From an uncultured Ruminiclostridium sp. (GTDB taxonomy: Bacteria; Bacillota; Clostridia; DSM-8532), in assembly GCA_964450305.1 (NCBI GenBank), contig CAYVFB010000008.1, positions 3,884 to 67,883 on the forward strand: a DNA stretch of 64,000 bases, read 5' to 3'. Under the pieces are notes generated by a model. It was not told the DNA's origin. It saw only the letters and a list, made by a program, of their open reading frames with translations, and did not search any database. A program made the position numbers and the translations under genes. Position 1 is the stretch's first letter. Each line of letters begins with the position of its first letter. Shown in pieces: positions 1-64,000 of this stretch.

Positions 1-2
1 AC

Positions 3-131
3 GCAAAGAAAAATGCGCGTGAAATCCGTTTGGGTACCAGAGAGTATGCCGACAACATCCTGAACAAGGTGGAAGAAATTCTGGAGGATACGCTGGATGT
101 CATCAAGGTGAACCGCAATGAATTGAAATGA
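3..131 (+). CDS. 3' end of a gene entering from upstream; charged coiled-coil hypothetical protein (...AKKNAREIRLGTREYADNILNKVEEILEDTLDVIKVNRNELK)
   Basis: Frame 3 is open from the window edge to TGA at 129-131. It is absent from the ORF track because it has no start in the window. Product not recognised. Confidence 0.4.
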   Translation, partial: AKKNAREIRLGTREYADNILNKVEEILEDTLDVIKVNRNELK

Positions 132-132
132 T

Positions 133-1269
133 TCACTCCCGGCTTTTTCGGGACGGTTGCTTGTAAATCAGGATGATCATACAGGCAATCAGCGCAACGA
201 TATATACCAATATCAGTATTTTAACGAGCACCTCTCCAAAATGAACAGAAGCACTTGTCATGACAGGGATGGCTTCGTTCGCAAGAAAAAGGCCCGTATA
301 AACCAGAGCCAGCGCTCCGTGGACCAGCTTTCCCCAAAAGTATTCTTTCAGCTTTAAATCTGCCGGGCAGAGGCCTGCTACCTGTGTATGCACCGAGAAG
401 CCCCCAAACCCGCAAAGAAATGACGTTAACAAAGCTTTCAGATAACGCGGTATTCCGGCGGATGTGCTTAATAAATACAGTCCGTAAGTGACTTCAAGGC
501 TTCCCGCCACAAACACCTTCACACCTTCCGCCAGTACATTGATCTGACGGGGTGCGGGCAAATTGCCGAAAACCAGGAAAAGTCCTGCTGTTTCAAGGAT
601 CTGAACCAATACTGCAAAAAATATGATGGTTCCACAAATCTGCAGCAACACCTTTATTGCGTCAAGTATTGCATCGGTGAGCATATGGCCGTTTATGGCC
701 ACCCTCGTTTCAACGTTGATATTCTTTATTGCTTCCTTACCATACCCGTGCAGCCTGGAAATCAGTCCATAAACGATTCCAACGCTGATACTGGCTAAAA
801 GGTGGCAAACCAGAAACACAATGCCCAGCCTGGGGCTGTTAAAAAAGCCTGTTCCCACTGACCCCACAATAAACAAAGGCCCTGAATTGTTACAGAAAGC
901 GAGAAGCCGCTGGGCTTCATCTTTTGTCAGCAGTCCGTTTTCATACAGATCCGCTGTATATTTAGCACCAGCCGGATAACCGCTGAACCATCCGGTTATC
1001 AGCGGAAAGGCAGCCTGTCCCGGAAGATTGAAGAGGGGCTTGATGAGGGGCTTGAAAAGTCGGCTTATGGCGTGGATGGCACCTGTTTTCAATATCAGCC
1101 TTGATACCACAAAGAACGGAAGCAATGAAGGAATGATGATATTCAGGCATAGATCCACTGCTTTCTTACCGGAGATCAGCACATTTTCGGGATCAATCAG
1201 CAATAGCGCGAAGAAACCCAACAAAAGTCCAGCCATCAAGTATGTACGTGCGCTCTTTATTTTTACCAT
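133..1269 (-). CDS. ylbJ: Sporulation integral membrane protein YlbJ (nucleoside-recognition-domain membrane protein)
   Basis: ORF 133..1380. Polytopic membrane protein with YlbJ-like stretches (IIPSLLPFFV, GWFSGYPAGAKYT, AFCNNSGPLFIVG). I place the start at internal ATG 1269 (MVKIKSARTY), which precedes the first TM segment. Confidence 0.75.
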   Translation of the reverse strand: MVKIKSARTYLMAGLLLGFFALLLIDPENVLISGKKAVDLCLNIIIPSLLPFFVVSRLILKTGAIHAISRLFKPLIKPLFNLPGQAAFPLITGWFSGYPAGAKYTADLYENGLLTKDEAQRLLAFCNNSGPLFIVGSVGTGFFNSPRLGIVFLVCHLLASISVGIVYGLISRLHGYGKEAIKNINVETRVAINGHMLTDAILDAIKVLLQICGTIIFFAVLVQILETAGLFLVFGNLPAPRQINVLAEGVKVFVAGSLEVTYGLYLLSTSAGIPRYLKALLTSFLCGFGGFSVHTQVAGLCPADLKLKEYFWGKLVHGALALVYTGLFLANEAIPVMTSASVHFGEVLVKILILVYIVALIACMIILIYKQPSRKSRE

Positions 1270-1542
1270 AGCATTTCTCCCGAATGGATTAGATTTCCGC
1301 AAAACAAAGCAACAGCTTGTTCCCGATATATTACTATATGGCGGCGAATAGAATATAATAACCACAGCGGTTGCAGCCACCCCGTTGTTTTTTCACACGC
1401 CGCAGTATGCATCACAACTGCGATATGATATAATAAAGGACATGTTGGCAGTAATTGCTGCCTGAAAAGTGCTGTCCGGTAATGACCGCATACTCTTGAA
1501 ATTCATAAGGCCGTTTGCGGTTACGGTAGAATGGAGGTTGTC

Positions 1543-2007
1543 ATGTCTGAACCAAAGAACGCAAATAAGGCGCCTAATCAGCCTGAACAGGCGAAAGAGC
1601 AATTTATTACCGAACGGGAAGAAATGGGCGAAATCCGCATTTCCAGCGAGGTTGTATCGGTAATTGCCAGTAATGCGGCGATGGAGGTTGAAGGCATTGC
1701 AAGCCTTGGCGGGGGAATTGCCGGGAACATTTCCCAGGTTCTCGGAAGAAAAAACCCATTTCGGGGAATTAAAGTAGAGGTCACTGAAAACCGCGAGGTA
1801 AACCTGGATCTGCACATTGTTGTGGAATACGGGGCACGCATTCCGGATGTCGCCTGGAAGATCCAGGAGCGCATCAAGCATAATGTAGAATTGATGACCG
1901 GGCTTCATGTGCTGGAAATCAATATTCATGTGCAGGGGGTCAGCTTCGAAAAGGAACCAAAAAAATTTGAGCCTGCGGGGCCTGCCGGGGAGATGAATCA
2001 GGAATAA
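1543..2007 (+). CDS. Asp23/Gls24-family alkaline shock/envelope stress protein
   Basis: ORF 1531..2007. Asp23-type sequence (ISSEVVSVIASNAAMEVEGIASL, VEVTENREVNLDLHIVVEYG). GGAGG at 1534-1538 favours ATG 1543. Confidence 0.85.
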   Translation: MSEPKNANKAPNQPEQAKEQFITEREEMGEIRISSEVVSVIASNAAMEVEGIASLGGGIAGNISQVLGRKNPFRGIKVEVTENREVNLDLHIVVEYGARIPDVAWKIQERIKHNVELMTGLHVLEINIHVQGVSFEKEPKKFEPAGPAGEMNQE

Positions 2008-2019
2008 AGCGGGGGAGAT

Positions 2020-2901
2020 ATGTTCGGATACATCACGCCGGATAAGCCGGAACTGAAAATGTGGGAGTATGAAGTGTTCCGGGCCTATTATTGCGGTGTT
2101 TGCAAGGCCATTGCAAAACAGGCCGGACATCTCGGCCGGGTCATTTTAAGCTATGATACGGCTTTTTTGGCATTGCTTCTGGATTCTCTGCAGCCGGAGC
2201 CTATTCAGGGCGCCCGGAAAAGGTGCTTTGTACACCCTGTGAAAAAGAGGCTGATGATAACCGGTAATGCAGCTGTAGGGTATGCATCAGACATAAATAT
2301 TCTGCTTGCGTATTATAACCTGAGGGATAAATGGCAGGATGAGAAAAATCTGGTCGGGCCTGCCGGCATGCTGGTATTGCGCAAAGGCTTCAATCGTGTG
2401 AAAAAGAAATACCCCAAGCTTGCTCAGGATATTCACAATGAATTGGTGAGCCTTCAAAAGCTGGAGCAACAAAAATGTGAGCAGATTGATGAAGCAAGCG
2501 AGCCCTTTGCCGGGATCATGAAAAGTATTTTTGGCTTTTATGCCAAAGACACAGTTGCGAAGGAAGCGTTGGAATGGATAGGCTTTAATCTTGGCAAATG
2601 GGTTTATTTGTTGGATGCATATGACGATATTGAGGATAATATAAAAAGCGGATCCTACAATCCGTTACTAACGCAATTCCAATATGAAAAAAAGGAAGAT
2701 ATTCAATCCTTCAAAAACAGGATCAGGGAGAAAACAGAGTTTATTCTGGTCTATTCGCTCAGCGAAATGGAAAAAGCCTTCTCCTTGCTGGAGCCTCAAA
2801 AGAATCAGGGAATATTGGAAAATATTGTTTATCAGGGGCTTCTGGTGAGGACCAGGAGTGTGTTGAAGATAGGAGCAGGTTGTCATGAGAAATCCATATG
2901 A
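2020..2901 (+). CDS. DUF5685-like protein ([13 protein letters not shown]...[10 protein letters not shown]-terminus)
   Basis: 293-aa ORF with RBS GGGGGAG upstream. The N-terminal motif is recalled from the DUF5685 family. It overlaps the next gene by 17 nt. Confidence 0.6.
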
Positions 2902-3646
2902 AGTACTGGGATTGAAAGATGGTGCAAGTTTAGAGGAAATTAAAAAGGCCTACCGGGATCTCGTCAAGAAATATCATCCCGACAGGTATATGGATAATCC
3001 TCTTTCAGATTTGGCTGAAGAAAAGCTTCGTGAAGTGAATGAGGCTTATGATACGTTGATCAAAAACGCCGGGAACTCGTATTCCCAGCAAAGTTCCTAT
3101 CAACAGCAGCGCCAACAGCAACAGCGTCAGCAGCAACAACGCCAGCAGCAACAGCAACAACGTCAACAGCAACAACAGCAACAACAGCAGCAACAGCAGC
3201 AACAGCAATATCAGTACCAGCAGCAGCAGAGGCAAAACACCGGTCCGCAAACGAACTATAGTTATGCCGATGAAAACGAAAAGTATTATCAGATAAAAAT
3301 GATGATCCAGAATGGGAATTTTTATCAAGCCCAGCAAATGCTCGATTCAATCCAAAACAAGGGCGCTCAGTGGAATTATCTGCAGGGGTTGCTGTTTTTA
3401 AGACGCGGCTGGTATGACAGAGCCAATGTGCTTTTACGCAAAGCGGCTGAAATGGAACCAAACAACATGGAATATCGAGATACGTTAAGCCGTGTAAACA
3501 ACCAGTACAAAGGGTACCAGCACAATCCCCAGTTCTACAGAGGCGGGTATCGCCGGGATCCTGACATGTGCCAGATATGCAGTACTCTTTGGTGTGCCGA
3601 CAGTCTGTGTGAATGCTGCGGTGGCGACTTAATCGGCTGCTGTTAG
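2885..3646 (+). CDS. J-domain (DnaJ-like) protein with a polyglutamine tract, a TPR-like segment and a Cys-rich C-terminal tail
   Basis: N-terminus [31 protein letters not shown] with the HPD motif. About 45-residue Q/R-rich tract. Tail [25 protein letters not shown]. Confidence 0.85.
3101..3231 (+). repeat. Imperfect CAG/CAA (with CGY interruptions) trinucleotide repeat encoding the polyQ tract
   Basis: Direct reading shows caacagcagcgccaacagcaacagcgtcagcagcaacaacgccagcag...cagcagcagcaga. Confidence 0.9.
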
Positions 3647-3740
3647 CCAGGTTCCGGGGAAGGCTCTTGCCTCAAAGCTGTATCCATTGCAACTTTGTAA
3701 TCCCGGACTGGAATGAACTAATGGTTCGCATGGGAGAAGC

Positions 3741-4289
3741 ATGGATAAATCGAGCAAACCTAATTCAAAAAAAATAGCACTTGCAGGAATATTAACCGCC
3801 TTGGGGGCGGCAGCACTTTTCCTTGAAAACCTTATTCCCACCGGGAAGCTGGGCTTTTATGTTCTTGCCGGCTTCATTCTTTCAGTGGTGATCATGGAAT
3901 GCGGCTTTTCCTTTGGGTGGCTCAGTTATGTGGCGGTCAGCATTATTGCTTTCCTCCTGGTGCCTGAAAAAACCGCAGTGCTCCCCTATGTTCTGTTTTT
4001 CGGTATTTATTCCCTGGTGAAAAGTCATATCGAGCAAGTCAACAAGCTCATCGTCGAGTGGGTGCTGAAATTCACGTTTTTTAACTTATCTTTGTTCATC
4101 ATGTGGAAAATTGCTGAACAACTGTTGGAACTGATTCCTCCAAAGCTTGTTCAGTCTCTTCCTGCCTATGGGTTGGTGCTTGTCCTCCAGGCAGCCTTCT
4201 TTGCCTTTGATTGGATTTTTACCTTCTGGACTCAGTATTACCTGAAAAAAATTTCTACCAAGATTCACAGTACAGATTCCGTACTATAG
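3741..4289 (+). CDS. Small polytopic membrane protein (ECF S-component-like; family uncertain)
   Basis: 182-aa ORF with RBS GGGAGAAG upstream and about 5 hydrophobic helices. Family not firmly recognised. Confidence 0.6.
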   Translation: MDKSSKPNSKKIALAGILTALGAAALFLENLIPTGKLGFYVLAGFILSVVIMECGFSFGWLSYVAVSIIAFLLVPEKTAVLPYVLFFGIYSLVKSHIEQVNKLIVEWVLKFTFFNLSLFIMWKIAEQLLELIPPKLVQSLPAYGLVLVLQAAFFAFDWIFTFWTQYYLKKISTKIHSTDSVL

Positions 4290-4298
4290 CACTATTTC

Positions 4299-4484
4299 TA
4301 TGGCAAGCCAGTTTTTCTGCCCCCATAGCAAAGTTTCCTGCTCTGTACCACAGTTTCAGCCGTCATAACATAGCTTCCCGCTCCGTACCCCAGTTTCTGC
4401 CCCATACCGAAGCTTCCTCTTTCAGCACCCCAGTTTCTGCCACCATTGCAAAGCTTCCCCCTTTAGCGCCAGTCTCATTGCTCT
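4299..4484. repeat. Degenerate 40-bp tandem repeat, about 4.6 copies, intergenic
   Basis: Units start at 4325, 4365, 4405 and 4445, with a partial unit at 4299. Recurring cores are CCAGTTTCTGCC and AAGCTTCC/AAGTTTCC. Confidence 0.85.
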
Positions 4485-4618
4485 AGAACCATGTTAAGTT
4501 AACATAACATTTCCGTTAAGAGTTTTGTATTTCCGTTACAGTTCCATGAATACGCTTGTATTCCCGAATAAATTATGTAAACATAGAACTGTCACTATCT
4601 GTACAGGAGGCAACTGTA

Positions 4619-5674
4619 GTGCTGAAAAAGGGCTTTATCCTCTTATTTTTGATGATCTTATTTTGCGGAGCGCTTCCAATTTCAGCAACGGACTATGATG
4701 GAAATATCCCCTATGATGCCCGTTTATGGGTAGACAACCAGCTTGTGGAAACCGAATCAGGTTTCCTTACACAAAAAGGAAACATGCTGGTTCCCGTTTC
4801 AACTGTTGAAAGGATGGGTGCATCCTTCCAATGGGATCCGGAAGAATGGATGATTCGTATTACATCTGAAAACCGGAGACTGGTCATGTATGTGAACAAT
4901 TTTCAATGCGCCAATGGTACGAAGGTAGAAAAAATGCCTGCGCAGCCAACATTGCTTCAGGGTACAGTCATGATCCCCCTGAGATATGTCGCTGAGAATT
5001 TGGGAGCAGCAGTCCTTTGGGGCGGAAAAGACATTTATGTTTCAACAACAGGAGAACTCCCTGTTGTTGGGCAGCAAAACCCGGACGCACAAGAGACAAA
5101 CACAGAGAAAGCCTTACCAATGAAAAAGACGATTGTGTTGGATCCGGGGCATGGGGGCAGCAACCCCGGCGCTGTGGCCGGAAAGGTTCAGGAAAAGGAT
5201 TTAAACCTGAAGGTTTCCAAAATTCTGAAGGGCATGCTGGAAGAGGCTGGATTGACCGTCTACATGACTCGTTCAGAAGACAAAGATGTAGGTTTATACA
5301 CCAGGGTGGATATTGCAAATTATCTGAATGCAGACTTGTTTGTCAGTATTCATCACAATGCCTCACCAGACACAGCAGCCCAGGGCTTGATGACCCTGTA
5401 TTATCCATCATCGTCATCGTATCAAAAGATGAATGGCCAGAAACTGGCGCAAATCGTACAAAAGAATTTGGTAAGGGAACTAAAGACAAAGGACTGGGGG
5501 ATTTTCCCCAGACCCAACCTGGTCGTCACCAGACAGACAAAAATGCCTGCGGTCATTACCGAACTTGGCTTTATGACCAATAAAGCCGAGCTGGAGAAGT
5601 TGGTTACATATCAGTTTCAAAAGCAAGCGGCGCAGGCCCTGTATGCAAGTATAGTTGAAGCGCTTACGCAATAG
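4619..5674 (+). CDS. N-acetylmuramoyl-L-alanine amidase (Amidase_3) with an N-terminal copper-amine-oxidase-like stalk domain
   Basis: The catalytic region reads VLDPGHGGSNPGA...DLFVSIHHNA...ELGFMTN. GGAGG at 4606-4610 favours GTG 4619 and gives a signal-peptide-like N-terminus. Confidence 0.85.
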   Translation: MLKKGFILLFLMILFCGALPISATDYDGNIPYDARLWVDNQLVETESGFLTQKGNMLVPVSTVERMGASFQWDPEEWMIRITSENRRLVMYVNNFQCANGTKVEKMPAQPTLLQGTVMIPLRYVAENLGAAVLWGGKDIYVSTTGELPVVGQQNPDAQETNTEKALPMKKTIVLDPGHGGSNPGAVAGKVQEKDLNLKVSKILKGMLEEAGLTVYMTRSEDKDVGLYTRVDIANYLNADLFVSIHHNASPDTAAQGLMTLYYPSSSSYQKMNGQKLAQIVQKNLVRELKTKDWGIFPRPNLVVTRQTKMPAVITELGFMTNKAELEKLVTYQFQKQAAQALYASIVEALTQ

Positions 5675-5698
5675 ACGGGCAAAAGCCCGTTTTTTTTT
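5675..5698 (+). terminator. Rho-independent terminator after the amidase gene
   Basis: ACGGGC-AAAA-GCCCGT stem-loop followed by T8. Confidence 0.8.
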
Positions 5699-5728
5699 GC
5701 TCAAATTTGATTTCTCTGCAAAAACGCG

Positions 5729-5865
5729 ATGATATTCGAATGTGGTGGAATCAATGAATAAAAGAATGTTATTACCAGAGATGATATCCGAGTGAATGTG
5801 GTGGAATCAATGAATAAAAGAATGTTATATCCAGAAATGATACTCGAGTAAATGTAGTGAAATCC
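5729..5865. repeat. 52-56-bp tandem repeat, about 2.5 copies, upstream of mutS2
   Basis: Unit 1 is 5729-5780, unit 2 is 5781-5836 and a partial unit 3 is 5837-5865. Shared core: GAATGTGGTGGAATCAATGAATAAAAGAATGTTAT. Confidence 0.85.
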
Positions 5866-6113
5866 TTCCAATAAATAAAGGACTTTCTACCACTAAAAAC
5901 AGCGGATAAAGCTTTAGCATGGAGAAAAAACAATTATACACAAAGAGTGCGTCTGTGTTTGTGTTGCTTAAGCTTTCCCGCAGTGATACCGGTATGATAT
6001 AATGTGTAAGCAGTTATTAAGCGAATTCCAGTAAAGCTTTGGCTTATTCCACGAATATCCGGTTCAGGGCTGAAGCTGTAGCAAGTTTAAATGATAGAAC
6101 GGAAGGTTTTGAA

Positions 6114-8495
6114 ATGACTGAAAAGGTTCTCCGGGTTCTTGAATATGATAAAATCACCGAAAGGCTGGCTGAAAGGGCATCCAGCCAGCTGGGCAAGGAA
6201 CTGGCATCTGCTTTGGTGCCATTTACACGGCTTGAACAGGTTCAATCCGAACAGAAGGAAACCACGGATGCGGTTACCTGTATATTAAGGAAGGGTTCAC
6301 CGCCATTAGGGGGCATTCATGATATCCGATCACAAATACGCCGCGCGGAGGCCGGGGGAATACTGAACCCTGGGGAATTGCTGAAGATAGCCGATGTTCT
6401 GCGCGTATCAAGGCGATTGAAGGCCTATCTGACCGAAGATAAAATGGAGCTGGCCCAGACCAATGCTGTGGCCGTGCTGTGCGGCAGCCTTGGGACGAAC
6501 AGGACCCTGGAAGAAAGGCTGACACAATCAGTCGAGTCTGAGGATACCTTATCTGACTTTGCAAGCCCGCTACTGGCCTCTATCCGCAGAAGCATTCGTC
6601 GTGCGCAGGACTCCATCAAGGAAAAACTAAACCACATCATCCATTCGGCACAGAATAAAAAGTATATGCAGGATGCCGTGGTTACCCTCAGGGGGGATCG
6701 CTATGTCGTCCCTGTAAAGCAGGAGCACCGGAGCCAGATCCCCGGTCTGGTACATGATATGTCTTCCAGCGGGGCTACGCTGTTTGTTGAACCCATGGCA
6801 GTTGTTGAAGCGAACAACGAAATCCGTCAACTCAGAAGCAAGGAAGAGCAGGAAGTGGAGCGTATTCTGCTGGAACTGACCGCAGAGGTGGCAGAAATCG
6901 GTGGCATGCTGCAGGAAAACGCCGAACTGCTGGCAAGAATTGATTTTGCCTTTGCGAAAGCCCGGTTAAGCCTGGATATGAAAGCAACGGAACCAGTGCT
7001 CAACCGGGAGCGCCGCATTGTGATAAAAAGAGGCCGACATCCGCTGATTGACCCCAAATTGGTCGTTCCCATAGACATTGACCTGGGAGGCTCCTTTTCG
7101 ACGATGGTGATCACCGGCCCGAATACGGGCGGTAAAACTGTGACCCTGAAAACCACAGGCCTTTTTGTGCTGATGAGCCAGGCCGGGCTGCATATTCCAG
7201 CGGCTGACCAAAGTGAAATGGGCATATTCCGTCAGGTGTTCGCAGATATTGGCGACGAGCAGAGCATTGAACAAAGCCTCAGCACCTTTTCCTCCCATAT
7301 GACCAATATCGTTCAGATTCTGAAAAATGTAGACCAGGATTCACTGGTTCTGTTCGACGAGCTTGGTGCAGGGACCGACCCGACCGAGGGGGCAGCCCTT
7401 GCCACGGCCATCCTCGACACCCTGACCAAAAGGGAAATCAGGGCTATGGCAACCACCCATTACAGCGAATTAAAGCTGTATGCCATGTCCACAGAAGGGG
7501 TTCAGAATGCCTGCTGTGAGTTTAATGTGGAAACCCTTCGTCCCACATACCGGCTTCTGGTTGGAATACCGGGAAGAAGCAACGCCTTTGCCATCTCCAA
7601 AAGGCTGGGCCTGGGTGATGACATCATCGGTGAAGCCCGGAACTTTTTAAAGGGTGAGGACATCCAGTTCGAGGAGCTTCTTTCGGATATACAGAAAAAC
7701 CGTATGGCCGCTGAAAAGGAACGGGAGCAGGCCGAAAGGGATAAAAGAGAGATTGAGCGGCTGAAAGAGAGTTCTGAAGACGAAAAAAGGCGGACAGAAA
7801 ACGAAAAACAGGCCATTTTGAATAAAGCGAGGCAGGAAGCCAGAAGAGTACTGACCGAAGCAAAACGGGAAGCCGATGAAATCATGGAGCGGCTAAAGGA
7901 GCTTGAGAAAAACCACCAGCAAATGATCGAAAACCAGGAACTGATGGCCGTGAGGCAAAACATCCGCCAAAAGGTGGATGAGCTGGATCACCAGCTGGCG
8001 GAATCAGTGCTGCCGCGCAAAGGGTTTGCAAAGCCGCCCGAAAACCTGAAAGCCGGTGACACCGTCATGATTTTAAACCTGAACCAAAAAGGTATAGCAC
8101 TCGAAGCGCCCGACAAGGACGGTCAGGTGCAGATTCAGGCCGGCATTATGAAGATTAAGGTGCATGTTACCCAACTGCGTGCAGTGGATGAGCAGAAGGA
8201 ACTGACAGATACCATCCAAAGTGCGAGGGTAACCGGTGTTAAAACAGGCAGTGTGAAGCTCGAATTGGATATTCGGGGTCACAATATCGAGGAAGCCATG
8301 GTGAAGGTGGACAAGTACATCGATGAAGCCGTCATCGCAGGGCTTCATGAGGTGTCCATCATTCATGGCAAGGGAACCGGCGCACTGAGAAAGGGGATTC
8401 AGGATTTCCTGAAAACCCATGCCCATGTTGGGTCTTTCCGTATTGGCAAGTACGGAGAGGGTGAAACCGGTGTCACCATCGTTACCCTGAAATAG
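6114..8495 (+). CDS. mutS2: Endonuclease MutS2 (MutS domain V ATPase plus C-terminal Smr domain)
   Basis: Walker A ITGPNTGGKT, then DELGAGTDP and TTHY. Long charged coiled coil. Smr-like end (LDIRGHNIEEA...IIHGKGTGALR). ATG 6114 (MTEKVLRVLEYDKI) is the likely start. Confidence 0.9.
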   Translation: MTEKVLRVLEYDKITERLAERASSQLGKELASALVPFTRLEQVQSEQKETTDAVTCILRKGSPPLGGIHDIRSQIRRAEAGGILNPGELLKIADVLRVSRRLKAYLTEDKMELAQTNAVAVLCGSLGTNRTLEERLTQSVESEDTLSDFASPLLASIRRSIRRAQDSIKEKLNHIIHSAQNKKYMQDAVVTLRGDRYVVPVKQEHRSQIPGLVHDMSSSGATLFVEPMAVVEANNEIRQLRSKEEQEVERILLELTAEVAEIGGMLQENAELLARIDFAFAKARLSLDMKATEPVLNRERRIVIKRGRHPLIDPKLVVPIDIDLGGSFSTMVITGPNTGGKTVTLKTTGLFVLMSQAGLHIPAADQSEMGIFRQVFADIGDEQSIEQSLSTFSSHMTNIVQILKNVDQDSLVLFDELGAGTDPTEGAALATAILDTLTKREIRAMATTHYSELKLYAMSTEGVQNACCEFNVETLRPTYRLLVGIPGRSNAFAISKRLGLGDDIIGEARNFLKGEDIQFEELLSDIQKNRMAAEKEREQAERDKREIERLKESSEDEKRRTENEKQAILNKARQEARRVLTEAKREADEIMERLKELEKNHQQMIENQELMAVRQNIRQKVDELDHQLAESVLPRKGFAKPPENLKAGDTVMILNLNQKGIALEAPDKDGQVQIQAGIMKIKVHVTQLRAVDEQKELTDTIQSARVTGVKTGSVKLELDIRGHNIEEAMVKVDKYIDEAVIAGLHEVSIIHGKGTGALRKGIQDFLKTHAHVGSFRIGKYGEGETGVTIVTLK

Positions 8496-8654
8496 CTGTG
8501 TTGCCAGGGGGCATTCCGTGAGGAAAACCCCTGGCTTAAAGCTTGTCAGCAGGCATGGAGACCGTTCGGAAAAGCATATTTATTCATAAGACACTACTTT
8601 CCATGGCTTGAAACCCGCATAGTTCCGCTCATTTTTACATGCTTATTCGTGTAT

Positions 8655-9650
8655 CTACAGAGTCAACGGACTTTCCGAGCCGGCTCCTAGATAGACATAC
8701 TTTTTCATATTGTTCAGATTTTCAACCGTTTCACGATCCAGTATCAAATCGCAGCTTTTTATACCCTGCTCCAATTGCTGCTGGTTGCTGAAGGATACGA
8801 TGGGAACCGTTGCAAAGCTCTGATGCATCAGAAAAGCCAGTTCCAGTTCCGACAGACTGCAATTGAGGGAATGGGCTTTATGCGTCAATTCTGCAAATAT
8901 GCGCTCATTGGACGGGTTGGAATACCATCTGGCTGTTTGTGCCGGCATGGATTGACCTGTCGCCTTTTTTGTAAAATACCCTTTTGCCAAAGCAGTATAA
9001 GCCATTACATTCAGGCCTGTTTCACAATGGTGTTTATAGAACTCTCTATCCATCAGCACCAGTGTTTTATCACTGATATTGTATTCATTGATATCAGCCA
9101 GGCTGTACATGATCTGGTTGCAGACAAACCCCGGAAAATCTTGCCTGCGAACCTGTTGAATGCGGCTCGGGGGCCAGTTAGAACACCCGTAATAACGGAT
9201 CTTCCCATTCGCCCGGGCCTGTTCAAGAACACCCAGCAATTCCTCAGCAGGAATATCGGGATTATCCCGATGATAAAAATACAGGTCAATGTAATCGGTA
9301 TTCAAAAACTGCAGGCTTTCGTCCAGATCCTTCAGGATATCCTTTGGGGTAGCCCTGGAAACATGGAATTGCGCCAGGTCTGGATGCCCTCCTTTTGTAC
9401 TGATCACGATTTTGTGTCTTAGCCCTGATTTTTTCAGCCAGGCACCAATGATCCTTTCACTGATCCCTTTGGGGCCAGGAACCCAGTCACCGTAAATATG
9501 TGCGGTATCAATAAAATTTCCGCCATTATCCGTAAAAAAACTCATCTGGGATTCGGCGGTCCCTTCGTCGATGACCGTCCCAAAATTGACCGTCCCCAGG
9601 CTGATTTTCGATACCGTTAAAGAAGTATCTTTCAATAATACATTTTTCAT
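8655..9650 (-). CDS. Aldo/keto reductase family oxidoreductase
   Basis: 331-aa ORF with an AKR-like N-terminus (LGTVNFG...FIDTAHIYG) and YIDLYFYHRDNPD. Confidence 0.85.
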   Translation of the reverse strand: MKNVLLKDTSLTVSKISLGTVNFGTVIDEGTAESQMSFFTDNGGNFIDTAHIYGDWVPGPKGISERIIGAWLKKSGLRHKIVISTKGGHPDLAQFHVSRATPKDILKDLDESLQFLNTDYIDLYFYHRDNPDIPAEELLGVLEQARANGKIRYYGCSNWPPSRIQQVRRQDFPGFVCNQIMYSLADINEYNISDKTLVLMDREFYKHHCETGLNVMAYTALAKGYFTKKATGQSMPAQTARWYSNPSNERIFAELTHKAHSLNCSLSELELAFLMHQSFATVPIVSFSNQQQLEQGIKSCDLILDRETVENLNNMKKYVYLGAGSESPLTL

Positions 9651-9705
9651 GATTCCACCTGCTTCCTGTGAAGGTTATGTAACTGCATGACATATTATTA
9701 CCACC

Positions 9706-9771
9706 ATATTTACAAGAGGGACAGGTACCTTTGCAAATATTTGCAAAGGTACCTGTCCCTCTTGTAAATAT
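9706..9771. repeat. Perfect 66-bp palindrome (33-bp arms, no spacer) in the divergent intergenic region
   Basis: ATATTTACAAGAGGGACAGGTACCTTTGCAAAT followed by its exact reverse complement ATTTGCAAAGGTACCTGTCCCTCTTGTAAATAT. Verified base by base. Confidence 0.95.
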
Positions 9772-9844
9772 CAACTGGAACCAAATCTTACGGTTACGCG
9801 TAGGTAGTTGAGCCTGTATGCCCTTTTTTTCTTGCAGTATTCTA

Positions 9845-9872
9845 TTTACATACCAGCCGAATCATGTATAAT
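9845..9872 (+). promoter_or_regulatory. Candidate sigma-A promoter for iorA
   Basis: TTTACA, 16-nt spacer, TATAAT, about 60 nt upstream of the iorA ATG. Confidence 0.4.
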
Positions 9873-9930
9873 ATATATTTAAGCCACTTACCACGGAACA
9901 GAGAATTTATTGTGAGGAGAGACAGATATA

Positions 9931-11676
9931 ATGAAAAAACTGATGCTTGGCAACGAAGCGATTGCCCGGGGCGCTTATGAGGCAGGAGTAACTGTTGCAT
10001 CAGCATACCCTGGCACACCCAGTACTGAAATTACCGAGACCATCGCAACTTATAATGAAATCTATTCAGAATGGGCACCAAACGAAAAAGTAGCATTGGA
10101 AGTTGCTGTTGGTGCGTCCTTTGCCGGTGCGCGCTCTGTCTGTGCAATGAAGCATGTGGGCTTGAATGTAGCGGCAGACCCGTTGTTTACGGTTTCCTAC
10201 ACCGGCGTTAACGGCGGGCTGGTGATCTGTGTCGCGGATGATCCAGGCATGCACAGCTCCCAGAACGAACAGGATAGCAGGCATTACGCCAAAGCTGCCA
10301 AGGTCCCAATGCTTGAACCCTCCGACAGCCAGGAATGCAAGGATTTCCTGAAGAAAGCCCTCGAGCTGAGCGAAAGGTTTGATACACCTGTTTTTCTAAG
10401 ATTAACTACGCGCATTTCCCACTCCCAAAGCCTGGTGGAACTGGCAGACAGGGATAATGTGCCGTTAAAGGAATATATAAAAGACTCGAATAAATATGTT
10501 ATGATGCCGGGCATGGCCAAAAAGCGTCATGTCGTTGTCGAAGAGCGCATGGAACGCCTTGCCGAATACGCCAATACTTCCGAATTGAACCAAATTGTTT
10601 GGGGAAACAAGGATATTGGTATTATTACCAGTGGAATTTCATATCAATATTCCCGTGAAGCCTTTGGTGAGGCATCTTTCCTGAAGCTTGGCATGGTGCA
10701 TCCGCTGCCTGAAAAACTAATTCGTGAATTTGCTTCCCAGGTGAAGACATTGTATGTTATAGAAGAATTGGATCCGATTATCGAAGGCTTCCTGAAGGAA
10801 AAAGGCATTTCATGCATTGGCAAAGAAAAGCTTCCGGTGCTCGGTGAATACAGTGCCAGCCTGCTGAAGGAAAAGCTGCTGGGTATTGGCGGGCAATCGA
10901 ACACCGATCTTGCTCAGGATGTTCCTGTCAGGCCTCCTGTTTTGTGCCCCGGCTGCCCCCATCGCGGCGTGTTCTACAGCCTCAAGAAAAACAAGCTTAC
11001 CGTATCGGGTGATATCGGCTGTTACACCCTTGGCACACTGGCGCCCCTTGAGGGCATGGATACCTGTGTGTGCATGGGTGCCAGCATCGGTGTGGCCCAT
11101 GGCATGGAAAAGGCCAGGGGGCGCGAAGCCGCAGGGAAAACCGTTGCAGTGATCGGGGATTCCACCTTTATTCATTCGGGTATAACAGGGCTTATCGACA
11201 TTGTTTACAACAAGGGAACCTCCACGGTGATCATTCTGGATAACTCCATCACCGGCATGACCGGTCATCAGGATAACCCCACTACCGGCTTTACCATCAA
11301 GGGTGAGCCTACCCGTCAGGTAGATCTGGTCAAGCTTTGCCAGGCTATTGGCATCGACCGGGTAAAGGTATGCGACCCCTTCGATTTGGATACCTTTGAT
11401 AAGGTTCTCAAAGAGGAAACAGCAACGGAAGAACCATCGGTCATCATTGCACAAAGGCCCTGCGCCCTTTTGAAGAAAGTGAAATACAAGGGGCAGGTCG
11501 TCGTAAACAGCGATAAATGCAAGTACTGCAAAGTATGTATGCGTCTTGGCTGCCCAGCAATTGTCGATACCGGCAGCGGCATCCATATTAATGATGCGCT
11601 GTGTGTGGGCTGTGACCTGTGTATGAAGGTTTGTAAATTTGGCGCAATGGAAAAGGCAGGTGACAGCAATGGGTAA
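9931..11676 (+). CDS. iorA: Indolepyruvate:ferredoxin oxidoreductase subunit alpha
   Basis: 581 aa. TPP-enzyme N-terminus (MLGNEAIARGAYEAGV...YPGTPSTE). C-terminal 2x[4Fe-4S] Cys motifs (CKYCKVC...GCP, CVGCDLC). Confidence 0.9.
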   Translation: MKKLMLGNEAIARGAYEAGVTVASAYPGTPSTEITETIATYNEIYSEWAPNEKVALEVAVGASFAGARSVCAMKHVGLNVAADPLFTVSYTGVNGGLVICVADDPGMHSSQNEQDSRHYAKAAKVPMLEPSDSQECKDFLKKALELSERFDTPVFLRLTTRISHSQSLVELADRDNVPLKEYIKDSNKYVMMPGMAKKRHVVVEERMERLAEYANTSELNQIVWGNKDIGIITSGISYQYSREAFGEASFLKLGMVHPLPEKLIREFASQVKTLYVIEELDPIIEGFLKEKGISCIGKEKLPVLGEYSASLLKEKLLGIGGQSNTDLAQDVPVRPPVLCPGCPHRGVFYSLKKNKLTVSGDIGCYTLGTLAPLEGMDTCVCMGASIGVAHGMEKARGREAAGKTVAVIGDSTFIHSGITGLIDIVYNKGTSTVIILDNSITGMTGHQDNPTTGFTIKGEPTRQVDLVKLCQAIGIDRVKVCDPFDLDTFDKVLKEETATEEPSVIIAQRPCALLKKVKYKGQVVVNSDKCKYCKVCMRLGCPAIVDTGSGIHINDALCVGCDLCMKVCKFGAMEKAGDSNG

Positions 11677-12256
11677 TATATCTATTATGATTGTGGGCGT
11701 TGGCGGACAGGGAACTCTTCTAACCAGCCGTGTGCTTGGGGCAGCGGCGGTAAAGGCCGGGTATGATGTTAAAATGTCCGAGGTTCATGGCATGGCACAA
11801 CGTGGCGGCAGTGTGATCACCTATGTCCGGGTGGGCGAAAACGTGAATTCGCCCATTATTGAAAAAGGCGAAGCTGATATCCTGCTCTGCTTTGAAAAGC
11901 TGGAAGCCCTTCGCTGGATAGACTATGCCAAAAAGGACGGGGTTATCATCATCAACGATCAACAAATCGATCCCATGCCCGTCATCATTGGAAAGGCAAA
12001 ATATCCCGAAGGCATCACAGAGAAAATACGTGCCATATTTCCTAATGTTCGTTCCATTAACGCTTTGGAGGCCGCTAAAAAGTTGGGCAACATCAAGGTG
12101 TTGAATGTTGTCATGCTGGGGCTGATGGCCAGCAGCACCCAAATAAGCAGGGAGCTGTGGCATGAAGCCATTCGGGAAACAGTAAAGGAAAAATTCGTGG
12201 AGTTGAACCTGAAGGCCTTTGACGAGGGCTATCAGATGGCGGAATGTATGTTGTAA
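11669..12256 (+). CDS. iorB: Indolepyruvate:ferredoxin oxidoreductase subunit beta
   Basis: Begins MGNISIMIVGVGGQGTLL. Its ATG overlaps the end of iorA. About 195 aa, as expected for IorB. Confidence 0.85.
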   Translation: MGNISIMIVGVGGQGTLLTSRVLGAAAVKAGYDVKMSEVHGMAQRGGSVITYVRVGENVNSPIIEKGEADILLCFEKLEALRWIDYAKKDGVIIINDQQIDPMPVIIGKAKYPEGITEKIRAIFPNVRSINALEAAKKLGNIKVLNVVMLGLMASSTQISRELWHEAIRETVKEKFVELNLKAFDEGYQMAECML

Positions 12257-12324
12257 ATACCTGACGGAGGGCACTCCGACTGCAGGGTTTGTTGTAAAAA
12301 TCATGGTTGAATGGGGGAACTGTC

Positions 12325-13629
12325 ATGGGTATTTGGAATACCGAGGTTGAATGCATGGAAAGGGAAAAGCTTTCCGAACTGCAGGCACAAAGACTATGTA
12401 ACACGGTCCAACGGGTTCACAGCAATGTTGCATTTTACAGACAGAAAATGAAGGGCTTGGGGGTCGAGCCCGGTGACATCAAAACGGTGGAAGACCTTCG
12501 AAAATTACCCTTTACCTACAAGCAGGATTTAAGAGATACCTACCCCTATGGCCTGTTTGCCGTTCCCATGGATAATGTGGTGCGTATTCATGCCTCGACA
12601 GGCACAACCGGGAAAAGAACAGTTGTTGGATATACCGCAAAGGATATCGACACATGGGCCGAGCTTATTGCGCGCGGCCTTACAGCTGCGGGTGCCGGTA
12701 AATCAGACTTTGTTCATGTAGCCTATGGGTATGGGCTTTTTACCGGCGGGCTGGGCGTACACTACGGCGCTGAAAAAATAGGTGCAGCCGTCATTCCCGT
12801 ATCGAGCGGGAATACCAAAAGGCAGATTGAGATCATGCAGGATTTTGGTTCCACAATCTTAACCAGCACACCATCCTATGCGCTGTATATTGCTGAAACC
12901 ATGCGCGAAATGGGGATAGATCCAAGAAAAGATCTGAAGCTGAAAGCCGGTGTGTTTGGCGCAGAGCCCTGGACAGAGGAAATGCGCAGAGAGATTGAAC
13001 AGCAGATGGGCATCAAGGCAATCGACATCTACGGCCTTTCTGAAATTATGGGACCCGGTGTTTCCGTTGAATGCGAACATCAGAACGGGATGCACATTCA
13101 GGAAGATCATTTCATTGCTGAAATTATTGATCCGGTCACCGAAGAGCCTCTGCCTATCGGATCAGAAGGGGAGCTGGTGTTTACCTGCATCACCAAAGAA
13201 GCGTTTCCGCTTATCCGTTACCGTACAAGAGATATTTGCCGCCTGAATGATGAAAAATGCGCCTGCGGCAGAACACAGATACGCATGAGCAAGGTGACAG
13301 GACGCAGCGACGACATGTTGATTATCCGTGGAGTAAACGTATTCCCGTCACAGATCGAAAGCGTTCTGCTGGAGCTTGGTATTGCCACACCGCATTATCA
13401 ACTGGTGGTGGATAGGGTAGGCACACTGGACAGTCTTGAGGTTCATGTGGAGATGACTCCAGAGATGTTCTCTGATGCCGTCAAGCAGGTTGAAAAGGCA
13501 GAACAGCGCATGCGAAACAATATTGAAAGCTTGCTGGGGTTATCCTGCAAGGTTCGTCTGATGGAACCGAAGAGCATTGAAAGAAGCGAAGGCAAGGCCA
13601 AGAGGGTTATTGACAAGCGGACAAAATAA
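12325..13629 (+). CDS. paaK: Phenylacetate-CoA ligase family protein (PaaK-type adenylate-forming enzyme)
   Basis: Reads [35 protein letters not shown] and [14 protein letters not shown]. Classic iorAB-paaK gene order. Confidence 0.85.
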
Positions 13630-13670
13630 CGAGGCTGACGGTTTGTTGATTTGGTCTTTTGAAGTTTGTA

Positions 13671-13700
13671 AAGGCAGACCTACACGGGTCTGCCTTTTAT
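13671..13700 (+). terminator. Probable terminator after paaK
   Basis: AAGGCAGACC-TACACG-GGTCTGCCTT hairpin followed by TTAT (short T tract). Confidence 0.55.
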
Positions 13701-13821
13701 ACGCCCGAAATGGAACGTTAATTTTATGTTTGTTATAGAAGTTATTGTTCACACCATCCTTTATTAAGTTCATTAGCCGTTACAGAGGTATGGGCTTTAT
13801 CTTGAACACAGCGATGTCATC

Positions 13822-13877
13822 CTGAGCGCAGTTAAGGATCTTATCAGGAGCAATGCGAGATCCTTAACTTCGTTCAG
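13822..13877. repeat. Hairpin-forming copy of a dispersed GTCATCCTGA..AAGGATCT element
   Basis: CTGAGCGCAGTTAAGGATCT, a 16-nt loop, then AGATCCTTAACTTCGTTCAG (18/20 pairing). The left arm matches a second copy at 49927-49952. Confidence 0.7.
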
Positions 13878-13947
13878 CCGAATGCGCCTTTTACCTACGA
13901 TTAGTAACCTATAGACGTATTATGTAAACAATATTGTGAAATTTCTC

Positions 13948-13976
13948 TTGACCAAACTGTGTTTGGACAGTATAAT
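13948..13976 (+). promoter_or_regulatory. Sigma-A promoter for the tRNA pair
   Basis: TTGACC, 17 nt, TATAAT, about 25 nt upstream of tRNA-Asn. Confidence 0.7.
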
Positions 13977-14001
13977 ATTATTTGCGCTAACTGTTAGACG
14001 T

Positions 14002-14077
14002 TCCTCAATAGCTCAGTCGGTAGAGCATGCGGCTGTTAACCGCAGGGTCGTTGGTTCGAGTCCAACTTGGGGAGCCA
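14002..14077 (+). tRNA. tRNA-Asn (GTT), encoded CCA
   Basis: Acceptor stem TCCTCAA/TTGGGGA, D-loop AGCTCAGTCGGTAGAGC, anticodon loop CTGTTAA (GTT at 14035-14037), T-arm GGTTCGAGTCC. Confidence 0.9.
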
Positions 14078-14080
14078 CTT

Positions 14081-14157
14081 GGGCCTTTAGCTCAGTTGGT
14101 TAGAGCAACCGGCTCATAACCGGTTGGTCCGGGGTTCGAGTCCCTGAAGGCCCACCA
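14081..14157 (+). tRNA. tRNA with a CAT anticodon; body resembles tRNA-Ile2 (lysidine) rather than elongator or initiator Met
   Basis: GGGCCTTTAGCTCAGTTGGTTAGAGC...CTCATAA (CAT at 14115-14117)...GGTTCGAGTCC...GGCCCACCA. Resemblance to B. subtilis and E. coli tRNA-Ile(CAU) is from memory. Confidence 0.85.
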
Positions 14158-14163
14158 AAAAAG

Positions 14164-14192
14164 GGATGGATAAATCATTATCCATCTTTTTT
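14164..14192 (+). terminator. Terminator after the tRNA pair
   Basis: GGATGGATAA-ATCA-TTATCCATCT hairpin followed by TTTTT. Confidence 0.7.
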
Positions 14193-14217
14193 CATGTTCA
14201 GGAACAAAGGAGACCAT

Positions 14218-14916
14218 ATGATCCATTTACAGGGGAGGCTTCTTCAAACGGCATCCATGCTGGAGGGCTGTGAAAGGCCTGCAGATATTGGCACAGACCA
14301 TGCTTATATCCCCATCTATCTGGTGCAATCCGGTAAATGCAGCAGAGTTATTGCCACTGATGTGAAAAAAGGACCTCTTAAAAAGGCGGCAATGAATATT
14401 GAAAAGCATCATCTGAAAGAACAGATAGAACTTCGCCTTGGGGACGGATTAGAGCCTGTAAAGCAAGGGGAATGCGATAGCTTTATTGTTGCCGGTATGG
14501 GGGGCGTGGTCATCACGGAAATCCTTGATAAGTCCCCTGATCTCGTGAAGCAGGCAAAAGCGCTTGTTCTGCAGCCGGTCTATACCGAAGCTTGTCTGCG
14601 GGAATATCTCTGTCGAAGCGGCTTTCGAACAGAATCCGAGGTTCTGGTTCTGGATGAGGGAAGAATTTATGTAATTCTCCGTGTTGCATATGATGGTATT
14701 TTACGGCAGGAAGAAGATCTGCATTACCATATAGGAAGGGTCTTATTTGAACGCAAAGACCCACTGCTGAAGCCCTATTTGGAAAGACGCATTCGCATTC
14801 AGTCAAAGATTGCTCATGGTATGGCAAAATCAGGCCTTCGGGATCCCAATGACATTAAAAAAGAACTGTGTCTTCTGGAAAGAATGAAAGAGGCCTATAT
14901 AACCGTAGAAACCTGA
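14218..14916 (+). CDS. trmK: tRNA (adenine22-N1)-methyltransferase TrmK (YqfN family)
   Basis: Reads DIGTDHAYIPIYL, VIATDVKKGPL, ELRLGDGL, IAGMGG. RBS AAAGGAG precedes ATG 14218. Confidence 0.8.
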   Translation: MIHLQGRLLQTASMLEGCERPADIGTDHAYIPIYLVQSGKCSRVIATDVKKGPLKKAAMNIEKHHLKEQIELRLGDGLEPVKQGECDSFIVAGMGGVVITEILDKSPDLVKQAKALVLQPVYTEACLREYLCRSGFRTESEVLVLDEGRIYVILRVAYDGILRQEEDLHYHIGRVLFERKDPLLKPYLERRIRIQSKIAHGMAKSGLRDPNDIKKELCLLERMKEAYITVET

Positions 14917-15000
14917 TAGAGTATCACAGAAGCAGATGAATCATCCATGGCATGCGTTGAAAGCTTCAGATAGATCTGTTAAGATGAACTGGACAATGGT

Positions 15001-16119
15001 GTGAAGGATGTGATTTGTTTGCTGTGTAAAGAGATGATTACTTTTTTGGAGAAGGAAGCTCCGCTGTTTCTGCAGGAGGGTTATGATAACTCCGGTTTGC
15101 AATGGGGGAACCCAGACAGTGAGGTTCAAAGAGTACTGGTCTGCCTGGATCTTACACAGGAAGCGATAAATGATGCCATAAGAGAAAAGGTGCAGATGAT
15201 CCTTTCCCATCATCCCATTCTGTTCCGTCCGATGAAAAGCATTCATACCGGCTTTGGAACAGGTGCCATGCTGGCGCAGTGCATTCGTGAAAACATTTGT
15301 GTGTACGCTGCACATACCAATTTTGACGTTGCCCGTAACGGGCTGAACGAGTATCTGGCCGCTGCGTTGGAGCTTCAGGAGGTTGAAGGCCTGAAGCCGC
15401 ATTACAGGGAAGCGCTGTACAAGCTGGTGGTATTTATTCCGGAAGACAGCCTGGAGCAGGTTCAGAAGGCTGTTTATGGCGCGGGTGCCGGCTGGATCGG
15501 AAAGTACAGTGACTGTGGGTTTTCAACAGAAGGGAACGGAACCTTTAAGCCGGGTGATGGAACAAACCCCTATATCGGTCAAAAAGGAGAGTTGGAAACT
15601 GTTCGCGAATACCGCCTGGAAACAATAGTGCCCCATGAAAGGCTGGGCAGAGCGATAGAGAGTATGCTGAAAGCGCACCCATACGAAGAGGTTGCTTATG
15701 ATGTTTACCGCCTGGAGAAACCTGGGGTTGAATACAGTCTTGGCAAGGTGGGAACACTGAAAGACAAGCTGAATGCAGCAGCATTTATTGATTATGTGAA
15801 GGAAAAACTGCAAGTTCCAAATGTCCGGACTATCGGCGGAGTAAACCTTGATTCTATCAGCCGGGTAGCTGTATTTTGCGGTAGCTTCGACGGCGACGTT
15901 CAGGCGTTGAAAGCCCAAAAACCAGACGCTTTGGTGACTGGTGACCTGAAATATCATGATGCACAGAATTTGCAGCAGGCAGGTATCTTCACTGTAGATG
16001 CGGGACACTATCACACCGAAAAACTGTTTATTCAGGGAATATCTGATGTATTGAAAAAACAGTTCAAAGATGTTATAATCTTCGAGCACTATGGACAGGA
16101 CATATTTGAATACCGGTAA
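15001..16119 (+). CDS. Nif3-like dinuclear metal centre protein (YqfO family)
   Basis: Reads YDNSGLQWG, ISHHPILFRP, YAAHTNFD, GHYHTE. Conserved trmK-yqfO order. GTG 15001 start is uncertain; ATG 15034 is the alternative. Confidence 0.8.
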   Translation: MKDVICLLCKEMITFLEKEAPLFLQEGYDNSGLQWGNPDSEVQRVLVCLDLTQEAINDAIREKVQMILSHHPILFRPMKSIHTGFGTGAMLAQCIRENICVYAAHTNFDVARNGLNEYLAAALELQEVEGLKPHYREALYKLVVFIPEDSLEQVQKAVYGAGAGWIGKYSDCGFSTEGNGTFKPGDGTNPYIGQKGELETVREYRLETIVPHERLGRAIESMLKAHPYEEVAYDVYRLEKPGVEYSLGKVGTLKDKLNAAAFIDYVKEKLQVPNVRTIGGVNLDSISRVAVFCGSFDGDVQALKAQKPDALVTGDLKYHDAQNLQQAGIFTVDAGHYHTEKLFIQGISDVLKKQFKDVIIFEHYGQDIFEYR

Positions 16120-16248
16120 CAACTGACGCCTCAGTAAAGGCGATATTACATTATTAACCTGTACCCCAGGTTCACAACCTGTTACCAATAACCTGTATGG
16201 CCTGAAACCTTTATCCCAGGATCTGAAATGACGACTTACAACTACATA

Positions 16249-16638
16249 TTGAGTAAGCCAGATGATCGCGTGTGCAGGCCGAAAGGCCGCATACGAGGAA
16301 AGTCCGGGCTCCACAGGGCAGGGTGCCGGGTAACTCCCGGTCAAGGCGACTTGAAGGAAAGTGCAACAGAAATAGACCGCCTTAACGGGAAAACGCAGAG
16401 AAATTTTCCAATGGAAAATTTTAAAGTGTTTTCTCCTGAGGTAAGGGTGGAAAGGCGAGGTAAAAGCTCACCGGTTCCCTGGCGACAGGGAGCGCTCTGT
16501 AAACCCCACCTGGAGCAACACCGTGATGAGGACGCATTGGCTGCCCGCCAGTCCTCAGGGGTGGCTTGAGCCGCGCAGCAATGCCCGGCCTAGATAGATG
16601 ATCATCCAATACAGAACCCGGCTTACAGGCTTGCTCAA
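16249..16638 (+). ncRNA. rnpB: RNase P RNA, bacterial type A
   Basis: GAGGAAAGTCCGGGCTCCACAGGGCAGGGTGCCGGGTAAC from 16295 and ACAGAACCCGGCTTAC at 16611-16626. P1 pairing: TTGAGTAAGCC (16249-16259) with GGCTTGCTCAA (16628-16638). Confidence 0.9.
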
Positions 16639-16655
16639 TCATATTAATCAAGAAT

Positions 16656-16680
16656 ACCCGCTTTCAAGGCGGGTGTTTTT
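16656..16680 (+). terminator. Terminator after rnpB
   Basis: ACCCGC-TTTCAAG-GCGGGT followed by GTTTTT. Confidence 0.7.
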
Positions 16681-16766
16681 GTGTTCATGACCGGGAAAAA
16701 CTATTGCCGTAACCGGTAAATTGTGTAACAATGGATATTAGTTTCATTGGGCAGGAGTGAATAATT

Positions 16767-17384
16767 ATGAATATGAACATGGAAATCCACGAGTTTATAA
16801 ATCAATTGTCCTCCAAAGCGCCCGTTCCGGGCGGCGGGGGTGCCAGTGCTCTCATCGGGGCAATTGGAGTTTCTTTGTGCTCCATGGTTGCAAACCTGAC
16901 CTCGGGCAAGAAAAAATACGCAGAATATCAGCAGGACATCGAGAAAATTCTTGAGGTTTCTCAAGCCTCCATCAGCCGTTTACTGACCCTGATCGAAAAA
17001 GATGCAGAGGTTTTTGAACCGCTGTCAGCCGCTTATGGCATCCCGAAGGAAGATCCCAACAGGGAAGCTGTCCTGGAAAAGGCGCTTGTTGCCGCTTGTT
17101 CCGTCCCGATGGATATTCTGAAGGAAGTTTCGGGAATTCTGGATGTGATCGTGCAATTAACAGTGAAAGGCTCCAAACTTGCTGTCAGTGATGTGGGTGT
17201 TGCAGCATCTGCATGCAGAAGCGCCATGGAAAGCGCGATTTTAAACATCTACATCAACACCAGGATGATGAAGGATCGGGAATATGCACTGAAAACCAAC
17301 ATTGAAGCCGAAGAAATCCTCAATAACGGTGCTAAAACCTGTAATGAAATATACCGAAGAATATCGGATGAACTGAAGGGTTAA
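16767..17384 (+). CDS. fchA: Cyclodeaminase/cyclohydrolase family protein (methenyl-THF cyclohydrolase FchA-like)
   Basis: Reads FINQLSSKAPVPGGGGASALIGAIGVSLCSMVANLT. About 205 aa, immediately upstream of folD. Confidence 0.75.
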   Translation: MNMNMEIHEFINQLSSKAPVPGGGGASALIGAIGVSLCSMVANLTSGKKKYAEYQQDIEKILEVSQASISRLLTLIEKDAEVFEPLSAAYGIPKEDPNREAVLEKALVAACSVPMDILKEVSGILDVIVQLTVKGSKLAVSDVGVAASACRSAMESAILNIYINTRMMKDREYALKTNIEAEEILNNGAKTCNEIYRRISDELKG

Positions 17385-17497
17385 GCCTTTCATGAAAAAC
17401 CATGAAGAAACTTGGCGGGGTACATCCTGTTGGTTCCATACAGGCAGAGCCCAAGCGAATGCTTTGAGTGTCATGAAAATACGAAATGGAGGATATT

Positions 17498-18343
17498 ATG
17501 CAGGAATTAAGGGGAATGCCGGTTGTCAACTGCCTTGCAGATAAATTCAGGAATGATATCGATCAGTTAAAAACAAGGGGTATAGAACCAAAGCTGGGTA
17601 TTGTCAGAGTGGGTGAACGTGAAGATGATCTGGCGTATGAAAAGGGAATCCTGAAAAGGTTTTCAGCGGTTTCCGCCGCGACGCAGGTTTTTGCTTTGCC
17701 TGCGGATTGCACGCAGCAGGAGCTCGAGCAAACAATTCAATCTTTAAACGATGATAAAAACATACATGGAATTCTTCTGTTCCGACCACTGCCAAAACAT
17801 CTGTCGGAAGACAAAATTAAATCCATGATCGCCCAGGGCAAGGATGTGGATTGCATGGGCATAAACAATATCGCCCATGTATTCGCCGGGAATAAAAATG
17901 GTTTTCCCCCGTGTACACCACAGGCTGTTATCGAGTTGCTGGATCATTACGGGGTTGATTTGACGGGTAAAAAAGTGACGGTCATCGGGCGCAGCATGGT
18001 TACCGGCAAACCGCTTGCCATGCTATTATTGGGTAAAAATGCCACCGTAACGATTTGTCATACAAAAACGAAGAATCTGGCTGACGAATGCAAAAAAGCT
18101 GACATTCTGATAGCATGTGCCGGCGTGGCAAAAATGGTGAAAGAAAGCTTTGTTCACCCGGATCAAATTGTGATCGATGTGGGTATTAATATGGACAACG
18201 GAAAGTTGTGCGGCGATGTGGATTATGAGGCCGTATCGGGCATCGTAAAAGCGATTACGCCAGTGCCGGGCGGTGTGGGCACCGTCACCACGTCGGTTCT
18301 GCTTAAGCACACGCTGCAAAGCGCAGCCAAATGTTCCTCGTAA
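17498..18343 (+). CDS. folD: Methylene-THF dehydrogenase / methenyl-THF cyclohydrolase FolD
   Basis: FolD-like throughout (PKLGIVRVGEREDDLAYEKG, GILLFRPLP, VIGRSMVTGKPLAMLL, TPVPGGVGTVT). GGAGG favours ATG 17498. Confidence 0.9.
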   Translation: MQELRGMPVVNCLADKFRNDIDQLKTRGIEPKLGIVRVGEREDDLAYEKGILKRFSAVSAATQVFALPADCTQQELEQTIQSLNDDKNIHGILLFRPLPKHLSEDKIKSMIAQGKDVDCMGINNIAHVFAGNKNGFPPCTPQAVIELLDHYGVDLTGKKVTVIGRSMVTGKPLAMLLLGKNATVTICHTKTKNLADECKKADILIACAGVAKMVKESFVHPDQIVIDVGINMDNGKLCGDVDYEAVSGIVKAITPVPGGVGTVTTSVLLKHTLQSAAKCSS

Positions 18344-18474
18344 AGAATTACCGAACCACAATTCGGGTGAGAGTTCCCGGATTTGCTTTTGCCTGCTGCT
18401 TGCCCACACATCTCGGGTGTGCTGCAATTGCAAAGCAATTGCTTGTGTTGCTATAAAAGAAAGAGAGAGCTATC

Positions 18475-18957
18475 ATGTCCTGTGATAAGACCAACGCCAT
18501 GCGGATTCTGGATAAGGCCGGAATCCTTTATCATGCATTGTCCTATGAAAACAACGATGGAAAAATTGATGGAATTTCCGTAGCTGAAAAGCTTGGGCTG
18601 CCTGTTGAAATGGTCTATAAAACTTTGGTGACCCAGGGAACCAGCAAAGCGTACTATGTTTTTATCATTCCGGTTGCCGGCGAACTGGATCTAAAAGCTG
18701 CAGCAAGGGCGGTTGGAGAAAAAGCCGTTGAAATGATCAGGGTTACAGACATTCAAAAAGTCACCGGGTATATCCGCGGTGGCTGTTCTCCGATAGGGAT
18801 GAAGAAAATGTACAAAACCGTTCTGGACAGTTCCGCAGAATTACTGGACACAATTGTTGTAAGCGCCGGAAAAATTGGTTGTCAGATTCAGCTGAACCCT
18901 TCCGATCTGAAAAAGTTAATTCGCGGGGAGAGCGGGCAGCTAACAATGGCAAACTAA
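18475..18957 (+). CDS. ybaK: Cys-tRNA(Pro)/Cys-tRNA(Cys) deacylase YbaK
   Basis: 160 aa. Reads TNAMRILDKAGILY...KTLV, GYIRGGCSPIGMKK. Confidence 0.8.
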   Translation: MSCDKTNAMRILDKAGILYHALSYENNDGKIDGISVAEKLGLPVEMVYKTLVTQGTSKAYYVFIIPVAGELDLKAAARAVGEKAVEMIRVTDIQKVTGYIRGGCSPIGMKKMYKTVLDSSAELLDTIVVSAGKIGCQIQLNPSDLKKLIRGESGQLTMAN

Positions 18958-20204
18958 CTGATTTTTTCCTCCGAATACAGTTTATACAGCTCTTCTGTTG
19001 CCAGAGCCATTTTTGTGACCGAGAATTTTTTACCCTGCGGGTAAATATAGTATGTATCATGCAGGGTCGACAAGTCGATGCAGTCACCTTTTTTGAAGTA
19101 TTCAAACTCAATATGGCACGAGTACATGGAAAGCGGTTCCTTCCGCAAGCTCAGCCGGCCGCCTTCGAAGTCACCTTCAAGGGTAAACCCGTCCATCCCG
19201 TGGGTTAATCTGCCTTTACCCAGGCGAATATAGCCTTTTGAATTCGGCAGTGAATCAACGATGACATCACCTGCCCACGCATAGGTTTTTTCTTCAATTT
19301 GTTTGCGAACCTGACTTCTTTCAAATTCATACCAATCGGGAATGTGTGAGAACTCTGTTTCTCCCTGAACGGCGCTCAGTTCTCCAAGCTCGGACATCAC
19401 CCATTCCTTACTGCAATGTCCGCACCAAATTTTATTCCCCTGAGAATTCATTTCATATTCCGTCATACAATTCGGGCATTGATATAAGACCTTGTGCAGC
19501 CCTTCTGCATTCTTTTTATACTGAATACGTATGTTGTTATCTTTTTGCCACTTGTATTCATCATAGTAAAAAGCTTTGTCAATACGTTCGAAAATCTCAT
19601 CGCTGGATAACTCCTCGGTTTCTTTCTGTGTAATCAGCTGGGTGAAATCTGCTGTGATTCGGATATTTCTTTTTTTCAGGTTCCATACAGGAGAGTTGAG
19701 GTAATTGCCATGCATATTCAAAACAACAACCGGAACCTTCAGATGCTTGACGATCTTCCCCAGTGATTTGGGAAGTACCGCATTTGTTCCAACCAAAGAA
19801 TATCTGGCTTCCGGGTAGATGACGACAATATCTTTGTTTTTTTCGATGATATGGCGGATATGTTTGATCAAAGTAATGTCATTTGTAAATTTCCGTTTAC
19901 AGATGCATCCTACTTTGCGCATCAGCCATTCCCGGCCAATATAACCATCTATCGCGACGATATAATTGGCGCGGTGCGGGAAAATGGCAGCGGTGGTTAC
20001 TTTAAAATCAAGAAAGGCCATATGCGTGCAAAGAAGAAGATAAGGGGGCTTCAGCCCTTCCATATTCACCTTGTTCAGCTTCAGTCTGTGTTTCCAGACA
20101 GCTGGAAAGCTTAAGGCCCAGGTCAATGGCTTCAGGTATAATTTCTGCCGTTCAGGTTTTTTATCCATATCAAACTTGATGCTCTCTTTGGGTGCTGATG
20201 TCAT
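18954..20204 (-). CDS. Lysophospholipid (PlsC-like) acyltransferase with a C-terminal zinc-ribbon-containing extension
   Basis: H(X4)D motif CTHMAFLDF and IYPEARYS. A CPNC...CGHC pair lies about 250 aa in. Its 3' end overlaps ybaK by 4 nt (convergent). Confidence 0.75.
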   Translation of the reverse strand: MTSAPKESIKFDMDKKPERQKLYLKPLTWALSFPAVWKHRLKLNKVNMEGLKPPYLLLCTHMAFLDFKVTTAAIFPHRANYIVAIDGYIGREWLMRKVGCICKRKFTNDITLIKHIRHIIEKNKDIVVIYPEARYSLVGTNAVLPKSLGKIVKHLKVPVVVLNMHGNYLNSPVWNLKKRNIRITADFTQLITQKETEELSSDEIFERIDKAFYYDEYKWQKDNNIRIQYKKNAEGLHKVLYQCPNCMTEYEMNSQGNKIWCGHCSKEWVMSELGELSAVQGETEFSHIPDWYEFERSQVRKQIEEKTYAWAGDVIVDSLPNSKGYIRLGKGRLTHGMDGFTLEGDFEGGRLSLRKEPLSMYSCHIEFEYFKKGDCIDLSTLHDTYYIYPQGKKFSVTKMALATEELYKLYSEEKIS

Positions 20205-20407
20205 GTGCGATCCTCCGATCTGAATTTGAATGCCTGTTTATCCGTATAACTGTTTATCGGTGATTCAGCCTCAGATGGTTAACAGATATTGTTTCTCGCG
20301 TATCGCATTGCAAGCAAAACCTTCCGTTGTTATAATGGATGTATGATAGAAACAAAAAAGATATGATTCGAGTAATTAAAAATTCGTCAGGGAAATGAGC
20401 GATCATC

Positions 20408-20929
20408 ATGAAAAATATGATCCTAATCGATTTGGAGACACAAAATTTTGATGTGCGAACCGGCATCTATGAAGTTGCCTGCCTGGTGATTGAAGATTAC
20501 AGGGTAGTGGATCAGCTTTATTTGGGCAAGAAGATTGATGGCTATACAGGCAGCAACCGGTTTGGCTTTGGTCATCATAATATTAGCAGGGACAAAGACA
20601 GCATCGGAAGGTTTAGAGCGTTCATTACAAAATACCCATATCCCCTGGTAGCTCACAATGCTTCATTCGACAGGAAGTTTCTGCTTTACTACCGCTGGAT
20701 CGACACAAGCTATCCAACCTACTGCTCCATACAGGCAATCAAGCGTGAAGTAGCCTATCTACCGAGTTACTCCCTGCAGAATCTGATACAGCACTATAAT
20801 ATCGGCGATGAGGTAGAGCATACAGCGATGTCAGATACAATAAACCTGTACAAGCTTTTATGCGCTGTGAAGCCACGGACCTGGGTACGCATGGGCGAGC
20901 CTTACGGCACAGGTTCCTATACGGGCTGA
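20408..20929 (+). CDS. DEDDh-type 3'-5' exonuclease domain protein (DnaQ-like)
   Basis: ExoI LIDLET, ExoII VAHNASFDRKFL, ExoIII HTAMSDTINL. Confidence 0.75.
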   Translation: MKNMILIDLETQNFDVRTGIYEVACLVIEDYRVVDQLYLGKKIDGYTGSNRFGFGHHNISRDKDSIGRFRAFITKYPYPLVAHNASFDRKFLLYYRWIDTSYPTYCSIQAIKREVAYLPSYSLQNLIQHYNIGDEVEHTAMSDTINLYKLLCAVKPRTWVRMGEPYGTGSYTG

Positions 20930-21029
20930 TATAGTTGTTTTGTTTATCGCTCATGAAGTCATTGCTTGCACAATAGTCATCGTTGTAATATGCTATAGGA
21001 AAATAGATTTGTAAAAAGAAGGATAATTC

Positions 21030-21818
21030 ATGACACTGCAAAAGAAAAAAATTCTCCTGCCACTCATATTCGTTTTCTGTATTGCTGTGGCAGGATGCAG
21101 TAAACAGAACAATAACATCGCTATCATTGGGGGCGCGGACGGGCCTACGCGTATTTTTATTACATCATCAAAGCCCACACCGAATACATCATTTGTGCCC
21201 ACTCCATATGAATGGAACATCCCGCGGGTTGTCAGCTCGTCCGATAAGGACCAGGACGGGGTGAACGATACCGATGACATTCTGGAGGGTGCCAGAAAGG
21301 ATGCTGAAAACAAACCCATATACAGGGATGGCTATTACAATGGCGGATACCCGCCCGATGATGAGGGGGTTTGTACCGATGTCATCTGGCGTGCTTTTAA
21401 GAATGCGGGTTATATGATAAAGGATCTGGTTGATGAAGACATTCGCAACCACCTGGAACTTTATCCGCGGGTTGAAGGAAAACCCGACCCCAATATCGAT
21501 TTCCGCCGGATCAAAAACCTGCGGGTTTTCTTTGATCGTTACGCGGTTTCACTGACTACGGAAATAATCCCCTGGGATGAAGAAAATCTGGAACAATGGC
21601 AGGCGGGGGATATCGTCGTGTTTGATGACCCACACGAGCATATCGGTATTCTGTCCGACCAAAGAAACCAGCAGGGCGTTCCGATGATGATACACAATGC
21701 CGGTCCTTATACCCAGGAAAATGATATGCTTATTTACTGGAGGGACAATCTTTCTCCCATCATTGGGCATTATCGTTTCCCGCCGGAAGAGCCATTGGAC
21801 AATGGCGGGAAGCAATGA
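21030..21818 (+). CDS. DUF1287-family lipoprotein
   Basis: Lipobox IAVAGCS. Reads GVCTDVIWRAFKNAGY, DPNIDFRRIKNL, GDIVVFD..HIGILSD. Confidence 0.7.
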   Translation: MTLQKKKILLPLIFVFCIAVAGCSKQNNNIAIIGGADGPTRIFITSSKPTPNTSFVPTPYEWNIPRVVSSSDKDQDGVNDTDDILEGARKDAENKPIYRDGYYNGGYPPDDEGVCTDVIWRAFKNAGYMIKDLVDEDIRNHLELYPRVEGKPDPNIDFRRIKNLRVFFDRYAVSLTTEIIPWDEENLEQWQAGDIVVFDDPHEHIGILSDQRNQQGVPMMIHNAGPYTQENDMLIYWRDNLSPIIGHYRFPPEEPLDNGGKQ

Positions 21819-21869
21819 AATTCAAATTAAATCAAGGGCTGTGCTCAGCCGGTAAACAGGAGTAAGCTT

Positions 21870-22616
21870 ATGGACATTGAGAAGAAAATTGCGGTTCTGA
21901 TTGACGCAGATAATGTTTCGGAGAAATATATCAAGTATATTTTCGATGAAATCTCCAATCACGGAATTCCTACATATAAAAGAATCTACGGGGACTGGAC
22001 AAAACCCCAGCTGGCGGCGTGGAAAAACATTCTGCTGAATTATTCCATTACCCCAATTCAGCAATACAGCTATACCACAGGCAAAAACTCCACCGACTCG
22101 GCGCTGATCATCGACGCGATGGATATCCTGTATTCGAAGAATGTCGATGGCTTCTGCATTGTGTCCAGTGACAGCGATTTCACCAGGCTTGCGGCCCGTC
22201 TCAGAGAAGCGGGAATGTATGTGGTGGGCATGGGCGAAAAGAAAACACCAACCCCCTTTATTTCAGCCTGTGAGAAATTTAAATACCTCGAGGTTCTGGC
22301 GTCCATGACCACAAAACCCTCAGAAACAACGGCTGTAAAAGAGAAGCAGGAAGAGGCAAAGCTTGGGACACTCAGCATCGACAAGCTGATCGAGGTGATC
22401 AGGACCATTATTACCGAAACCTCCGATGAGGATGGATGGGCGTTTCTCGGGGAACTGGGAAGCATCCTGAACAAAAGATACCCCGATTTTGATACGAGAA
22501 ATTACGGCTATTCAAAGCTGACACCGTTCGTTTCCTCGTTAAAGCAGTTTGATATTAAAACGGTCAAAACAAGCAACCCAAGTATCAACCTGAAATATGT
22601 CAGAAACAGGGCTTGA
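21870..22616 (+). CDS. NYN-domain (LabA-like) protein with a C-terminal OST-HTH/LOTUS domain
   Basis: Reads IAVLIDADNVS, RIYGDW, TGKNSTDSALIIDAMD, CIVSSDSDFTRLAARLRE. C-terminus GWAFLGELGSILNKRYPDFDTRNYGYSKL. Confidence 0.8.
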   Translation: MDIEKKIAVLIDADNVSEKYIKYIFDEISNHGIPTYKRIYGDWTKPQLAAWKNILLNYSITPIQQYSYTTGKNSTDSALIIDAMDILYSKNVDGFCIVSSDSDFTRLAARLREAGMYVVGMGEKKTPTPFISACEKFKYLEVLASMTTKPSETTAVKEKQEEAKLGTLSIDKLIEVIRTIITETSDEDGWAFLGELGSILNKRYPDFDTRNYGYSKLTPFVSSLKQFDIKTVKTSNPSINLKYVRNRA

Positions 22617-22796
22617 CAGTATCGCTGCACACCACCCCCAGTCAGCCGCAACCCACTGATTCCGGCAGGACAGCAGGTGAACCCGGCATCGCATCACCAG
22701 AAAAATTCTTTATTTCCCATAGCCGAACTGGTATAATGGTTTCGGTTCTTATTGTGAGCATAAAGGTTTTTCAGCTTCAATAAAGGGGGAGTATTT

Positions 22797-23456
22797 TTGA
22801 GTATCAAAGTAACCGATTTGCTTGATCTGAACGAATTCTGGTTCAGCAAGATTTTTGATGATGTACAGGGGCCATGGGAAGTATTGTCCAGGATTAAACC
22901 ATGGTTCAGGGAAATCGCTGAAAGCCTTCCGGACGATTATCAGCAGATTGCAGAAAATGTCTGGATAGGAAAAGGCACAACCATTGAAAAGACTGTGACG
23001 ATTAAAGGGCCGGCTATTATCGGATATAACTGCGAGCTCCGACAGTCCGCTTTTATCCGGGAATATGTCCTGATTGGCAATTCCGCAGTCATTGGAAACT
23101 CAACCGAGATCAAGAATTCCATCATCTTCAACAAGGCTCAAATTCCCCATTTCAATTACGTGGGTGATTCGGTACTGGGGTATGGTGCCCATCTTGGTGC
23201 AGGGGTGGTTATTTCCAACCTGAAATCCAATAAAGAGCAAATCAAGGTGAAAGACGGGGGTGCCGTTATTGAAACCGGCCTTCGAAAATTTGGGGCGATT
23301 GTGGGCGATAACGCAGAGGTGGGATGCAATACTGTTCTGTTCCCCGGCACCATCATCGGCAGAAACAGTATCGTTTACCCGTTGACGCCGGTACGGGGTG
23401 TTGTTCCTGAAAACCATATATTAAAGAATACTGGCGAAATAGTGCCAAGAAGGTAA
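22797..23456 (+). CDS. Left-handed beta-helix (hexapeptide-repeat) transferase family protein
   Basis: Repeated [LIV]G-x4 hexapeptides (IGNSAVIGNSTEIKNSII, VGDSVLGYGAHLGAGVVI). TTG start 8 nt after GGGGGAG. Confidence 0.65.
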   Translation: MSIKVTDLLDLNEFWFSKIFDDVQGPWEVLSRIKPWFREIAESLPDDYQQIAENVWIGKGTTIEKTVTIKGPAIIGYNCELRQSAFIREYVLIGNSAVIGNSTEIKNSIIFNKAQIPHFNYVGDSVLGYGAHLGAGVVISNLKSNKEQIKVKDGGAVIETGLRKFGAIVGDNAEVGCNTVLFPGTIIGRNSIVYPLTPVRGVVPENHILKNTGEIVPRR

Positions 23457-23471
23457 TGTCCAGGCCTGACC

Positions 23472-23507
23472 AAACCTCTGATTCTAAACAGGATTCAGAG
23501 GTTTTTT
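23472..23507 (+). terminator. Rho-independent terminator
   Basis: AAACCTCTGA...TCAGAGGTTT hairpin followed by TTTT. Confidence 0.7.
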
Positions 23508-23602
23508 CATGAACCTCGCTGTTGCCTGAATATATTTTCTAATGTAGAATAACATTGCCGGGTTTCCACCTGGATTCAATAAAAGCCACGAGGCGGTTAA
23601 AG

Positions 23603-24682
23603 ATGAAGACGATTGTATTCACCGGCGGCGGTACGTCGGGTCATGTCACACCAAACATAGCGCTGATGCCCCGGCTGAAGGCCCTGGGCTATGCCATTGA
23701 ATATATTGGCTCAAAAAACGGTATCGAAAAGCAGTTGATTGAAAAGGAAGGTATTCCATATCACGCCATACCGGCGGGGAAAATGCGCAGATACCTGGAT
23801 TTGAAAAACATCACCGATATCTTCCGAATCATGGGCGGGTTCTCGCGGGCACTTTCGGTCCTGGGAAAAATCAAGCCAGCTGTGGTTTTCAGCAAAGGCG
23901 GCTTTGTGTCCTGCCCGGTTGTCTGGGCGGCATGGTGCAGACGCATTCCTGTCATCATCCATGAATCGGATATCACCCCCGGCCTGACGAATAAACTCTC
24001 CATGCCCTTTGCCAGGCATGTATGTTACACCTTTCCCGAATCACAAAAGCATATCACTGCCGAAAAAGCCTGTTTGACAGGTTTGCCGGTAAGGCCTGAA
24101 ATCATCACGGGCGATCGGATGAAGGGATATCAGCTTTGCGGCTTTTCCGATAAAAAGCCGGTTTTGATGATCATCGGGGGCAGCCAGGGTTCGGAAAACA
24201 TCAACAAAGCTGTGCGGCAGGTTTTAAAGGAATTGCTGGAAACCTTCCAGGTGTGCCACCTTTGCGGGAAGGGAAATGTGAAACCGGAACTGGATGCAAT
24301 GAAAGGCTACAGGCAATTTGAATATGTGAACGAAGAATTGCCGGATCTGTTTGCATGCGCGGATATTCTTGTATCAAGAGCCGGTGCAACCACGCTGTTT
24401 GAAATATTACAATTGAAAAAGCCTGCGCTGTTGATACCCCTATCCAAAAGCGCCAGCCGCGGGGATCAGATCCTGAATGCCGAATCCTTCCAGAAGTATG
24501 GCTATTGTGATGTTCTTCCCGAGGAAAACCTTACAGGGGATGCTCTGCTCGATAAAGCAGGCAAGCTCTATCAAGACAGGAATCGTTATATCCAGGCCAT
24601 GCATAAAAATCTGTCACGAAACGCTGCGGAAACGATTATACAGCTGATTCACACAGAAGCTGAGGCAGCCCCCAACAATTGA
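23603..24682 (+). CDS. murG: UDP-GlcNAc:undecaprenyl-PP-MurNAc-pentapeptide GlcNAc transferase MurG
   Basis: Begins MKTIVFTGGGTSGHVTPNIAL. Also IIHESD, GGSQGS, SRAGATTLFE. Confidence 0.9.
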   Translation: MKTIVFTGGGTSGHVTPNIALMPRLKALGYAIEYIGSKNGIEKQLIEKEGIPYHAIPAGKMRRYLDLKNITDIFRIMGGFSRALSVLGKIKPAVVFSKGGFVSCPVVWAAWCRRIPVIIHESDITPGLTNKLSMPFARHVCYTFPESQKHITAEKACLTGLPVRPEIITGDRMKGYQLCGFSDKKPVLMIIGGSQGSENINKAVRQVLKELLETFQVCHLCGKGNVKPELDAMKGYRQFEYVNEELPDLFACADILVSRAGATTLFEILQLKKPALLIPLSKSASRGDQILNAESFQKYGYCDVLPEENLTGDALLDKAGKLYQDRNRYIQAMHKNLSRNAAETIIQLIHTEAEAAPNN

Positions 24683-24874
24683 GGCCCCGGAGGCGTGTCT
24701 TTTTTTAACTTTAAATTTATGCTAATTTCCTCTATCAGTACAAAAACAAAATAAATATGTACTGCATCATCATAAATCTGTCCATAGTAAAACCTCACCC
24801 TGTCTTTTATGATAAGAATAGAGCAGCATGCATAGACATGCTGTAACAAGATCTTATTAAAGGAGGGTTTTTTT

Positions 24875-25975
24875 ATGAAGAGATCCTTATCCATTTTGTT
24901 GGTAGCAGTGATGCTGTTATCAGTGGTACTGGCAGGCTGTACACTTCCCACCCCAACAACTGGCGGAACCGGAGCAACCGGTGGCGGCCAGCTGATCGGT
25001 GTTGCCATGCCGACGAAATCCCTGCAACGTTGGAACCAGGACGGCGAAAATATGCAGAAGATGCTGGAAAAAGCAGGATACAAAGTTGACCTGCAGTACG
25101 CCGAAGACAATGTTGAGATGCAAGTATCCCAGGTTGAAAACATGATCACCAAGGGTGCCAAGGTTCTGGTTATTGCTTCCATCGACGGCGAATCCCTCGG
25201 CGGTGTTCTTGAACAGGCCGCCAAAGAAGGCATCAAGGTTATCGCTTATGACCGTCTGATCAAGTCAACCCCTAATGTAGACTTTTATGCAACCTTCGAT
25301 AACTACAAAGTTGGTGTTATTCAGGGTAAATATATCATCGAAACCTTAAAGCTGGATAAAGGCGAAAAAGGCCCGTTCATGATGGAAGTATTCGGCGGAT
25401 CTCCCGATGATAACAATGCATACTTCTTTAATGGTGGTGCCATGGATACCCTGAAGCCGTACATCGACAGTGGTGCACTGGTTATCAAATCCGGACAGAC
25501 CGATATGGAAACCATTGCAATTATGGGCTGGAAAGCTGCAAGTGCACAGGCAAGAATGGACAACCTGCTCACCGCTTTCTACGCTGATGAAAACGTAGAC
25601 GTTGTTCTTTCTCCGAACGACAGCCTTGCGCAAGGTATCGTCGCTTCCCTGAAAGCAGCAGGTTACGGCACAGCTTCCAAACCGTACCCGATTCTTACTG
25701 GCCAGGATTGCGATATTACCAATGTGAAGCACCTGATCGCCGGCGAACAATCCATGTCCGTGTTCAAAGACACCAGAACCCTTGCTGAAAAGGTTGTTGG
25801 AATGGTTGATGCCATCATGAAGGGAACAGAACCCGATATCAACGACAAAGAGACCTATGACAATGGTATCAAGGTTGTTCCTTCCTACCTTTGCGATCCG
25901 GTATTCGCAGATGTTAACAACTACAAAGAATTGCTGATCGACACTGGATACTATACCGCAGATCAATTAAAGTAA
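24875..25975 (+). CDS. CUT2 sugar ABC transporter substrate-binding lipoprotein (ChvE/XylF-like)
   Basis: Lipobox LAGCT. Periplasmic-binding-protein type I sequence (IGVAMPTKSLQRW, VIAYDRLI). RBS GGAGGG. Confidence 0.85.
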   Translation: MKRSLSILLVAVMLLSVVLAGCTLPTPTTGGTGATGGGQLIGVAMPTKSLQRWNQDGENMQKMLEKAGYKVDLQYAEDNVEMQVSQVENMITKGAKVLVIASIDGESLGGVLEQAAKEGIKVIAYDRLIKSTPNVDFYATFDNYKVGVIQGKYIIETLKLDKGEKGPFMMEVFGGSPDDNNAYFFNGGAMDTLKPYIDSGALVIKSGQTDMETIAIMGWKAASAQARMDNLLTAFYADENVDVVLSPNDSLAQGIVASLKAAGYGTASKPYPILTGQDCDITNVKHLIAGEQSMSVFKDTRTLAEKVVGMVDAIMKGTEPDINDKETYDNGIKVVPSYLCDPVFADVNNYKELLIDTGYYTADQLK

Positions 25976-25990
25976 ACTAATTCTTTCAGA

Positions 25991-26027
25991 TATACTGTAA
26001 TGGAGTGATGAGCTCCATTACAGTATA
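25991..26027 (+). terminator. 15-bp perfect hairpin between the binding-protein and ATPase genes (partial terminator or mRNA stabiliser)
   Basis: TATACTGTAATGGAG-TGATGAG-CTCCATTACAGTATA followed by a T-rich tail. Confidence 0.6.
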
Positions 26028-26298
26028 CTCTGTTTCTATTGTATTGAGCATCTTAAGCAGTACCATAGTTCGTCAAATCACTAAATAATATGCGTTTTAA
26101 TACAAAGCATAGCAGGATCATCATAGCTGGTTGTATCTCACACCGGAAAAAAGCTTACGCCAGGGTAAGAAAACCCTGAAACACATGAACTTGATACATC
26201 ACATGGCGTGAACAGGTTGAAACTGAACCAATTCCAACTTAAAAAAGTATGGAATATACCGCTGGGCAGATGCCCAGGTTTATTCGAGGAGCAACAAT

Positions 26299-27834
26299 AT
26301 GTCAGATATTATGCTTGAAATGAAAGATATCACCAAGATATTTCCGGGGGTAAAAGCACTGGACAATGTCAGCTTAAAGGTTAAGAAGGGGCAAATCCAT
26401 GCGCTTGTTGGTGAGAACGGCGCCGGGAAATCCACCCTGATGAACGTATTAAGCGGTATTTATCCTTATGGAACCTATTCGGGAGATATCTATTTTGATG
26501 GGAAATTATGTGAATTTAAGAATATACGCGAAAGCGAAAAAGCGGGTATCGTCATCATTCACCAGGAACTGGCTTTAAACCCCTATATGACCATTGCCGA
26601 GAACATTTTTCTTGGCAACGAGCGGGCAGCTAATGGGATTATCAACTGGGATGTCACAAACAAGGAAGCAAAAAAGCTGCTGCAAAGGGTTGGCTTGAAT
26701 GAAAAGCACTCAACACTCATTAAAGACATCGGTGTTGGCAAACAGCAGCTCGTTGAAATTGCCAAGGCTTTATCCAAGGAAGTGCGCCTTTTAATACTGG
26801 ATGAACCCACGGCAGCCCTGAATGACAAGGATTCAGAAAACCTTCTGAACCTTTTGATGGAACTGAACCGGGAGAATGGTCTTACCTGCATCATCATCTC
26901 ACATAAAATACACGAGGTCACAAGAATAGCAGAGGAAATTACCGTCATACGGGACGGAGCTTTGATTGAAACCCTGGTCAAAGGTAAGGACGAGATCTCT
27001 GAAAACCGTATCATCAAGGGGATGGTAGGCAGAGAGCTTGTGAACCGGTTTCCTCCCAGAACACCCAATATTGGTGAAATAGGCTTTGAAGTAAAAGACT
27101 GGGTGGTTTATGATCCGCTGGATGAAGATAAAATGCGGATTAAGAATGTCAGCTTTCATGTGAAAAAGGGCGAGGTGGTAGGAATCGCTGGCCTGATGGG
27201 TGCCGGACGCACCGAGCTTGCCATGAGTGTTTTTGGCAAGGCTTATGGGAAAAAGATTAGCGGTACTATCATCAAGGATGGCAAAGAGTTGAAGATGAAC
27301 AATGTCAGTGAAGCGATTTCGGAAGGCCTGGCTTATGCAACTGAAGACAGGAAAACGGCAGGCCTGGTTTTAATTGATGATATCCGCAGGAACATTACAA
27401 TGGCAAGCCTGGGGAAAATCAGCAAAAACGGTATCATTGACGACGACATTGAAATTCGCGAAGCTGAACAACAAAAGAACAAACTTGGTATCAAATGTTC
27501 GAGTATTTTCCAGACGTCAGGAAACCTTTCAGGCGGGAATCAACAAAAGGTTGTCTTAAGCAAATGGATTTTCTCCGAGCCGGATGTGCTGTTATTGGAC
27601 GAACCTACCCGCGGCATTGATGTCGGCGCAAAATACGAGATATATACCATCATCAATCAATTGGCCGATCAGGGAAAATGTATTGTTGTTATTTCCTCAG
27701 AACTGCCGGAGATTCTCGGGACCTGTGACAGAATCTATATCATGAATGAAGGCCGGTTTGTCGGTGAATTGACAAGGGAAGAGGCCACCCAGGAAAGCAT
27801 CATGAAGTGTATTCTGCAATCTTCACAGAACTAA
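26299..27834 (+). CDS. Sugar ABC transporter ATP-binding protein, duplicated ABC cassette (GguA/XylG-like)
   Basis: 511 aa. Walker [10 protein letters not shown]. Two signature regions (second LSGGNQQK). ILDEPT and LLDEPT. Confidence 0.9.
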
Positions 27835-27872
27835 ATAATTGAATCTATATATATTAAGGGGAAGGAATAAAC

Positions 27873-29117
27873 ATGGGTAAATTGTTAAGACTTGTAAAAA
27901 TAATGGATAACCTTGCTAAACGCAACCCGAAGCTTTATGCATGGATCACCAAGATCAAAGATATCGTGCGGCATAATATGAGACAATACGCAATGCTTTT
28001 TGCTTTGGTGGTGATCATGATTGCTTTCCAGGTATTAACAGATGGCGTATTGCTTAAACCCATCAATGTATCCAGGTTAATCATGCAGCAGGGCTATATC
28101 CTGGTTCTTGCCATTGGAATGATTTTCTGTATCCTGACGGGGGGTAACGTAGACCTTGCGGTTGGATCCATCGTGGCTCTGGTCAGCGCATCTTCTGCAT
28201 TGTTCAGCGTCACCCTGGGTATACCTCCGTTACTGTCCATCCTGCTTGGCCTTGGTTTGGGGCTGCTGGCAGGTGCATGGCAGGGTTTTTTCATCGCTTA
28301 TTTAAAAGTACCGCCGTTTATCGCAACCCTTGCCGGTCAGCTGATTTTTAGAGGAATTAACAACATCATCCTGAACGGAAAAACCATCATGTTGCCTCAA
28401 CTGTATATAACCATTGGCTCCGGCGTCATCCCTGATTTCTTCGGAAACGGCGGCAATTTGCATTTAACGACCATTATTATTGGAATAGCTAGTTCGGCAG
28501 CCTATTTTATAATGCAGCTTGTCAATCGTAAAAGAAAAATAAAGCTCGAATTTGAGGTTGAATCTAAACAACTATTCTTCATAAAAAACATTGCACTGTC
28601 AGCCTTTATCATATTGTTTGCATACTGGCTGGCCAGGGCAAACGGACTTCCTTATGTGGTTCTTCTGCTGATCGTATTGATATTGTTTTATACCTTTGTT
28701 ACCAACAAAACGGTCGCTGGAAGGTATGTGTATGCACTGGGTGGAAACCCGAAGGCAGCCGAACTGTCCGGCATTAAGACGAAAAAGGTTATGTTCTGGG
28801 TTTATGCGAATATGGGTATTCTGTCAGCCATCGCCGGTATCATCTTCGCAGGGCGGTTAAACTCTGCAACACCAACTGCCGGTGACGGGTTTGAGCTCGA
28901 TGCCATTGCAGCCTGTTTTATTGGCGGGGCTTCTGCAACCGGTGGTGTTGGTACGGTTATTGGGGCCATCATCGGTGGCTTTATCATGGGTATTATGAAT
29001 AACGGTATGTCCATCATGGGGGTCAGCACCTTCTGGCAATCCATCGTAAAAGGTTTGGTATTGTTGGGTGCGGTGGCCTTTGATGTATTCTCAAAATCCA
29101 AGGCAAAAGTTAGTTAA
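27873..29117 (+). CDS. Sugar ABC transporter permease (GguB/XylH-like)
   Basis: 414-aa polytopic protein with a BPD_transp_2-like end (GGASATGGVGTVIGAIIGGFIMG). Confidence 0.85.
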   Translation: MGKLLRLVKIMDNLAKRNPKLYAWITKIKDIVRHNMRQYAMLFALVVIMIAFQVLTDGVLLKPINVSRLIMQQGYILVLAIGMIFCILTGGNVDLAVGSIVALVSASSALFSVTLGIPPLLSILLGLGLGLLAGAWQGFFIAYLKVPPFIATLAGQLIFRGINNIILNGKTIMLPQLYITIGSGVIPDFFGNGGNLHLTTIIIGIASSAAYFIMQLVNRKRKIKLEFEVESKQLFFIKNIALSAFIILFAYWLARANGLPYVVLLLIVLILFYTFVTNKTVAGRYVYALGGNPKAAELSGIKTKKVMFWVYANMGILSAIAGIIFAGRLNSATPTAGDGFELDAIAACFIGGASATGGVGTVIGAIIGGFIMGIMNNGMSIMGVSTFWQSIVKGLVLLGAVAFDVFSKSKAKVS

Positions 29118-29396
29118 TTCTAAGGTTTTCTCAAGCCGGAGGGTTGGCGCTGCTAACCCTCCGATTATTCAAAACAGCCCCGAGGAGTTAAAGCGACTAA
29201 AACAAAGAGTTTTCTCTTTGTTTTTTTTACGGTATAATGATACCTGGGAGCCAGCTCGGAAAGTCTGTTTATTCTTTGGAAAAACGCATAGATATGTAAA
29301 AAAGAACGGAACTATAAGGGTTTCAAGCCATGGAAAGCAGCGTCTTATGGATAAATATGCTTTTCTGAACGGTCTGCTCGGCAGGGAGGAGCTTGA

Positions 29397-30443
29397 ATGA
29401 ACAAAGACACTAAAAAGCTTTTTGGCTTTTTATCACACAACAATAAATTCAGTCTTATATTCAGAGGAATCATGGCCATTCTGTTTATCGTACTGGCTAT
29501 CGCTTTTACCATTTCAATCACCTATTCCATGGTCATGGAAGAGAATTTCTATAAAAACAGAAAATCCGGCAGCGAGAAGACTGAATACAGCAAAAGCTTT
29601 CTGGTGGTGATGGTTCAAAGCTCAAATGATTTTTTAACCCGGTTTCGGCAGGCTATCATCAACGATGCCCAGGAAAGAAAAATCCGCATTGATTTTGTGA
29701 ATGTTGAATCCATTGACGAGGCCATCGATGCCATCAACACGGCAGTCGCCGCAAAGGCAGATGGTATCATCGCCCAGGGAATTTTTGATGCGGATTATAT
29801 TGAGGCGATCAACCAGGCCATTGCGAAAGGGATTATGGTTCAGTTTGTCTATACGGACGCAAGGGGAACCGACAGAGATTATTTTGTTGGCTATAACGCA
29901 TACGATTTTGGAAAAAGAGCAGCGCGCTGTGCCATTGAGGAGCTGCCCAACAGCCCTTCCTCTGTGGCACTGATGGTTCAAAGCATCACCGATGTTGAAA
30001 AAGATGTGACCAGCAGTCTTTTTGTCGAAGGGTTTAAATCCGTTATAGACAAACACCCCATGGTGACCATCGTGGATATCGTGCGGACAAGCTATGATCT
30101 GTTCAGTGCCGAAGACACCACATATGATATTCTGAACCGCTATCCGACCCTGGATGCCATTGTTTGTACCAGCGAGAAAGACACCTTTGGCGCAGCGCAG
30201 GTGATTATTGACCTGAACCGCGTTGCAAAAACCAGTATTATCGGGGCTGGTGTTTCGGACGATATCCTCAAATATATAGAATTGGAAGTGATCGCAGCTT
30301 CCTTTGACATGAACCCTGAAATCATGAGCTCCGAATCACTGAACATCATGCTCGAAGAAAAAGCGGCAAGCGAATATGTTGAAGTGCCGATAACAACTGT
30401 GGCATCCAACAACGTAAAGTTTTTCAGAAGGAAGAAAAGTTGA
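29397..30443 (+). CDS. Membrane-anchored periplasmic-binding-protein-like sugar sensor component
   Basis: One N-terminal TM helix followed by a PBP type I-like domain. Lies immediately upstream of the histidine kinase. Confidence 0.7.
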   Translation: MNKDTKKLFGFLSHNNKFSLIFRGIMAILFIVLAIAFTISITYSMVMEENFYKNRKSGSEKTEYSKSFLVVMVQSSNDFLTRFRQAIINDAQERKIRIDFVNVESIDEAIDAINTAVAAKADGIIAQGIFDADYIEAINQAIAKGIMVQFVYTDARGTDRDYFVGYNAYDFGKRAARCAIEELPNSPSSVALMVQSITDVEKDVTSSLFVEGFKSVIDKHPMVTIVDIVRTSYDLFSAEDTTYDILNRYPTLDAIVCTSEKDTFGAAQVIIDLNRVAKTSIIGAGVSDDILKYIELEVIAASFDMNPEIMSSESLNIMLEEKAASEYVEVPITTVASNNVKFFRRKKS

Positions 30444-30530
30444 ACTGTTCTGCTTATAGGGGTACAGCATACAGGTTTGTCTGCGAAAAAAATCACAAGG
30501 GTTATTAAACCGTTGTCAGGCGAGGGAACG

Positions 30531-32069
30531 ATGAATTGGACGAAAAAGGTGAGGCTGAATACAATCCGCAAAAGAATGCTGTTCTATTTTTTGCTGTCCA
30601 TAGTAATGGTCAGCTTTGTCAGCGTTTACCTTTCGGTCAATTCGGGCATCTTCTTCCGTAAGATTGATACCATGTTCCAGGCAAGCCAATTGCTGGAGGA
30701 TATGCAAAACTACCTTGTGGAAGCCGAAAAAAACCTTGTTCTTTTCATCCAGACGAAGGATTCTGAAAGCAAGAACCGCTATCAGCTATATATGGACCGG
30801 CTGCATGACAGCGCCGGTAAAATCGAGGATACCCTGTTAACCGGTCAGGAATACTCGGGCAAGCTGATAAACCTGATCGGAACCTTCTCTGAAAACGCAA
30901 TGCAGGCCATTGACGCGAAACAGGGACGTGATGCCAACGCAATCCGAGAGAAATACAATGAAGTGCATCAGACCGGAAAGTATATTTTGGAAGAAATTCA
31001 GGAACTGAACCTGCAGCAGCTTAAGCGGAATACCGAATATTATGCGGCACTTTCGAAAAACAATGCCATAGTGGAAAAGGCAAACCTGGTATTGATCGTT
31101 GATATCCTGGTGTTATCGGGTATCATCATCCTATACATCACCTACAAAATGACCGACCCGATCATGAAGCTATCCCACTCGGCAGACGAGATCTCCAAGG
31201 GAAATTTCGATGTTGACGAGGTGATTGTAACCAGTGATGATGAGATCAAGGTCATGGCTGTAGCCTTTAACAAAATGAAAGCCAGTGTCCACAATTACAT
31301 TGAAGCCCTGCACAGCAAAGCTGAAGTGGAATCGAAGCTGATGGAAAAGGAAATGCAAAACCTGAAAATGCAAACCCTTTTAAACAATGCCGAGCTGCAG
31401 TCCCTCCAGTCCCAAATCAATCCGCACTTTTTATTTAACACCCTCAATGCCGGGGTTCAGCTGGCGATGATGGAAGAAGCCGACAAAACCTCTCTCTTTC
31501 TGGAAAACCTCGCGGCGGTTTTCAGATATAATGTCCGCAGGCTGGATACCGAAGTGACGCTGAATGATGAAATGAACAATGTTCGGGCTTACATCGACCT
31601 GATGCAGGTAAGGTTCGGGGACATGATCCGGTATCGTGCCGAGATAGAGAATGAAGAGATCCTTCAGCTGCACATCCCTCCACTGATTCTGCAACCCATA
31701 GTTGAAAATGCCTGTATTCACGGCATTGGTGAAAAAGAGGAAGGTGGCAGTATTCTCATCCATGTGTTCCGAGAGGATGAGGAAAACATGATAGAGGTTG
31801 TCGATAATGGCGTCGGAATGAATGAAGAAACCATCAAACACATTTATCAGAAGGCTCTCAGGGATGAGGGGATCCCTGAAAAACCCAAAAAAGGTCATAC
31901 CACAGGCATCGGTATCGCAAACGTCATCCAACGGTTGAGGTTGTTCTACAAGCGTCAAGATGTCATTCGTATTATAAGCGTACAGGGGGAAGGCACACGG
32001 GTGATTATCCGTTTACCTGATGTAGAAGAGGCTGACCCTATGGAACAAGCTTCAGCCGCGATACAGTAA
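30531..32069 (+). CDS. Sensor histidine kinase, LytS/YesM type (HAMP + His_kinase + HATPase_c)
   Basis: INPHFLFNTLN H-box, HAMP-like segment, VDNGVGM and GIGIANV. ATG 30531 is preferred over TTG 30477. Confidence 0.85.
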   Translation: MNWTKKVRLNTIRKRMLFYFLLSIVMVSFVSVYLSVNSGIFFRKIDTMFQASQLLEDMQNYLVEAEKNLVLFIQTKDSESKNRYQLYMDRLHDSAGKIEDTLLTGQEYSGKLINLIGTFSENAMQAIDAKQGRDANAIREKYNEVHQTGKYILEEIQELNLQQLKRNTEYYAALSKNNAIVEKANLVLIVDILVLSGIIILYITYKMTDPIMKLSHSADEISKGNFDVDEVIVTSDDEIKVMAVAFNKMKASVHNYIEALHSKAEVESKLMEKEMQNLKMQTLLNNAELQSLQSQINPHFLFNTLNAGVQLAMMEEADKTSLFLENLAAVFRYNVRRLDTEVTLNDEMNNVRAYIDLMQVRFGDMIRYRAEIENEEILQLHIPPLILQPIVENACIHGIGEKEEGGSILIHVFREDEENMIEVVDNGVGMNEETIKHIYQKALRDEGIPEKPKKGHTTGIGIANVIQRLRLFYKRQDVIRIISVQGEGTRVIIRLPDVEEADPMEQASAAIQ

Positions 32070-32125
32070 CCGGCAGACTTCGCAAAAAGAGCACTTGAGG
32101 CATTGAATCCTGAAAGGCAGGGTGA

Positions 32126-33727
32126 ATGAATATGTACAAGCTCATGATCGTGGACGATGAACAGATTGTCATTGACGCTATCACACATATTATCAATAAA
32201 AACATCAAGAATGTTACGGTTGTCGCAACTGCGAGAAATGGCCGCGAAGCCATTGAAAAAGCGAAGGCCAACCATCCGGAAATCATTCTGATGGATATAC
32301 GTATGCCGGGGATTAACGGGATTGATGCCATCACTGAAATCAAGCGGATTTATCCAGACATCCGCTTTGCCATCATATCGGCTTACGAACAGTTTGAATT
32401 TGCCAAGCAGGCCATGGAACTGGGTGTGGAGCATTATATTCTGAAGCCTGTGAACAGGACGGTATTAATTGAAACCATTTTAAAGATGATAAGCCTCATT
32501 CACGAGCAGGAGGAGAAGAAAAAGCGGGAGCTGGAAACCATCGAAAAGCTGGAAAAGGTGGTTCCCTACCTGGAGCAGGGCTTTATTTACTCCATTTTAA
32601 TGAATGCCGAATTTGACGAAGAGCTGCTGAAGTACATGGAGATTCTGAATATGAATCAAACCGGCGGCTACATCCTGATCATGCAGTTTGGAGACGGAGA
32701 AAAAGCCGAAGCACTTTCAAACAGGATTGGATCGAGCATCATCGGCCAGGAGAATTACCCTTATCTGAGAGATATCTTTAAATTCAAGTGCAAGTGTATT
32801 GTCGGGCCTGTACTGATCAATAAAATTATCGTATACATTTCCAGCGACCGGTTTAAGAACGAATATGAGTTCCGGTTGCAGACCATCGCCCTCGCTGAGG
32901 ATATCCTCAAAAGCGTACAAAAGAAAATGAATATGGAATGCTTTATCGGAATTGGCAGCTGTAAGAAAAATGCAGATATTATCATCTCGTACAGCGAGGC
33001 TGCCAAAGCGCTTAGAATGAACCGGGGCGAGCCAATTTCCCACATTTTGGACGTCTGTGGGGAAGAGGAGAAATACATGCATGACATGCATGCCGCCGCA
33101 AATATGGTTGCCAAGATAGAGATGGGAAATGAAGAAGGCGCGGCTGCGGCTTTTTCAAAGATTGCCGACAGACTGAACCATTTTGAAGGATTAACCTTTG
33201 AACAAATGCGGTCTTTTCTGATAGAATATATGGTGATGGTACACAGAAAGGCCATGGAGGCAGGTGTGAGTGAAGATTCCTTCCTGAAGTATGATGATTA
33301 TATCCAGGAGATGCTGTATATCGAAAACATAGAAAAGCTAACCTCCTGGTGTATGAACCGAATCAAATATATCACCCGAAAGGTCCAGACTGAAAAATCC
33401 GAAAAGGGAAATTGTATCATTGATCGTGCCAGAAACTATATCCGGGAGAATTTTAAAGAAGAGATCACTTTGGAGGAGCTTTCCAAGACGCTGAACATCA
33501 GCCCGCAGTATTTCAGCAGACTGTTCAAGGAAGAGACGGGGTATAATTTCATCGAGTATCTTACATTTATACGTATTGAACACAGTAAGCAACTGATGCA
33601 ATCCACAGATATGACCATCAAGGAGATATGCTTCAGTGTCGGATACGGAGATCCGAACTATTTCAGCCGGTTGTTCAAAAAAAATACAGGGCTGTCTCCA
33701 ACCACCTATACAAATTTGAACAGGTAA
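32126..33727 (+). CDS. Response regulator with an AraC-type HTH output (YesN-like)
   Basis: Receiver LMIVDDE...ILMDIRMPGINGID. C-terminal AraC HTH (LSKTLNISPQYFSRLFK...GYGDPNYFSRLFKK). Confidence 0.9.
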   Translation: MNMYKLMIVDDEQIVIDAITHIINKNIKNVTVVATARNGREAIEKAKANHPEIILMDIRMPGINGIDAITEIKRIYPDIRFAIISAYEQFEFAKQAMELGVEHYILKPVNRTVLIETILKMISLIHEQEEKKKRELETIEKLEKVVPYLEQGFIYSILMNAEFDEELLKYMEILNMNQTGGYILIMQFGDGEKAEALSNRIGSSIIGQENYPYLRDIFKFKCKCIVGPVLINKIIVYISSDRFKNEYEFRLQTIALAEDILKSVQKKMNMECFIGIGSCKKNADIIISYSEAAKALRMNRGEPISHILDVCGEEEKYMHDMHAAANMVAKIEMGNEEGAAAAFSKIADRLNHFEGLTFEQMRSFLIEYMVMVHRKAMEAGVSEDSFLKYDDYIQEMLYIENIEKLTSWCMNRIKYITRKVQTEKSEKGNCIIDRARNYIRENFKEEITLEELSKTLNISPQYFSRLFKEETGYNFIEYLTFIRIEHSKQLMQSTDMTIKEICFSVGYGDPNYFSRLFKKNTGLSPTTYTNLNR

Positions 33728-33743
33728 AAAAGGAGGACAGAGA

Positions 33744-34808
33744 ATGAAGAAAACCCTGAAAAAACTGTTGTTTCTCGTTACGGGGCTTCTGGTTGCCGTG
33801 AATTTGTGCTCCTGTGGGGATGGAAATGAAAACAGAAAATCAGACGACGAGGATAAGATTGTCATCGGCATGGTGATTGACGGTCTTGTCATTGAAAGAT
33901 GGCAAAAGGATCGGGATATATTTGTTTCCAAGGCCAGAGAACTGGGGGCGGAAGTGATCGTTCGCAATGCCAATGAGGATACTGACAGACAGGTTGAATT
34001 GATCTATGAAATCATCGAGGAGGGCATTGATTGTCTGGTCATCATTCCCTATGACAAGGATGGGTTGAGCCAATGTGTGAAAGCCGCAAAGAAGAAAGGC
34101 ATCCCGGTCATATCCTATGACAGGTTGATCCGAAATGCGGATGTGGATGCCTATATTGCCTTCGACAGCGTCAAGGTGGGCCAGCTGATGGCAGGTGCAT
34201 TGTATGAAAAGGTGCCGGAAGGCAACTATATCATCATCAATGGTTCCCAGAAGGACAATAACAGCTACCTGTTCAACAGCGGCTTTAAAATAGCCCTTCA
34301 GGAAGGGCTCGACAGCGGAGATATCAGCATCCTCGACGAGACCTGGTCTGAAGACTGGCGTGAAGAGGAAGCCTATAATACAGTGGGCAAGGCAATTCAA
34401 GCCGGGCAGGAGATACATGCGGTGATCGGCGCGAACGATCGGCTGGCTGAGGGGGCGATCAAGGTTTTGTCTGAAAACAGGCTGCTAAACAAGGTTGTCG
34501 TGGTGGGGCATGACGCCGAGCTGTCAGCCTGCCAGCGGATTGTAGAGGGCACACAGCTGGCTACGGTCTACAAGCCCATCAAGGTTCTGGCCGAGGGGGC
34601 TGCGGAATTGGCGGTAAATATGGTAAAGGGTAAAAAAATAGAATATACCCATACCATCGACGATGGAAAGTTTCCTGTTCACACCATACAATATGATCCC
34701 ATTTTGGTAACGAAGGAAAATATGGTAGAAACGGTCATCAAGGGCGGCTTTCATACGATGGAAGAGGTTTACCGGAACATTCCCAAAAGCGAATGGCCGG
34801 AAAAATAA
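33744..34808 (+). CDS. Sugar-binding lipoprotein (XylF-like PBP type I)
   Basis: Lipobox NLCSCG. Reads IGMVIDGLVIERWQKD, VISYDRLI. RBS AGGAGG. Confidence 0.85.
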   Translation: MKKTLKKLLFLVTGLLVAVNLCSCGDGNENRKSDDEDKIVIGMVIDGLVIERWQKDRDIFVSKARELGAEVIVRNANEDTDRQVELIYEIIEEGIDCLVIIPYDKDGLSQCVKAAKKKGIPVISYDRLIRNADVDAYIAFDSVKVGQLMAGALYEKVPEGNYIIINGSQKDNNSYLFNSGFKIALQEGLDSGDISILDETWSEDWREEEAYNTVGKAIQAGQEIHAVIGANDRLAEGAIKVLSENRLLNKVVVVGHDAELSACQRIVEGTQLATVYKPIKVLAEGAAELAVNMVKGKKIEYTHTIDDGKFPVHTIQYDPILVTKENMVETVIKGGFHTMEEVYRNIPKSEWPEK

Positions 34809-34976
34809 CAGGATATTTTTGAACTCAGATGTGCAGCTTGATGACATTTTGTAAACGGCATTTATAAAACCAGCTTTATAGAATCATGCGGGATGGGGTA
34901 AGATTCTCCCGAAAGCGTTTTGCTGTGTGCGAAACACAGTTGAATCTCTTCTGCAAAAGGATGTAGTTCTTGTTGT

Positions 34977-35534
34977 TTGGAGGTGGCGGTCATTCCAGCT
35001 GGGATAAAGGATGGTTTTCATAAAAAGTGGCTCAAATTCCGTAAGGAAGCTATGGTCATCGGTATTATCCTGTTATTGATGTTGCTGACATTATGGGGAT
35101 GGTATCTGAAAACCAATCAAGTAGAGGTGTTTGAGGCCGGAGGGCTGAATGAAAAGCAGGAACAGCAAACAAGCCGTGTTGCACCAGCCAGTAGCCCGGA
35201 TAGCTCCAAAACAGATTTATCAAATGCTTCTGCAAAAGATCAGCCGCAGCAGGCTAAAAATGTAACGGATCAAAAACCGGAATCTGATTCCGTCGAAGAA
35301 GTCAGGAGCGGCCTGGCAGGAGTCCAGGATAAAATCAATATCAACCTTGCTTCAGCGCAAGAGCTTGTTGCGCTCAATGGCATCGGAGAAGTAAAGGCAA
35401 AGGCAATCGTTGCCTACCGCGAGCAAAACGGTGCATTTGAAAGGATTGACCAAATTCAGGATGTGAAGGGAATCGGGGAAGCCACCTATAATAAAATCAA
35501 GGATTGGATTACTGTAAGCACTGAGCCACCGTGA
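34977..35534 (+). CDS. comEA: ComEA-family helix-hairpin-helix DNA-binding protein
   Basis: TM helix followed by a C-terminal double HhH (INLASAQELVALNGIGEVKAKAIVAYREQNGAFERIDQIQDVKGIGEATYNKI). Start is uncertain: TTG 34977, GTG 34983 or ATG 35052. Confidence 0.8.
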   Translation: MEVAVIPAGIKDGFHKKWLKFRKEAMVIGIILLLMLLTLWGWYLKTNQVEVFEAGGLNEKQEQQTSRVAPASSPDSSKTDLSNASAKDQPQQAKNVTDQKPESDSVEEVRSGLAGVQDKININLASAQELVALNGIGEVKAKAIVAYREQNGAFERIDQIQDVKGIGEATYNKIKDWITVSTEPP

Positions 35535-35618
35535 TAAACTGAAATAAGGCTTTTATAATTTGCAAAAACGATCTATAATGGTTCATTGGAGTGGATAAAG
35601 CTACAAGGAGATGTCGAT

Positions 35619-37556
35619 ATGATAAAAATTACGTTAAAGGACGGAAGCTGGAAAGAAATCAACAGAGGGTCAACGGTTCTTGAAGCCGCTGAAGGAATCA
35701 GCGCAGGCCTTGCCAGAAATGCGACCGCAGGTGAAGTGAACGGAAAAACAGTGGACTTGCGGTTTGTACTGAATGAAGATTGCGGTCTGAATATCCTCAC
35801 CTTCGAGGATCAGGCGGGCAAGCAGGCCTATTGGCACACAACCTCCCACATTATGGCACATGCGGTGAAGCGGTTGTTTCCCGAGATAAAGCTGGCCATC
35901 GGGCCTTCCATTGAAAGTGGTTTTTATTACGACTTTGATGTTGAAAAGCCATTTTCTCCGGAGCAACTGGAGAAAATTGAAAAGGAAATGAACAACATTA
36001 TCAAAGAAGACCTGCCACTCGAGCGTTTTACGCTAAGCCGTGAAGAAGCATTGAAGATGGTAGAGGGTGAAGGTGAAATCTATAAGGCCGAGCTCATTCG
36101 CGAGCTTCCGGAAGATGCGGTCATCAGCTTCTACCGCCAGGGTGATTTTACTGACCTGTGCGCAGGGCCTCATCTGATGAGCACCGGGAAAGTAAAGGCT
36201 TTCAAGCTTGTAAACCTGGCTGGTGCCTACTGGCGGGGGAATGAAAAGAATAAAATGCTGCAAAGGGTCTATGGCGTCAGCTTCCCAAAGAAGAGCATGC
36301 TCGATGAGCATCTGGAAAGGCTGGAGGAAGCCAAGAAACGCGATCATAACAAGCTGGGGCGCGAATTGCAGCTGTTCATGACCTCCGAGCCCATTGGTCA
36401 GGGGCTGCCGCTTTTAATGCCCAAGGGTGCAAAGGTGATTCAGGTTCTGCAGCGATTTATCGAGGATGAGGAGGAGCGCAGGGGTTATGTCCTCACAAAA
36501 ACCCCAATGATGGCAAAGAGCGAGCTGTATAAAATTTCAGGCCATTGGCAGCATTATAAGGACAGCATGTTTGTGCTGGGCGACGAGGAGAAGGACGAGG
36601 AAGTTTTGTGCTTAAGGCCCATGACCTGCCCGTTCCAGTTCATGATCTACAATGCCAGCCTGCACAGCTACAGGGATTTGCCGGTGAGAATGGCTGAAAC
36701 CTCCACGCTTTTCAGAAATGAAGCTTCCGGTGAAATGCATGGGCTTATCCGTGTGCGCCAGTTTACCATATCTGAAGGCCATTTAGTTGTTACGCCCGAC
36801 CAGCTGGAAGAAGAGTTCAAGGGTGTTCTGGATCTCATCAATTATGTACTGGATATTTTGGGCATCAAAGAAGATATAACCTACCGGTTTTCCAAATGGG
36901 ATCCCAACAACAGGGAAAAATATATCGACAACCCGGAAGCCTGGGAGGATACTCAGAATAAAATGAAAAACATTCTGGATCATTTGGGTCTGGACTATAA
37001 GGAAGCCGAAGATGAAGCTGCTTTTTACGGGCCAAAGCTGGATATCCAGTTCAGAAACGTTCATGGCAAGGAAGACACGATGATAACCGTACAGATAGAC
37101 TTCTCCCTGCCCGACAGGTTTGATATGACCTTTATCGACAAGGACAATCAAAAGAAGAGGCCCTATGTCATTCATCGCACTTCCATCGGTTGCTACGAGC
37201 GTACACTGGCCATGCTCATAGAAAAATACGCTGGTGCGTTCCCCACCTGGATGGCGCCCGTTCAGGTAAAGCTCCTGCCCATTATCGACAAACAGCAAGC
37301 CTATGCCGCTATGGTGGCCAATCAGCTGAAGAAGCTGGGTGTCCGGGTTGAAGTTGATACCCGCAATGAAAAAATCGGGTACAAGATCCGTGAAGCACAG
37401 CTGGAAAAAATACCATACATGCTGGTCATCGGTGATAAGGAAATGGAAAGCAATCAGGTTGCAGTGCGTTCCAGAAAGGAAGGCGACCTGGGCGCAATGG
37501 ATGTGAACGCATTTATTGCGAAGCTTACGGAAGAAATAGAATCAAAAGCACGATAA
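35619..37556 (+). CDS. thrS: Threonine-tRNA ligase
   Basis: TGS-domain start MIKITLKDGS. Reads TSHIMAHAV, class II motifs (FRNEASG, RVRQFT), IHRTSIGCYER. AAGGAG lies 8 nt before ATG 35619. Confidence 0.95.
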   Translation: MIKITLKDGSWKEINRGSTVLEAAEGISAGLARNATAGEVNGKTVDLRFVLNEDCGLNILTFEDQAGKQAYWHTTSHIMAHAVKRLFPEIKLAIGPSIESGFYYDFDVEKPFSPEQLEKIEKEMNNIIKEDLPLERFTLSREEALKMVEGEGEIYKAELIRELPEDAVISFYRQGDFTDLCAGPHLMSTGKVKAFKLVNLAGAYWRGNEKNKMLQRVYGVSFPKKSMLDEHLERLEEAKKRDHNKLGRELQLFMTSEPIGQGLPLLMPKGAKVIQVLQRFIEDEEERRGYVLTKTPMMAKSELYKISGHWQHYKDSMFVLGDEEKDEEVLCLRPMTCPFQFMIYNASLHSYRDLPVRMAETSTLFRNEASGEMHGLIRVRQFTISEGHLVVTPDQLEEEFKGVLDLINYVLDILGIKEDITYRFSKWDPNNREKYIDNPEAWEDTQNKMKNILDHLGLDYKEAEDEAAFYGPKLDIQFRNVHGKEDTMITVQIDFSLPDRFDMTFIDKDNQKKRPYVIHRTSIGCYERTLAMLIEKYAGAFPTWMAPVQVKLLPIIDKQQAYAAMVANQLKKLGVRVEVDTRNEKIGYKIREAQLEKIPYMLVIGDKEMESNQVAVRSRKEGDLGAMDVNAFIAKLTEEIESKAR

Positions 37557-37579
37557 TCAAAACACAAGAAACACAAGAA

Positions 37580-37638
37580 CACAAGGGGACGGTTCTTCTG
37601 TGTTAATAAAATCAACACAGAAGAACCGTCCCCTTGTG
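37580..37638. terminator. Bidirectional terminator hairpin between thrS and ykuS (25-bp arms)
   Basis: CACAAGGGGACGGTTCTTCTGTGTT, a 9-nt loop, then AACACAGAAGAACCGTCCCCTTGTG. Confidence 0.75.
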
Positions 37639-37664
37639 TCCCCTTATGTTCCTTGTATTCTCCC

Positions 37665-37919
37665 TCAAAGATAAGCCTGGTTAATTTGCTCAAAAATTTC
37701 TTCAGGGGTCATTCCTGTGGCATCGATCACCGGCGCGCCGGTGGCGGTATCCTGCATTCCCAGAAAGTCACTGCTCATTCCTGTCAGCACAATGGCATCA
37801 TAGTCTTCATTCTGCGCCTGTGTAAAGGCATCAAATTCAACAGTCTCTACTTCATAGCCCTGGTCTTCAAGATATTCCTGAACAGGCGTCAGGCCTTTCT
37901 GAACGGCAATCTTTTTCAT
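37665..37919 (-). CDS. ykuS: YkuS-family protein (UPF0180)
   Basis: 84 aa. Reads MKKIAVQKGLTPVQEYLEDQGYEV...AIVLTGM. Confidence 0.8.
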   Translation of the reverse strand: MKKIAVQKGLTPVQEYLEDQGYEVETVEFDAFTQAQNEDYDAIVLTGMSSDFLGMQDTATGAPVIDATGMTPEEIFEQINQAYL

Positions 37920-38295
37920 TCCTTATTCCCTCCTGTGTGTATTCGAACTCAATCAATCATAATCATAATATGCGAAAGATCCTCACGGAGTATTCACATG
38001 CAAATTGAAAAACGAATGGAACACAGAAGAACCGTCCCCTTCTGCTCCACTGGGTTGTCTTCAAAAAAGTCGAGCATTTTTTGGTGTTGATTTATATAAT
38101 TCAGATCTGGGCTATACGAATACTAAGGAGGAAACGTCAGTTATAGTTAAAGTGTATCATCAAACTTTTTAGTTTTCCTACCGTTATATCTGGCATGGAT
38201 TGCCTTTTGGTTGTATACTAGTGTTATGTAAAGAACAAATGTTTCAAAGCCTATCAGCGAATAGAGTGGAAGTTATAATAAGGAGTACGAACAAT

Positions 38296-39816
38296 ATGAG
38301 AACCTATCAAAAAACCTTCATTCCAATCATCGTAGCAGTTCTACTACTTTTCAACGCAGGCTGCAAATCAAAAAAAACCGTCATCGACAGCCTGGATGTT
38401 CCGCAGCTTGAACATACAACCATCACCCTGTGCTTTCAGGGAAAAGAGCCCGAAGGCATGACGGAGGTACTTGCGGAGGCTGAAAAGCGTGCTGTTTCCG
38501 AGTTAAACGTCAGCTTTGACTTTCAGTTCTTTTACATGGTGACCGAGCAATACTTCAGCCAGGTTGCAAGCCTTATTTCGTCCGGGCAAGGCTGTGACGC
38601 TTTCATGGTGACCGACGATCAAAAATCCACACTCAAGGCTTTTGTTGAAAATGGTGTCGCGGCGGATATCACCGACCTGTTTGCAAAATATGCTCCGCAG
38701 ATTTATTCGCAGCTGGATGACCGGGCAAAAAATTTCGCCAGAGTGGATGATCGCTTTTATGCCGTTCCAAGGCTGTTTCCCCTGCCTTCACGCCTGGGAA
38801 TCACCGTCCGTAGTGACCTGTTGAAAAAATATGACACCGCTTCCATCAGTAATTATGACGAACTGGAAGCATTTCTTGCAAAAATCAAGAAAAATGAACC
38901 CGAATTGTATCCTCTGACCACATATAATACTTCCATTGGGGTTTTTGCCCAGGCTTATGGGTATGTCATACTGGATTACGAGGCCGGTCTGGTGTACAAG
39001 TGGGACGACAAAAATATGGTGATTTCAGCATGGGAACAGACCCCTGAATATCTTGAAGCCGAAAGCCGGTATGCCTCATGGTATCAGAACGGCTATATCC
39101 TGCCCGGTCACACTGTCCAATCGGACGCGATCATGTACAAGACGGGGAAATGGGCGGCCATCCTTACCGGTATGGGCGAGTCGGTGTATTACAATATCCG
39201 AAACATGGCGGATGAAGAAAGCACCAACTACACTTATACTGAGTTCCCGTTATTCCCTGAAATGAAAGCTTCCAGAGTGTCTCCCCTGTACCTTTCCTTT
39301 GTCATCGGCAGTCAGTCCGATAACAAGGAGCGGGTTCTGATGTTCTTAGACTGGGTTCAGTCCAGTTCCCAGAATTACAGGCTGTTTCGGTACGGTTTGG
39401 AAGGCAGGGACTATATCGTTACGAAGGACAGTATATCCTTCCCGCCGACGACAAGTTCACTGGACGATCTGTTTGTAAACTGGTATGGCGGTTCCGCGAT
39501 GATGAACATGAACCTGGAAGGCCCTTACTGGATGGGGGATAGCTCCTTTAGCTTTACAAATTATTGGAAGGAAACCTGTAAAAACACGGAATATGCACCT
39601 CACAGCGGTTTCCAGCCAGATTACAGCGCCGTATACAGCTGTTTCATCACCCGAAGGTCAACCTTCGATGAAACGGTGACGAAGATGTCCCTGGGCCAAT
39701 ACCAGTTAAAGAATTCAGAGGATCATATCGAAAAGATGAAAAATGCCGGAACCGACGAACTGGTGAAAACTATACAAGAACAGCTTGATTCATGGAGGAA
39801 AACGAACGCACAATAA
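38296..39816 (+). CDS. Large extracellular solute-binding lipoprotein (LplA/YtcQ-like family 1 SBP), copy 1
   Basis: Lipobox FNAGC. About 506 aa. AAGGAG precedes ATG 38296. Paralogous to the next gene. Confidence 0.75.
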   Translation: MRTYQKTFIPIIVAVLLLFNAGCKSKKTVIDSLDVPQLEHTTITLCFQGKEPEGMTEVLAEAEKRAVSELNVSFDFQFFYMVTEQYFSQVASLISSGQGCDAFMVTDDQKSTLKAFVENGVAADITDLFAKYAPQIYSQLDDRAKNFARVDDRFYAVPRLFPLPSRLGITVRSDLLKKYDTASISNYDELEAFLAKIKKNEPELYPLTTYNTSIGVFAQAYGYVILDYEAGLVYKWDDKNMVISAWEQTPEYLEAESRYASWYQNGYILPGHTVQSDAIMYKTGKWAAILTGMGESVYYNIRNMADEESTNYTYTEFPLFPEMKASRVSPLYLSFVIGSQSDNKERVLMFLDWVQSSSQNYRLFRYGLEGRDYIVTKDSISFPPTTSSLDDLFVNWYGGSAMMNMNLEGPYWMGDSSFSFTNYWKETCKNTEYAPHSGFQPDYSAVYSCFITRRSTFDETVTKMSLGQYQLKNSEDHIEKMKNAGTDELVKTIQEQLDSWRKTNAQ

Positions 39817-39868
39817 GAGGTCATATACAGATTTTGTACCAGCCTGGCAGCAAAAAGGAGGCAAAAGA

Positions 39869-41404
39869 ATGAGGAAGACGCTTTTGGCAGTTATACTGAT
39901 TACAGCCATGTTGATTACGCCTGGCTGCAACCAGAAAAAAGAGAAGCAGGTGTCCATACCCTATGATAAACTCAAATCCGAAGCACTCGATCCTATAGAA
40001 CTTGAAATATACACTCACGGAACCATCCCCAGCGATGGAAAGAGTTCCATTGAGGCCATGCTGAAACAAATTGGCGTTGAAACAGCGGAAACGATCAATG
40101 TTCATCCAAAATTCAACTGGGTACCCTATGAATCATACGATATAAAGATCCCGTCGATCATTGCGTCCGGAGATAAGATTGACGCATTTACCTGTTTTTC
40201 TCCCAAAGCATATGTCGATAAGAACCTTGTCATCGATCTGTCATCCCTGTTCAAACAGCATGCACCTTTCTACTATAACGAGCTATTGAACAATGAAGTC
40301 GGAAAGGATTACCTGAAAGACAGTACCTTCGATGGTAAACTATATGCCATCCCGTATAATGGTGTGTCCAACCCCAGGGTTGGTGTTGTTGTCAAAGCCG
40401 AACTGGCACAGAAATATGCCCAGGACGGCCTTGAAACGCTGGAGGATTACGGCGTTTTCTTAAAGAGGGTAAAAGAAAATGAATCAGGTGTAACCCCCGG
40501 GTTTGTGGATGCATTTAGTTTCTTCCAAGCCTACATGGAGGGCAATGGTTATTATGAAAACGCGGGCACCCTTCTGTATTCCAGGTGGGATCAGAACGGT
40601 GAAGGTATTTACCCGATAGAGCAGACCCCAGAATTCATCGACGCGTTTGAACTCCTGTTGTCGTGGAAAAACAACGGGTATGTCTTAAAAAACAATCAAC
40701 AACAAAGACAATATCCCATCAGTAGTAAGTTTCTTGGTTCCATGCTGCTGCCCATGGAACATCTCAGCTTCGAGTTTACATATGCGCAGAGTTCCGATGA
40801 CATCCAGTTAAGGGTTATCCCACTTTATATTCAAAGCTTGCATTTGCTCAACACAACTCCGTGGGGGTTGGCTGTTACGGAAAGCTGCCGCAATCCTGAA
40901 CGTGTGATGATGTTTTTGGAATGGCTTCACAGTTCACAGGAAAACTATGATCTGTTTATGTATGGGCAGGATGGCCTGAATTATTCTGTACAGAACGAAA
41001 ACATGGTCATATCCGAGGATGGAGCCAATTCAATGTATATGTGGAAATACTTTGGAGCGGATTTTTTCAGGGATTACCGATATGAGCGGATTATCACCAA
41101 TTTGGATCCCAACTTCCGGCAGGTTTATCTTGATTCCAGCTTTACGAATGTTAAAACAAACCAGGAGATAAAAGAGCAAAATCTAAAAAGAAAGGAAACC
41201 TACCAAGAGGATATCCAGAAGCTGGCTGCCGATTATCCGCAGCTCACAGGCATGATGGATGCTTATTTTAATAACTGGCAAAGGTTTATCGAGACAATAG
41301 ACAGCGGTGTGTTCAGAATCACCGTAAACGAGCTGCAGGAAATGCAAAAAGAGACGGGTATTGAAGATGTTCTGGAATTATATTTAAAAGCCATGGGTTT
41401 TTAA
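39869..41404 (+). CDS. Large extracellular solute-binding lipoprotein, copy 2
   Basis: Lipobox ITPGC. AGGAGG precedes ATG 39869. Shares blocks with copy 1 (LYAIPYN vs FYAVPRL, LEWLHSSQENYDLFMYGQDGLNY vs LDWVQSSSQNYRLFRYGLEGRDY). Confidence 0.75.
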   Translation: MRKTLLAVILITAMLITPGCNQKKEKQVSIPYDKLKSEALDPIELEIYTHGTIPSDGKSSIEAMLKQIGVETAETINVHPKFNWVPYESYDIKIPSIIASGDKIDAFTCFSPKAYVDKNLVIDLSSLFKQHAPFYYNELLNNEVGKDYLKDSTFDGKLYAIPYNGVSNPRVGVVVKAELAQKYAQDGLETLEDYGVFLKRVKENESGVTPGFVDAFSFFQAYMEGNGYYENAGTLLYSRWDQNGEGIYPIEQTPEFIDAFELLLSWKNNGYVLKNNQQQRQYPISSKFLGSMLLPMEHLSFEFTYAQSSDDIQLRVIPLYIQSLHLLNTTPWGLAVTESCRNPERVMMFLEWLHSSQENYDLFMYGQDGLNYSVQNENMVISEDGANSMYMWKYFGADFFRDYRYERIITNLDPNFRQVYLDSSFTNVKTNQEIKEQNLKRKETYQEDIQKLAADYPQLTGMMDAYFNNWQRFIETIDSGVFRITVNELQEMQKETGIEDVLELYLKAMGF

Positions 41405-41535
41405 ATATCGATTTTACCGCAGGAATACTAAGATTTCGAGTTCATGCAATAAGAACGACATAAAAAGTTAGACAAAGGTTGTTTCTAAAGTGAAAAAAGT
41501 TTATGATGAATTGTGAAGGATATATCAAATTCCGT

Positions 41536-41564
41536 AGCCCCCCACTTCAATAAGTGGGGGGGCT
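41536..41564 (+). terminator. GC-rich hairpin after the SBP pair
   Basis: AGCCCCCCACTT-CAAT-AAGTGGGGGGCT. The following T tract is weak. Confidence 0.5.
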
Positions 41565-41716
41565 TGTTCTGCTTCGGCGGAAGTACAGTTTACCACTGAA
41601 GTTATTTATGAGTTTTCCCGTATAAAATACTTGATATTCAGCCCAGCTGAATACGTTCACCCGAATCCGGCAAATGTTGTCCGGTTCGACAAACATACTT
41701 AAATGGAGGTCTTCTT

Positions 41717-42877
41717 ATGCATTCATCAATTCGAAAAATTATCCTGCTGCTTATCCTGACATGTTTTTTTCTTGCACTCACCGGATGCGGCTTGTTCCCC
41801 ACCGAGGAGGAAACGCTGGCCCCTCCGCTGCTCGAGCCTGAAGAAGTTACATATAGAACCGCCGAGGCAACCATCGGCTATATCGAGGACAGTATAAAAA
41901 AGAGTGCATATTTTGTTCCTGTTGTGGATAAGGATCATTTCTTTACCACCAGGGCTGGCAGGCTTAAAACCATTCATGTCAAGGTCGGTGACAGGGTGAA
42001 TGAAGGGGATGTTATCGCAGAGTTTTTAACCGATGGCATTGAAAGGGAGCTGGAGTATCAAAAATTAACGGTTGAATCGCAAATCAAGAGCCTGAGCTAT
42101 ATAGAGCAAAAGACTGAAATTGAGATCAGAGCTTTTAAAGCCAACCTGGCCAATCTGGAAGAGAAATACTCCGAAATGAGTCTCAACGCCAGTGTTTACA
42201 CCGCTAAAGACATTGATAGTGTTAAAAAAGAACTGGAAAACCAAAAGATCACCCTGGAGAAAATGCTGCTGGATACCTCCAACTCCATCGAAATGAAGAA
42301 AGACGAGCTGGCTTTGGCGCAAATGAAGCTTGAACAGCTTCAGAAGGATCTTGAGGAATGCAAGCTGAAAGCAGAGGTCAGCGGAATTGTTACCTACCTT
42401 CTCGATGTGAATGAAGGAGATATGGTGGACATGTATAAGAACATCGTAACCATATCCGATCCCCAAGTGCTTCATTTGGAGTATAAGGGCTCAAATGCCA
42501 GCGATTTTAACCTGGGCCAGGAGATCAGCGTACAGGTGGAAGAGGAAACCTACACGGGTAAGGTTGTGTTAACACCGTCAAGCGTCCCCTATAAGGAACT
42601 GGAAAGGTATAGGGATACGGTTCAGATCAAGCTGGATAAGCTTCCAAAGGGGGTTGAGGTTGGCGACAGGGCAGAGATCACGCTTGTGAAGGATTTTGCG
42701 GAAAACGCAGTGATCATTCCCAGGCGCGCTCTGAAGACCTTTCTCGGCAAGGATGCCGTTTATGTTCTTGACGAGGGCATCCGTCTGGAGCGTTATGTCG
42801 AAAAGGGTGTTCAGACCATTAACGAGGTTGAAATTACACAAGGGCTGGAAGCCGGGGAGATCATCATTATAGAATAG
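41717..42877 (+). CDS. HlyD/MacA-type periplasmic adaptor lipoprotein
   Basis: Lipobox LTGCG, a lipoyl-like motif (VKVGDRVNEGDVIAEF), a long coiled coil, then AEVSGIVTYL. Confidence 0.8.
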   Translation: MHSSIRKIILLLILTCFFLALTGCGLFPTEEETLAPPLLEPEEVTYRTAEATIGYIEDSIKKSAYFVPVVDKDHFFTTRAGRLKTIHVKVGDRVNEGDVIAEFLTDGIERELEYQKLTVESQIKSLSYIEQKTEIEIRAFKANLANLEEKYSEMSLNASVYTAKDIDSVKKELENQKITLEKMLLDTSNSIEMKKDELALAQMKLEQLQKDLEECKLKAEVSGIVTYLLDVNEGDMVDMYKNIVTISDPQVLHLEYKGSNASDFNLGQEISVQVEEETYTGKVVLTPSSVPYKELERYRDTVQIKLDKLPKGVEVGDRAEITLVKDFAENAVIIPRRALKTFLGKDAVYVLDEGIRLERYVEKGVQTINEVEITQGLEAGEIIIIE

Positions 42878-42887
42878 GGGGAAGCAT

Positions 42888-45749
42888 ATGCTTGAATTCT
42901 TGTTTCGTAAAATTATCAACAACAAATGGCTTTTCCTGTGTCTTTTAATCGGTGCTTTGGCCGCCTGCGGTATCTTCTCCACCATTCCTCTGTATACCAA
43001 TGCGATTTTACAAAAGGTGCTCACAAAAGACCTTGAAAACAATCATCTGAAAAACGGAAAATCACCCGGTGCTTATTCGGTTCAACTGACGGGCAGCGGG
43101 CAATATGGCAAACCGATTGCCGATCAGGTGAAGGATATCGCCGAAAGGCAGCTGTCGGAAAGCTTCAGCCTCCCAGCTGTCGATCAGTTGTACAGTGTCA
43201 GGCTTAATACCTTAAAGCTTCGAAGGGAAGGAGATGATTTTTTTAATGAACAGGAAATCAATGCTTATCCCTTGTCCATCTCCAACTATGAGAAAAACAT
43301 CAAGCTGATCCGTGGCAAAATCCCAGCCCGGGAAACCGTCGATGGTGTTTATGAGGTTGCGGTTTCCATTCAGGCTATGGGCCAGTTGCAAGTTTTGCAG
43401 GATCAGGAATACACCCTGGAATGGATCGATTTCTTCACCCAGGAAAGAACGATGATTGCCAGGATTAAAATCGTGGGCATCTTTTCGGTGGAGGATCTGA
43501 ATTCTCTTTACTGGTCTGATGGCAGATATGCTTCACTGCGGGAGGCCATCCTCTTTTATGAGGATCAGATCGATGCATTGATTGCGAAGGATGAAAAAGT
43601 TACCATTCGCAATACTGAATATACGAAATTCTTAGATTATCGCGCTGTAAAAATTGAAGCGGTTGATACTATTCTTTCGGTCATGAAAGAGCAGAGTGAC
43701 TGGAATTATAACAATGGAAACCTGGTCAAACTGATACTCCCGATGACGAAGGTCCTTGAAAACTATCAGCAAAGAAAGGTTCAGCTGCGCATTACGCTGT
43801 GGATTCTCACGATTCCGATGATGCTGATCATCTGTTTTTATACCATGATGATCTCAGGCCTTATCATTCGCAACAGCAGGAATGAAATATCCGTGATCAA
43901 AAGCAGGGGAGCGGGAAGGCTTCAGGTGTTCATGCTATTTATGGCTGAAAGCCTGGTGCTTGCTGTTTTGTCCTTTTTTGCAGGCCCTCGCATCGGGAAC
44001 CTTTTATGTCAGTTTCTTGGAGCGTCCAATGGCTTTTTGGAATTTATCAACCGTAAGGCGCTGATCCCGGTAGTAAACACTGAAACCTATCTTTATTCGG
44101 CCCTTGCGGCGGTTATTTTCATGCTGTTCATGATGGCTCCCGTTTTGAAAGCCAGCACAACGGGTATTGTTGAATACAAGAGAAGCCTGACCACCAAGAT
44201 GAGCAAACCCTTCTGGCAGAAGTTCTATTTGGATGTTCTGGTGCTGGCCGCCTGTGGCTATGGGTATTACAATTTCAACAACCGTCAGGACATCTTAAGG
44301 CAGACAGGGCTTTCAGGAACCGACCTGACCATTGATCCCGTGCTGTTTTTCATTTCGACTTTTTTCATTCTGGGGGTTAGCCTTCTTTTTCTCAGGCTGT
44401 ACCCGCTGATCATACGCTTTATTTTCAAGCTGGGCAGCCGCTTTTGGAGCCCGGTCACCTATTTTTCCCTGGTGAATGTATCCAAAGCCGATCGCAACCA
44501 GCAATCCATCATGCTGTTCATCATTCTGGCGCTGTCCTTTGGTATCATGAATGCCAACCAGGCCAGAACCATCAACAGCAACACCGCCGATAAGGTGCTG
44601 TATCAGCATGGAGCGGATATCGTGATAGAACCCTATAACAACCAGAAGCATGTTTCAACCATGGTACTACCGGGCGGCGGGGAAGTAAGCACCGGTTCAC
44701 CGGATAAGCAGTATGTGGAACCACCTTATGATCAGTATCGGAAATTAGAGGGAATTGAGGCGATGACCCGGGTAGTGGTGGATGATCATGCGAAGGTTTA
44801 TTTATCCAGGGATGCCGTTCCGGATGTCAGACTGCTGGGAATCACACCTCATGAATTTGGTGGAACCGTCTGGTTCAGGAACGATCTGCTGCCGCATCAT
44901 ATCAACGAATATCTGAACCTTTTAACGAAAGCTCCGACGGCATGCTTTCTGTCAAACTACTTTGCGGAAGAGATGAATGTCCGGGAAGGCGATACGGTGA
45001 ATATCCGGCTGGAAAACGGCGAAACCCTCCCTTTTACGGTTTATGGCTTCCTTGACTACTTCCCAACCTGCAACCCCTATGCGGAGACCTTAACCGAAAC
45101 CGATCAAACACAGGTGAAAAAGGCTCCTTTTGTGGTGGTCAGTCGCAGCTATCTTGCCAGAAAGCTCCCGGCGACACCTTATGAAATATGGATTAAAAAA
45201 CAGCCAGGGGTTTCAGACACCTCTATCCATGATCAACTGGAGGCCTTGCTGCTGAAGGTGGAAAGGGTGGATTACACCTCCCAGAGCATGATTGATAAGA
45301 AAAATGACCCGATGCTGCTGGGCACCAACGGTGTTTTAACCATGTGCTTTATCGTGACGATGCTGATTGCCGCCATTGGCTTTCTGCTGTTCTGGATCCT
45401 CTCCATTCGCGAGAAATCGCTGAAGTTCGGGATCTTCCGTGCCATGGGTATGCCCATGGGAAGCGTTACGCTAATCATGCTTCTGGAGCAGTTTCTCGTT
45501 TCGCTGGTTGCTATCGTTTTTGGGGTTTTCCTGGGCACTATTTCCAGCACCATTTTTATTCCGATGCTTGAAATGGTTTATTCCGCGTATCATCAGGTAC
45601 CACCGTTTAAAATTGTGGCGGAGGTCGGTGATTATGTTAAGGTTCTGGGGATCGCGGGTATCATGCTGTTTTCCGGCCTTGTGTTCCTATACGGACTGGT
45701 CAGAAGCATTAACATCCATCAGGTGCTGAAGATGGGAGAGGATTCATAA
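42888..45749 (+). CDS. Large ABC transporter permease with two FtsX-type modules
   Basis: 953 aa. Two 4-TM FtsX-like clusters, each preceded by a large extracytoplasmic domain. RBS GGGGGAAG. Confidence 0.8.
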   Translation: MLEFLFRKIINNKWLFLCLLIGALAACGIFSTIPLYTNAILQKVLTKDLENNHLKNGKSPGAYSVQLTGSGQYGKPIADQVKDIAERQLSESFSLPAVDQLYSVRLNTLKLRREGDDFFNEQEINAYPLSISNYEKNIKLIRGKIPARETVDGVYEVAVSIQAMGQLQVLQDQEYTLEWIDFFTQERTMIARIKIVGIFSVEDLNSLYWSDGRYASLREAILFYEDQIDALIAKDEKVTIRNTEYTKFLDYRAVKIEAVDTILSVMKEQSDWNYNNGNLVKLILPMTKVLENYQQRKVQLRITLWILTIPMMLIICFYTMMISGLIIRNSRNEISVIKSRGAGRLQVFMLFMAESLVLAVLSFFAGPRIGNLLCQFLGASNGFLEFINRKALIPVVNTETYLYSALAAVIFMLFMMAPVLKASTTGIVEYKRSLTTKMSKPFWQKFYLDVLVLAACGYGYYNFNNRQDILRQTGLSGTDLTIDPVLFFISTFFILGVSLLFLRLYPLIIRFIFKLGSRFWSPVTYFSLVNVSKADRNQQSIMLFIILALSFGIMNANQARTINSNTADKVLYQHGADIVIEPYNNQKHVSTMVLPGGGEVSTGSPDKQYVEPPYDQYRKLEGIEAMTRVVVDDHAKVYLSRDAVPDVRLLGITPHEFGGTVWFRNDLLPHHINEYLNLLTKAPTACFLSNYFAEEMNVREGDTVNIRLENGETLPFTVYGFLDYFPTCNPYAETLTETDQTQVKKAPFVVVSRSYLARKLPATPYEIWIKKQPGVSDTSIHDQLEALLLKVERVDYTSQSMIDKKNDPMLLGTNGVLTMCFIVTMLIAAIGFLLFWILSIREKSLKFGIFRAMGMPMGSVTLIMLLEQFLVSLVAIVFGVFLGTISSTIFIPMLEMVYSAYHQVPPFKIVAEVGDYVKVLGIAGIMLFSGLVFLYGLVRSINIHQVLKMGEDS

Positions 45750-46426
45750 TGAACATTTTGCGTACAGAAGAATTGAACCGTTCCTTCAGGGCTGGTCTTA
45801 CCACGGTGGACGTACTGAAAGGGATTAATCTGGAGATTGAACGTGGCACCTTCAACATCCTCATGGGGCCTTCGGGTTCGGGAAAAACCACGCTGCTGAA
45901 CATCCTTGGCGCTTTGGACAAGCCAAACGCCGGCAAGGTTTATATTGATGGTGAAGAAATAACCGGCATGTCTGAAAGAAAAAGAGACAGCCTGCGACGG
46001 GGCAAGCTGGGCTTCATTTTTCAGTCGGTGGCCCTTGTGTCCAACATGTCTGCCTTTGAAAACGTCGACTTTGCCCTTCGCATTTCGAAGTACAGCGGCA
46101 AGGAAAGAAAAAAGAGGGTGGAGGAATGCATGGATTTTGTGGGCCTGAAGAAAAGAATGAAGCATTACCCCGGGGAAATGTCGGGCGGAGAACAACAGCG
46201 TGTTGCTATCGCGAGGGCCATTGCTCACAGGCCTATGCTGCTTTTGGCTGATGAGCCCACCGCTGAGCTGGATACAACCACCGGGCTTCGCGTGGTAAAG
46301 CTTTTTAAGGAACTGGTCACCCAGGAGAATATAACCGTAGTAATGTGCACCCATGATGCCAGCATGATGGGGGTGGCCGACAGAATTTTTACACTTGAAG
46401 ATGGGGTGATAATCGATGTCGCATGA
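45749..46426 (+). CDS. ABC transporter ATP-binding protein (MacB/LolD-type)
   Basis: Walker A GPSGSGKTT, signature MSGGEQQR, Walker B LLLADEPT. Its ATG shares one nt with the permease TAA. Confidence 0.9.
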   Translation: MNILRTEELNRSFRAGLTTVDVLKGINLEIERGTFNILMGPSGSGKTTLLNILGALDKPNAGKVYIDGEEITGMSERKRDSLRRGKLGFIFQSVALVSNMSAFENVDFALRISKYSGKERKKRVEECMDFVGLKKRMKHYPGEMSGGEQQRVAIARAIAHRPMLLLADEPTAELDTTTGLRVVKLFKELVTQENITVVMCTHDASMMGVADRIFTLEDGVIIDVA

Positions 46427-47309
46427 AGAAACACCCATGATTGCCTGTGATAATCTGGTGAAAATCTATAAAACGAAAGAAATCGAAGTGGTTGCGCTGC
46501 AAGGCCTGGATCTGTCCATAAAGAAGGGTGAGCTTACCGCGATCATCGGAAAAAGCGGCAGCGGAAAGTCCACGCTGTTGAACGTCATTGCCGGGCTGGA
46601 CAGGCCCTCCGCCGGTTCTATTCATGTGGACGGAAAAAACCTTCTGAAGTTCAACGATAAACAGCTGATGCAGTACAACCGGGAAACCATCGGTTTTGTC
46701 TGGCAGAACAAAGCCAGAAACCTTTTACCCTATTTATCCGCTGAGATGAACGTGCAGCTGCCCATGATGATAACCGGACTGAAGGGCCGCAGGGACAGGG
46801 CGAGGGAGCTGTTGGACATGGTCGGGTTGAGAAACCGATATAAAAGCAGGCTCAAGCAGCTTTCGGGCGGCGAGCAACAGCGTGTGGCTATTGCTATCGC
46901 CCTTGCGAACAACCCGAAGCTGATCCTGGCCGACGAACCCACCGGTGCGGTGGACAGCAAAACCACCATCAAGATCATGGAATTGCTGCAAAAGCTGAAC
47001 GAGGATCTGGGTGTGACCATTGTCATCGTTACCCATGACTTGAAGCTTTCTTCCGCAGTAAACCGGGTGATCTCCATCAGCGACGGGATGATCGGCAGTG
47101 AGATGGTAAAGAAGGAAGATTACCAGAGGAAGCTTTCCGAGCTGGGCGACATGGCCAACCCCTCTCAATCCCATGATGAGTTCGCGGTGGTGGATAATAA
47201 GGGAAGAATTAAGATACCCGAGGAATATCTCGCCCAATTGAAGCTGAGCGGCGGGGAACGTCTGAAAATCCGCAAGAGCGCTGGTGGCATTGAGGTGTAT
47301 AAGTCTTGA
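46416..47309 (+). CDS. Second ABC ATP-binding protein with a C-terminal AbrB/SpoVT-like extension
   Basis: GKSGSGKST, LSGGEQQR, LILADEPT. Extra tail FAVVDNKGRIKIPEEYLAQLKLSGGERLKIRKSAGGIEVYK. ATG 46416 overlaps the upstream stop; ATG 46437 is the alternative start. Confidence 0.85.
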   Translation: MSHEETPMIACDNLVKIYKTKEIEVVALQGLDLSIKKGELTAIIGKSGSGKSTLLNVIAGLDRPSAGSIHVDGKNLLKFNDKQLMQYNRETIGFVWQNKARNLLPYLSAEMNVQLPMMITGLKGRRDRARELLDMVGLRNRYKSRLKQLSGGEQQRVAIAIALANNPKLILADEPTGAVDSKTTIKIMELLQKLNEDLGVTIVIVTHDLKLSSAVNRVISISDGMIGSEMVKKEDYQRKLSELGDMANPSQSHDEFAVVDNKGRIKIPEEYLAQLKLSGGERLKIRKSAGGIEVYKS

Positions 47310-47452
47310 ATTAACAGCCGGGCATAGGGTATTGTTTCGTTCAAAGGCAGGATTGAACCAGTATCAGGCTGCACCCGAAGAGGCAGCTTAACCTGAGGAT
47401 TTACAAAACCAAGTTCATTTTTGACCGATTCTCAAGGCGGAGGCTCAAAGCA

Positions 47453-47491
47453 AAGACCACACCGAAGGATAAAAACCTTTGATGTGGTCTT
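47453..47491 (-). terminator. Hairpin downstream of the BlaR1-like gene
   Basis: AAGACCACA...TGTGGTCTT outer stem with inner pairing. A T-rich run follows on the minus strand. Confidence 0.5.
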
Positions 47492-47503
47492 ACCATATAC
47501 AGA

Positions 47504-49363
47504 TTACTTAAACACCGAACCATCCGTTATACCAGACATCCACACCTGTACTGAGGAAGCATCGGCATCGAAAACAAGCGTATCATCTACCATGTCAAAT
47601 ACGTAGGTATAATATCCATCATCTGTATTCAAAGTCAGTCTGTTATTATAGAACCGATAAGTGCCATATCCGAGATAACTGCTCAGAGGTGAAAAGTGAA
47701 AGGTAAAAGTTCCATCTTCATTAAGGATTACCCCAGCGGTTTTCATAATATCCTCCGAATCGTCGAACCTGTATTCACGGAAGAGGGTTGATTCGGATAG
47801 ATCATCTTTGTGTTTGCTGATGAAGGACGTTACATCCTCTGTTCGTATGTCTATGGAATCCTCCGGCTCCGTGTTGGTGCGAAGGGTGATATACATTGGC
47901 TCTTTGTCTGGAATGCCGCCTATCCAAAGTGAGAACAAAAGATTAATTTCATAAACACGGATATAGAGGCCAGAACCGGTTTCCACGTAAGTAAACTGAT
48001 CAAAATCTTCCCACGAGAGCTCTTCGCCTTTTTGAGAAAGAACAATTACATCATTGAGGGATAGCCTGCCTTCATTACCGGGTGCTTCAGATCTGTTGCT
48101 CCCGGCACAGATGCTGTCGAGGTATTTTGAAAAATCTTCATTCTCAATGCGGTAAAATTCCCCCTGATGCATCAAACCTACATGAGTGCCATCGCTGCTG
48201 TAGCTGGCAATCATGAATTGCTCCATACCTTGCGCTTTTACTGTTAGCGAATACATAGGCGTAAAGCCGCCATAATCATTATTTTTTCTGCCAATTTTCA
48301 ATTCCCGCAGACGGTTCTTTAGCTCATCAAGCTCTGCGTCATTCAAATGGTATGGTTTCGGCAAGTCACGTCTCATATCCATTGTATGTGCCCAGGTTAT
48401 CTGAATATCGCCGAAAGTGATTGGGGCCTTCTTCGGATTTGTTAGAAAGCATACAGCTACGATGATGCAGACGACCACAGCAACGGCGGTAAGCCAGAAC
48501 GCAGGTTTTTTATAATTCAGCACGTTCTTTACTCTCTCTTTCACACTAACCTCTCCGAAAGCAAGCGGACAGGCAGTAATCACCCGTCGTGACACACTGC
48601 ATGAAAGTAATACATCCGAATAATCCGCACGCTCATCCGCGCACAATTCTTTGATGACCCCCTCATCACAGGCGAGCTCAATATCCCGGCAGAGAAGAAT
48701 GTACGCCACCCACAACACAGGGTTGAACCAGTATAAAGCAAGCAGTAAAAAACCTAATGGCTTGATTCGGTGATCACGCCGCTTGATGTGCGTCTGCTCA
48801 TGGGCGATCACATGATCTATATCCTTTTCGTTCATACTAAATGGTAGATATATACGGGGACGCAGTATGCCGAGCACGAAGGGCGATGCAACATTTTCGC
48901 TCTGATAGATGTTATCTCGAAGCAACACGGCAGTCTTTACCCGCTTGTTCAGGTGCAGATAACTGATAACCGTGTAGATAAGCATAGCAGCGGCACCAAC
49001 AATCCAAACGATAGCAGCTATTGGAATCCATATTTGCAATGGACTTACACTGGCCATAGGATTAGTGGCAAAAGATTCCGTTATGATGGGATTGACCACG
49101 CTGTTTAATACCTGAATACCGCTATGGATTGCTGGCTCCCGAGAGTAAATAACTTCCGGGCTGATTGTTTCTGCACTGGGGATTAGGCTCAGGATGCTTT
49201 CGATGGAAAAAGGCAAAATGAGCCTGAGGCAGACGATTCCCCATAGCACTGGATTCAGCCATTTTGGTGCCTTTTTAAGTAATAATCTTAGAATGACCAC
49301 AACAAGCACAAGCCAGCTTGCGGAGATGCTCATGTTGATCAATTTTAAAAATACATCAGTCAT
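47504..49363 (-). CDS. BlaR1/MecR1-type M56 metallopeptidase signal transducer with a non-PBP C-terminal domain
   Basis: HEXXH motif VIAHEQTHIKRRDH. 4-5 TM helices. About 320 aa of extracytoplasmic domain with no SxxK/KTG motifs. ATG 49363 overlaps the blaI-like stop (ATGACTGA). Confidence 0.8.
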   Translation of the reverse strand: MTDVFLKLINMSISASWLVLVVVILRLLLKKAPKWLNPVLWGIVCLRLILPFSIESILSLIPSAETISPEVIYSREPAIHSGIQVLNSVVNPIITESFATNPMASVSPLQIWIPIAAIVWIVGAAAMLIYTVISYLHLNKRVKTAVLLRDNIYQSENVASPFVLGILRPRIYLPFSMNEKDIDHVIAHEQTHIKRRDHRIKPLGFLLLALYWFNPVLWVAYILLCRDIELACDEGVIKELCADERADYSDVLLSCSVSRRVITACPLAFGEVSVKERVKNVLNYKKPAFWLTAVAVVVCIIVAVCFLTNPKKAPITFGDIQITWAHTMDMRRDLPKPYHLNDAELDELKNRLRELKIGRKNNDYGGFTPMYSLTVKAQGMEQFMIASYSSDGTHVGLMHQGEFYRIENEDFSKYLDSICAGSNRSEAPGNEGRLSLNDVIVLSQKGEELSWEDFDQFTYVETGSGLYIRVYEINLLFSLWIGGIPDKEPMYITLRTNTEPEDSIDIRTEDVTSFISKHKDDLSESTLFREYRFDDSEDIMKTAGVILNEDGTFTFHFSPLSSYLGYGTYRFYNNRLTLNTDDGYYTYVFDMVDDTLVFDADASSVQVWMSGITDGSVFK

Positions 49364-49730
49364 TGCGATCCCTCTTCCTGCATTGGTCAATCATTTTTTG
49401 TACTTCATCGATCTCTCTGTCTGAAATCTGCTGGTGTTTCGTAAATGCATTAATAAAAGCCGGCAGCGAACCTTCAAATTTTTTTTCAACAAGCTCATCG
49501 ATCTCGGCCGCCTGTATTTCATCCTTTGATATTAACGAGGATACGATTGAGTTTTCGTTTTTTAGAATACCGCGTTCGGAAAGGCGTTTGATGACTGTAT
49601 ATGTAGTGGTGGGTTTCCAGTCAAACTTCTTTTTACACAGTTTTACAAGCTCGCCGCTTCCGATAGGCTCATGTTCCCACAAAATAAGGCAAAAGCGATA
49701 TTCGCTCTCAAATACTTTCGGTGTTTCCAT
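49356..49730 (-). CDS. BlaI/MecI/CopY-family transcriptional repressor
   Basis: 124-aa winged-helix protein (FESEYRFCLILWEHEPIGSGELVKL...TTTYTVIKRLSERGIL). Confidence 0.85.
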   Translation of the reverse strand: METPKVFESEYRFCLILWEHEPIGSGELVKLCKKKFDWKPTTTYTVIKRLSERGILKNENSIVSSLISKDEIQAAEIDELVEKKFEGSLPAFINAFTKHQQISDREIDEVQKMIDQCRKRDRND

Positions 49731-49755
49731 ATTAACTGTTCCTTTCTCTAATGCA

Positions 49756-49799
49756 GTAGAGTCTACATAGAGTCTAACTCGTTAGAGCAAAAATGTCAA
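49756..49799 (-). promoter_or_regulatory. Candidate promoter and operator of the blaI/blaR1-like operon
   Basis: On the minus strand: TTGACA (49799-49794), 17 nt, TAGACT (49776-49771). The -10 region overlaps the direct repeat TAGAGTCTA x2 and the palindrome GTAGA-G-TCTAC. Confidence 0.5.
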
Positions 49800-49926
49800 T
49801 AGAGTTCATGTAAAAGTTACAGAATTAATTTACGAAAGGTTACTCCTGCGAAACCTGCTTTATTTTCGTGTTGTTTGATGACACCATGGTCGTGCGGGAC
49901 TGTTCACAGGTAGACAGGCGCAGCCT

Positions 49927-49952
49927 GTCATCCTGAACGAAGTGAAGGATCT
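49927..49952. repeat. Second copy of the GTCATCCTGA..AAGGATCT element
   Basis: GTCATCCTGAACGAAGTGAAGGATCT versus GTCATCCTGAGCGCAGTTAAGGATCT at 13816-13841 (23/26 identical). Confidence 0.7.
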
Positions 49953-49966
49953 CGCTAAGCTGGATG

Positions 49967-51055
49967 TTATGCAGCCGGTTTCTTTACCTTTGCGATCTTG
50001 CGTTGCTCGATGATGCCGCTTTCTTTTTTATCATTGCTTTTGATAAATACAAGACTGACTCCGCCAACAATAAGATTCAGATAATAGGTGAATATTCTCC
50101 AAATGAGAATAACCGACACGATGGGTGAAGACACAAAGAAATTACGGAAGAAGAAGTAGCCGATTCCCTCCGCGCCGCCAGCGGCACCAGGGGAAGGCAC
50201 ATAAGCCGTAACCTCTCGCAGCACAGCCTGAGAAGCAATGATTTCAAAGAAAAACTTGGTTGTGCCCTCCATAGAGACCAGCATGAACCAGGGGATGGCA
50301 TACTGCAACACAAGGTTCAGAATCTGATAGAAGGAAGCCTTGAGAATAACACCCCGATCATGAAGGATCAGCTCGCTGCCATCGCAAAAGCCAGCCAGCT
50401 CTTCTTCCTTTCTTTTGGTGTACCTGCTTGGGTCTTTTACAATCCTCAGCTTGCCCAGAAAATTAAAACCCCAGTCCACAACCTTGCGTGCCGCGTTTTT
50501 ATTCAGCAAAAACAAACCGAAGAAAGCAATAACGGCCAGATTGATGGTGACCCCAACGATGAAAAATATCGTGAATTTACCAATAATGCGGTTTAAGGCA
50601 CCTGCACCAAAGATAAAAGAAACAACACTGATGGAAAATACGCACAACTCAAACAAAACAGACTTGACCATGATAATATTGGCACAACGCCCCATGGGAA
50701 TTCCATCCTTCATCAGGTAGTAAACCTGAAATGGCTGACCGCCCGCAGCAAAGGGCGTGATGGAGTTAAAATACTGCCCGGCCATGGTCACACGAAATGC
50801 AGTACGCAGGGAGGTTTTCCCGTTCACCTTTTTTGTGAGTTCGTAATAGCTCATCATTTCGGCAAAATAGGAAAGCAGTACGCAGCCCAGAGCTGCGATA
50901 AGCCAGGTGGCGTTCATGCGCATGAACAGGCCTCTAAGCTCTTCCGGGCTGTGGGATTTAAACAATAACAACAGCATTACTGCCAGAATCAATAATATGA
51001 AAAAGCCGCTTACCAGTGATTTCCACTTCTTGCTCTCTTTTTTTTCTATGTTCAT
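49967..51055 (-). CDS. Flippase-like / lysylphosphatidylglycerol-synthase-TM-domain family membrane protein (UPF0104)
   Basis: About 362-aa polytopic membrane protein. Family recalled from the overall pattern (ITPFAAGGQPFQVYY). ATG 51055 is preferred as the start. Confidence 0.65.
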   Translation of the reverse strand: MNIEKKESKKWKSLVSGFFILLILAVMLLLLFKSHSPEELRGLFMRMNATWLIAALGCVLLSYFAEMMSYYELTKKVNGKTSLRTAFRVTMAGQYFNSITPFAAGGQPFQVYYLMKDGIPMGRCANIIMVKSVLFELCVFSISVVSFIFGAGALNRIIGKFTIFFIVGVTINLAVIAFFGLFLLNKNAARKVVDWGFNFLGKLRIVKDPSRYTKRKEEELAGFCDGSELILHDRGVILKASFYQILNLVLQYAIPWFMLVSMEGTTKFFFEIIASQAVLREVTAYVPSPGAAGGAEGIGYFFFRNFFVSSPIVSVILIWRIFTYYLNLIVGGVSLVFIKSNDKKESGIIEQRKIAKVKKPAA

Positions 51056-51489
51056 AAGTATACCGTATCCTCCCAAAAAAAATCTTCCGGTTTCTCATGG
51101 TGATGGGTACTGAAATTATCCGATCCAGAAACAGGATAAGCCAACTTCCTATATTATAACTCAAACATTATGACAGTGGCAAGAAAAAAGCCTTCTATCA
51201 GCATTCTATGCTTCAATGCTGCCTTTTACATGCAACAAAAACAGAAAAAAAACCGCATTCAGTTACCGATTTACATTACGACTGCATGACAGGAAAGTCT
51301 GAAAAGTGCACTGGAAGGAGGTAAAAGAAGCTTTCGCGCAATGGCTCAACAGGCTCTGCGAATAGCGTTTTCAAACAGTGACAGAGTAAAGTGATTTTGT
51401 TATGATGTTAGAAGGGCATTCGGGATATTATCGGCATCATATTCTTCTTACACCTGCCCGATATTTTTGTCGCGAGAGGAGAGAGTAGT

Positions 51490-52569
51490 ATGAGTGGAAA
51501 ATGTGTATTTGGAATCATCGGAAGCGGCTGGCGGGCTGAATTTTATATGAGAATCGCACAAGCGCTGCCAGAATTGTTTGAGGTTTGTGGTGTCGTTTCC
51601 AGCAGCGAAGAAAAAAGGATCTCCATACATAGCAAATATGGCTATCGGGCTTATAGTACACGGGAAGAGTTATTAAGCTCTAACAGACCCGATTTCATTG
51701 TAGTTTCGGTCAATGGTTCCGTTGCATGTGATGTAACCGCTCAGCTTCTTTTCGAGGGCATTCCTGTACTTGTGGAAACTCCTCCGGCCAAAGACCTGAA
51801 TGGATTGAAGCAACTGAACAGGCTTGCTGTCTCCGGCTCCAAAATACAGGTAGCTGAACAGTATTGGTTGCAGCCCATGTATCAGGCCGCTTTATCCGTT
51901 ATTCAATCGGGCAGGTTGGGAGAATGCCGCTATGTTCATGTTTCTTTCAGCCATGGATATCATGCGGTCAGCATGATACGCAAAGCGCTGGGCATAGGCT
52001 TTGAAAATGCTGAAATCGACGCCCGCGGGTTTTCTTTTCCAACAGTGGAGGGTTTCAGCCGAACCGGTCTTCCGGAAAAGGAGATTGTGCAGATGAATCC
52101 CCATCAGTTTGCATTCCTGGATTTTGGAGGCAAGGTAGGGTTTTATGATTTTGAAACCAGTCAGCACCGTTCCTGGGCAAGATCCCAAAGAGTGATGGCC
52201 AGGGGAGAACGGGGTGAAATCAACAACGACAGCGTGAAATATCTGAAAGATTACACAACGCCCATAGAATTCAGTTTGAAGCGGATGCAGGCGGGTGAAG
52301 GCACCAACCTGGAAGGGTTCTTTCTGAAGGGGATTTTAGCCGGTGAGGACTGGGTTTATGTGAATCCATTCCTGCCGGCCAGCCTGAATGATGACGAGAT
52401 TGCAGTAGCAACCTGTCTGGTAAAGATGCGGGATTACGTTATGGGAGGCCCTTCGTTTTACAGTCTGGCGGAAGCCTCGCAGGATCATTATCTGGCCATG
52501 ATGATACACAAGTCAATAGAAACAGGGGGCAGGATCGCAACAGAAACTCAGGAATGGGCAGAGCGTTAA
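51490..52569 (+). CDS. Gfo/Idh/MocA-family oxidoreductase
   Basis: N-terminal Rossmann-like FGIIGSGWRAEFY. 359 aa. RBS GAGGAG. Confidence 0.7.
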   Translation: MSGKCVFGIIGSGWRAEFYMRIAQALPELFEVCGVVSSSEEKRISIHSKYGYRAYSTREELLSSNRPDFIVVSVNGSVACDVTAQLLFEGIPVLVETPPAKDLNGLKQLNRLAVSGSKIQVAEQYWLQPMYQAALSVIQSGRLGECRYVHVSFSHGYHAVSMIRKALGIGFENAEIDARGFSFPTVEGFSRTGLPEKEIVQMNPHQFAFLDFGGKVGFYDFETSQHRSWARSQRVMARGERGEINNDSVKYLKDYTTPIEFSLKRMQAGEGTNLEGFFLKGILAGEDWVYVNPFLPASLNDDEIAVATCLVKMRDYVMGGPSFYSLAEASQDHYLAMMIHKSIETGGRIATETQEWAER

Positions 52570-52594
52570 AAGGGGCGATTATGTACACAATAGA

Positions 52595-54079
52595 CTATAT
52601 TAATTCGCTAACCCGGCGAATCACTCCGGGCAGGTCGATAAAGTCTTGTTCCACGGCTTTTTTCAATAGCGCAGCTGGAATGAAATGATCAAATTTTGGA
52701 ATAACGCTTTCACATTTAGTCTTAAAACGATGAACCTCCTGGTTTTTCAGGATATCATCCAGGGTAATGTTCGCAACCTTTATGTCCTGAAGGCATTCCA
52801 TCAGGGCTTCCAGGCTGTCCTCACGGGTTTTCACCAGGATGTAATAGGGTTCAAATCCACTTAAGTGAACAAGCTGCATTCGCTTTGGAATAAAATGCCT
52901 AAGCAGCAGCATCAGCGTGTTATAGTCTGCATTGCCCATCCACGGAAGTATGCAATAAAACCCCTTATCAATGCGAATCAAATTCCGGGCTGTAAGGTTC
53001 CTGTCCCTTGAAAGGATTCGTGCTTCTCTTAACCGGTTCAAAGCGCCCTGTTGCAGGAAGGGATACTCTTTCCTGTCTGTTAGCACCTGTTTCATCTTCT
53101 CCAGAATTCGTGTATGAATGACGGCCAGGTCGCCTTCATCTGAAATGACAATGGGGTTGATCATGGGCTTTACATACACCCTGAAATGCTCGGTATCGCA
53201 GGAGATGACCTCCCAGGTATGCCCGGCCAGTGTCAGCGGCTCACCTGTTGCAAACTCACGGTAAACCAGCCCCACCTGCTCGGAACCGTTTAATACCGTA
53301 TAGGTATCAAAGGTTTTAAAAACAGGGTAGAAGGTATAGCTGTGCACCAGTTTGCCACCCTCCATTCCCAGAATCAGCCCGCCATCTTCCAATTGCTGCA
53401 GGTGATCGAGCTTCAGCATTCGGCGGATCACCTGTTCAAAATCATCATGGGTTATATTCTGAAAGGGAGATAACGACAGAACCTGCTGTGCCAGTGCATT
53501 TATGGATAGCTCTCCCTTTCCCGCAAGCACACTGAGGGTTTGATGATACAGAATACCGAATGGTAATTTTGGTTTTTTGGGCGGTTCGATCCACCGATCT
53601 TCAAGGTAAAGCAGTATAACAGCGATGTTCTGAACCAGGTTCCAGGGGATTTTTCCCGGCAGGATAGCCTTTTCCTGTGGAATACCGTCATGGCATACGA
53701 AATAGATTTCTGCCGGCTGGCCTCTGCGACCGGAACGGCCCATGCGCTGCACAAAGCTGGCTACCGCCACAGGTGAATTGACCTGAATCACCCTGTCCAG
53801 TCCAGCGATGTCCAGGCCCATTTCAAGGCTTGAGGTGCCTATCACCACAACCGGCCTGTCTTTCTTCATGGCTGCTTCTGCAGCCTCACGCAGAGAAGTC
53901 GAGATATTTCCATGATGCACATGAAAATTATCTTCAGCCTGGTTTTCTGAGGCGATGGCGCGAAGCTGCACCGCTGTGGTTTCACTGCCCGCAACGGAGT
54001 TACAGAAGACAATGCATTGTTTGTGTAAACTTTTATTGTAAATATATTGCCAAATCCCATTCATCTCTTGACTCCACAC
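52595..54079 (-). pseudogene. N-terminally truncated Lhr-like helicase paralogue (RecA2 lobe and C-terminal domains only)
   Basis: Aligns by eye from residue 1 to about residue 275 onward of the 756-aa helicase at 57656..59926 (roughly 35-40% identity). Keeps motif VI MGRSGRRG but has no Walker A or DExH. An in-frame TAG at 54094-54092 closes the frame upstream. It could still be translated from ATG 54064 (GGAG 7 nt upstream). Confidence 0.65.
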
Positions 54080-54096
54080 AGAACATGTGTTCTAAT
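54068..54096 (+). promoter_or_regulatory. Candidate sigma-A promoter of the TerB/ATPase/helicase operon, with an embedded GAAC-N4-GTTC (LexA/Cheo-like) inverted repeat
   Basis: TTGACT (54068-54073), 17 nt, TCTAAT (54091-54096). AGAACATGTGTTCT at 54080-54093 spans the spacer and the -10. Confidence 0.45.
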
Positions 54097-54309
54097 ATTA
54101 GTAGTGGATGGTGTTGGGGGAAACCTGCGAGGCCATTGCCCGTTTCTTCCATTGTATGTTTTCGGTCTGCCTTTTACAAGAGGGATGGAAGGTGAATCAC
54201 CAAGGGTAATAAGGTCGTTGCTGTTCATACAGCAGAAAAGATATCGGGTGGCTGCGGATGGTTATATGCAAGTTGCCTCTGAACAGTAACAAGGGATAAG
54301 GGTATCATT

Positions 54310-56340
54310 ATGGACTGGAAGGATGACGAAGCATATTCCTACAGCTTTGAAGAAGACTGGGAGGGTCAGGGCACGGCTATTCCGCCCCGGCCAGATTGTC
54401 TGGGCAGCTATGAACCGGAACCGGAACCCTGCTGCGAGGAAGAATCGCAATACCAAAGTTTCAGGCCATTCGCAGTGGGGGGTACTGATGGGTATAACAG
54501 GCGGGGGGTCGCTAACGACCATAGCAGGCAATCCGCAATTGGGGTTGTGGATGGTAAAAACAGGAAACCTCTGACAGGGGTTGCACCCTCGCGGATGAAG
54601 CAGCTGAAAACGCTATATCAATCTGTCGTACGCCTGAACCAGGAAAGGAATGAAAATTCCTTTGTCAGGGAAGCCCAAAAACACGCCAATGATATGGGTG
54701 AAAAGGCTCGCCATGTGCCTTTCCGGTCTTATTGGCCCACCTACGAAGCCATGTCTCAAAGGCAGAAGGAATGGTATTTTTATCTCCGTTCACAGCTTCG
54801 GCAGGGGAAATACCCGAAAACCGATCTGTCCTATTTGTTTGTCTATATTTATGAAATCATCAACCAGGTGGGGGTCAACGACGCCACCGATGGTTTTTTA
54901 CAATTGTGTGGTTTATGGAGTGCTTATCGCAGCACCTATTCCATCCTCGATAAGTATTTGGTGTTGTGGGTGCAGGACTATATCCTGATCTATGCCAATG
55001 GGGACTTTACAACCATGATGACAAGAGTTCCCGATAAATCCCTGTTAACCCTGTTTCCCGATTCTCTGGCGGGCTGTTTCATGGAAAACCCCACAGCGGG
55101 CTTCACCCTCGATTTTATCAGCCGTTTCTCTGACTACCGCTTTCACACCGGACAATTGGCCAAAAGCAACCAGGGGGGGTATTTCCTCTCACTGCTGCCG
55201 AAGGTGTTCCAGGAAGTGAATCAAAGCCTGTTTCAAGAAAAAGGCAAAGGTATTTTTGGAATATACAGGCCTGTGCACAGCAACGGCAAACGGCGGATTG
55301 CCTTTCAAAACGCCATATACAGCGGCCTGGTCACTTCGGTGTGCCAGGATGAAATACCCTATTCCGACTATCCGCCGCTGCGGCTTTTTTTTACGTCGGT
55401 AGTCAAGGAAACCGAGAACCGCCTGCGCGAGCAGGCACAAATCAGGGGAAGGCTTCGGGGCATCGAGCTGGAGCCAAAGGTTCTTTCGGTGATACAGTCG
55501 TTTGTCATCAGCCAGCTTTGTAAAGTGGTTCCCGACGATGAAAAGAAGAAGATTCAGGTCGATCGGGATCGAATTGTCCAGCTGCTTGAAGAATCCAATC
55601 TCATCCGCCAAAGGCTGCTTGAGGGTATCGATGAAATCACAAGAGGGGTCCGTACGAACGATGCTCCTTTTTCTCAGGATGGGAATACTTCCTGCGAGAA
55701 TGATGAATGTTATGAAGATGGTGAGCCTGTCGACATTTTGGAAACACAGCCGGGTGGGTGTACCTCTTCAGGCGAGCAGGTAATTACAGTTGCTGATTGT
55801 CCTTCTGTTAAAACAACGCATACCTGCTTAAACAACCCTATGCAACTTGCTTTTAACCTTGAAGAGCCTGTTATAGCTCATAGGGAAGGTATTGTAGAAA
55901 CCAGAAAAGGCAAGGTGGAAGCCAAAGCTTCTATGGCGGAAGCCAAAGATTTTATTGTGGAAACCAAAGATTATATGGCGGAAGCCAAAGAAAGCATCAT
56001 GGAAACCAAAGGCACCTGGGCTGTGGAGCAAAGTTCAGCATGTACTGCGCTTCAAAGCAGCGGACAAACTCCTGAATTTGAGCTTTCAGGGGCTGGCTTA
56101 CTGAAGCAAAATCTTACGCAGAACCAACAAAGCCTCATGGCGTTTATCCTGCAAAACGGTGGTGAAGTGGGCACGGGTTTGATCAGCCACGCTTTTCCTC
56201 AACTGTTTCTCGAACTGGAAATGGATGAAATCAATCAACAGGCTATGGAAGCACTGGGGGACATCATTCTTGCCACAGAAGGCGCGCAGTGGCTGCTATA
56301 TGACGAATACAGGGCACAATTGGAAGGGGTTTTTAAATGA
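54310..56340 (+). CDS. sngA: TerB-N / TerB-C domain protein (SngA-like)
   Basis: TerB-N-like block HVPFRSYWPTYEAMSQRQKEWYFYLRSQLRQGKYPKTDLSYLFVYIYEIIN. TerB-C-like end (...LELEMDEINQQAMEALGDIILATEG...). Acidic N-terminal extension. Stop overlaps the next start (ATGA). Confidence 0.75.
   Translation: MDWKDDEAYSYSFEEDWEGQGTAIPPRPDCLGSYEPEPEPCCEEESQYQSFRPFAVGGTDGYNRRGVANDHSRQSAIGVVDGKNRKPLTGVAPSRMKQLKTLYQSVVRLNQERNENSFVREAQKHANDMGEKARHVPFRSYWPTYEAMSQRQKEWYFYLRSQLRQGKYPKTDLSYLFVYIYEIINQVGVNDATDGFLQLCGLWSAYRSTYSILDKYLVLWVQDYILIYANGDFTTMMTRVPDKSLLTLFPDSLAGCFMENPTAGFTLDFISRFSDYRFHTGQLAKSNQGGYFLSLLPKVFQEVNQSLFQEKGKGIFGIYRPVHSNGKRRIAFQNAIYSGLVTSVCQDEIPYSDYPPLRLFFTSVVKETENRLREQAQIRGRLRGIELEPKVLSVIQSFVISQLCKVVPDDEKKKIQVDRDRIVQLLEESNLIRQRLLEGIDEITRGVRTNDAPFSQDGNTSCENDECYEDGEPVDILETQPGGCTSSGEQVITVADCPSVKTTHTCLNNPMQLAFNLEEPVIAHREGIVETRKGKVEAKASMAEAKDFIVETKDYMAEAKESIMETKGTWAVEQSSACTALQSSGQTPEFELSGAGLLKQNLTQNQQSLMAFILQNGGEVGTGLISHAFPQLFLELEMDEINQQAMEALGDIILATEGAQWLLYDEYRAQLEGVFK
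55894..56019 (+). repeat. 21-bp x6 in-frame tandem repeat (heptads VETRKGK/VEAKASM/AEAKDFI/VETKDYM/AEAKESI/METKGTW)
   Basis: Units start at 55894, 55915, 55936, 55957, 55978 and 55999. Core: G(T/C)GGAA(A/G)CCAAAG. Confidence 0.9.
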
Positions 56341-57659
56341 ATACAATGAAGGTTCCCAAGCGGGTTTCCACAGCGTTGCTGAACTCACTCAGCGCGGGGG
56401 TTACACCAAGAATTGGGCTGGAATACATGGCGGTGGGAAGAAAACGTGAAATAGAGACGCTATTGGAGGATCTGGCCAATATCCGGGAGGGCGGCTCCAT
56501 TTTCCGCATCATCGTGGGGCGATATGGCAGCGGGAAAAGCTTTCTGCTGCAGATCATCCGCAATTATGCCATGGACAGGGATTATGTCGTTATCGACGCC
56601 GACCTGTCCCCGGAAAGGAAGCTCACCGGCAACCGTGGCAGCGGCCTGGCTACCTACCGCGAGCTGCTGCAGAACATGGCCACCAGGGTCAGGCCAGACG
56701 GAGGGGCATTGAATGCAATCCTTGAGCGTTGGATCGCCGCTGTTCAAATGCAATTGATGAAGGACGAGGGTCTTTCATTGAATGATCCCCTGCTAGCCGA
56801 ACGCATGGAGCTAAGCATTATGCAAGCTATCCACCGCATGGACGATCGCGTTCACGGATATGATTTTGCCAGGGTACTCAGTGCTTTTTGGCAAGGGCAT
56901 CGCACCGGCAACGACGAAATGAAGAACGCCGCGCTGAAATGGCTCAGGGGGGAGTATCAAACCAAAACCGAAGCCAATACCGAGCTTGGCGTTCGGGTGA
57001 TCATCGACGACGATACCTGGTTTGACTATATCAAGCTGTTTTCCGATTTTGTAAAACAGTTGGGTTATGCAGGCTTGATCATGCTGCTGGATGAAGGCGT
57101 GAATCTTTACAAAATATCCAATACACAGTCCCGCAACAACAACTACGAAAAGCTGCTGAACATGTTTAATGACGCAATGCAGGGGAAGGTGCAGGGACTG
57201 GGAGTATATCTGTGCGGCACACCACAGTTCGTCGAGGATAACCGACGCGGCCTGTTCAGCTATGAGGCGCTTCGGACAAGACTGGCCGGCAGCCGATTTG
57301 CCAAAGAGCTGAAGGATATGCAAGGACCGTTAATCTATCTGGACAAACTAACCTACGAAGAGCTTTTTGTATTGCTGCATAAAATCCTTGAAATTCATAT
57401 TGTCCATTATGGCTGGGAATGCGGGGTTTCCGAGGATGACCTGCTTTTCTTCCTGCAGCAGGCTGTAGATCGCATTGGTGCCGACGAGTGGCTGACCCCC
57501 CGTGAAATCGTGCGAGATTTCATTTCTGTTCTGAACCTGGTGCGGCAAAACCCGGAGCAAACGTTTAAAAGGCTTGTCACCGGAGACCTGTTTAAAACAA
57601 CCCATCCGGCAGATGATAACGATATTGAGGAAAATGATGCGGCGGAGTTTAGCTTATGA
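56337..57659 (+). CDS. sngB: DUF2791/BrxD-like P-loop ATPase (SngB-like)
   Basis: Walker A GRYGSGKSFLLQ (aa 61-72) and Walker B-like LIMLLDE. The N-terminal pattern RIGLEYMAVGRKREIETLL is recalled from DUF2791 proteins. 4-nt overlaps at both ends. Confidence 0.7.
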   Translation: MNTMKVPKRVSTALLNSLSAGVTPRIGLEYMAVGRKREIETLLEDLANIREGGSIFRIIVGRYGSGKSFLLQIIRNYAMDRDYVVIDADLSPERKLTGNRGSGLATYRELLQNMATRVRPDGGALNAILERWIAAVQMQLMKDEGLSLNDPLLAERMELSIMQAIHRMDDRVHGYDFARVLSAFWQGHRTGNDEMKNAALKWLRGEYQTKTEANTELGVRVIIDDDTWFDYIKLFSDFVKQLGYAGLIMLLDEGVNLYKISNTQSRNNNYEKLLNMFNDAMQGKVQGLGVYLCGTPQFVEDNRRGLFSYEALRTRLAGSRFAKELKDMQGPLIYLDKLTYEELFVLLHKILEIHIVHYGWECGVSEDDLLFFLQQAVDRIGADEWLTPREIVRDFISVLNLVRQNPEQTFKRLVTGDLFKTTHPADDNDIEENDAAEFSL

Positions 57660-59926
57660 GCGATAATGTTTTTTACCGATTGGCACCCTTCATCCAGGAA
57701 TTCATTTACCGCAACAATTGGACCGAGCTTCGCGCCATTCAGGTGGAGGCCTGTCGTGTCATCTTCGAAACCGATGCCCACCTGTTGCTGTCCTCCGGTA
57801 CGGCTTCGGGGAAGACGGAAGCGGCGTTCCTTCCCGTTTTAACCCTTTTAACCGAGGACCCGCCGGCATCGGTTGGCGTTTTGTACATTGCCCCGATAAA
57901 GGCATTGATCAACGACCAGTTTTTGAGGCTGAACGACCTTTTGAAGGAAGCGGATATCCCGGTGTGGCACTGGCATGGGGATGTATCCGGTTCCCACAAG
58001 CAAAAAATGATCAAGAACCCCTCGGGGGTACTGCAAATCACGCCGGAATCTCTTGAAAGCCTGCTGATCAATAAAAACCGGGATTTGGTGAGAATCTTCG
58101 GGGATCTTCGTTTTGTTGTGATCGACGAAGTCCACGCATTCATGGGAACGGATCGCGGTATTCAGGTTTTGTGCCAGCTGGAAAGGCTGCAGCGGTATAT
58201 CCGCACCAAACCCAGACGGATTGGGTTGTCAGCAACCCTTGGGGATTATACCCTTGCTGAAAAGTGGCTGGCTTCAGGCACCGATAAAGCCGTTCATACT
58301 CCACAGGTCGGATCAGGTTCCCAGAAGGTGCGTATCGCGGTGGAGCATTTCTATGAAGAGCCTGATGACGGAAATAAAAAAAAAGCCCTTTTAGCACCGG
58401 GTAATTCTGTTGATTTGAATTTCCATAGCAATCAGTGGGAGCCTAGCCATCCGCAGCCTTTCTGGAACTACCTTTATGAAAAAACTTTAAACCGAAAATG
58501 CATTATTTTCTCAAACCTGCGGGAACACGCAGAGTCCTCAATCGCGACCTTAAGGCAAATTGCAGAGCTAAGAAGCACGCCTGATATTTATCATGTGCAC
58601 CATGGCAGTATTTCAGCATCGCTGCGCGAAACGGCAGAAACAACGATGAAAGAAATGAACGGGCCTGTGGTGATCGGTGCGACTGTGTCACTGGAGCTGG
58701 GTATCGATATCGGAAGGCTGGAGAGAATCATTCAGCTGGAGGCTCCTGCTTCGGTTTCGTCTTTCCTGCAGCGGCTTGGAAGATCAGGACGCAGGGGAAA
58801 CCCTTCTGAAATGTGGTTTTTATGCCGTGAGCAAAAGCCTTCGGGAGTGCCATTGCTGCCTTACCAGATCCCCTGGAGGCTTTTGCAGTCCGCAGCCATT
58901 ATTCAGTTGTATTTTGAAGAACGCTGGGTGGAACCGGCTGTCAGCCGGAAATATCCTCTGGGTATGCTTTATCACCAAACCATGAGCATCATTCTTTCCA
59001 CGGGAGAGGTTACCATGGCCAGCCTTGAAAAACGTATTCTTGGTATGGCCTGTTTTTCCCAGATTACCCCGCAGGATTTCCGGATGCTGATCGATCACCT
59101 GGTTAAATTGGAACATTTGCAGTTCACCGAAGAGCAGGGGCTTATCATCGGTCTGGAGGGTGAGAAGATCACATCAGGCTTCCGGTTTTTGGCCGTGTTC
59201 CCCGAGGATGACGAATACACGGTCAATTCGGAGACGGGGCAAATCGGGAAAATTGAAATCCCGCCCCCTGTGGGGGAAAGGATTACGATTGCAGGGCGGA
59301 ACTGGGAAGTGGTTGATTTTGACATGAAGCAAAAAACGGTGTTTGTGAAAAGAGTGAACGGGAAAATCAACACCTTTTGGGTGGGCGGCTCGATGCATAT
59401 TCATAATCGGGTGGTTGCAAACATTCGCAAGGTCTTGTCCGAAAACTGTGACTACCCATGGCTGAAGCCGGGGGCAGCCAGCAGGCTGGCAGAAACAAGG
59501 GCTCTTGCCAGGAAAACCGGGCTGCTTGAAAAGCAGGTATTCAGCCTGGGAGGGAATACCGTTATGCTGTTACCGTGGCTGGGCTCAGTAGATTATCATG
59601 TGCTCAGGGCGTTCATCCAGCATTTTCTGAAGGAGCGTTTTGACCTGAAAGGTCTGGGCGGACAGGCACCCTATTTTATCCTCGCAAGGCTTGGAACAGG
59701 CACCATAGAGGAATTCACAGCAGCTTTAGGCGAATTACTGAGCTCAAAGCCAGATCTGTTGACCTGTTTCAGTGAAGATGAGCTGGATGAACTCATCTAC
59801 AGTATTGAATACAAAACACCAAAGTTTAACGGATTCATTCCAAAGCCACTTCTTCACAAGGGTTATGTAACGGATTACGTGCATCTGGAAAATATCACTT
59901 TACAGTGGGGACAGGTTCCTGTGTAA
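57656..59926 (+). CDS. sngC: Lhr-like DEAD/DEAH-box helicase (SngC / BrxHI-like)
   Basis: Motif I SSGTASGKTEA, motif II VVIDEVHAF, motif VI QRLGRSGRRG. About 330-aa C-terminal extension. Confidence 0.85.
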   Translation: MSDNVFYRLAPFIQEFIYRNNWTELRAIQVEACRVIFETDAHLLLSSGTASGKTEAAFLPVLTLLTEDPPASVGVLYIAPIKALINDQFLRLNDLLKEADIPVWHWHGDVSGSHKQKMIKNPSGVLQITPESLESLLINKNRDLVRIFGDLRFVVIDEVHAFMGTDRGIQVLCQLERLQRYIRTKPRRIGLSATLGDYTLAEKWLASGTDKAVHTPQVGSGSQKVRIAVEHFYEEPDDGNKKKALLAPGNSVDLNFHSNQWEPSHPQPFWNYLYEKTLNRKCIIFSNLREHAESSIATLRQIAELRSTPDIYHVHHGSISASLRETAETTMKEMNGPVVIGATVSLELGIDIGRLERIIQLEAPASVSSFLQRLGRSGRRGNPSEMWFLCREQKPSGVPLLPYQIPWRLLQSAAIIQLYFEERWVEPAVSRKYPLGMLYHQTMSIILSTGEVTMASLEKRILGMACFSQITPQDFRMLIDHLVKLEHLQFTEEQGLIIGLEGEKITSGFRFLAVFPEDDEYTVNSETGQIGKIEIPPPVGERITIAGRNWEVVDFDMKQKTVFVKRVNGKINTFWVGGSMHIHNRVVANIRKVLSENCDYPWLKPGAASRLAETRALARKTGLLEKQVFSLGGNTVMLLPWLGSVDYHVLRAFIQHFLKERFDLKGLGGQAPYFILARLGTGTIEEFTAALGELLSSKPDLLTCFSEDELDELIYSIEYKTPKFNGFIPKPLLHKGYVTDYVHLENITLQWGQVPV

Positions 59927-60036
59927 AAAAGTCAAAATATCCAGGCCCGCCGCTGGGTTAATTATGCCAAGGTACCTGAGCCCCGCCCTCTGGTTCAATG
60001 AAGCCAAGATACCTGGGCCTCACCCTCTGGCTAATG
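59927..60036. repeat. Three degenerate 36-37-bp tandem repeats between the convergent helicase and GH1 genes
   Basis: Units are 59927-59963, 59964-60000 and 60001-60036. Core: GCCAAG(G/A)TACCTG(A/G)GCC.C.CCCTCTGG. The last unit overlaps the GH1 stop codon. Confidence 0.8.
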
Positions 60037-61320
60037 ACTCAAATATTTGTGGATCATTTCCCTGGTAACGCCTTTTTCACGGCAAACCTCCGCATAGAAG
60101 GAACCACTGCGTCGCAATGTGCGCTGCTGGGTTTCAAAGTCCACCTTGATCAGACCAAACGGGGCAGATTCTCCTTCATCCCATTCAAAGTCATCCATCA
60201 GCGTCCAATGGTAATATCTCTGCACAGGAATGCCTTCCTTACAAAGCTTGAAAACCTCATGCAGGTGATCATAAATAAATTGGCAGCGAAAGGCATCTTT
60301 TTTATCGCAGGTCCCATTTTCTGTTATCCAAATAGGAGCATTCAGCTTCTCATAATATCTTTTGCAAAGCTGTGAAAGCCCCTCAGGATAGATTTCCCAA
60401 CCCAGGTCATTTTGAGGGTTTTCCTTGAAGGTCGTGATGCGAAAACCAATGCATTGAACGGCGGAGCGAGTATAATAATTAATTCCAATAAAATCGTAGT
60501 ATTTTCCCTTTCCCAGGGGCGCACCCTTTCCAATGGGAAAGCGAAGCCTTCCATCCGACATGGACATTACCAGGGCTTCCTGCAACCAATAATCCATGAT
60601 CTTTGCGGCCAGTTTATCAAAAGGGTTCTTCGGCGAAAGGGGATCAAAAACCCGAAGAGCATGGGCTATTCCAACCTTTGTTTCACCGTTGAACAAGCTT
60701 TGCTGCCGTACGCGGTGTATGGTCTGGTAAGCCTTGATGTGGCATAGGGTCATGTTTTTAAACACCTGCATGACAAGCTTTTTATTCTTTTTCCCTGGAG
60801 GCCACTCACCAAAGAGGTATCCCAAAACCCCGTAAACGTTCGGCTCGTTGATTGTGATGTACTCGCAGACAAGATCGCCCAGGTTTTCAACAACGAAGGT
60901 GACGAATCGTTCAAAATAGTCAACTACCTTTTCGTTTTCAAATTCTCCTTCTTCAACTAGCCAAAGTGGGTGAGAAAAGTGATGCAGTGTTACGAGGGGG
61001 CGAATTCCATTGTTGATCAGCTCTTGAATGATATCACGATAGTGAAAAATCGCCTCCTGGTCAAATTCACCCTTGCGAGGTTCAATCCGGCTCCAATCCA
61101 CACTCATCCGATATACCTGGTGATTGAGTGTCTTCATCCATCGAATATCCTGGGTATACCGGTTCCAGTGGTCGTTGGCACGGATGCATGTGGAACCATC
61201 CTTGATGTGACCATCCACACACCATTTGTACCAGTTGCTTTGTGACATTCCACCCTCAATTTGTGTAGCAGCGGTTGCAGAGCCCATTAAAAAGTCGGAC
61301 GACAGTTTAAATGCTTTCAT
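60031..61320 (-). CDS. Glycoside hydrolase family 1 (beta-glucosidase / 6-phospho-beta-glucosidase-like)
   Basis: Reads FLMGSATAATQIEGG, TLHHFSHP, ITINEPNV, WITENG. RBS AAGGAGG. Confidence 0.9.
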   Translation of the reverse strand: MKAFKLSSDFLMGSATAATQIEGGMSQSNWYKWCVDGHIKDGSTCIRANDHWNRYTQDIRWMKTLNHQVYRMSVDWSRIEPRKGEFDQEAIFHYRDIIQELINNGIRPLVTLHHFSHPLWLVEEGEFENEKVVDYFERFVTFVVENLGDLVCEYITINEPNVYGVLGYLFGEWPPGKKNKKLVMQVFKNMTLCHIKAYQTIHRVRQQSLFNGETKVGIAHALRVFDPLSPKNPFDKLAAKIMDYWLQEALVMSMSDGRLRFPIGKGAPLGKGKYYDFIGINYYTRSAVQCIGFRITTFKENPQNDLGWEIYPEGLSQLCKRYYEKLNAPIWITENGTCDKKDAFRCQFIYDHLHEVFKLCKEGIPVQRYYHWTLMDDFEWDEGESAPFGLIKVDFETQQRTLRRSGSFYAEVCREKGVTREMIHKYLSH

Positions 61321-61649
61321 TGGACATCCTCCTTTTCAGAGGTTTTTCAATCGAACTGCATTCATGATTTCACTGCGCAGCAACGCGATAAGCATCGCAT
61401 TCATGCATTAAAAATTCCAATTAGGGTTCTTATTTATGAAAGCTGTGCTTTTTCGGTGGTGAATTTTTATTCATTGGAATGATTCTCTGTAGTGAAATCA
61501 TGATTAAATTGATTAAAAACCTGATTTGTATTACTCTCTACTTCATAAACTGTATCATAAGTTCATGGATATGACAAGAAAATCGGGTTATCGAGGTGGT
61601 TGAAATGATAATTGAAATCATGTAGAATATAAACAAAGGAGGGATTCTT

Positions 61650-62363
61650 ATGCAGCAGTATTCCAACGATTATTCACCTTTCAGGTCTGAGGTTGATGTC
61701 CGTCAAGGGTTGAATGCCTATATATCCAAGGTCTTTTCCTGGATGTTTGTTGGCCTCGTTATCACAACGGTTGTATCTTTGGTAGTAAGCACCTCAGTTA
61801 ACATCCTGGTATTCCTGGCAGAGAATATGTTCCTGTTATTTGGCCTGTTGATCGGAGAGATCATACTGGTGGCGGTTTTGTCCAGAAGGATCATGAAATT
61901 GTCGTTTGGCGCAGCCTTCAGTATGTTCCTTATTTATGCCGCAGTGAATGGGGTTACACTTTCTATAATCTTTGTTTCATATACCATGGAATCTATATGG
62001 AGCACATTCCTCATTACCGCGGTAACCTTTGGTATCATGGCATTATACGGCCGCTTTACAAAAACCGACCTGACCCAGTTCCGTTCGGTGCTTTTCATGG
62101 GGCTGATCGGTTTGTTGGTCTTGTCTGTAGTCAATATATTCTTAAAAAGCGGCCCTCTGGGGTGGATCATTTCCATCATTGGTCTGTTTGTTTTCCTGGG
62201 CCTGACGGCTTACGATACACAAAAGCTGATAGGCTATTACCATGCCACGGAAGGGCAGGAGGCTATCCGGAAGAACCTTGGTGTGATGGGCGCGTTGGCA
62301 TTGTATCTTGATTTTATCAACCTGTTCCTGAAGCTGTTAAGGCTTTTTGGCAGAAGAAGATAG
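61650..62363 (+). CDS. Bax inhibitor-1/YccA family membrane protein
   Basis: 237 aa with 7 TM helices. Reads LNAYISKVFSWMFVGL and YDTQKL...ALALYLDFINLFL. Confidence 0.85.
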   Translation: MQQYSNDYSPFRSEVDVRQGLNAYISKVFSWMFVGLVITTVVSLVVSTSVNILVFLAENMFLLFGLLIGEIILVAVLSRRIMKLSFGAAFSMFLIYAAVNGVTLSIIFVSYTMESIWSTFLITAVTFGIMALYGRFTKTDLTQFRSVLFMGLIGLLVLSVVNIFLKSGPLGWIISIIGLFVFLGLTAYDTQKLIGYYHATEGQEAIRKNLGVMGALALYLDFINLFLKLLRLFGRRR

Positions 62364-62410
62364 CGCGCAAACAGTCTGTTTTCAATTTGGTTTCAGTAAA
62401 AGAAGCATTA

Positions 62411-62438
62411 AACCCCGTGAAAACCGGGGTTTATTCTT
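62411..62438 (+). terminator. Terminator after the BI-1 gene
   Basis: AACCCCG-TGAAAAC-CGGGGTT followed by ATTCTTTT. Confidence 0.65.
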
Positions 62439-62537
62439 TTATTATGGATGATTTTCAGGCTTTGTCGAATTTACTCCAAGCTTTGAGCTGAAAGTGCTCC
62501 CTAAAACAAGTCCATCGAGAAAAGGGGTAATGGAGGG

Positions 62538-64000
62538 TTATTTCAGCTCAATCCCCAGTGCTTCAATCAAGTAGATGGCATTGCGCGTCTTCGACACACC
62601 CGGCCTCAGTTTATAATCAAACTTGATTTGCCCATTGTCATAATGCTCTTGAAAATGGTAGTTTGCGATTTGCCCGTTTGTTTCCTTTTCCAGAATCTCC
62701 AGCTCCAAATCATGGGTGGATACCATGCCGATGCTGTTCTTTCCGGCCAGCTTTGAGATCAAAACCTTTGCAGCGTGATGGCGATCATAGGAGTTGGTTC
62801 CCTTAAAAATTTCGTCTAAAAGGAAAAAGATGCGTCCTTTTGTTTTAACGGCCTCCACAATCATCTTTATCCTCAGCAGCTCGGCATAAAAGCTGGATAT
62901 GCTTTTCTCCAGGTTGTCGGATATCCGCATACAGGTGCATACATTCATGACCGAGCAGGAAAATGAATGCGCGCATACAGGGGCACCGGAGTAAGCCAGA
63001 ACGAGGTTTAACCCGATAGTTCTTAAAAACGTGCTTTTTCCCGACATGTTTGAACCGGTTACAAGGATTACCTTTCTGTCGTTGCCCAGCTCGAAGTCAT
63101 TTGAGATGCGTCCTTTGGTGATTAATGGATGTCCGGCCTGAACGGCTTTAACCAGCAGGGTTTCGGAATCAATAACATCGGGCACGGCCCAATCCGGATT
63201 GTCATGCATCAGGTTTGCCAGGCTGGAAAACGCTTCAAAGGCCGCGATGCCTTCAAACCACTGAAGCAGATTTTTTCCGCACTCCTGCTTCCATTTTTCC
63301 AGGGCAATTTCACATTGATAATCCCACAATGTAAGCACATCAAAAACAAAGTAGAACATATTGTTCCGATTTGAAATGTTACTGCAAATATGCGAAAGCT
63401 TATCCAACTGCTTTGACGGTGAGCTGTTATTCACATACAAGCTTTTTTTATTTTCCTGTAGCAAGCAGGAGCGGAATTCAGTTTTTTCAATTAACTTGAG
63501 CATGTTACTGTAAGGCTCAAGACGGTACTTCAATGCATAGGCGGTATTGAGCACATCTGAACGATGCTTGATTTTCCACCGCAACAGAAGAATCTGGAAG
63601 ATTATCAGCAAAACGGGAATGAGCCTGGGAATCAGCTGAAAATACCCCGGTATGATTGTAAGGGCGGTAATGACAGGAAGTAATTTCATAAAAAGTTGTA
63701 TACGCTTCTCCAACAACTTCTCATTGACGTTCTTTCCCCAATCCAGAATTTTATTCATTTCATGAGAGCTTTCCTTCAGGGTCATCCCTTCTGCCTGCAG
63801 CCTTTGGCGGAAGAAAAGCCCCTTGGCCAGTTCGTTAACTGCTTCCTGTTTTCTCTTGATCTCATCTGTGCTTTCTGGATGAGAGCACAACAAGTCCTTC
63901 AGTTTTTTTCTTCCCAGGGGGGTTTGGCAGGAATTCACCAGTTGAAAAACAGAACCCTGACCCAGTATATCCAAATCCTCGGCATAAAAGTGATCAATTT
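62538..64000 (-). CDS. MutS-related protein (domain V ATPase, no Smr) with internal TM helices; 5' end lies beyond the window
   Basis: Walker A VTGSNMSGKSTFLRTIG, then LLDEIFKGTN and STHDLEL. Two hydrophobic helices (LLPVITALTIIPGYFQLI, LIPVLLIIFQILLL). The frame stays open to the window edge. Confidence 0.8.
   Translation of the reverse strand, partial: IDHFYAEDLDILGQGSVFQLVNSCQTPLGRKKLKDLLCSHPESTDEIKRKQEAVNELAKGLFFRQRLQAEGMTLKESSHEMNKILDWGKNVNEKLLEKRIQLFMKLLPVITALTIIPGYFQLIPRLIPVLLIIFQILLLRWKIKHRSDVLNTAYALKYRLEPYSNMLKLIEKTEFRSCLLQENKKSLYVNNSSPSKQLDKLSHICSNISNRNNMFYFVFDVLTLWDYQCEIALEKWKQECGKNLLQWFEGIAAFEAFSSLANLMHDNPDWAVPDVIDSETLLVKAVQAGHPLITKGRISNDFELGNDRKVILVTGSNMSGKSTFLRTIGLNLVLAYSGAPVCAHSFSCSVMNVCTCMRISDNLEKSISSFYAELLRIKMIVEAVKTKGRIFFLLDEIFKGTNSYDRHHAAKVLISKLAGKNSIGMVSTHDLELEILEKETNGQIANYHFQEHYDNGQIKFDYKLRPGVSKTRNAIYLIEALGIELK

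Follow-up and report, generated by a model that had tools for sequence, protein, structure and literature searches.

A clostridial Shango locus with a conserved motor-less SngC paralogue and a probable LexA-linked control region

A stretch of 64,000 nucleotides from an uncultured Ruminiclostridium sp. (the window) carries three adjacent, co-oriented genes, sngA, sngB and sngC, and next to them a divergently transcribed fourth gene, termed here the half-helicase. The features, in window positions, are as follows.

52595..54064, minus strand: half-helicase gene, 489 aa; RecA2, winged helix, domain-4-like barrel and C-terminal domain, with no RecA1/DEAD domain
54068..54096, plus strand: candidate sngA promoter TTGACT-17-TCTAAT; both hexamers invariant in 7 loci; not called by the promoter scan
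54072..54075, minus strand: Shine-Dalgarno sequence GGAG, read from the sequence, 7 nt 5' of the half-helicase ATG at 54064; invariant in 7 loci
54080..54093, no strand assigned: perfect palindrome AGAACATGTGTTCT (AGAAC-N4-GTTCT), matching the LexA-type operator GAAC-N4-GTTC
54151..54179, minus strand: sigma-70-like promoter TTGTAA-17-TACAAT, directed toward the half-helicase; from the promoter scan, by consensus match only
54310..56340, plus strand: sngA, 676 aa; TerB_N at aa 93-251, then a helical core ending near aa 445, an acidic, disordered linker (aa 446-590) and a C-terminus resembling TerB_C (aa 583-672)
54412..54428, plus strand: GAACCG repeat, 2.8 copies (TRF), translated as (EP)n within the disordered N-terminus of SngA
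55916..56011, plus strand: tandem array of 21 nt (7 aa) in the hypervariable SngA linker; TRF gives period 21 with 3.6 copies (83% matches) or period 42 with 2.3 copies
56337..57659, plus strand: sngB, 440 aa; P-loop ATPase of the BrxD-like (DUF2791) type; Walker A residue K67, Walker B residues D252/E253
57656..59926, plus strand: sngC, 756 aa; Lhr-like SF2 helicase with every motor motif intact

Both the sngA/sngB and the sngB/sngC junctions are ATGA overlaps of 4 nt, and the three genes are translationally coupled; ORF coordinates and junctions are as given in the initial annotation, which also proposed a Shango-type system. That identity holds. The PADLOC SngA profile matches at 1.2e-60 (residues 92-674), and the SngB and SngC profiles match over the full length at 2.4e-182 and 8.9e-232; the likeness to BrxD and BrxHI that had been pointed out is present as second-best PADLOC matches, by a wide margin (9.6e-47 and 3.1e-120). 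Pfam profiles proposed as a check gave TerB_N (2.3e-30, aa 93-251) in SngA, BrxC_BrxD (9.8e-157) in SngB, and DEAD plus Helicase_C in SngC. Pfam TerB_C scores 24.9 bits in SngA, slightly below its gathering score of 26.3, and WH_Lhr reaches 18.2 bits in SngC against a gathering score of 27. The quoted motifs were all found in the translations: GSGKS with K67 and LLDE at residue 250 in SngB; GTASGKT at 48, DEVH at 157 and QRLGRSGRRG at 372 in SngC, where motifs I-VI are intact. NCBIfam BREX_BrxD gives SngB 161.7 bits where its cut-off is 350, and no PglX, PglZ or BrxC-type gene occurs among the larger ORFs scanned in the window. Because the Sng profiles match strongly, the BREX profiles score far lower and PglX and PglZ were not found in the window, the Shango call is correct: judged by its protein families, the locus is a genuine chromosomal copy of a system already described.

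The fourth gene had been taken for a decayed paralogue, a description that does not fit. Its product matches the PADLOC SngC profile at 1.4e-114, at model positions 249-715 only, matches Pfam Helicase_C, and is 38% identical to residues 269-747 of the resident SngC. No remnant of RecA1 was found 5' of the gene or elsewhere in the window. The AlphaFold2 model of the half-helicase (pLDDT 85.8) is structurally closest to the Lhr core 5v9x (E 4e-13, TM 0.61). In all eight lineages that carry it the gene has equal length, adjoins sngA and diverges from it; no copy has internal stops, and even copies as distant as 76% amino-acid identity, with dS saturated, keep the ORF intact. Across six lineages, helicase motifs IV, V and VI do not vary. 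The dN/dS values are 0.04-0.08 for the half-helicase and likewise for SngB, 0.06-0.13 for SngC and 0.15-0.20 for SngA. The gene occurs solely beside sngA, with differing genes on the opposite flank between lineages, and among 1.84 billion representatives a cluster of this type is confined to this clade. From these comparisons of sequences, the half-helicase is a conserved, functional fourth gene that has shed the motor half and is held under strong purifying selection. An alternative start at GTG 54079 would give 494 aa. The NCBI annotation lists the product as a hypothetical protein.

The core of the palindrome, GAACATGTGTTC at 54081-54092, is the sole perfect LexA-type site in the window; one site against 0.72 expected by chance is not significant alone. 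The possible SOS box of the initial annotation is real and conserved: the palindrome arms are invariant in 8/8 half-helicase lineages; the N4 spacer varies (ATGT, ATAT, GTAT), as do the nucleotides between the palindrome and the half-helicase RBS. Other loci, about 600 kb in total, contain only two more perfect LexA-type sites. The palindrome matches the Bacillus and Clostridium LexA consensus, GAAC-N4-GTT(C/T) (PMC4234289). Depending on lineage, it precedes the start codon of the half-helicase by 18-31 nt and is 125-217 nt away from sngA. It is about 50-65 nt downstream of the best half-helicase promoter-like site, both hexamers of which are kept in 6/7 aligned loci, and it sits in the spacer of the candidate sngA promoter, overlapping the -10 element. 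This latter promoter is a weak, putative one because its -10 lacks A at position 2. Most likely the palindrome places the half-helicase, and possibly also sngABC, under a predicted LexA/DNA-damage control.

How did a helicase without a motor arise? Relatives at 60-68% SngB identity mostly carry two full-length helicases; two-helicase loci are L043, L044, L048-L051, L055, L061 and L062, and motor motifs are intact in both helicases of these loci, the second helicase of L050 (two blast pieces) being left out. Because most relatives have two, the clade appears to be a Shango subtype with two helicases, one of which lost its motor. Descent of the half-helicase from the 'second helicase' is only suggested, since its placement in the distance-based helicase tree has just 52% support. 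Within the clade, the four-gene block co-diverged with the flanking chromosomal genes and is inherited vertically, a stability that is less typical of defence genes; in L016, a more distant relative, the corresponding chromosomal site lacks the block. The accessory status proposed initially applies at the family level and not within the clade. The remark that mobility genes are lacking nearby agrees with the scan of window ORFs, among which neither mobile-element nor other defence genes were found, and the locus lies outside any defence island.

What distinguishes this locus from known systems? Shango was described as SngA/SngB/SngC, i.e. a TerB-like protein, an ATPase and a helicase, with phage resistance shown only for systems of E. 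coli and P. aeruginosa (Millman et al. 2022; Johnson et al. 2023, PMC10250203). The locus shares the three protein families, by PADLOC profiles, and the same-strand operon of TerB-type, BrxD-like ATPase and Lhr-like helicase genes. It differs in the conserved motor-less SngC paralogue divergent from sngA, in the LexA-type palindrome of the shared control region, in its host, an uncultured clostridial lineage, in its position away from defence islands and mobile genes, and in having relatives that mostly carry two full helicases, not one. Lhr and MrfA (7lhl and 5v9x for Lhr, 6znp for MrfA) are the nearest solved structures to SngC by sequence search. The RecA1-RecA2-WH-domain 4 architecture is probably shared with 5v9x and 6znp, and the half-helicase model aligns with the Lhr core, but sequence identity is merely 12-17%, the C-terminal domain differs, the half-helicase is entirely without RecA1, and the genomic context is of the defence type, not repair. 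New here is a clade-specific four-gene Shango variant with a motor-less SngC paralogue; the core system was already known.

We consider it probable that the locus consists of Shango sngABC and a functional, divergent, motor-less SngC-type fourth gene, with probable LexA-linked control. SngC would translocate on or unwind phage nucleic acid, like other Shango systems, with SngB as a putative ATP-driven loader or switch and SngA as a putative sensor or scaffold. In most relatives two active SngC-type motors would be at work, and in this clade the second subunit may have become a motor-dead partner that binds nucleic acid and the complex and does not hydrolyse ATP. Linkage and shared ancestry suggest that the half-helicase acts with SngABC in one complex, and this particular copy presumably has anti-phage activity. 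RecC and AddB, in which a dead helicase fold accompanies an active motor, offer a possible parallel for a motor-dead subunit beside a live one. The likeness, by analogy only, is a helicase-derived, motor-inactive subunit kept under selection next to an active helicase; there is no homology, and both degenerate RecA lobes are kept in RecC and AddB, whereas the half-helicase has lost RecA1 and retains intact RecA2 motifs. A more specific proposal, tentative and on balance rather doubtful, is that the motor-less paralogue serves Shango as a dedicated regulatory subunit under SOS control, having taken the place of the second helicase in an ancestral complex with two motors. It might restrain live SngC on damaged host DNA or, alternatively, license SngC once phage-induced damage is sensed.

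Could the module serve DNA repair instead of immunity? An SOS-regulated DNA-processing or repair module, with an Lhr/MrfA-like helicase, an ATPase and a TerB-type partner in a stable chromosomal function, would agree with the co-divergence with chromosomal flanks, the window free of mobile-element and other defence genes, the conserved LexA-type operator and the fact that Lhr and MrfA are DNA-repair enzymes. It is nonetheless unlikely, as experimentally validated Shango models fit all three proteins far better than repair families do, NCBIfam repair equivalogs stay far under their cut-offs, the block is missing at the L016 site and the SngA linkers are hypervariable. Still less can be said for a BREX fragment or subtype. 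SngB and SngC are homologous to BrxD and BrxHI, the accessory pair of BREX types 2 and 6, which rank second in PADLOC, and the Pfam family of gene 2 bears the name BrxC_BrxD; the far higher Sng scores, the sub-threshold BREX_BrxD score, the lack of PglX methyltransferase, PglZ phosphatase and BrxC-type genes among the larger ORFs scanned and the TerB_N/TerB_C protein in their place make this hardly credible. In a published helicase phylogeny SngC clusters with BrxHI, DruE and DpdJ.

Two further explanations concern the fourth gene. The initial view, an ordinary three-gene Shango adjoined by a non-functional relic of an older system, draws on the loss of the entire RecA1 motor domain, the modest identity to resident SngC and the label of hypothetical protein. 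Against an intact ORF in eight lineages at saturated dS, low dN/dS, conservation of RBS, promoter and operator together, invariant helicase motifs and a confident structure model, it is very improbable. Equally improbable is a functional gene that is a mere neighbour of Shango with its own regulation: divergent transcription and the separate promoter-like site and RBS would suit such a gene, but it is itself of the SngC family, keeps to the side of sngA in 8/8 lineages while the far-side genes vary, and has its sole cluster in this clade.

Leaving the fourth gene aside, a plain Shango identification is routine. Shango is widespread, however, and two observations provide concrete handles on its mechanism. 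Many Firmicute Shango loci have two SngC-type helicases, which suggests that the helicase works as a pair; the half-helicase clade offers a natural separation-of-function variant, in which the nucleic-acid-binding and C-terminal domains are kept and the ATPase lobe is gone. The conserved LexA-type site suggests a testable tie between Shango in this clade and the DNA-damage response. Should the regulatory-subunit proposal be true, it would be the first defence helicase governed by its own truncated paralogue, and Shango helicases would act as hetero-oligomers. Three-gene definitions (PADLOC, DefenseFinder) would call such loci plain Shango and overlook the extra component.

No solved structure matches SngA significantly in sequence or in fold; in its AlphaFold2 model, aa 93-445 and 590-676 are folded and the rest, including the 7-aa array, is disordered. 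An acidic N-terminal extension of roughly 130 aa had been listed as an extra feature, but the region ahead of TerB_N is about 92 aa (pI 4.4) and opens with a motif common to the family. The internal heptad array, listed likewise, exists, but as part of a disordered linker of varying copy number: the nearest relative (L029/L045) lacks one of the units, and the homologue P0002, 84% identical, is missing about 95 aa in this region. In the nearest relative the (EP)n repeat has one EP unit more. As modelled, the acidic N-terminus and the 7-residue array are disordered, slippage-prone, length-polymorphic linkers and not added modules.

The three genes of the locus lie on the same strand, as initially annotated, and the reading frames were confirmed, with ATGA at both junctions.

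Genes of the operon, with protein lengths from the ORF listing
54310-56340, plus strand: sngA (gene 1), 676 aa
56337-57659, plus strand: sngB (gene 2), 440 aa
57656-59926, plus strand: sngC (gene 3), 756 aa

The motifs cited for the ATPase SngB (GSGKS with K67, and LLDE at residue 250) and for the helicase SngC (GTASGKT, DEVH and QRLGRSGRRG) were all found in place. Pfam detects TerB_N in gene 1 (2.3e-30, aa 93-251), with TerB_C below threshold at 24.9 bits vs a gathering score of 26.3, BrxC_BrxD in gene 2 (9.8e-157), and DEAD, Helicase_C and, weakly, WH_Lhr in gene 3. Each protein matches its PADLOC profile from end to end (SngA 1.2e-60, SngB 2.4e-182, SngC 8.9e-232), the runners-up BrxD (9.6e-47) and BrxHI (3.1e-120) being far behind, and the NCBIfam BREX_BrxD model gives gene 2 161.7 bits, its cut-off being 350. 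In the literature, Shango is exactly this triad of a TerB-type protein, an ATPase and a helicase; it has been validated in E. coli and P. aeruginosa, with protection that is strong in liquid culture and modest on plates, and a published phylogeny of helicases groups SngC with BrxHI, DruE and DpdJ. Given the agreement of Pfam, PADLOC and the published description, together with the NCBIfam score and the content of the window, the main call of the initial annotation was correct: the locus is a correctly identified copy of an already known system. The mechanism of Shango was still unsolved in 2025, and a search of the recent literature for its mechanism or for additional components found nothing. 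Shango itself is thus known; what is new is a conserved motor-less paralogue, a LexA-type operator and a set of two-helicase relatives, and these provide experimental handles on the mechanism.

Divergent from sngA is a gene that NCBI labels "hypothetical protein" and that had been described as a decayed paralogue.

Neighbouring gene
52595-54079, minus strand: half-helicase ORF, matching SngC profile positions 249-715 only (PADLOC)

The likely start is the ATG at 54064, with GGAG 7 nt upstream, which yields a protein of 489 aa; from SngC residue 269 on, it shares 38% identity with the resident SngC. Is this gene in decay? The ORF is intact and is found beside sngA, in divergent orientation and at 489-496 aa, in eight lineages (the window; L029/L045; L011/L012/L014; L013; L038/L039; L046; L040/L041; L037), with no internal stop in any copy. 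All close homologues in a search of 5.8 billion proteins (77-95% identity) fall in the same length range, the next matches, no more than 44% identical, being full-length helicases, and among 1.84 billion representatives the clade is a single 50% cluster. Purifying selection is evident in all four genes: dN/dS (Nei-Gojobori; pair dS from 0.5 to saturation) is 0.04-0.08 for the half-helicase, compared with 0.04-0.08 for SngB, 0.06-0.13 for SngC and 0.15-0.20 for SngA. Motifs IV, V and VI are invariant, and the AlphaFold2 model is confident (pLDDT 85.8, pTM 0.83), with the Lhr core 5v9x as best structural match (E 4e-13, TM 0.61), followed by MrfA. Decay is thus contradicted and, as judged from sequence, the gene is a functional motor-less SngC paralogue.

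Neither a RecA1 pseudogene remnant, upstream of the half-helicase or anywhere else in the window, nor a split N-terminal half elsewhere in the window was found. An inversion or shufflon switch between sngC and the half-helicase was rejected because the inverted repeats are short (the longest 26 nt, with 81% complementarity) and the two proteins are only 38% identical. Two candidates for independent motor-less paralogues were also discarded: P0141, a full-length gene with a frameshift, sits in an unrelated context, and P0254 is truncated by a contig end.

Two SngC-type helicases, belonging to two paralogue clades, occur in many Shango loci from Firmicutes and metagenomes. This feature of the relatives is not covered by current three-gene definitions of Shango. 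Two such genes are usual in loci where SngB is 60-68% identical. The order sngA-sngB-sngC-sngC2 is found in L048, L049, L050, L051, L055 and L061; in L044 and L062, sngB is followed by two helicases, sngA not being captured in L044, which starts inside sngB, or in L062, where there is no SngA match. In L043, one helicase is upstream of sngA and the other downstream, and L056 and L057 have a single helicase. Motor motifs are intact in both helicases of the two-helicase loci, leaving out L050, whose second helicase is in two blast pieces. In L043 the gene immediately downstream of sngC (13487-14488) encodes a MerR/GyrI-like regulator; a flanking MerR gene was likewise cloned together with the P. 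aeruginosa PA14 Shango (PMC10250203).

In a distance-based tree, first-position helicases form one clade (66% support) and second-position helicases another (77%). The half-helicases form a long branch with 100% support, the attachment of which has 52%, and a placement inside either clade was not adopted, the sole hint being one motif VI residue common to the half-helicase and the second-position clade (VQR, not LQR). We infer that the half-helicase may fill the second-helicase role after loss of the motor lobe.

How might these proteins act together? The motor that acts on nucleic acid would be SngC. SngB would serve as its ATP-dependent loader or as a switch, and SngA, with its disordered acidic linkers, as a scaffold or sensor. 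Proteins of the SngC type may work in pairs, and in the window clade the partner would be a motor-dead subunit in which the domains for nucleic-acid binding and assembly are retained, an arrangement for which RecC and AddB offer an analogy. LexA would probably govern the control region.

Palindrome between the half-helicase and sngA
54081-54092: SOS-like box GAACATGTGTTC, the only perfect GAAC-N4-GTTC in the window

By chance 0.72 such sites are expected in the window. The box is convincing despite this count because seven aligned intergenic regions all have identical arms, AGAAC and GTTCT, but differ in the N4 spacer (ATGT, ATAT, GTAT) and in the 4-5 nt from the box to the half-helicase ribosome-binding site; in the most distant locus, the remainder of the intergenic spacer cannot be aligned. 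Every locus that covers the half-helicase 5' end has a perfect site, so that the SOS box, proposed earlier as a possibility, proves to be a real palindrome with conserved arms. About 600 kb of other fetched DNA has only two further perfect sites, and none was found beside the Shango genes of the two-helicase relatives. One of these outside sites, at L053 1626, is in another Shango locus, apparently in or near the 5' part of sngA.

The motif is the LexA operator consensus of B. subtilis and clostridia (PMC4234289). On the minus strand, the box precedes the half-helicase ATG by 18-31 nt and follows a conserved TTGTAA-17-TACAAT; on the plus strand, it falls between TTGACT and TCTAAT, a possible sngA promoter with a poor -10. 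LexA is the putative box-binding protein and would control the half-helicase gene, perhaps also sngABC. Does such an operator signify an SOS-regulated DNA-processing function and not immunity? This main rival explanation is considered improbable; among the NCBIfam DNA-repair helicase equivalogs none comes close to its own cut-off.

SngA had been credited with extra features, of which the tandem array is real.

Repeats in disordered acidic segments of SngA
55916-56011: 21-nt tandem array
54412-54428: GAACCG repeat

Each repeat is exactly one unit off the nearest relative. The reading as added modules was not borne out; these are disordered, variable linkers. The homologue alignment shows MDWKDDEAYSYSFEEDWEGQGTAIPPRPDCL, at the extreme N-terminus, to be a motif of the family, with G21, I24 and P25 invariant across 13 aligned sequences; a variable linker comes next. 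The segment that connects the helical core to the C-terminal domain, aa 446-590, is hypervariable in length, and ~95 of its residues are missing from an 84%-identical homologue from a Thermoclostridium sp. MAG. The AlphaFold2 model (79-sequence alignment) is folded at aa 93-445 and 590-676 and disordered at aa 1-90 and 446-590. The repeats are slippage-prone linkers. Neither SngA nor SngB has a sequence match in the PDB, and a fold search with the SngA model gave nothing significant (best E 0.5); the weak matches that did appear resemble winged helices and presumably concern the folded C-terminal domain. NCBI and Logan contigs contain the exact SngA protein, and a cluster member at least 90% identical is annotated in a Ruminiclostridium sp. 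MAG. The source of the window is most likely the genome of an uncultured clostridium.

The remainder of the window is ordinary chromosome (ThrRS, MurG, MutS2-Smr, ABC transporters, RNase P RNA, tRNAs); as had been stated, no integrase or transposase was seen among the scanned ORFs, nor were PglX or PglZ. Is the block accessory or core? It is always between an LPG-synthase-type gene and Bax1-I/MutS-like genes, with varying flanking cargo (GFO/IDH/MocA oxidoreductase, PilZ+FapA, Mem_trans, GH1). At synonymous sites, the Shango genes have diverged as much as the flanking chromosomal genes in the same lineage pairs (window vs L011, 0.46-0.58 and 0.36-0.60 in the flanks; window vs L038, 0.94-1.44 and 1.2-1.9), and therefore the block was inherited vertically in the clade. 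A Clostridiaceae MAG, whose MutS-like protein is 67% identical, has an empty site (L016 12741-14133): the 1.4 kb from Bax1-I to the LPG synthase hold one unrelated 328-aa ORF and zero Shango genes. The proposed accessory status holds for this absence at the same site and not within the clade, where the block is stable.

The nearest relative lineage, L029 (1-2600) and L045, is without Bax1-I, which in the window sits between GH1 and the MutS-like gene, and this indicates small-scale gene turnover at the Shango site. The 104-nt spacer between the convergent sngC and GH1 stops is filled by a 37-nt direct repeat (59959-60037; 2.2 copies, 79% matches). A related 17-mer, GCAAAGGTACCTGTCCC, has 4 matches vs 0.38 expected and forms an inverted pair at 9718-9734 and 9743-9759; these sequences may represent a small repeated extragenic element or a terminator. 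Rfam finds no RNA element in the Shango locus and, in the rest of the window, only a class A RNase P RNA (295.6 bits) and two tRNAs (16250-16641; 14002-14154), all ordinary housekeeping RNAs. The window also has two MutS-family genes (6039-8495 and 62538-64000), one a MutS2 with Smr and SH3 domains and the other a 601-aa protein with MutS_III/MutS_V only, which runs off the window end and is full length in L008.
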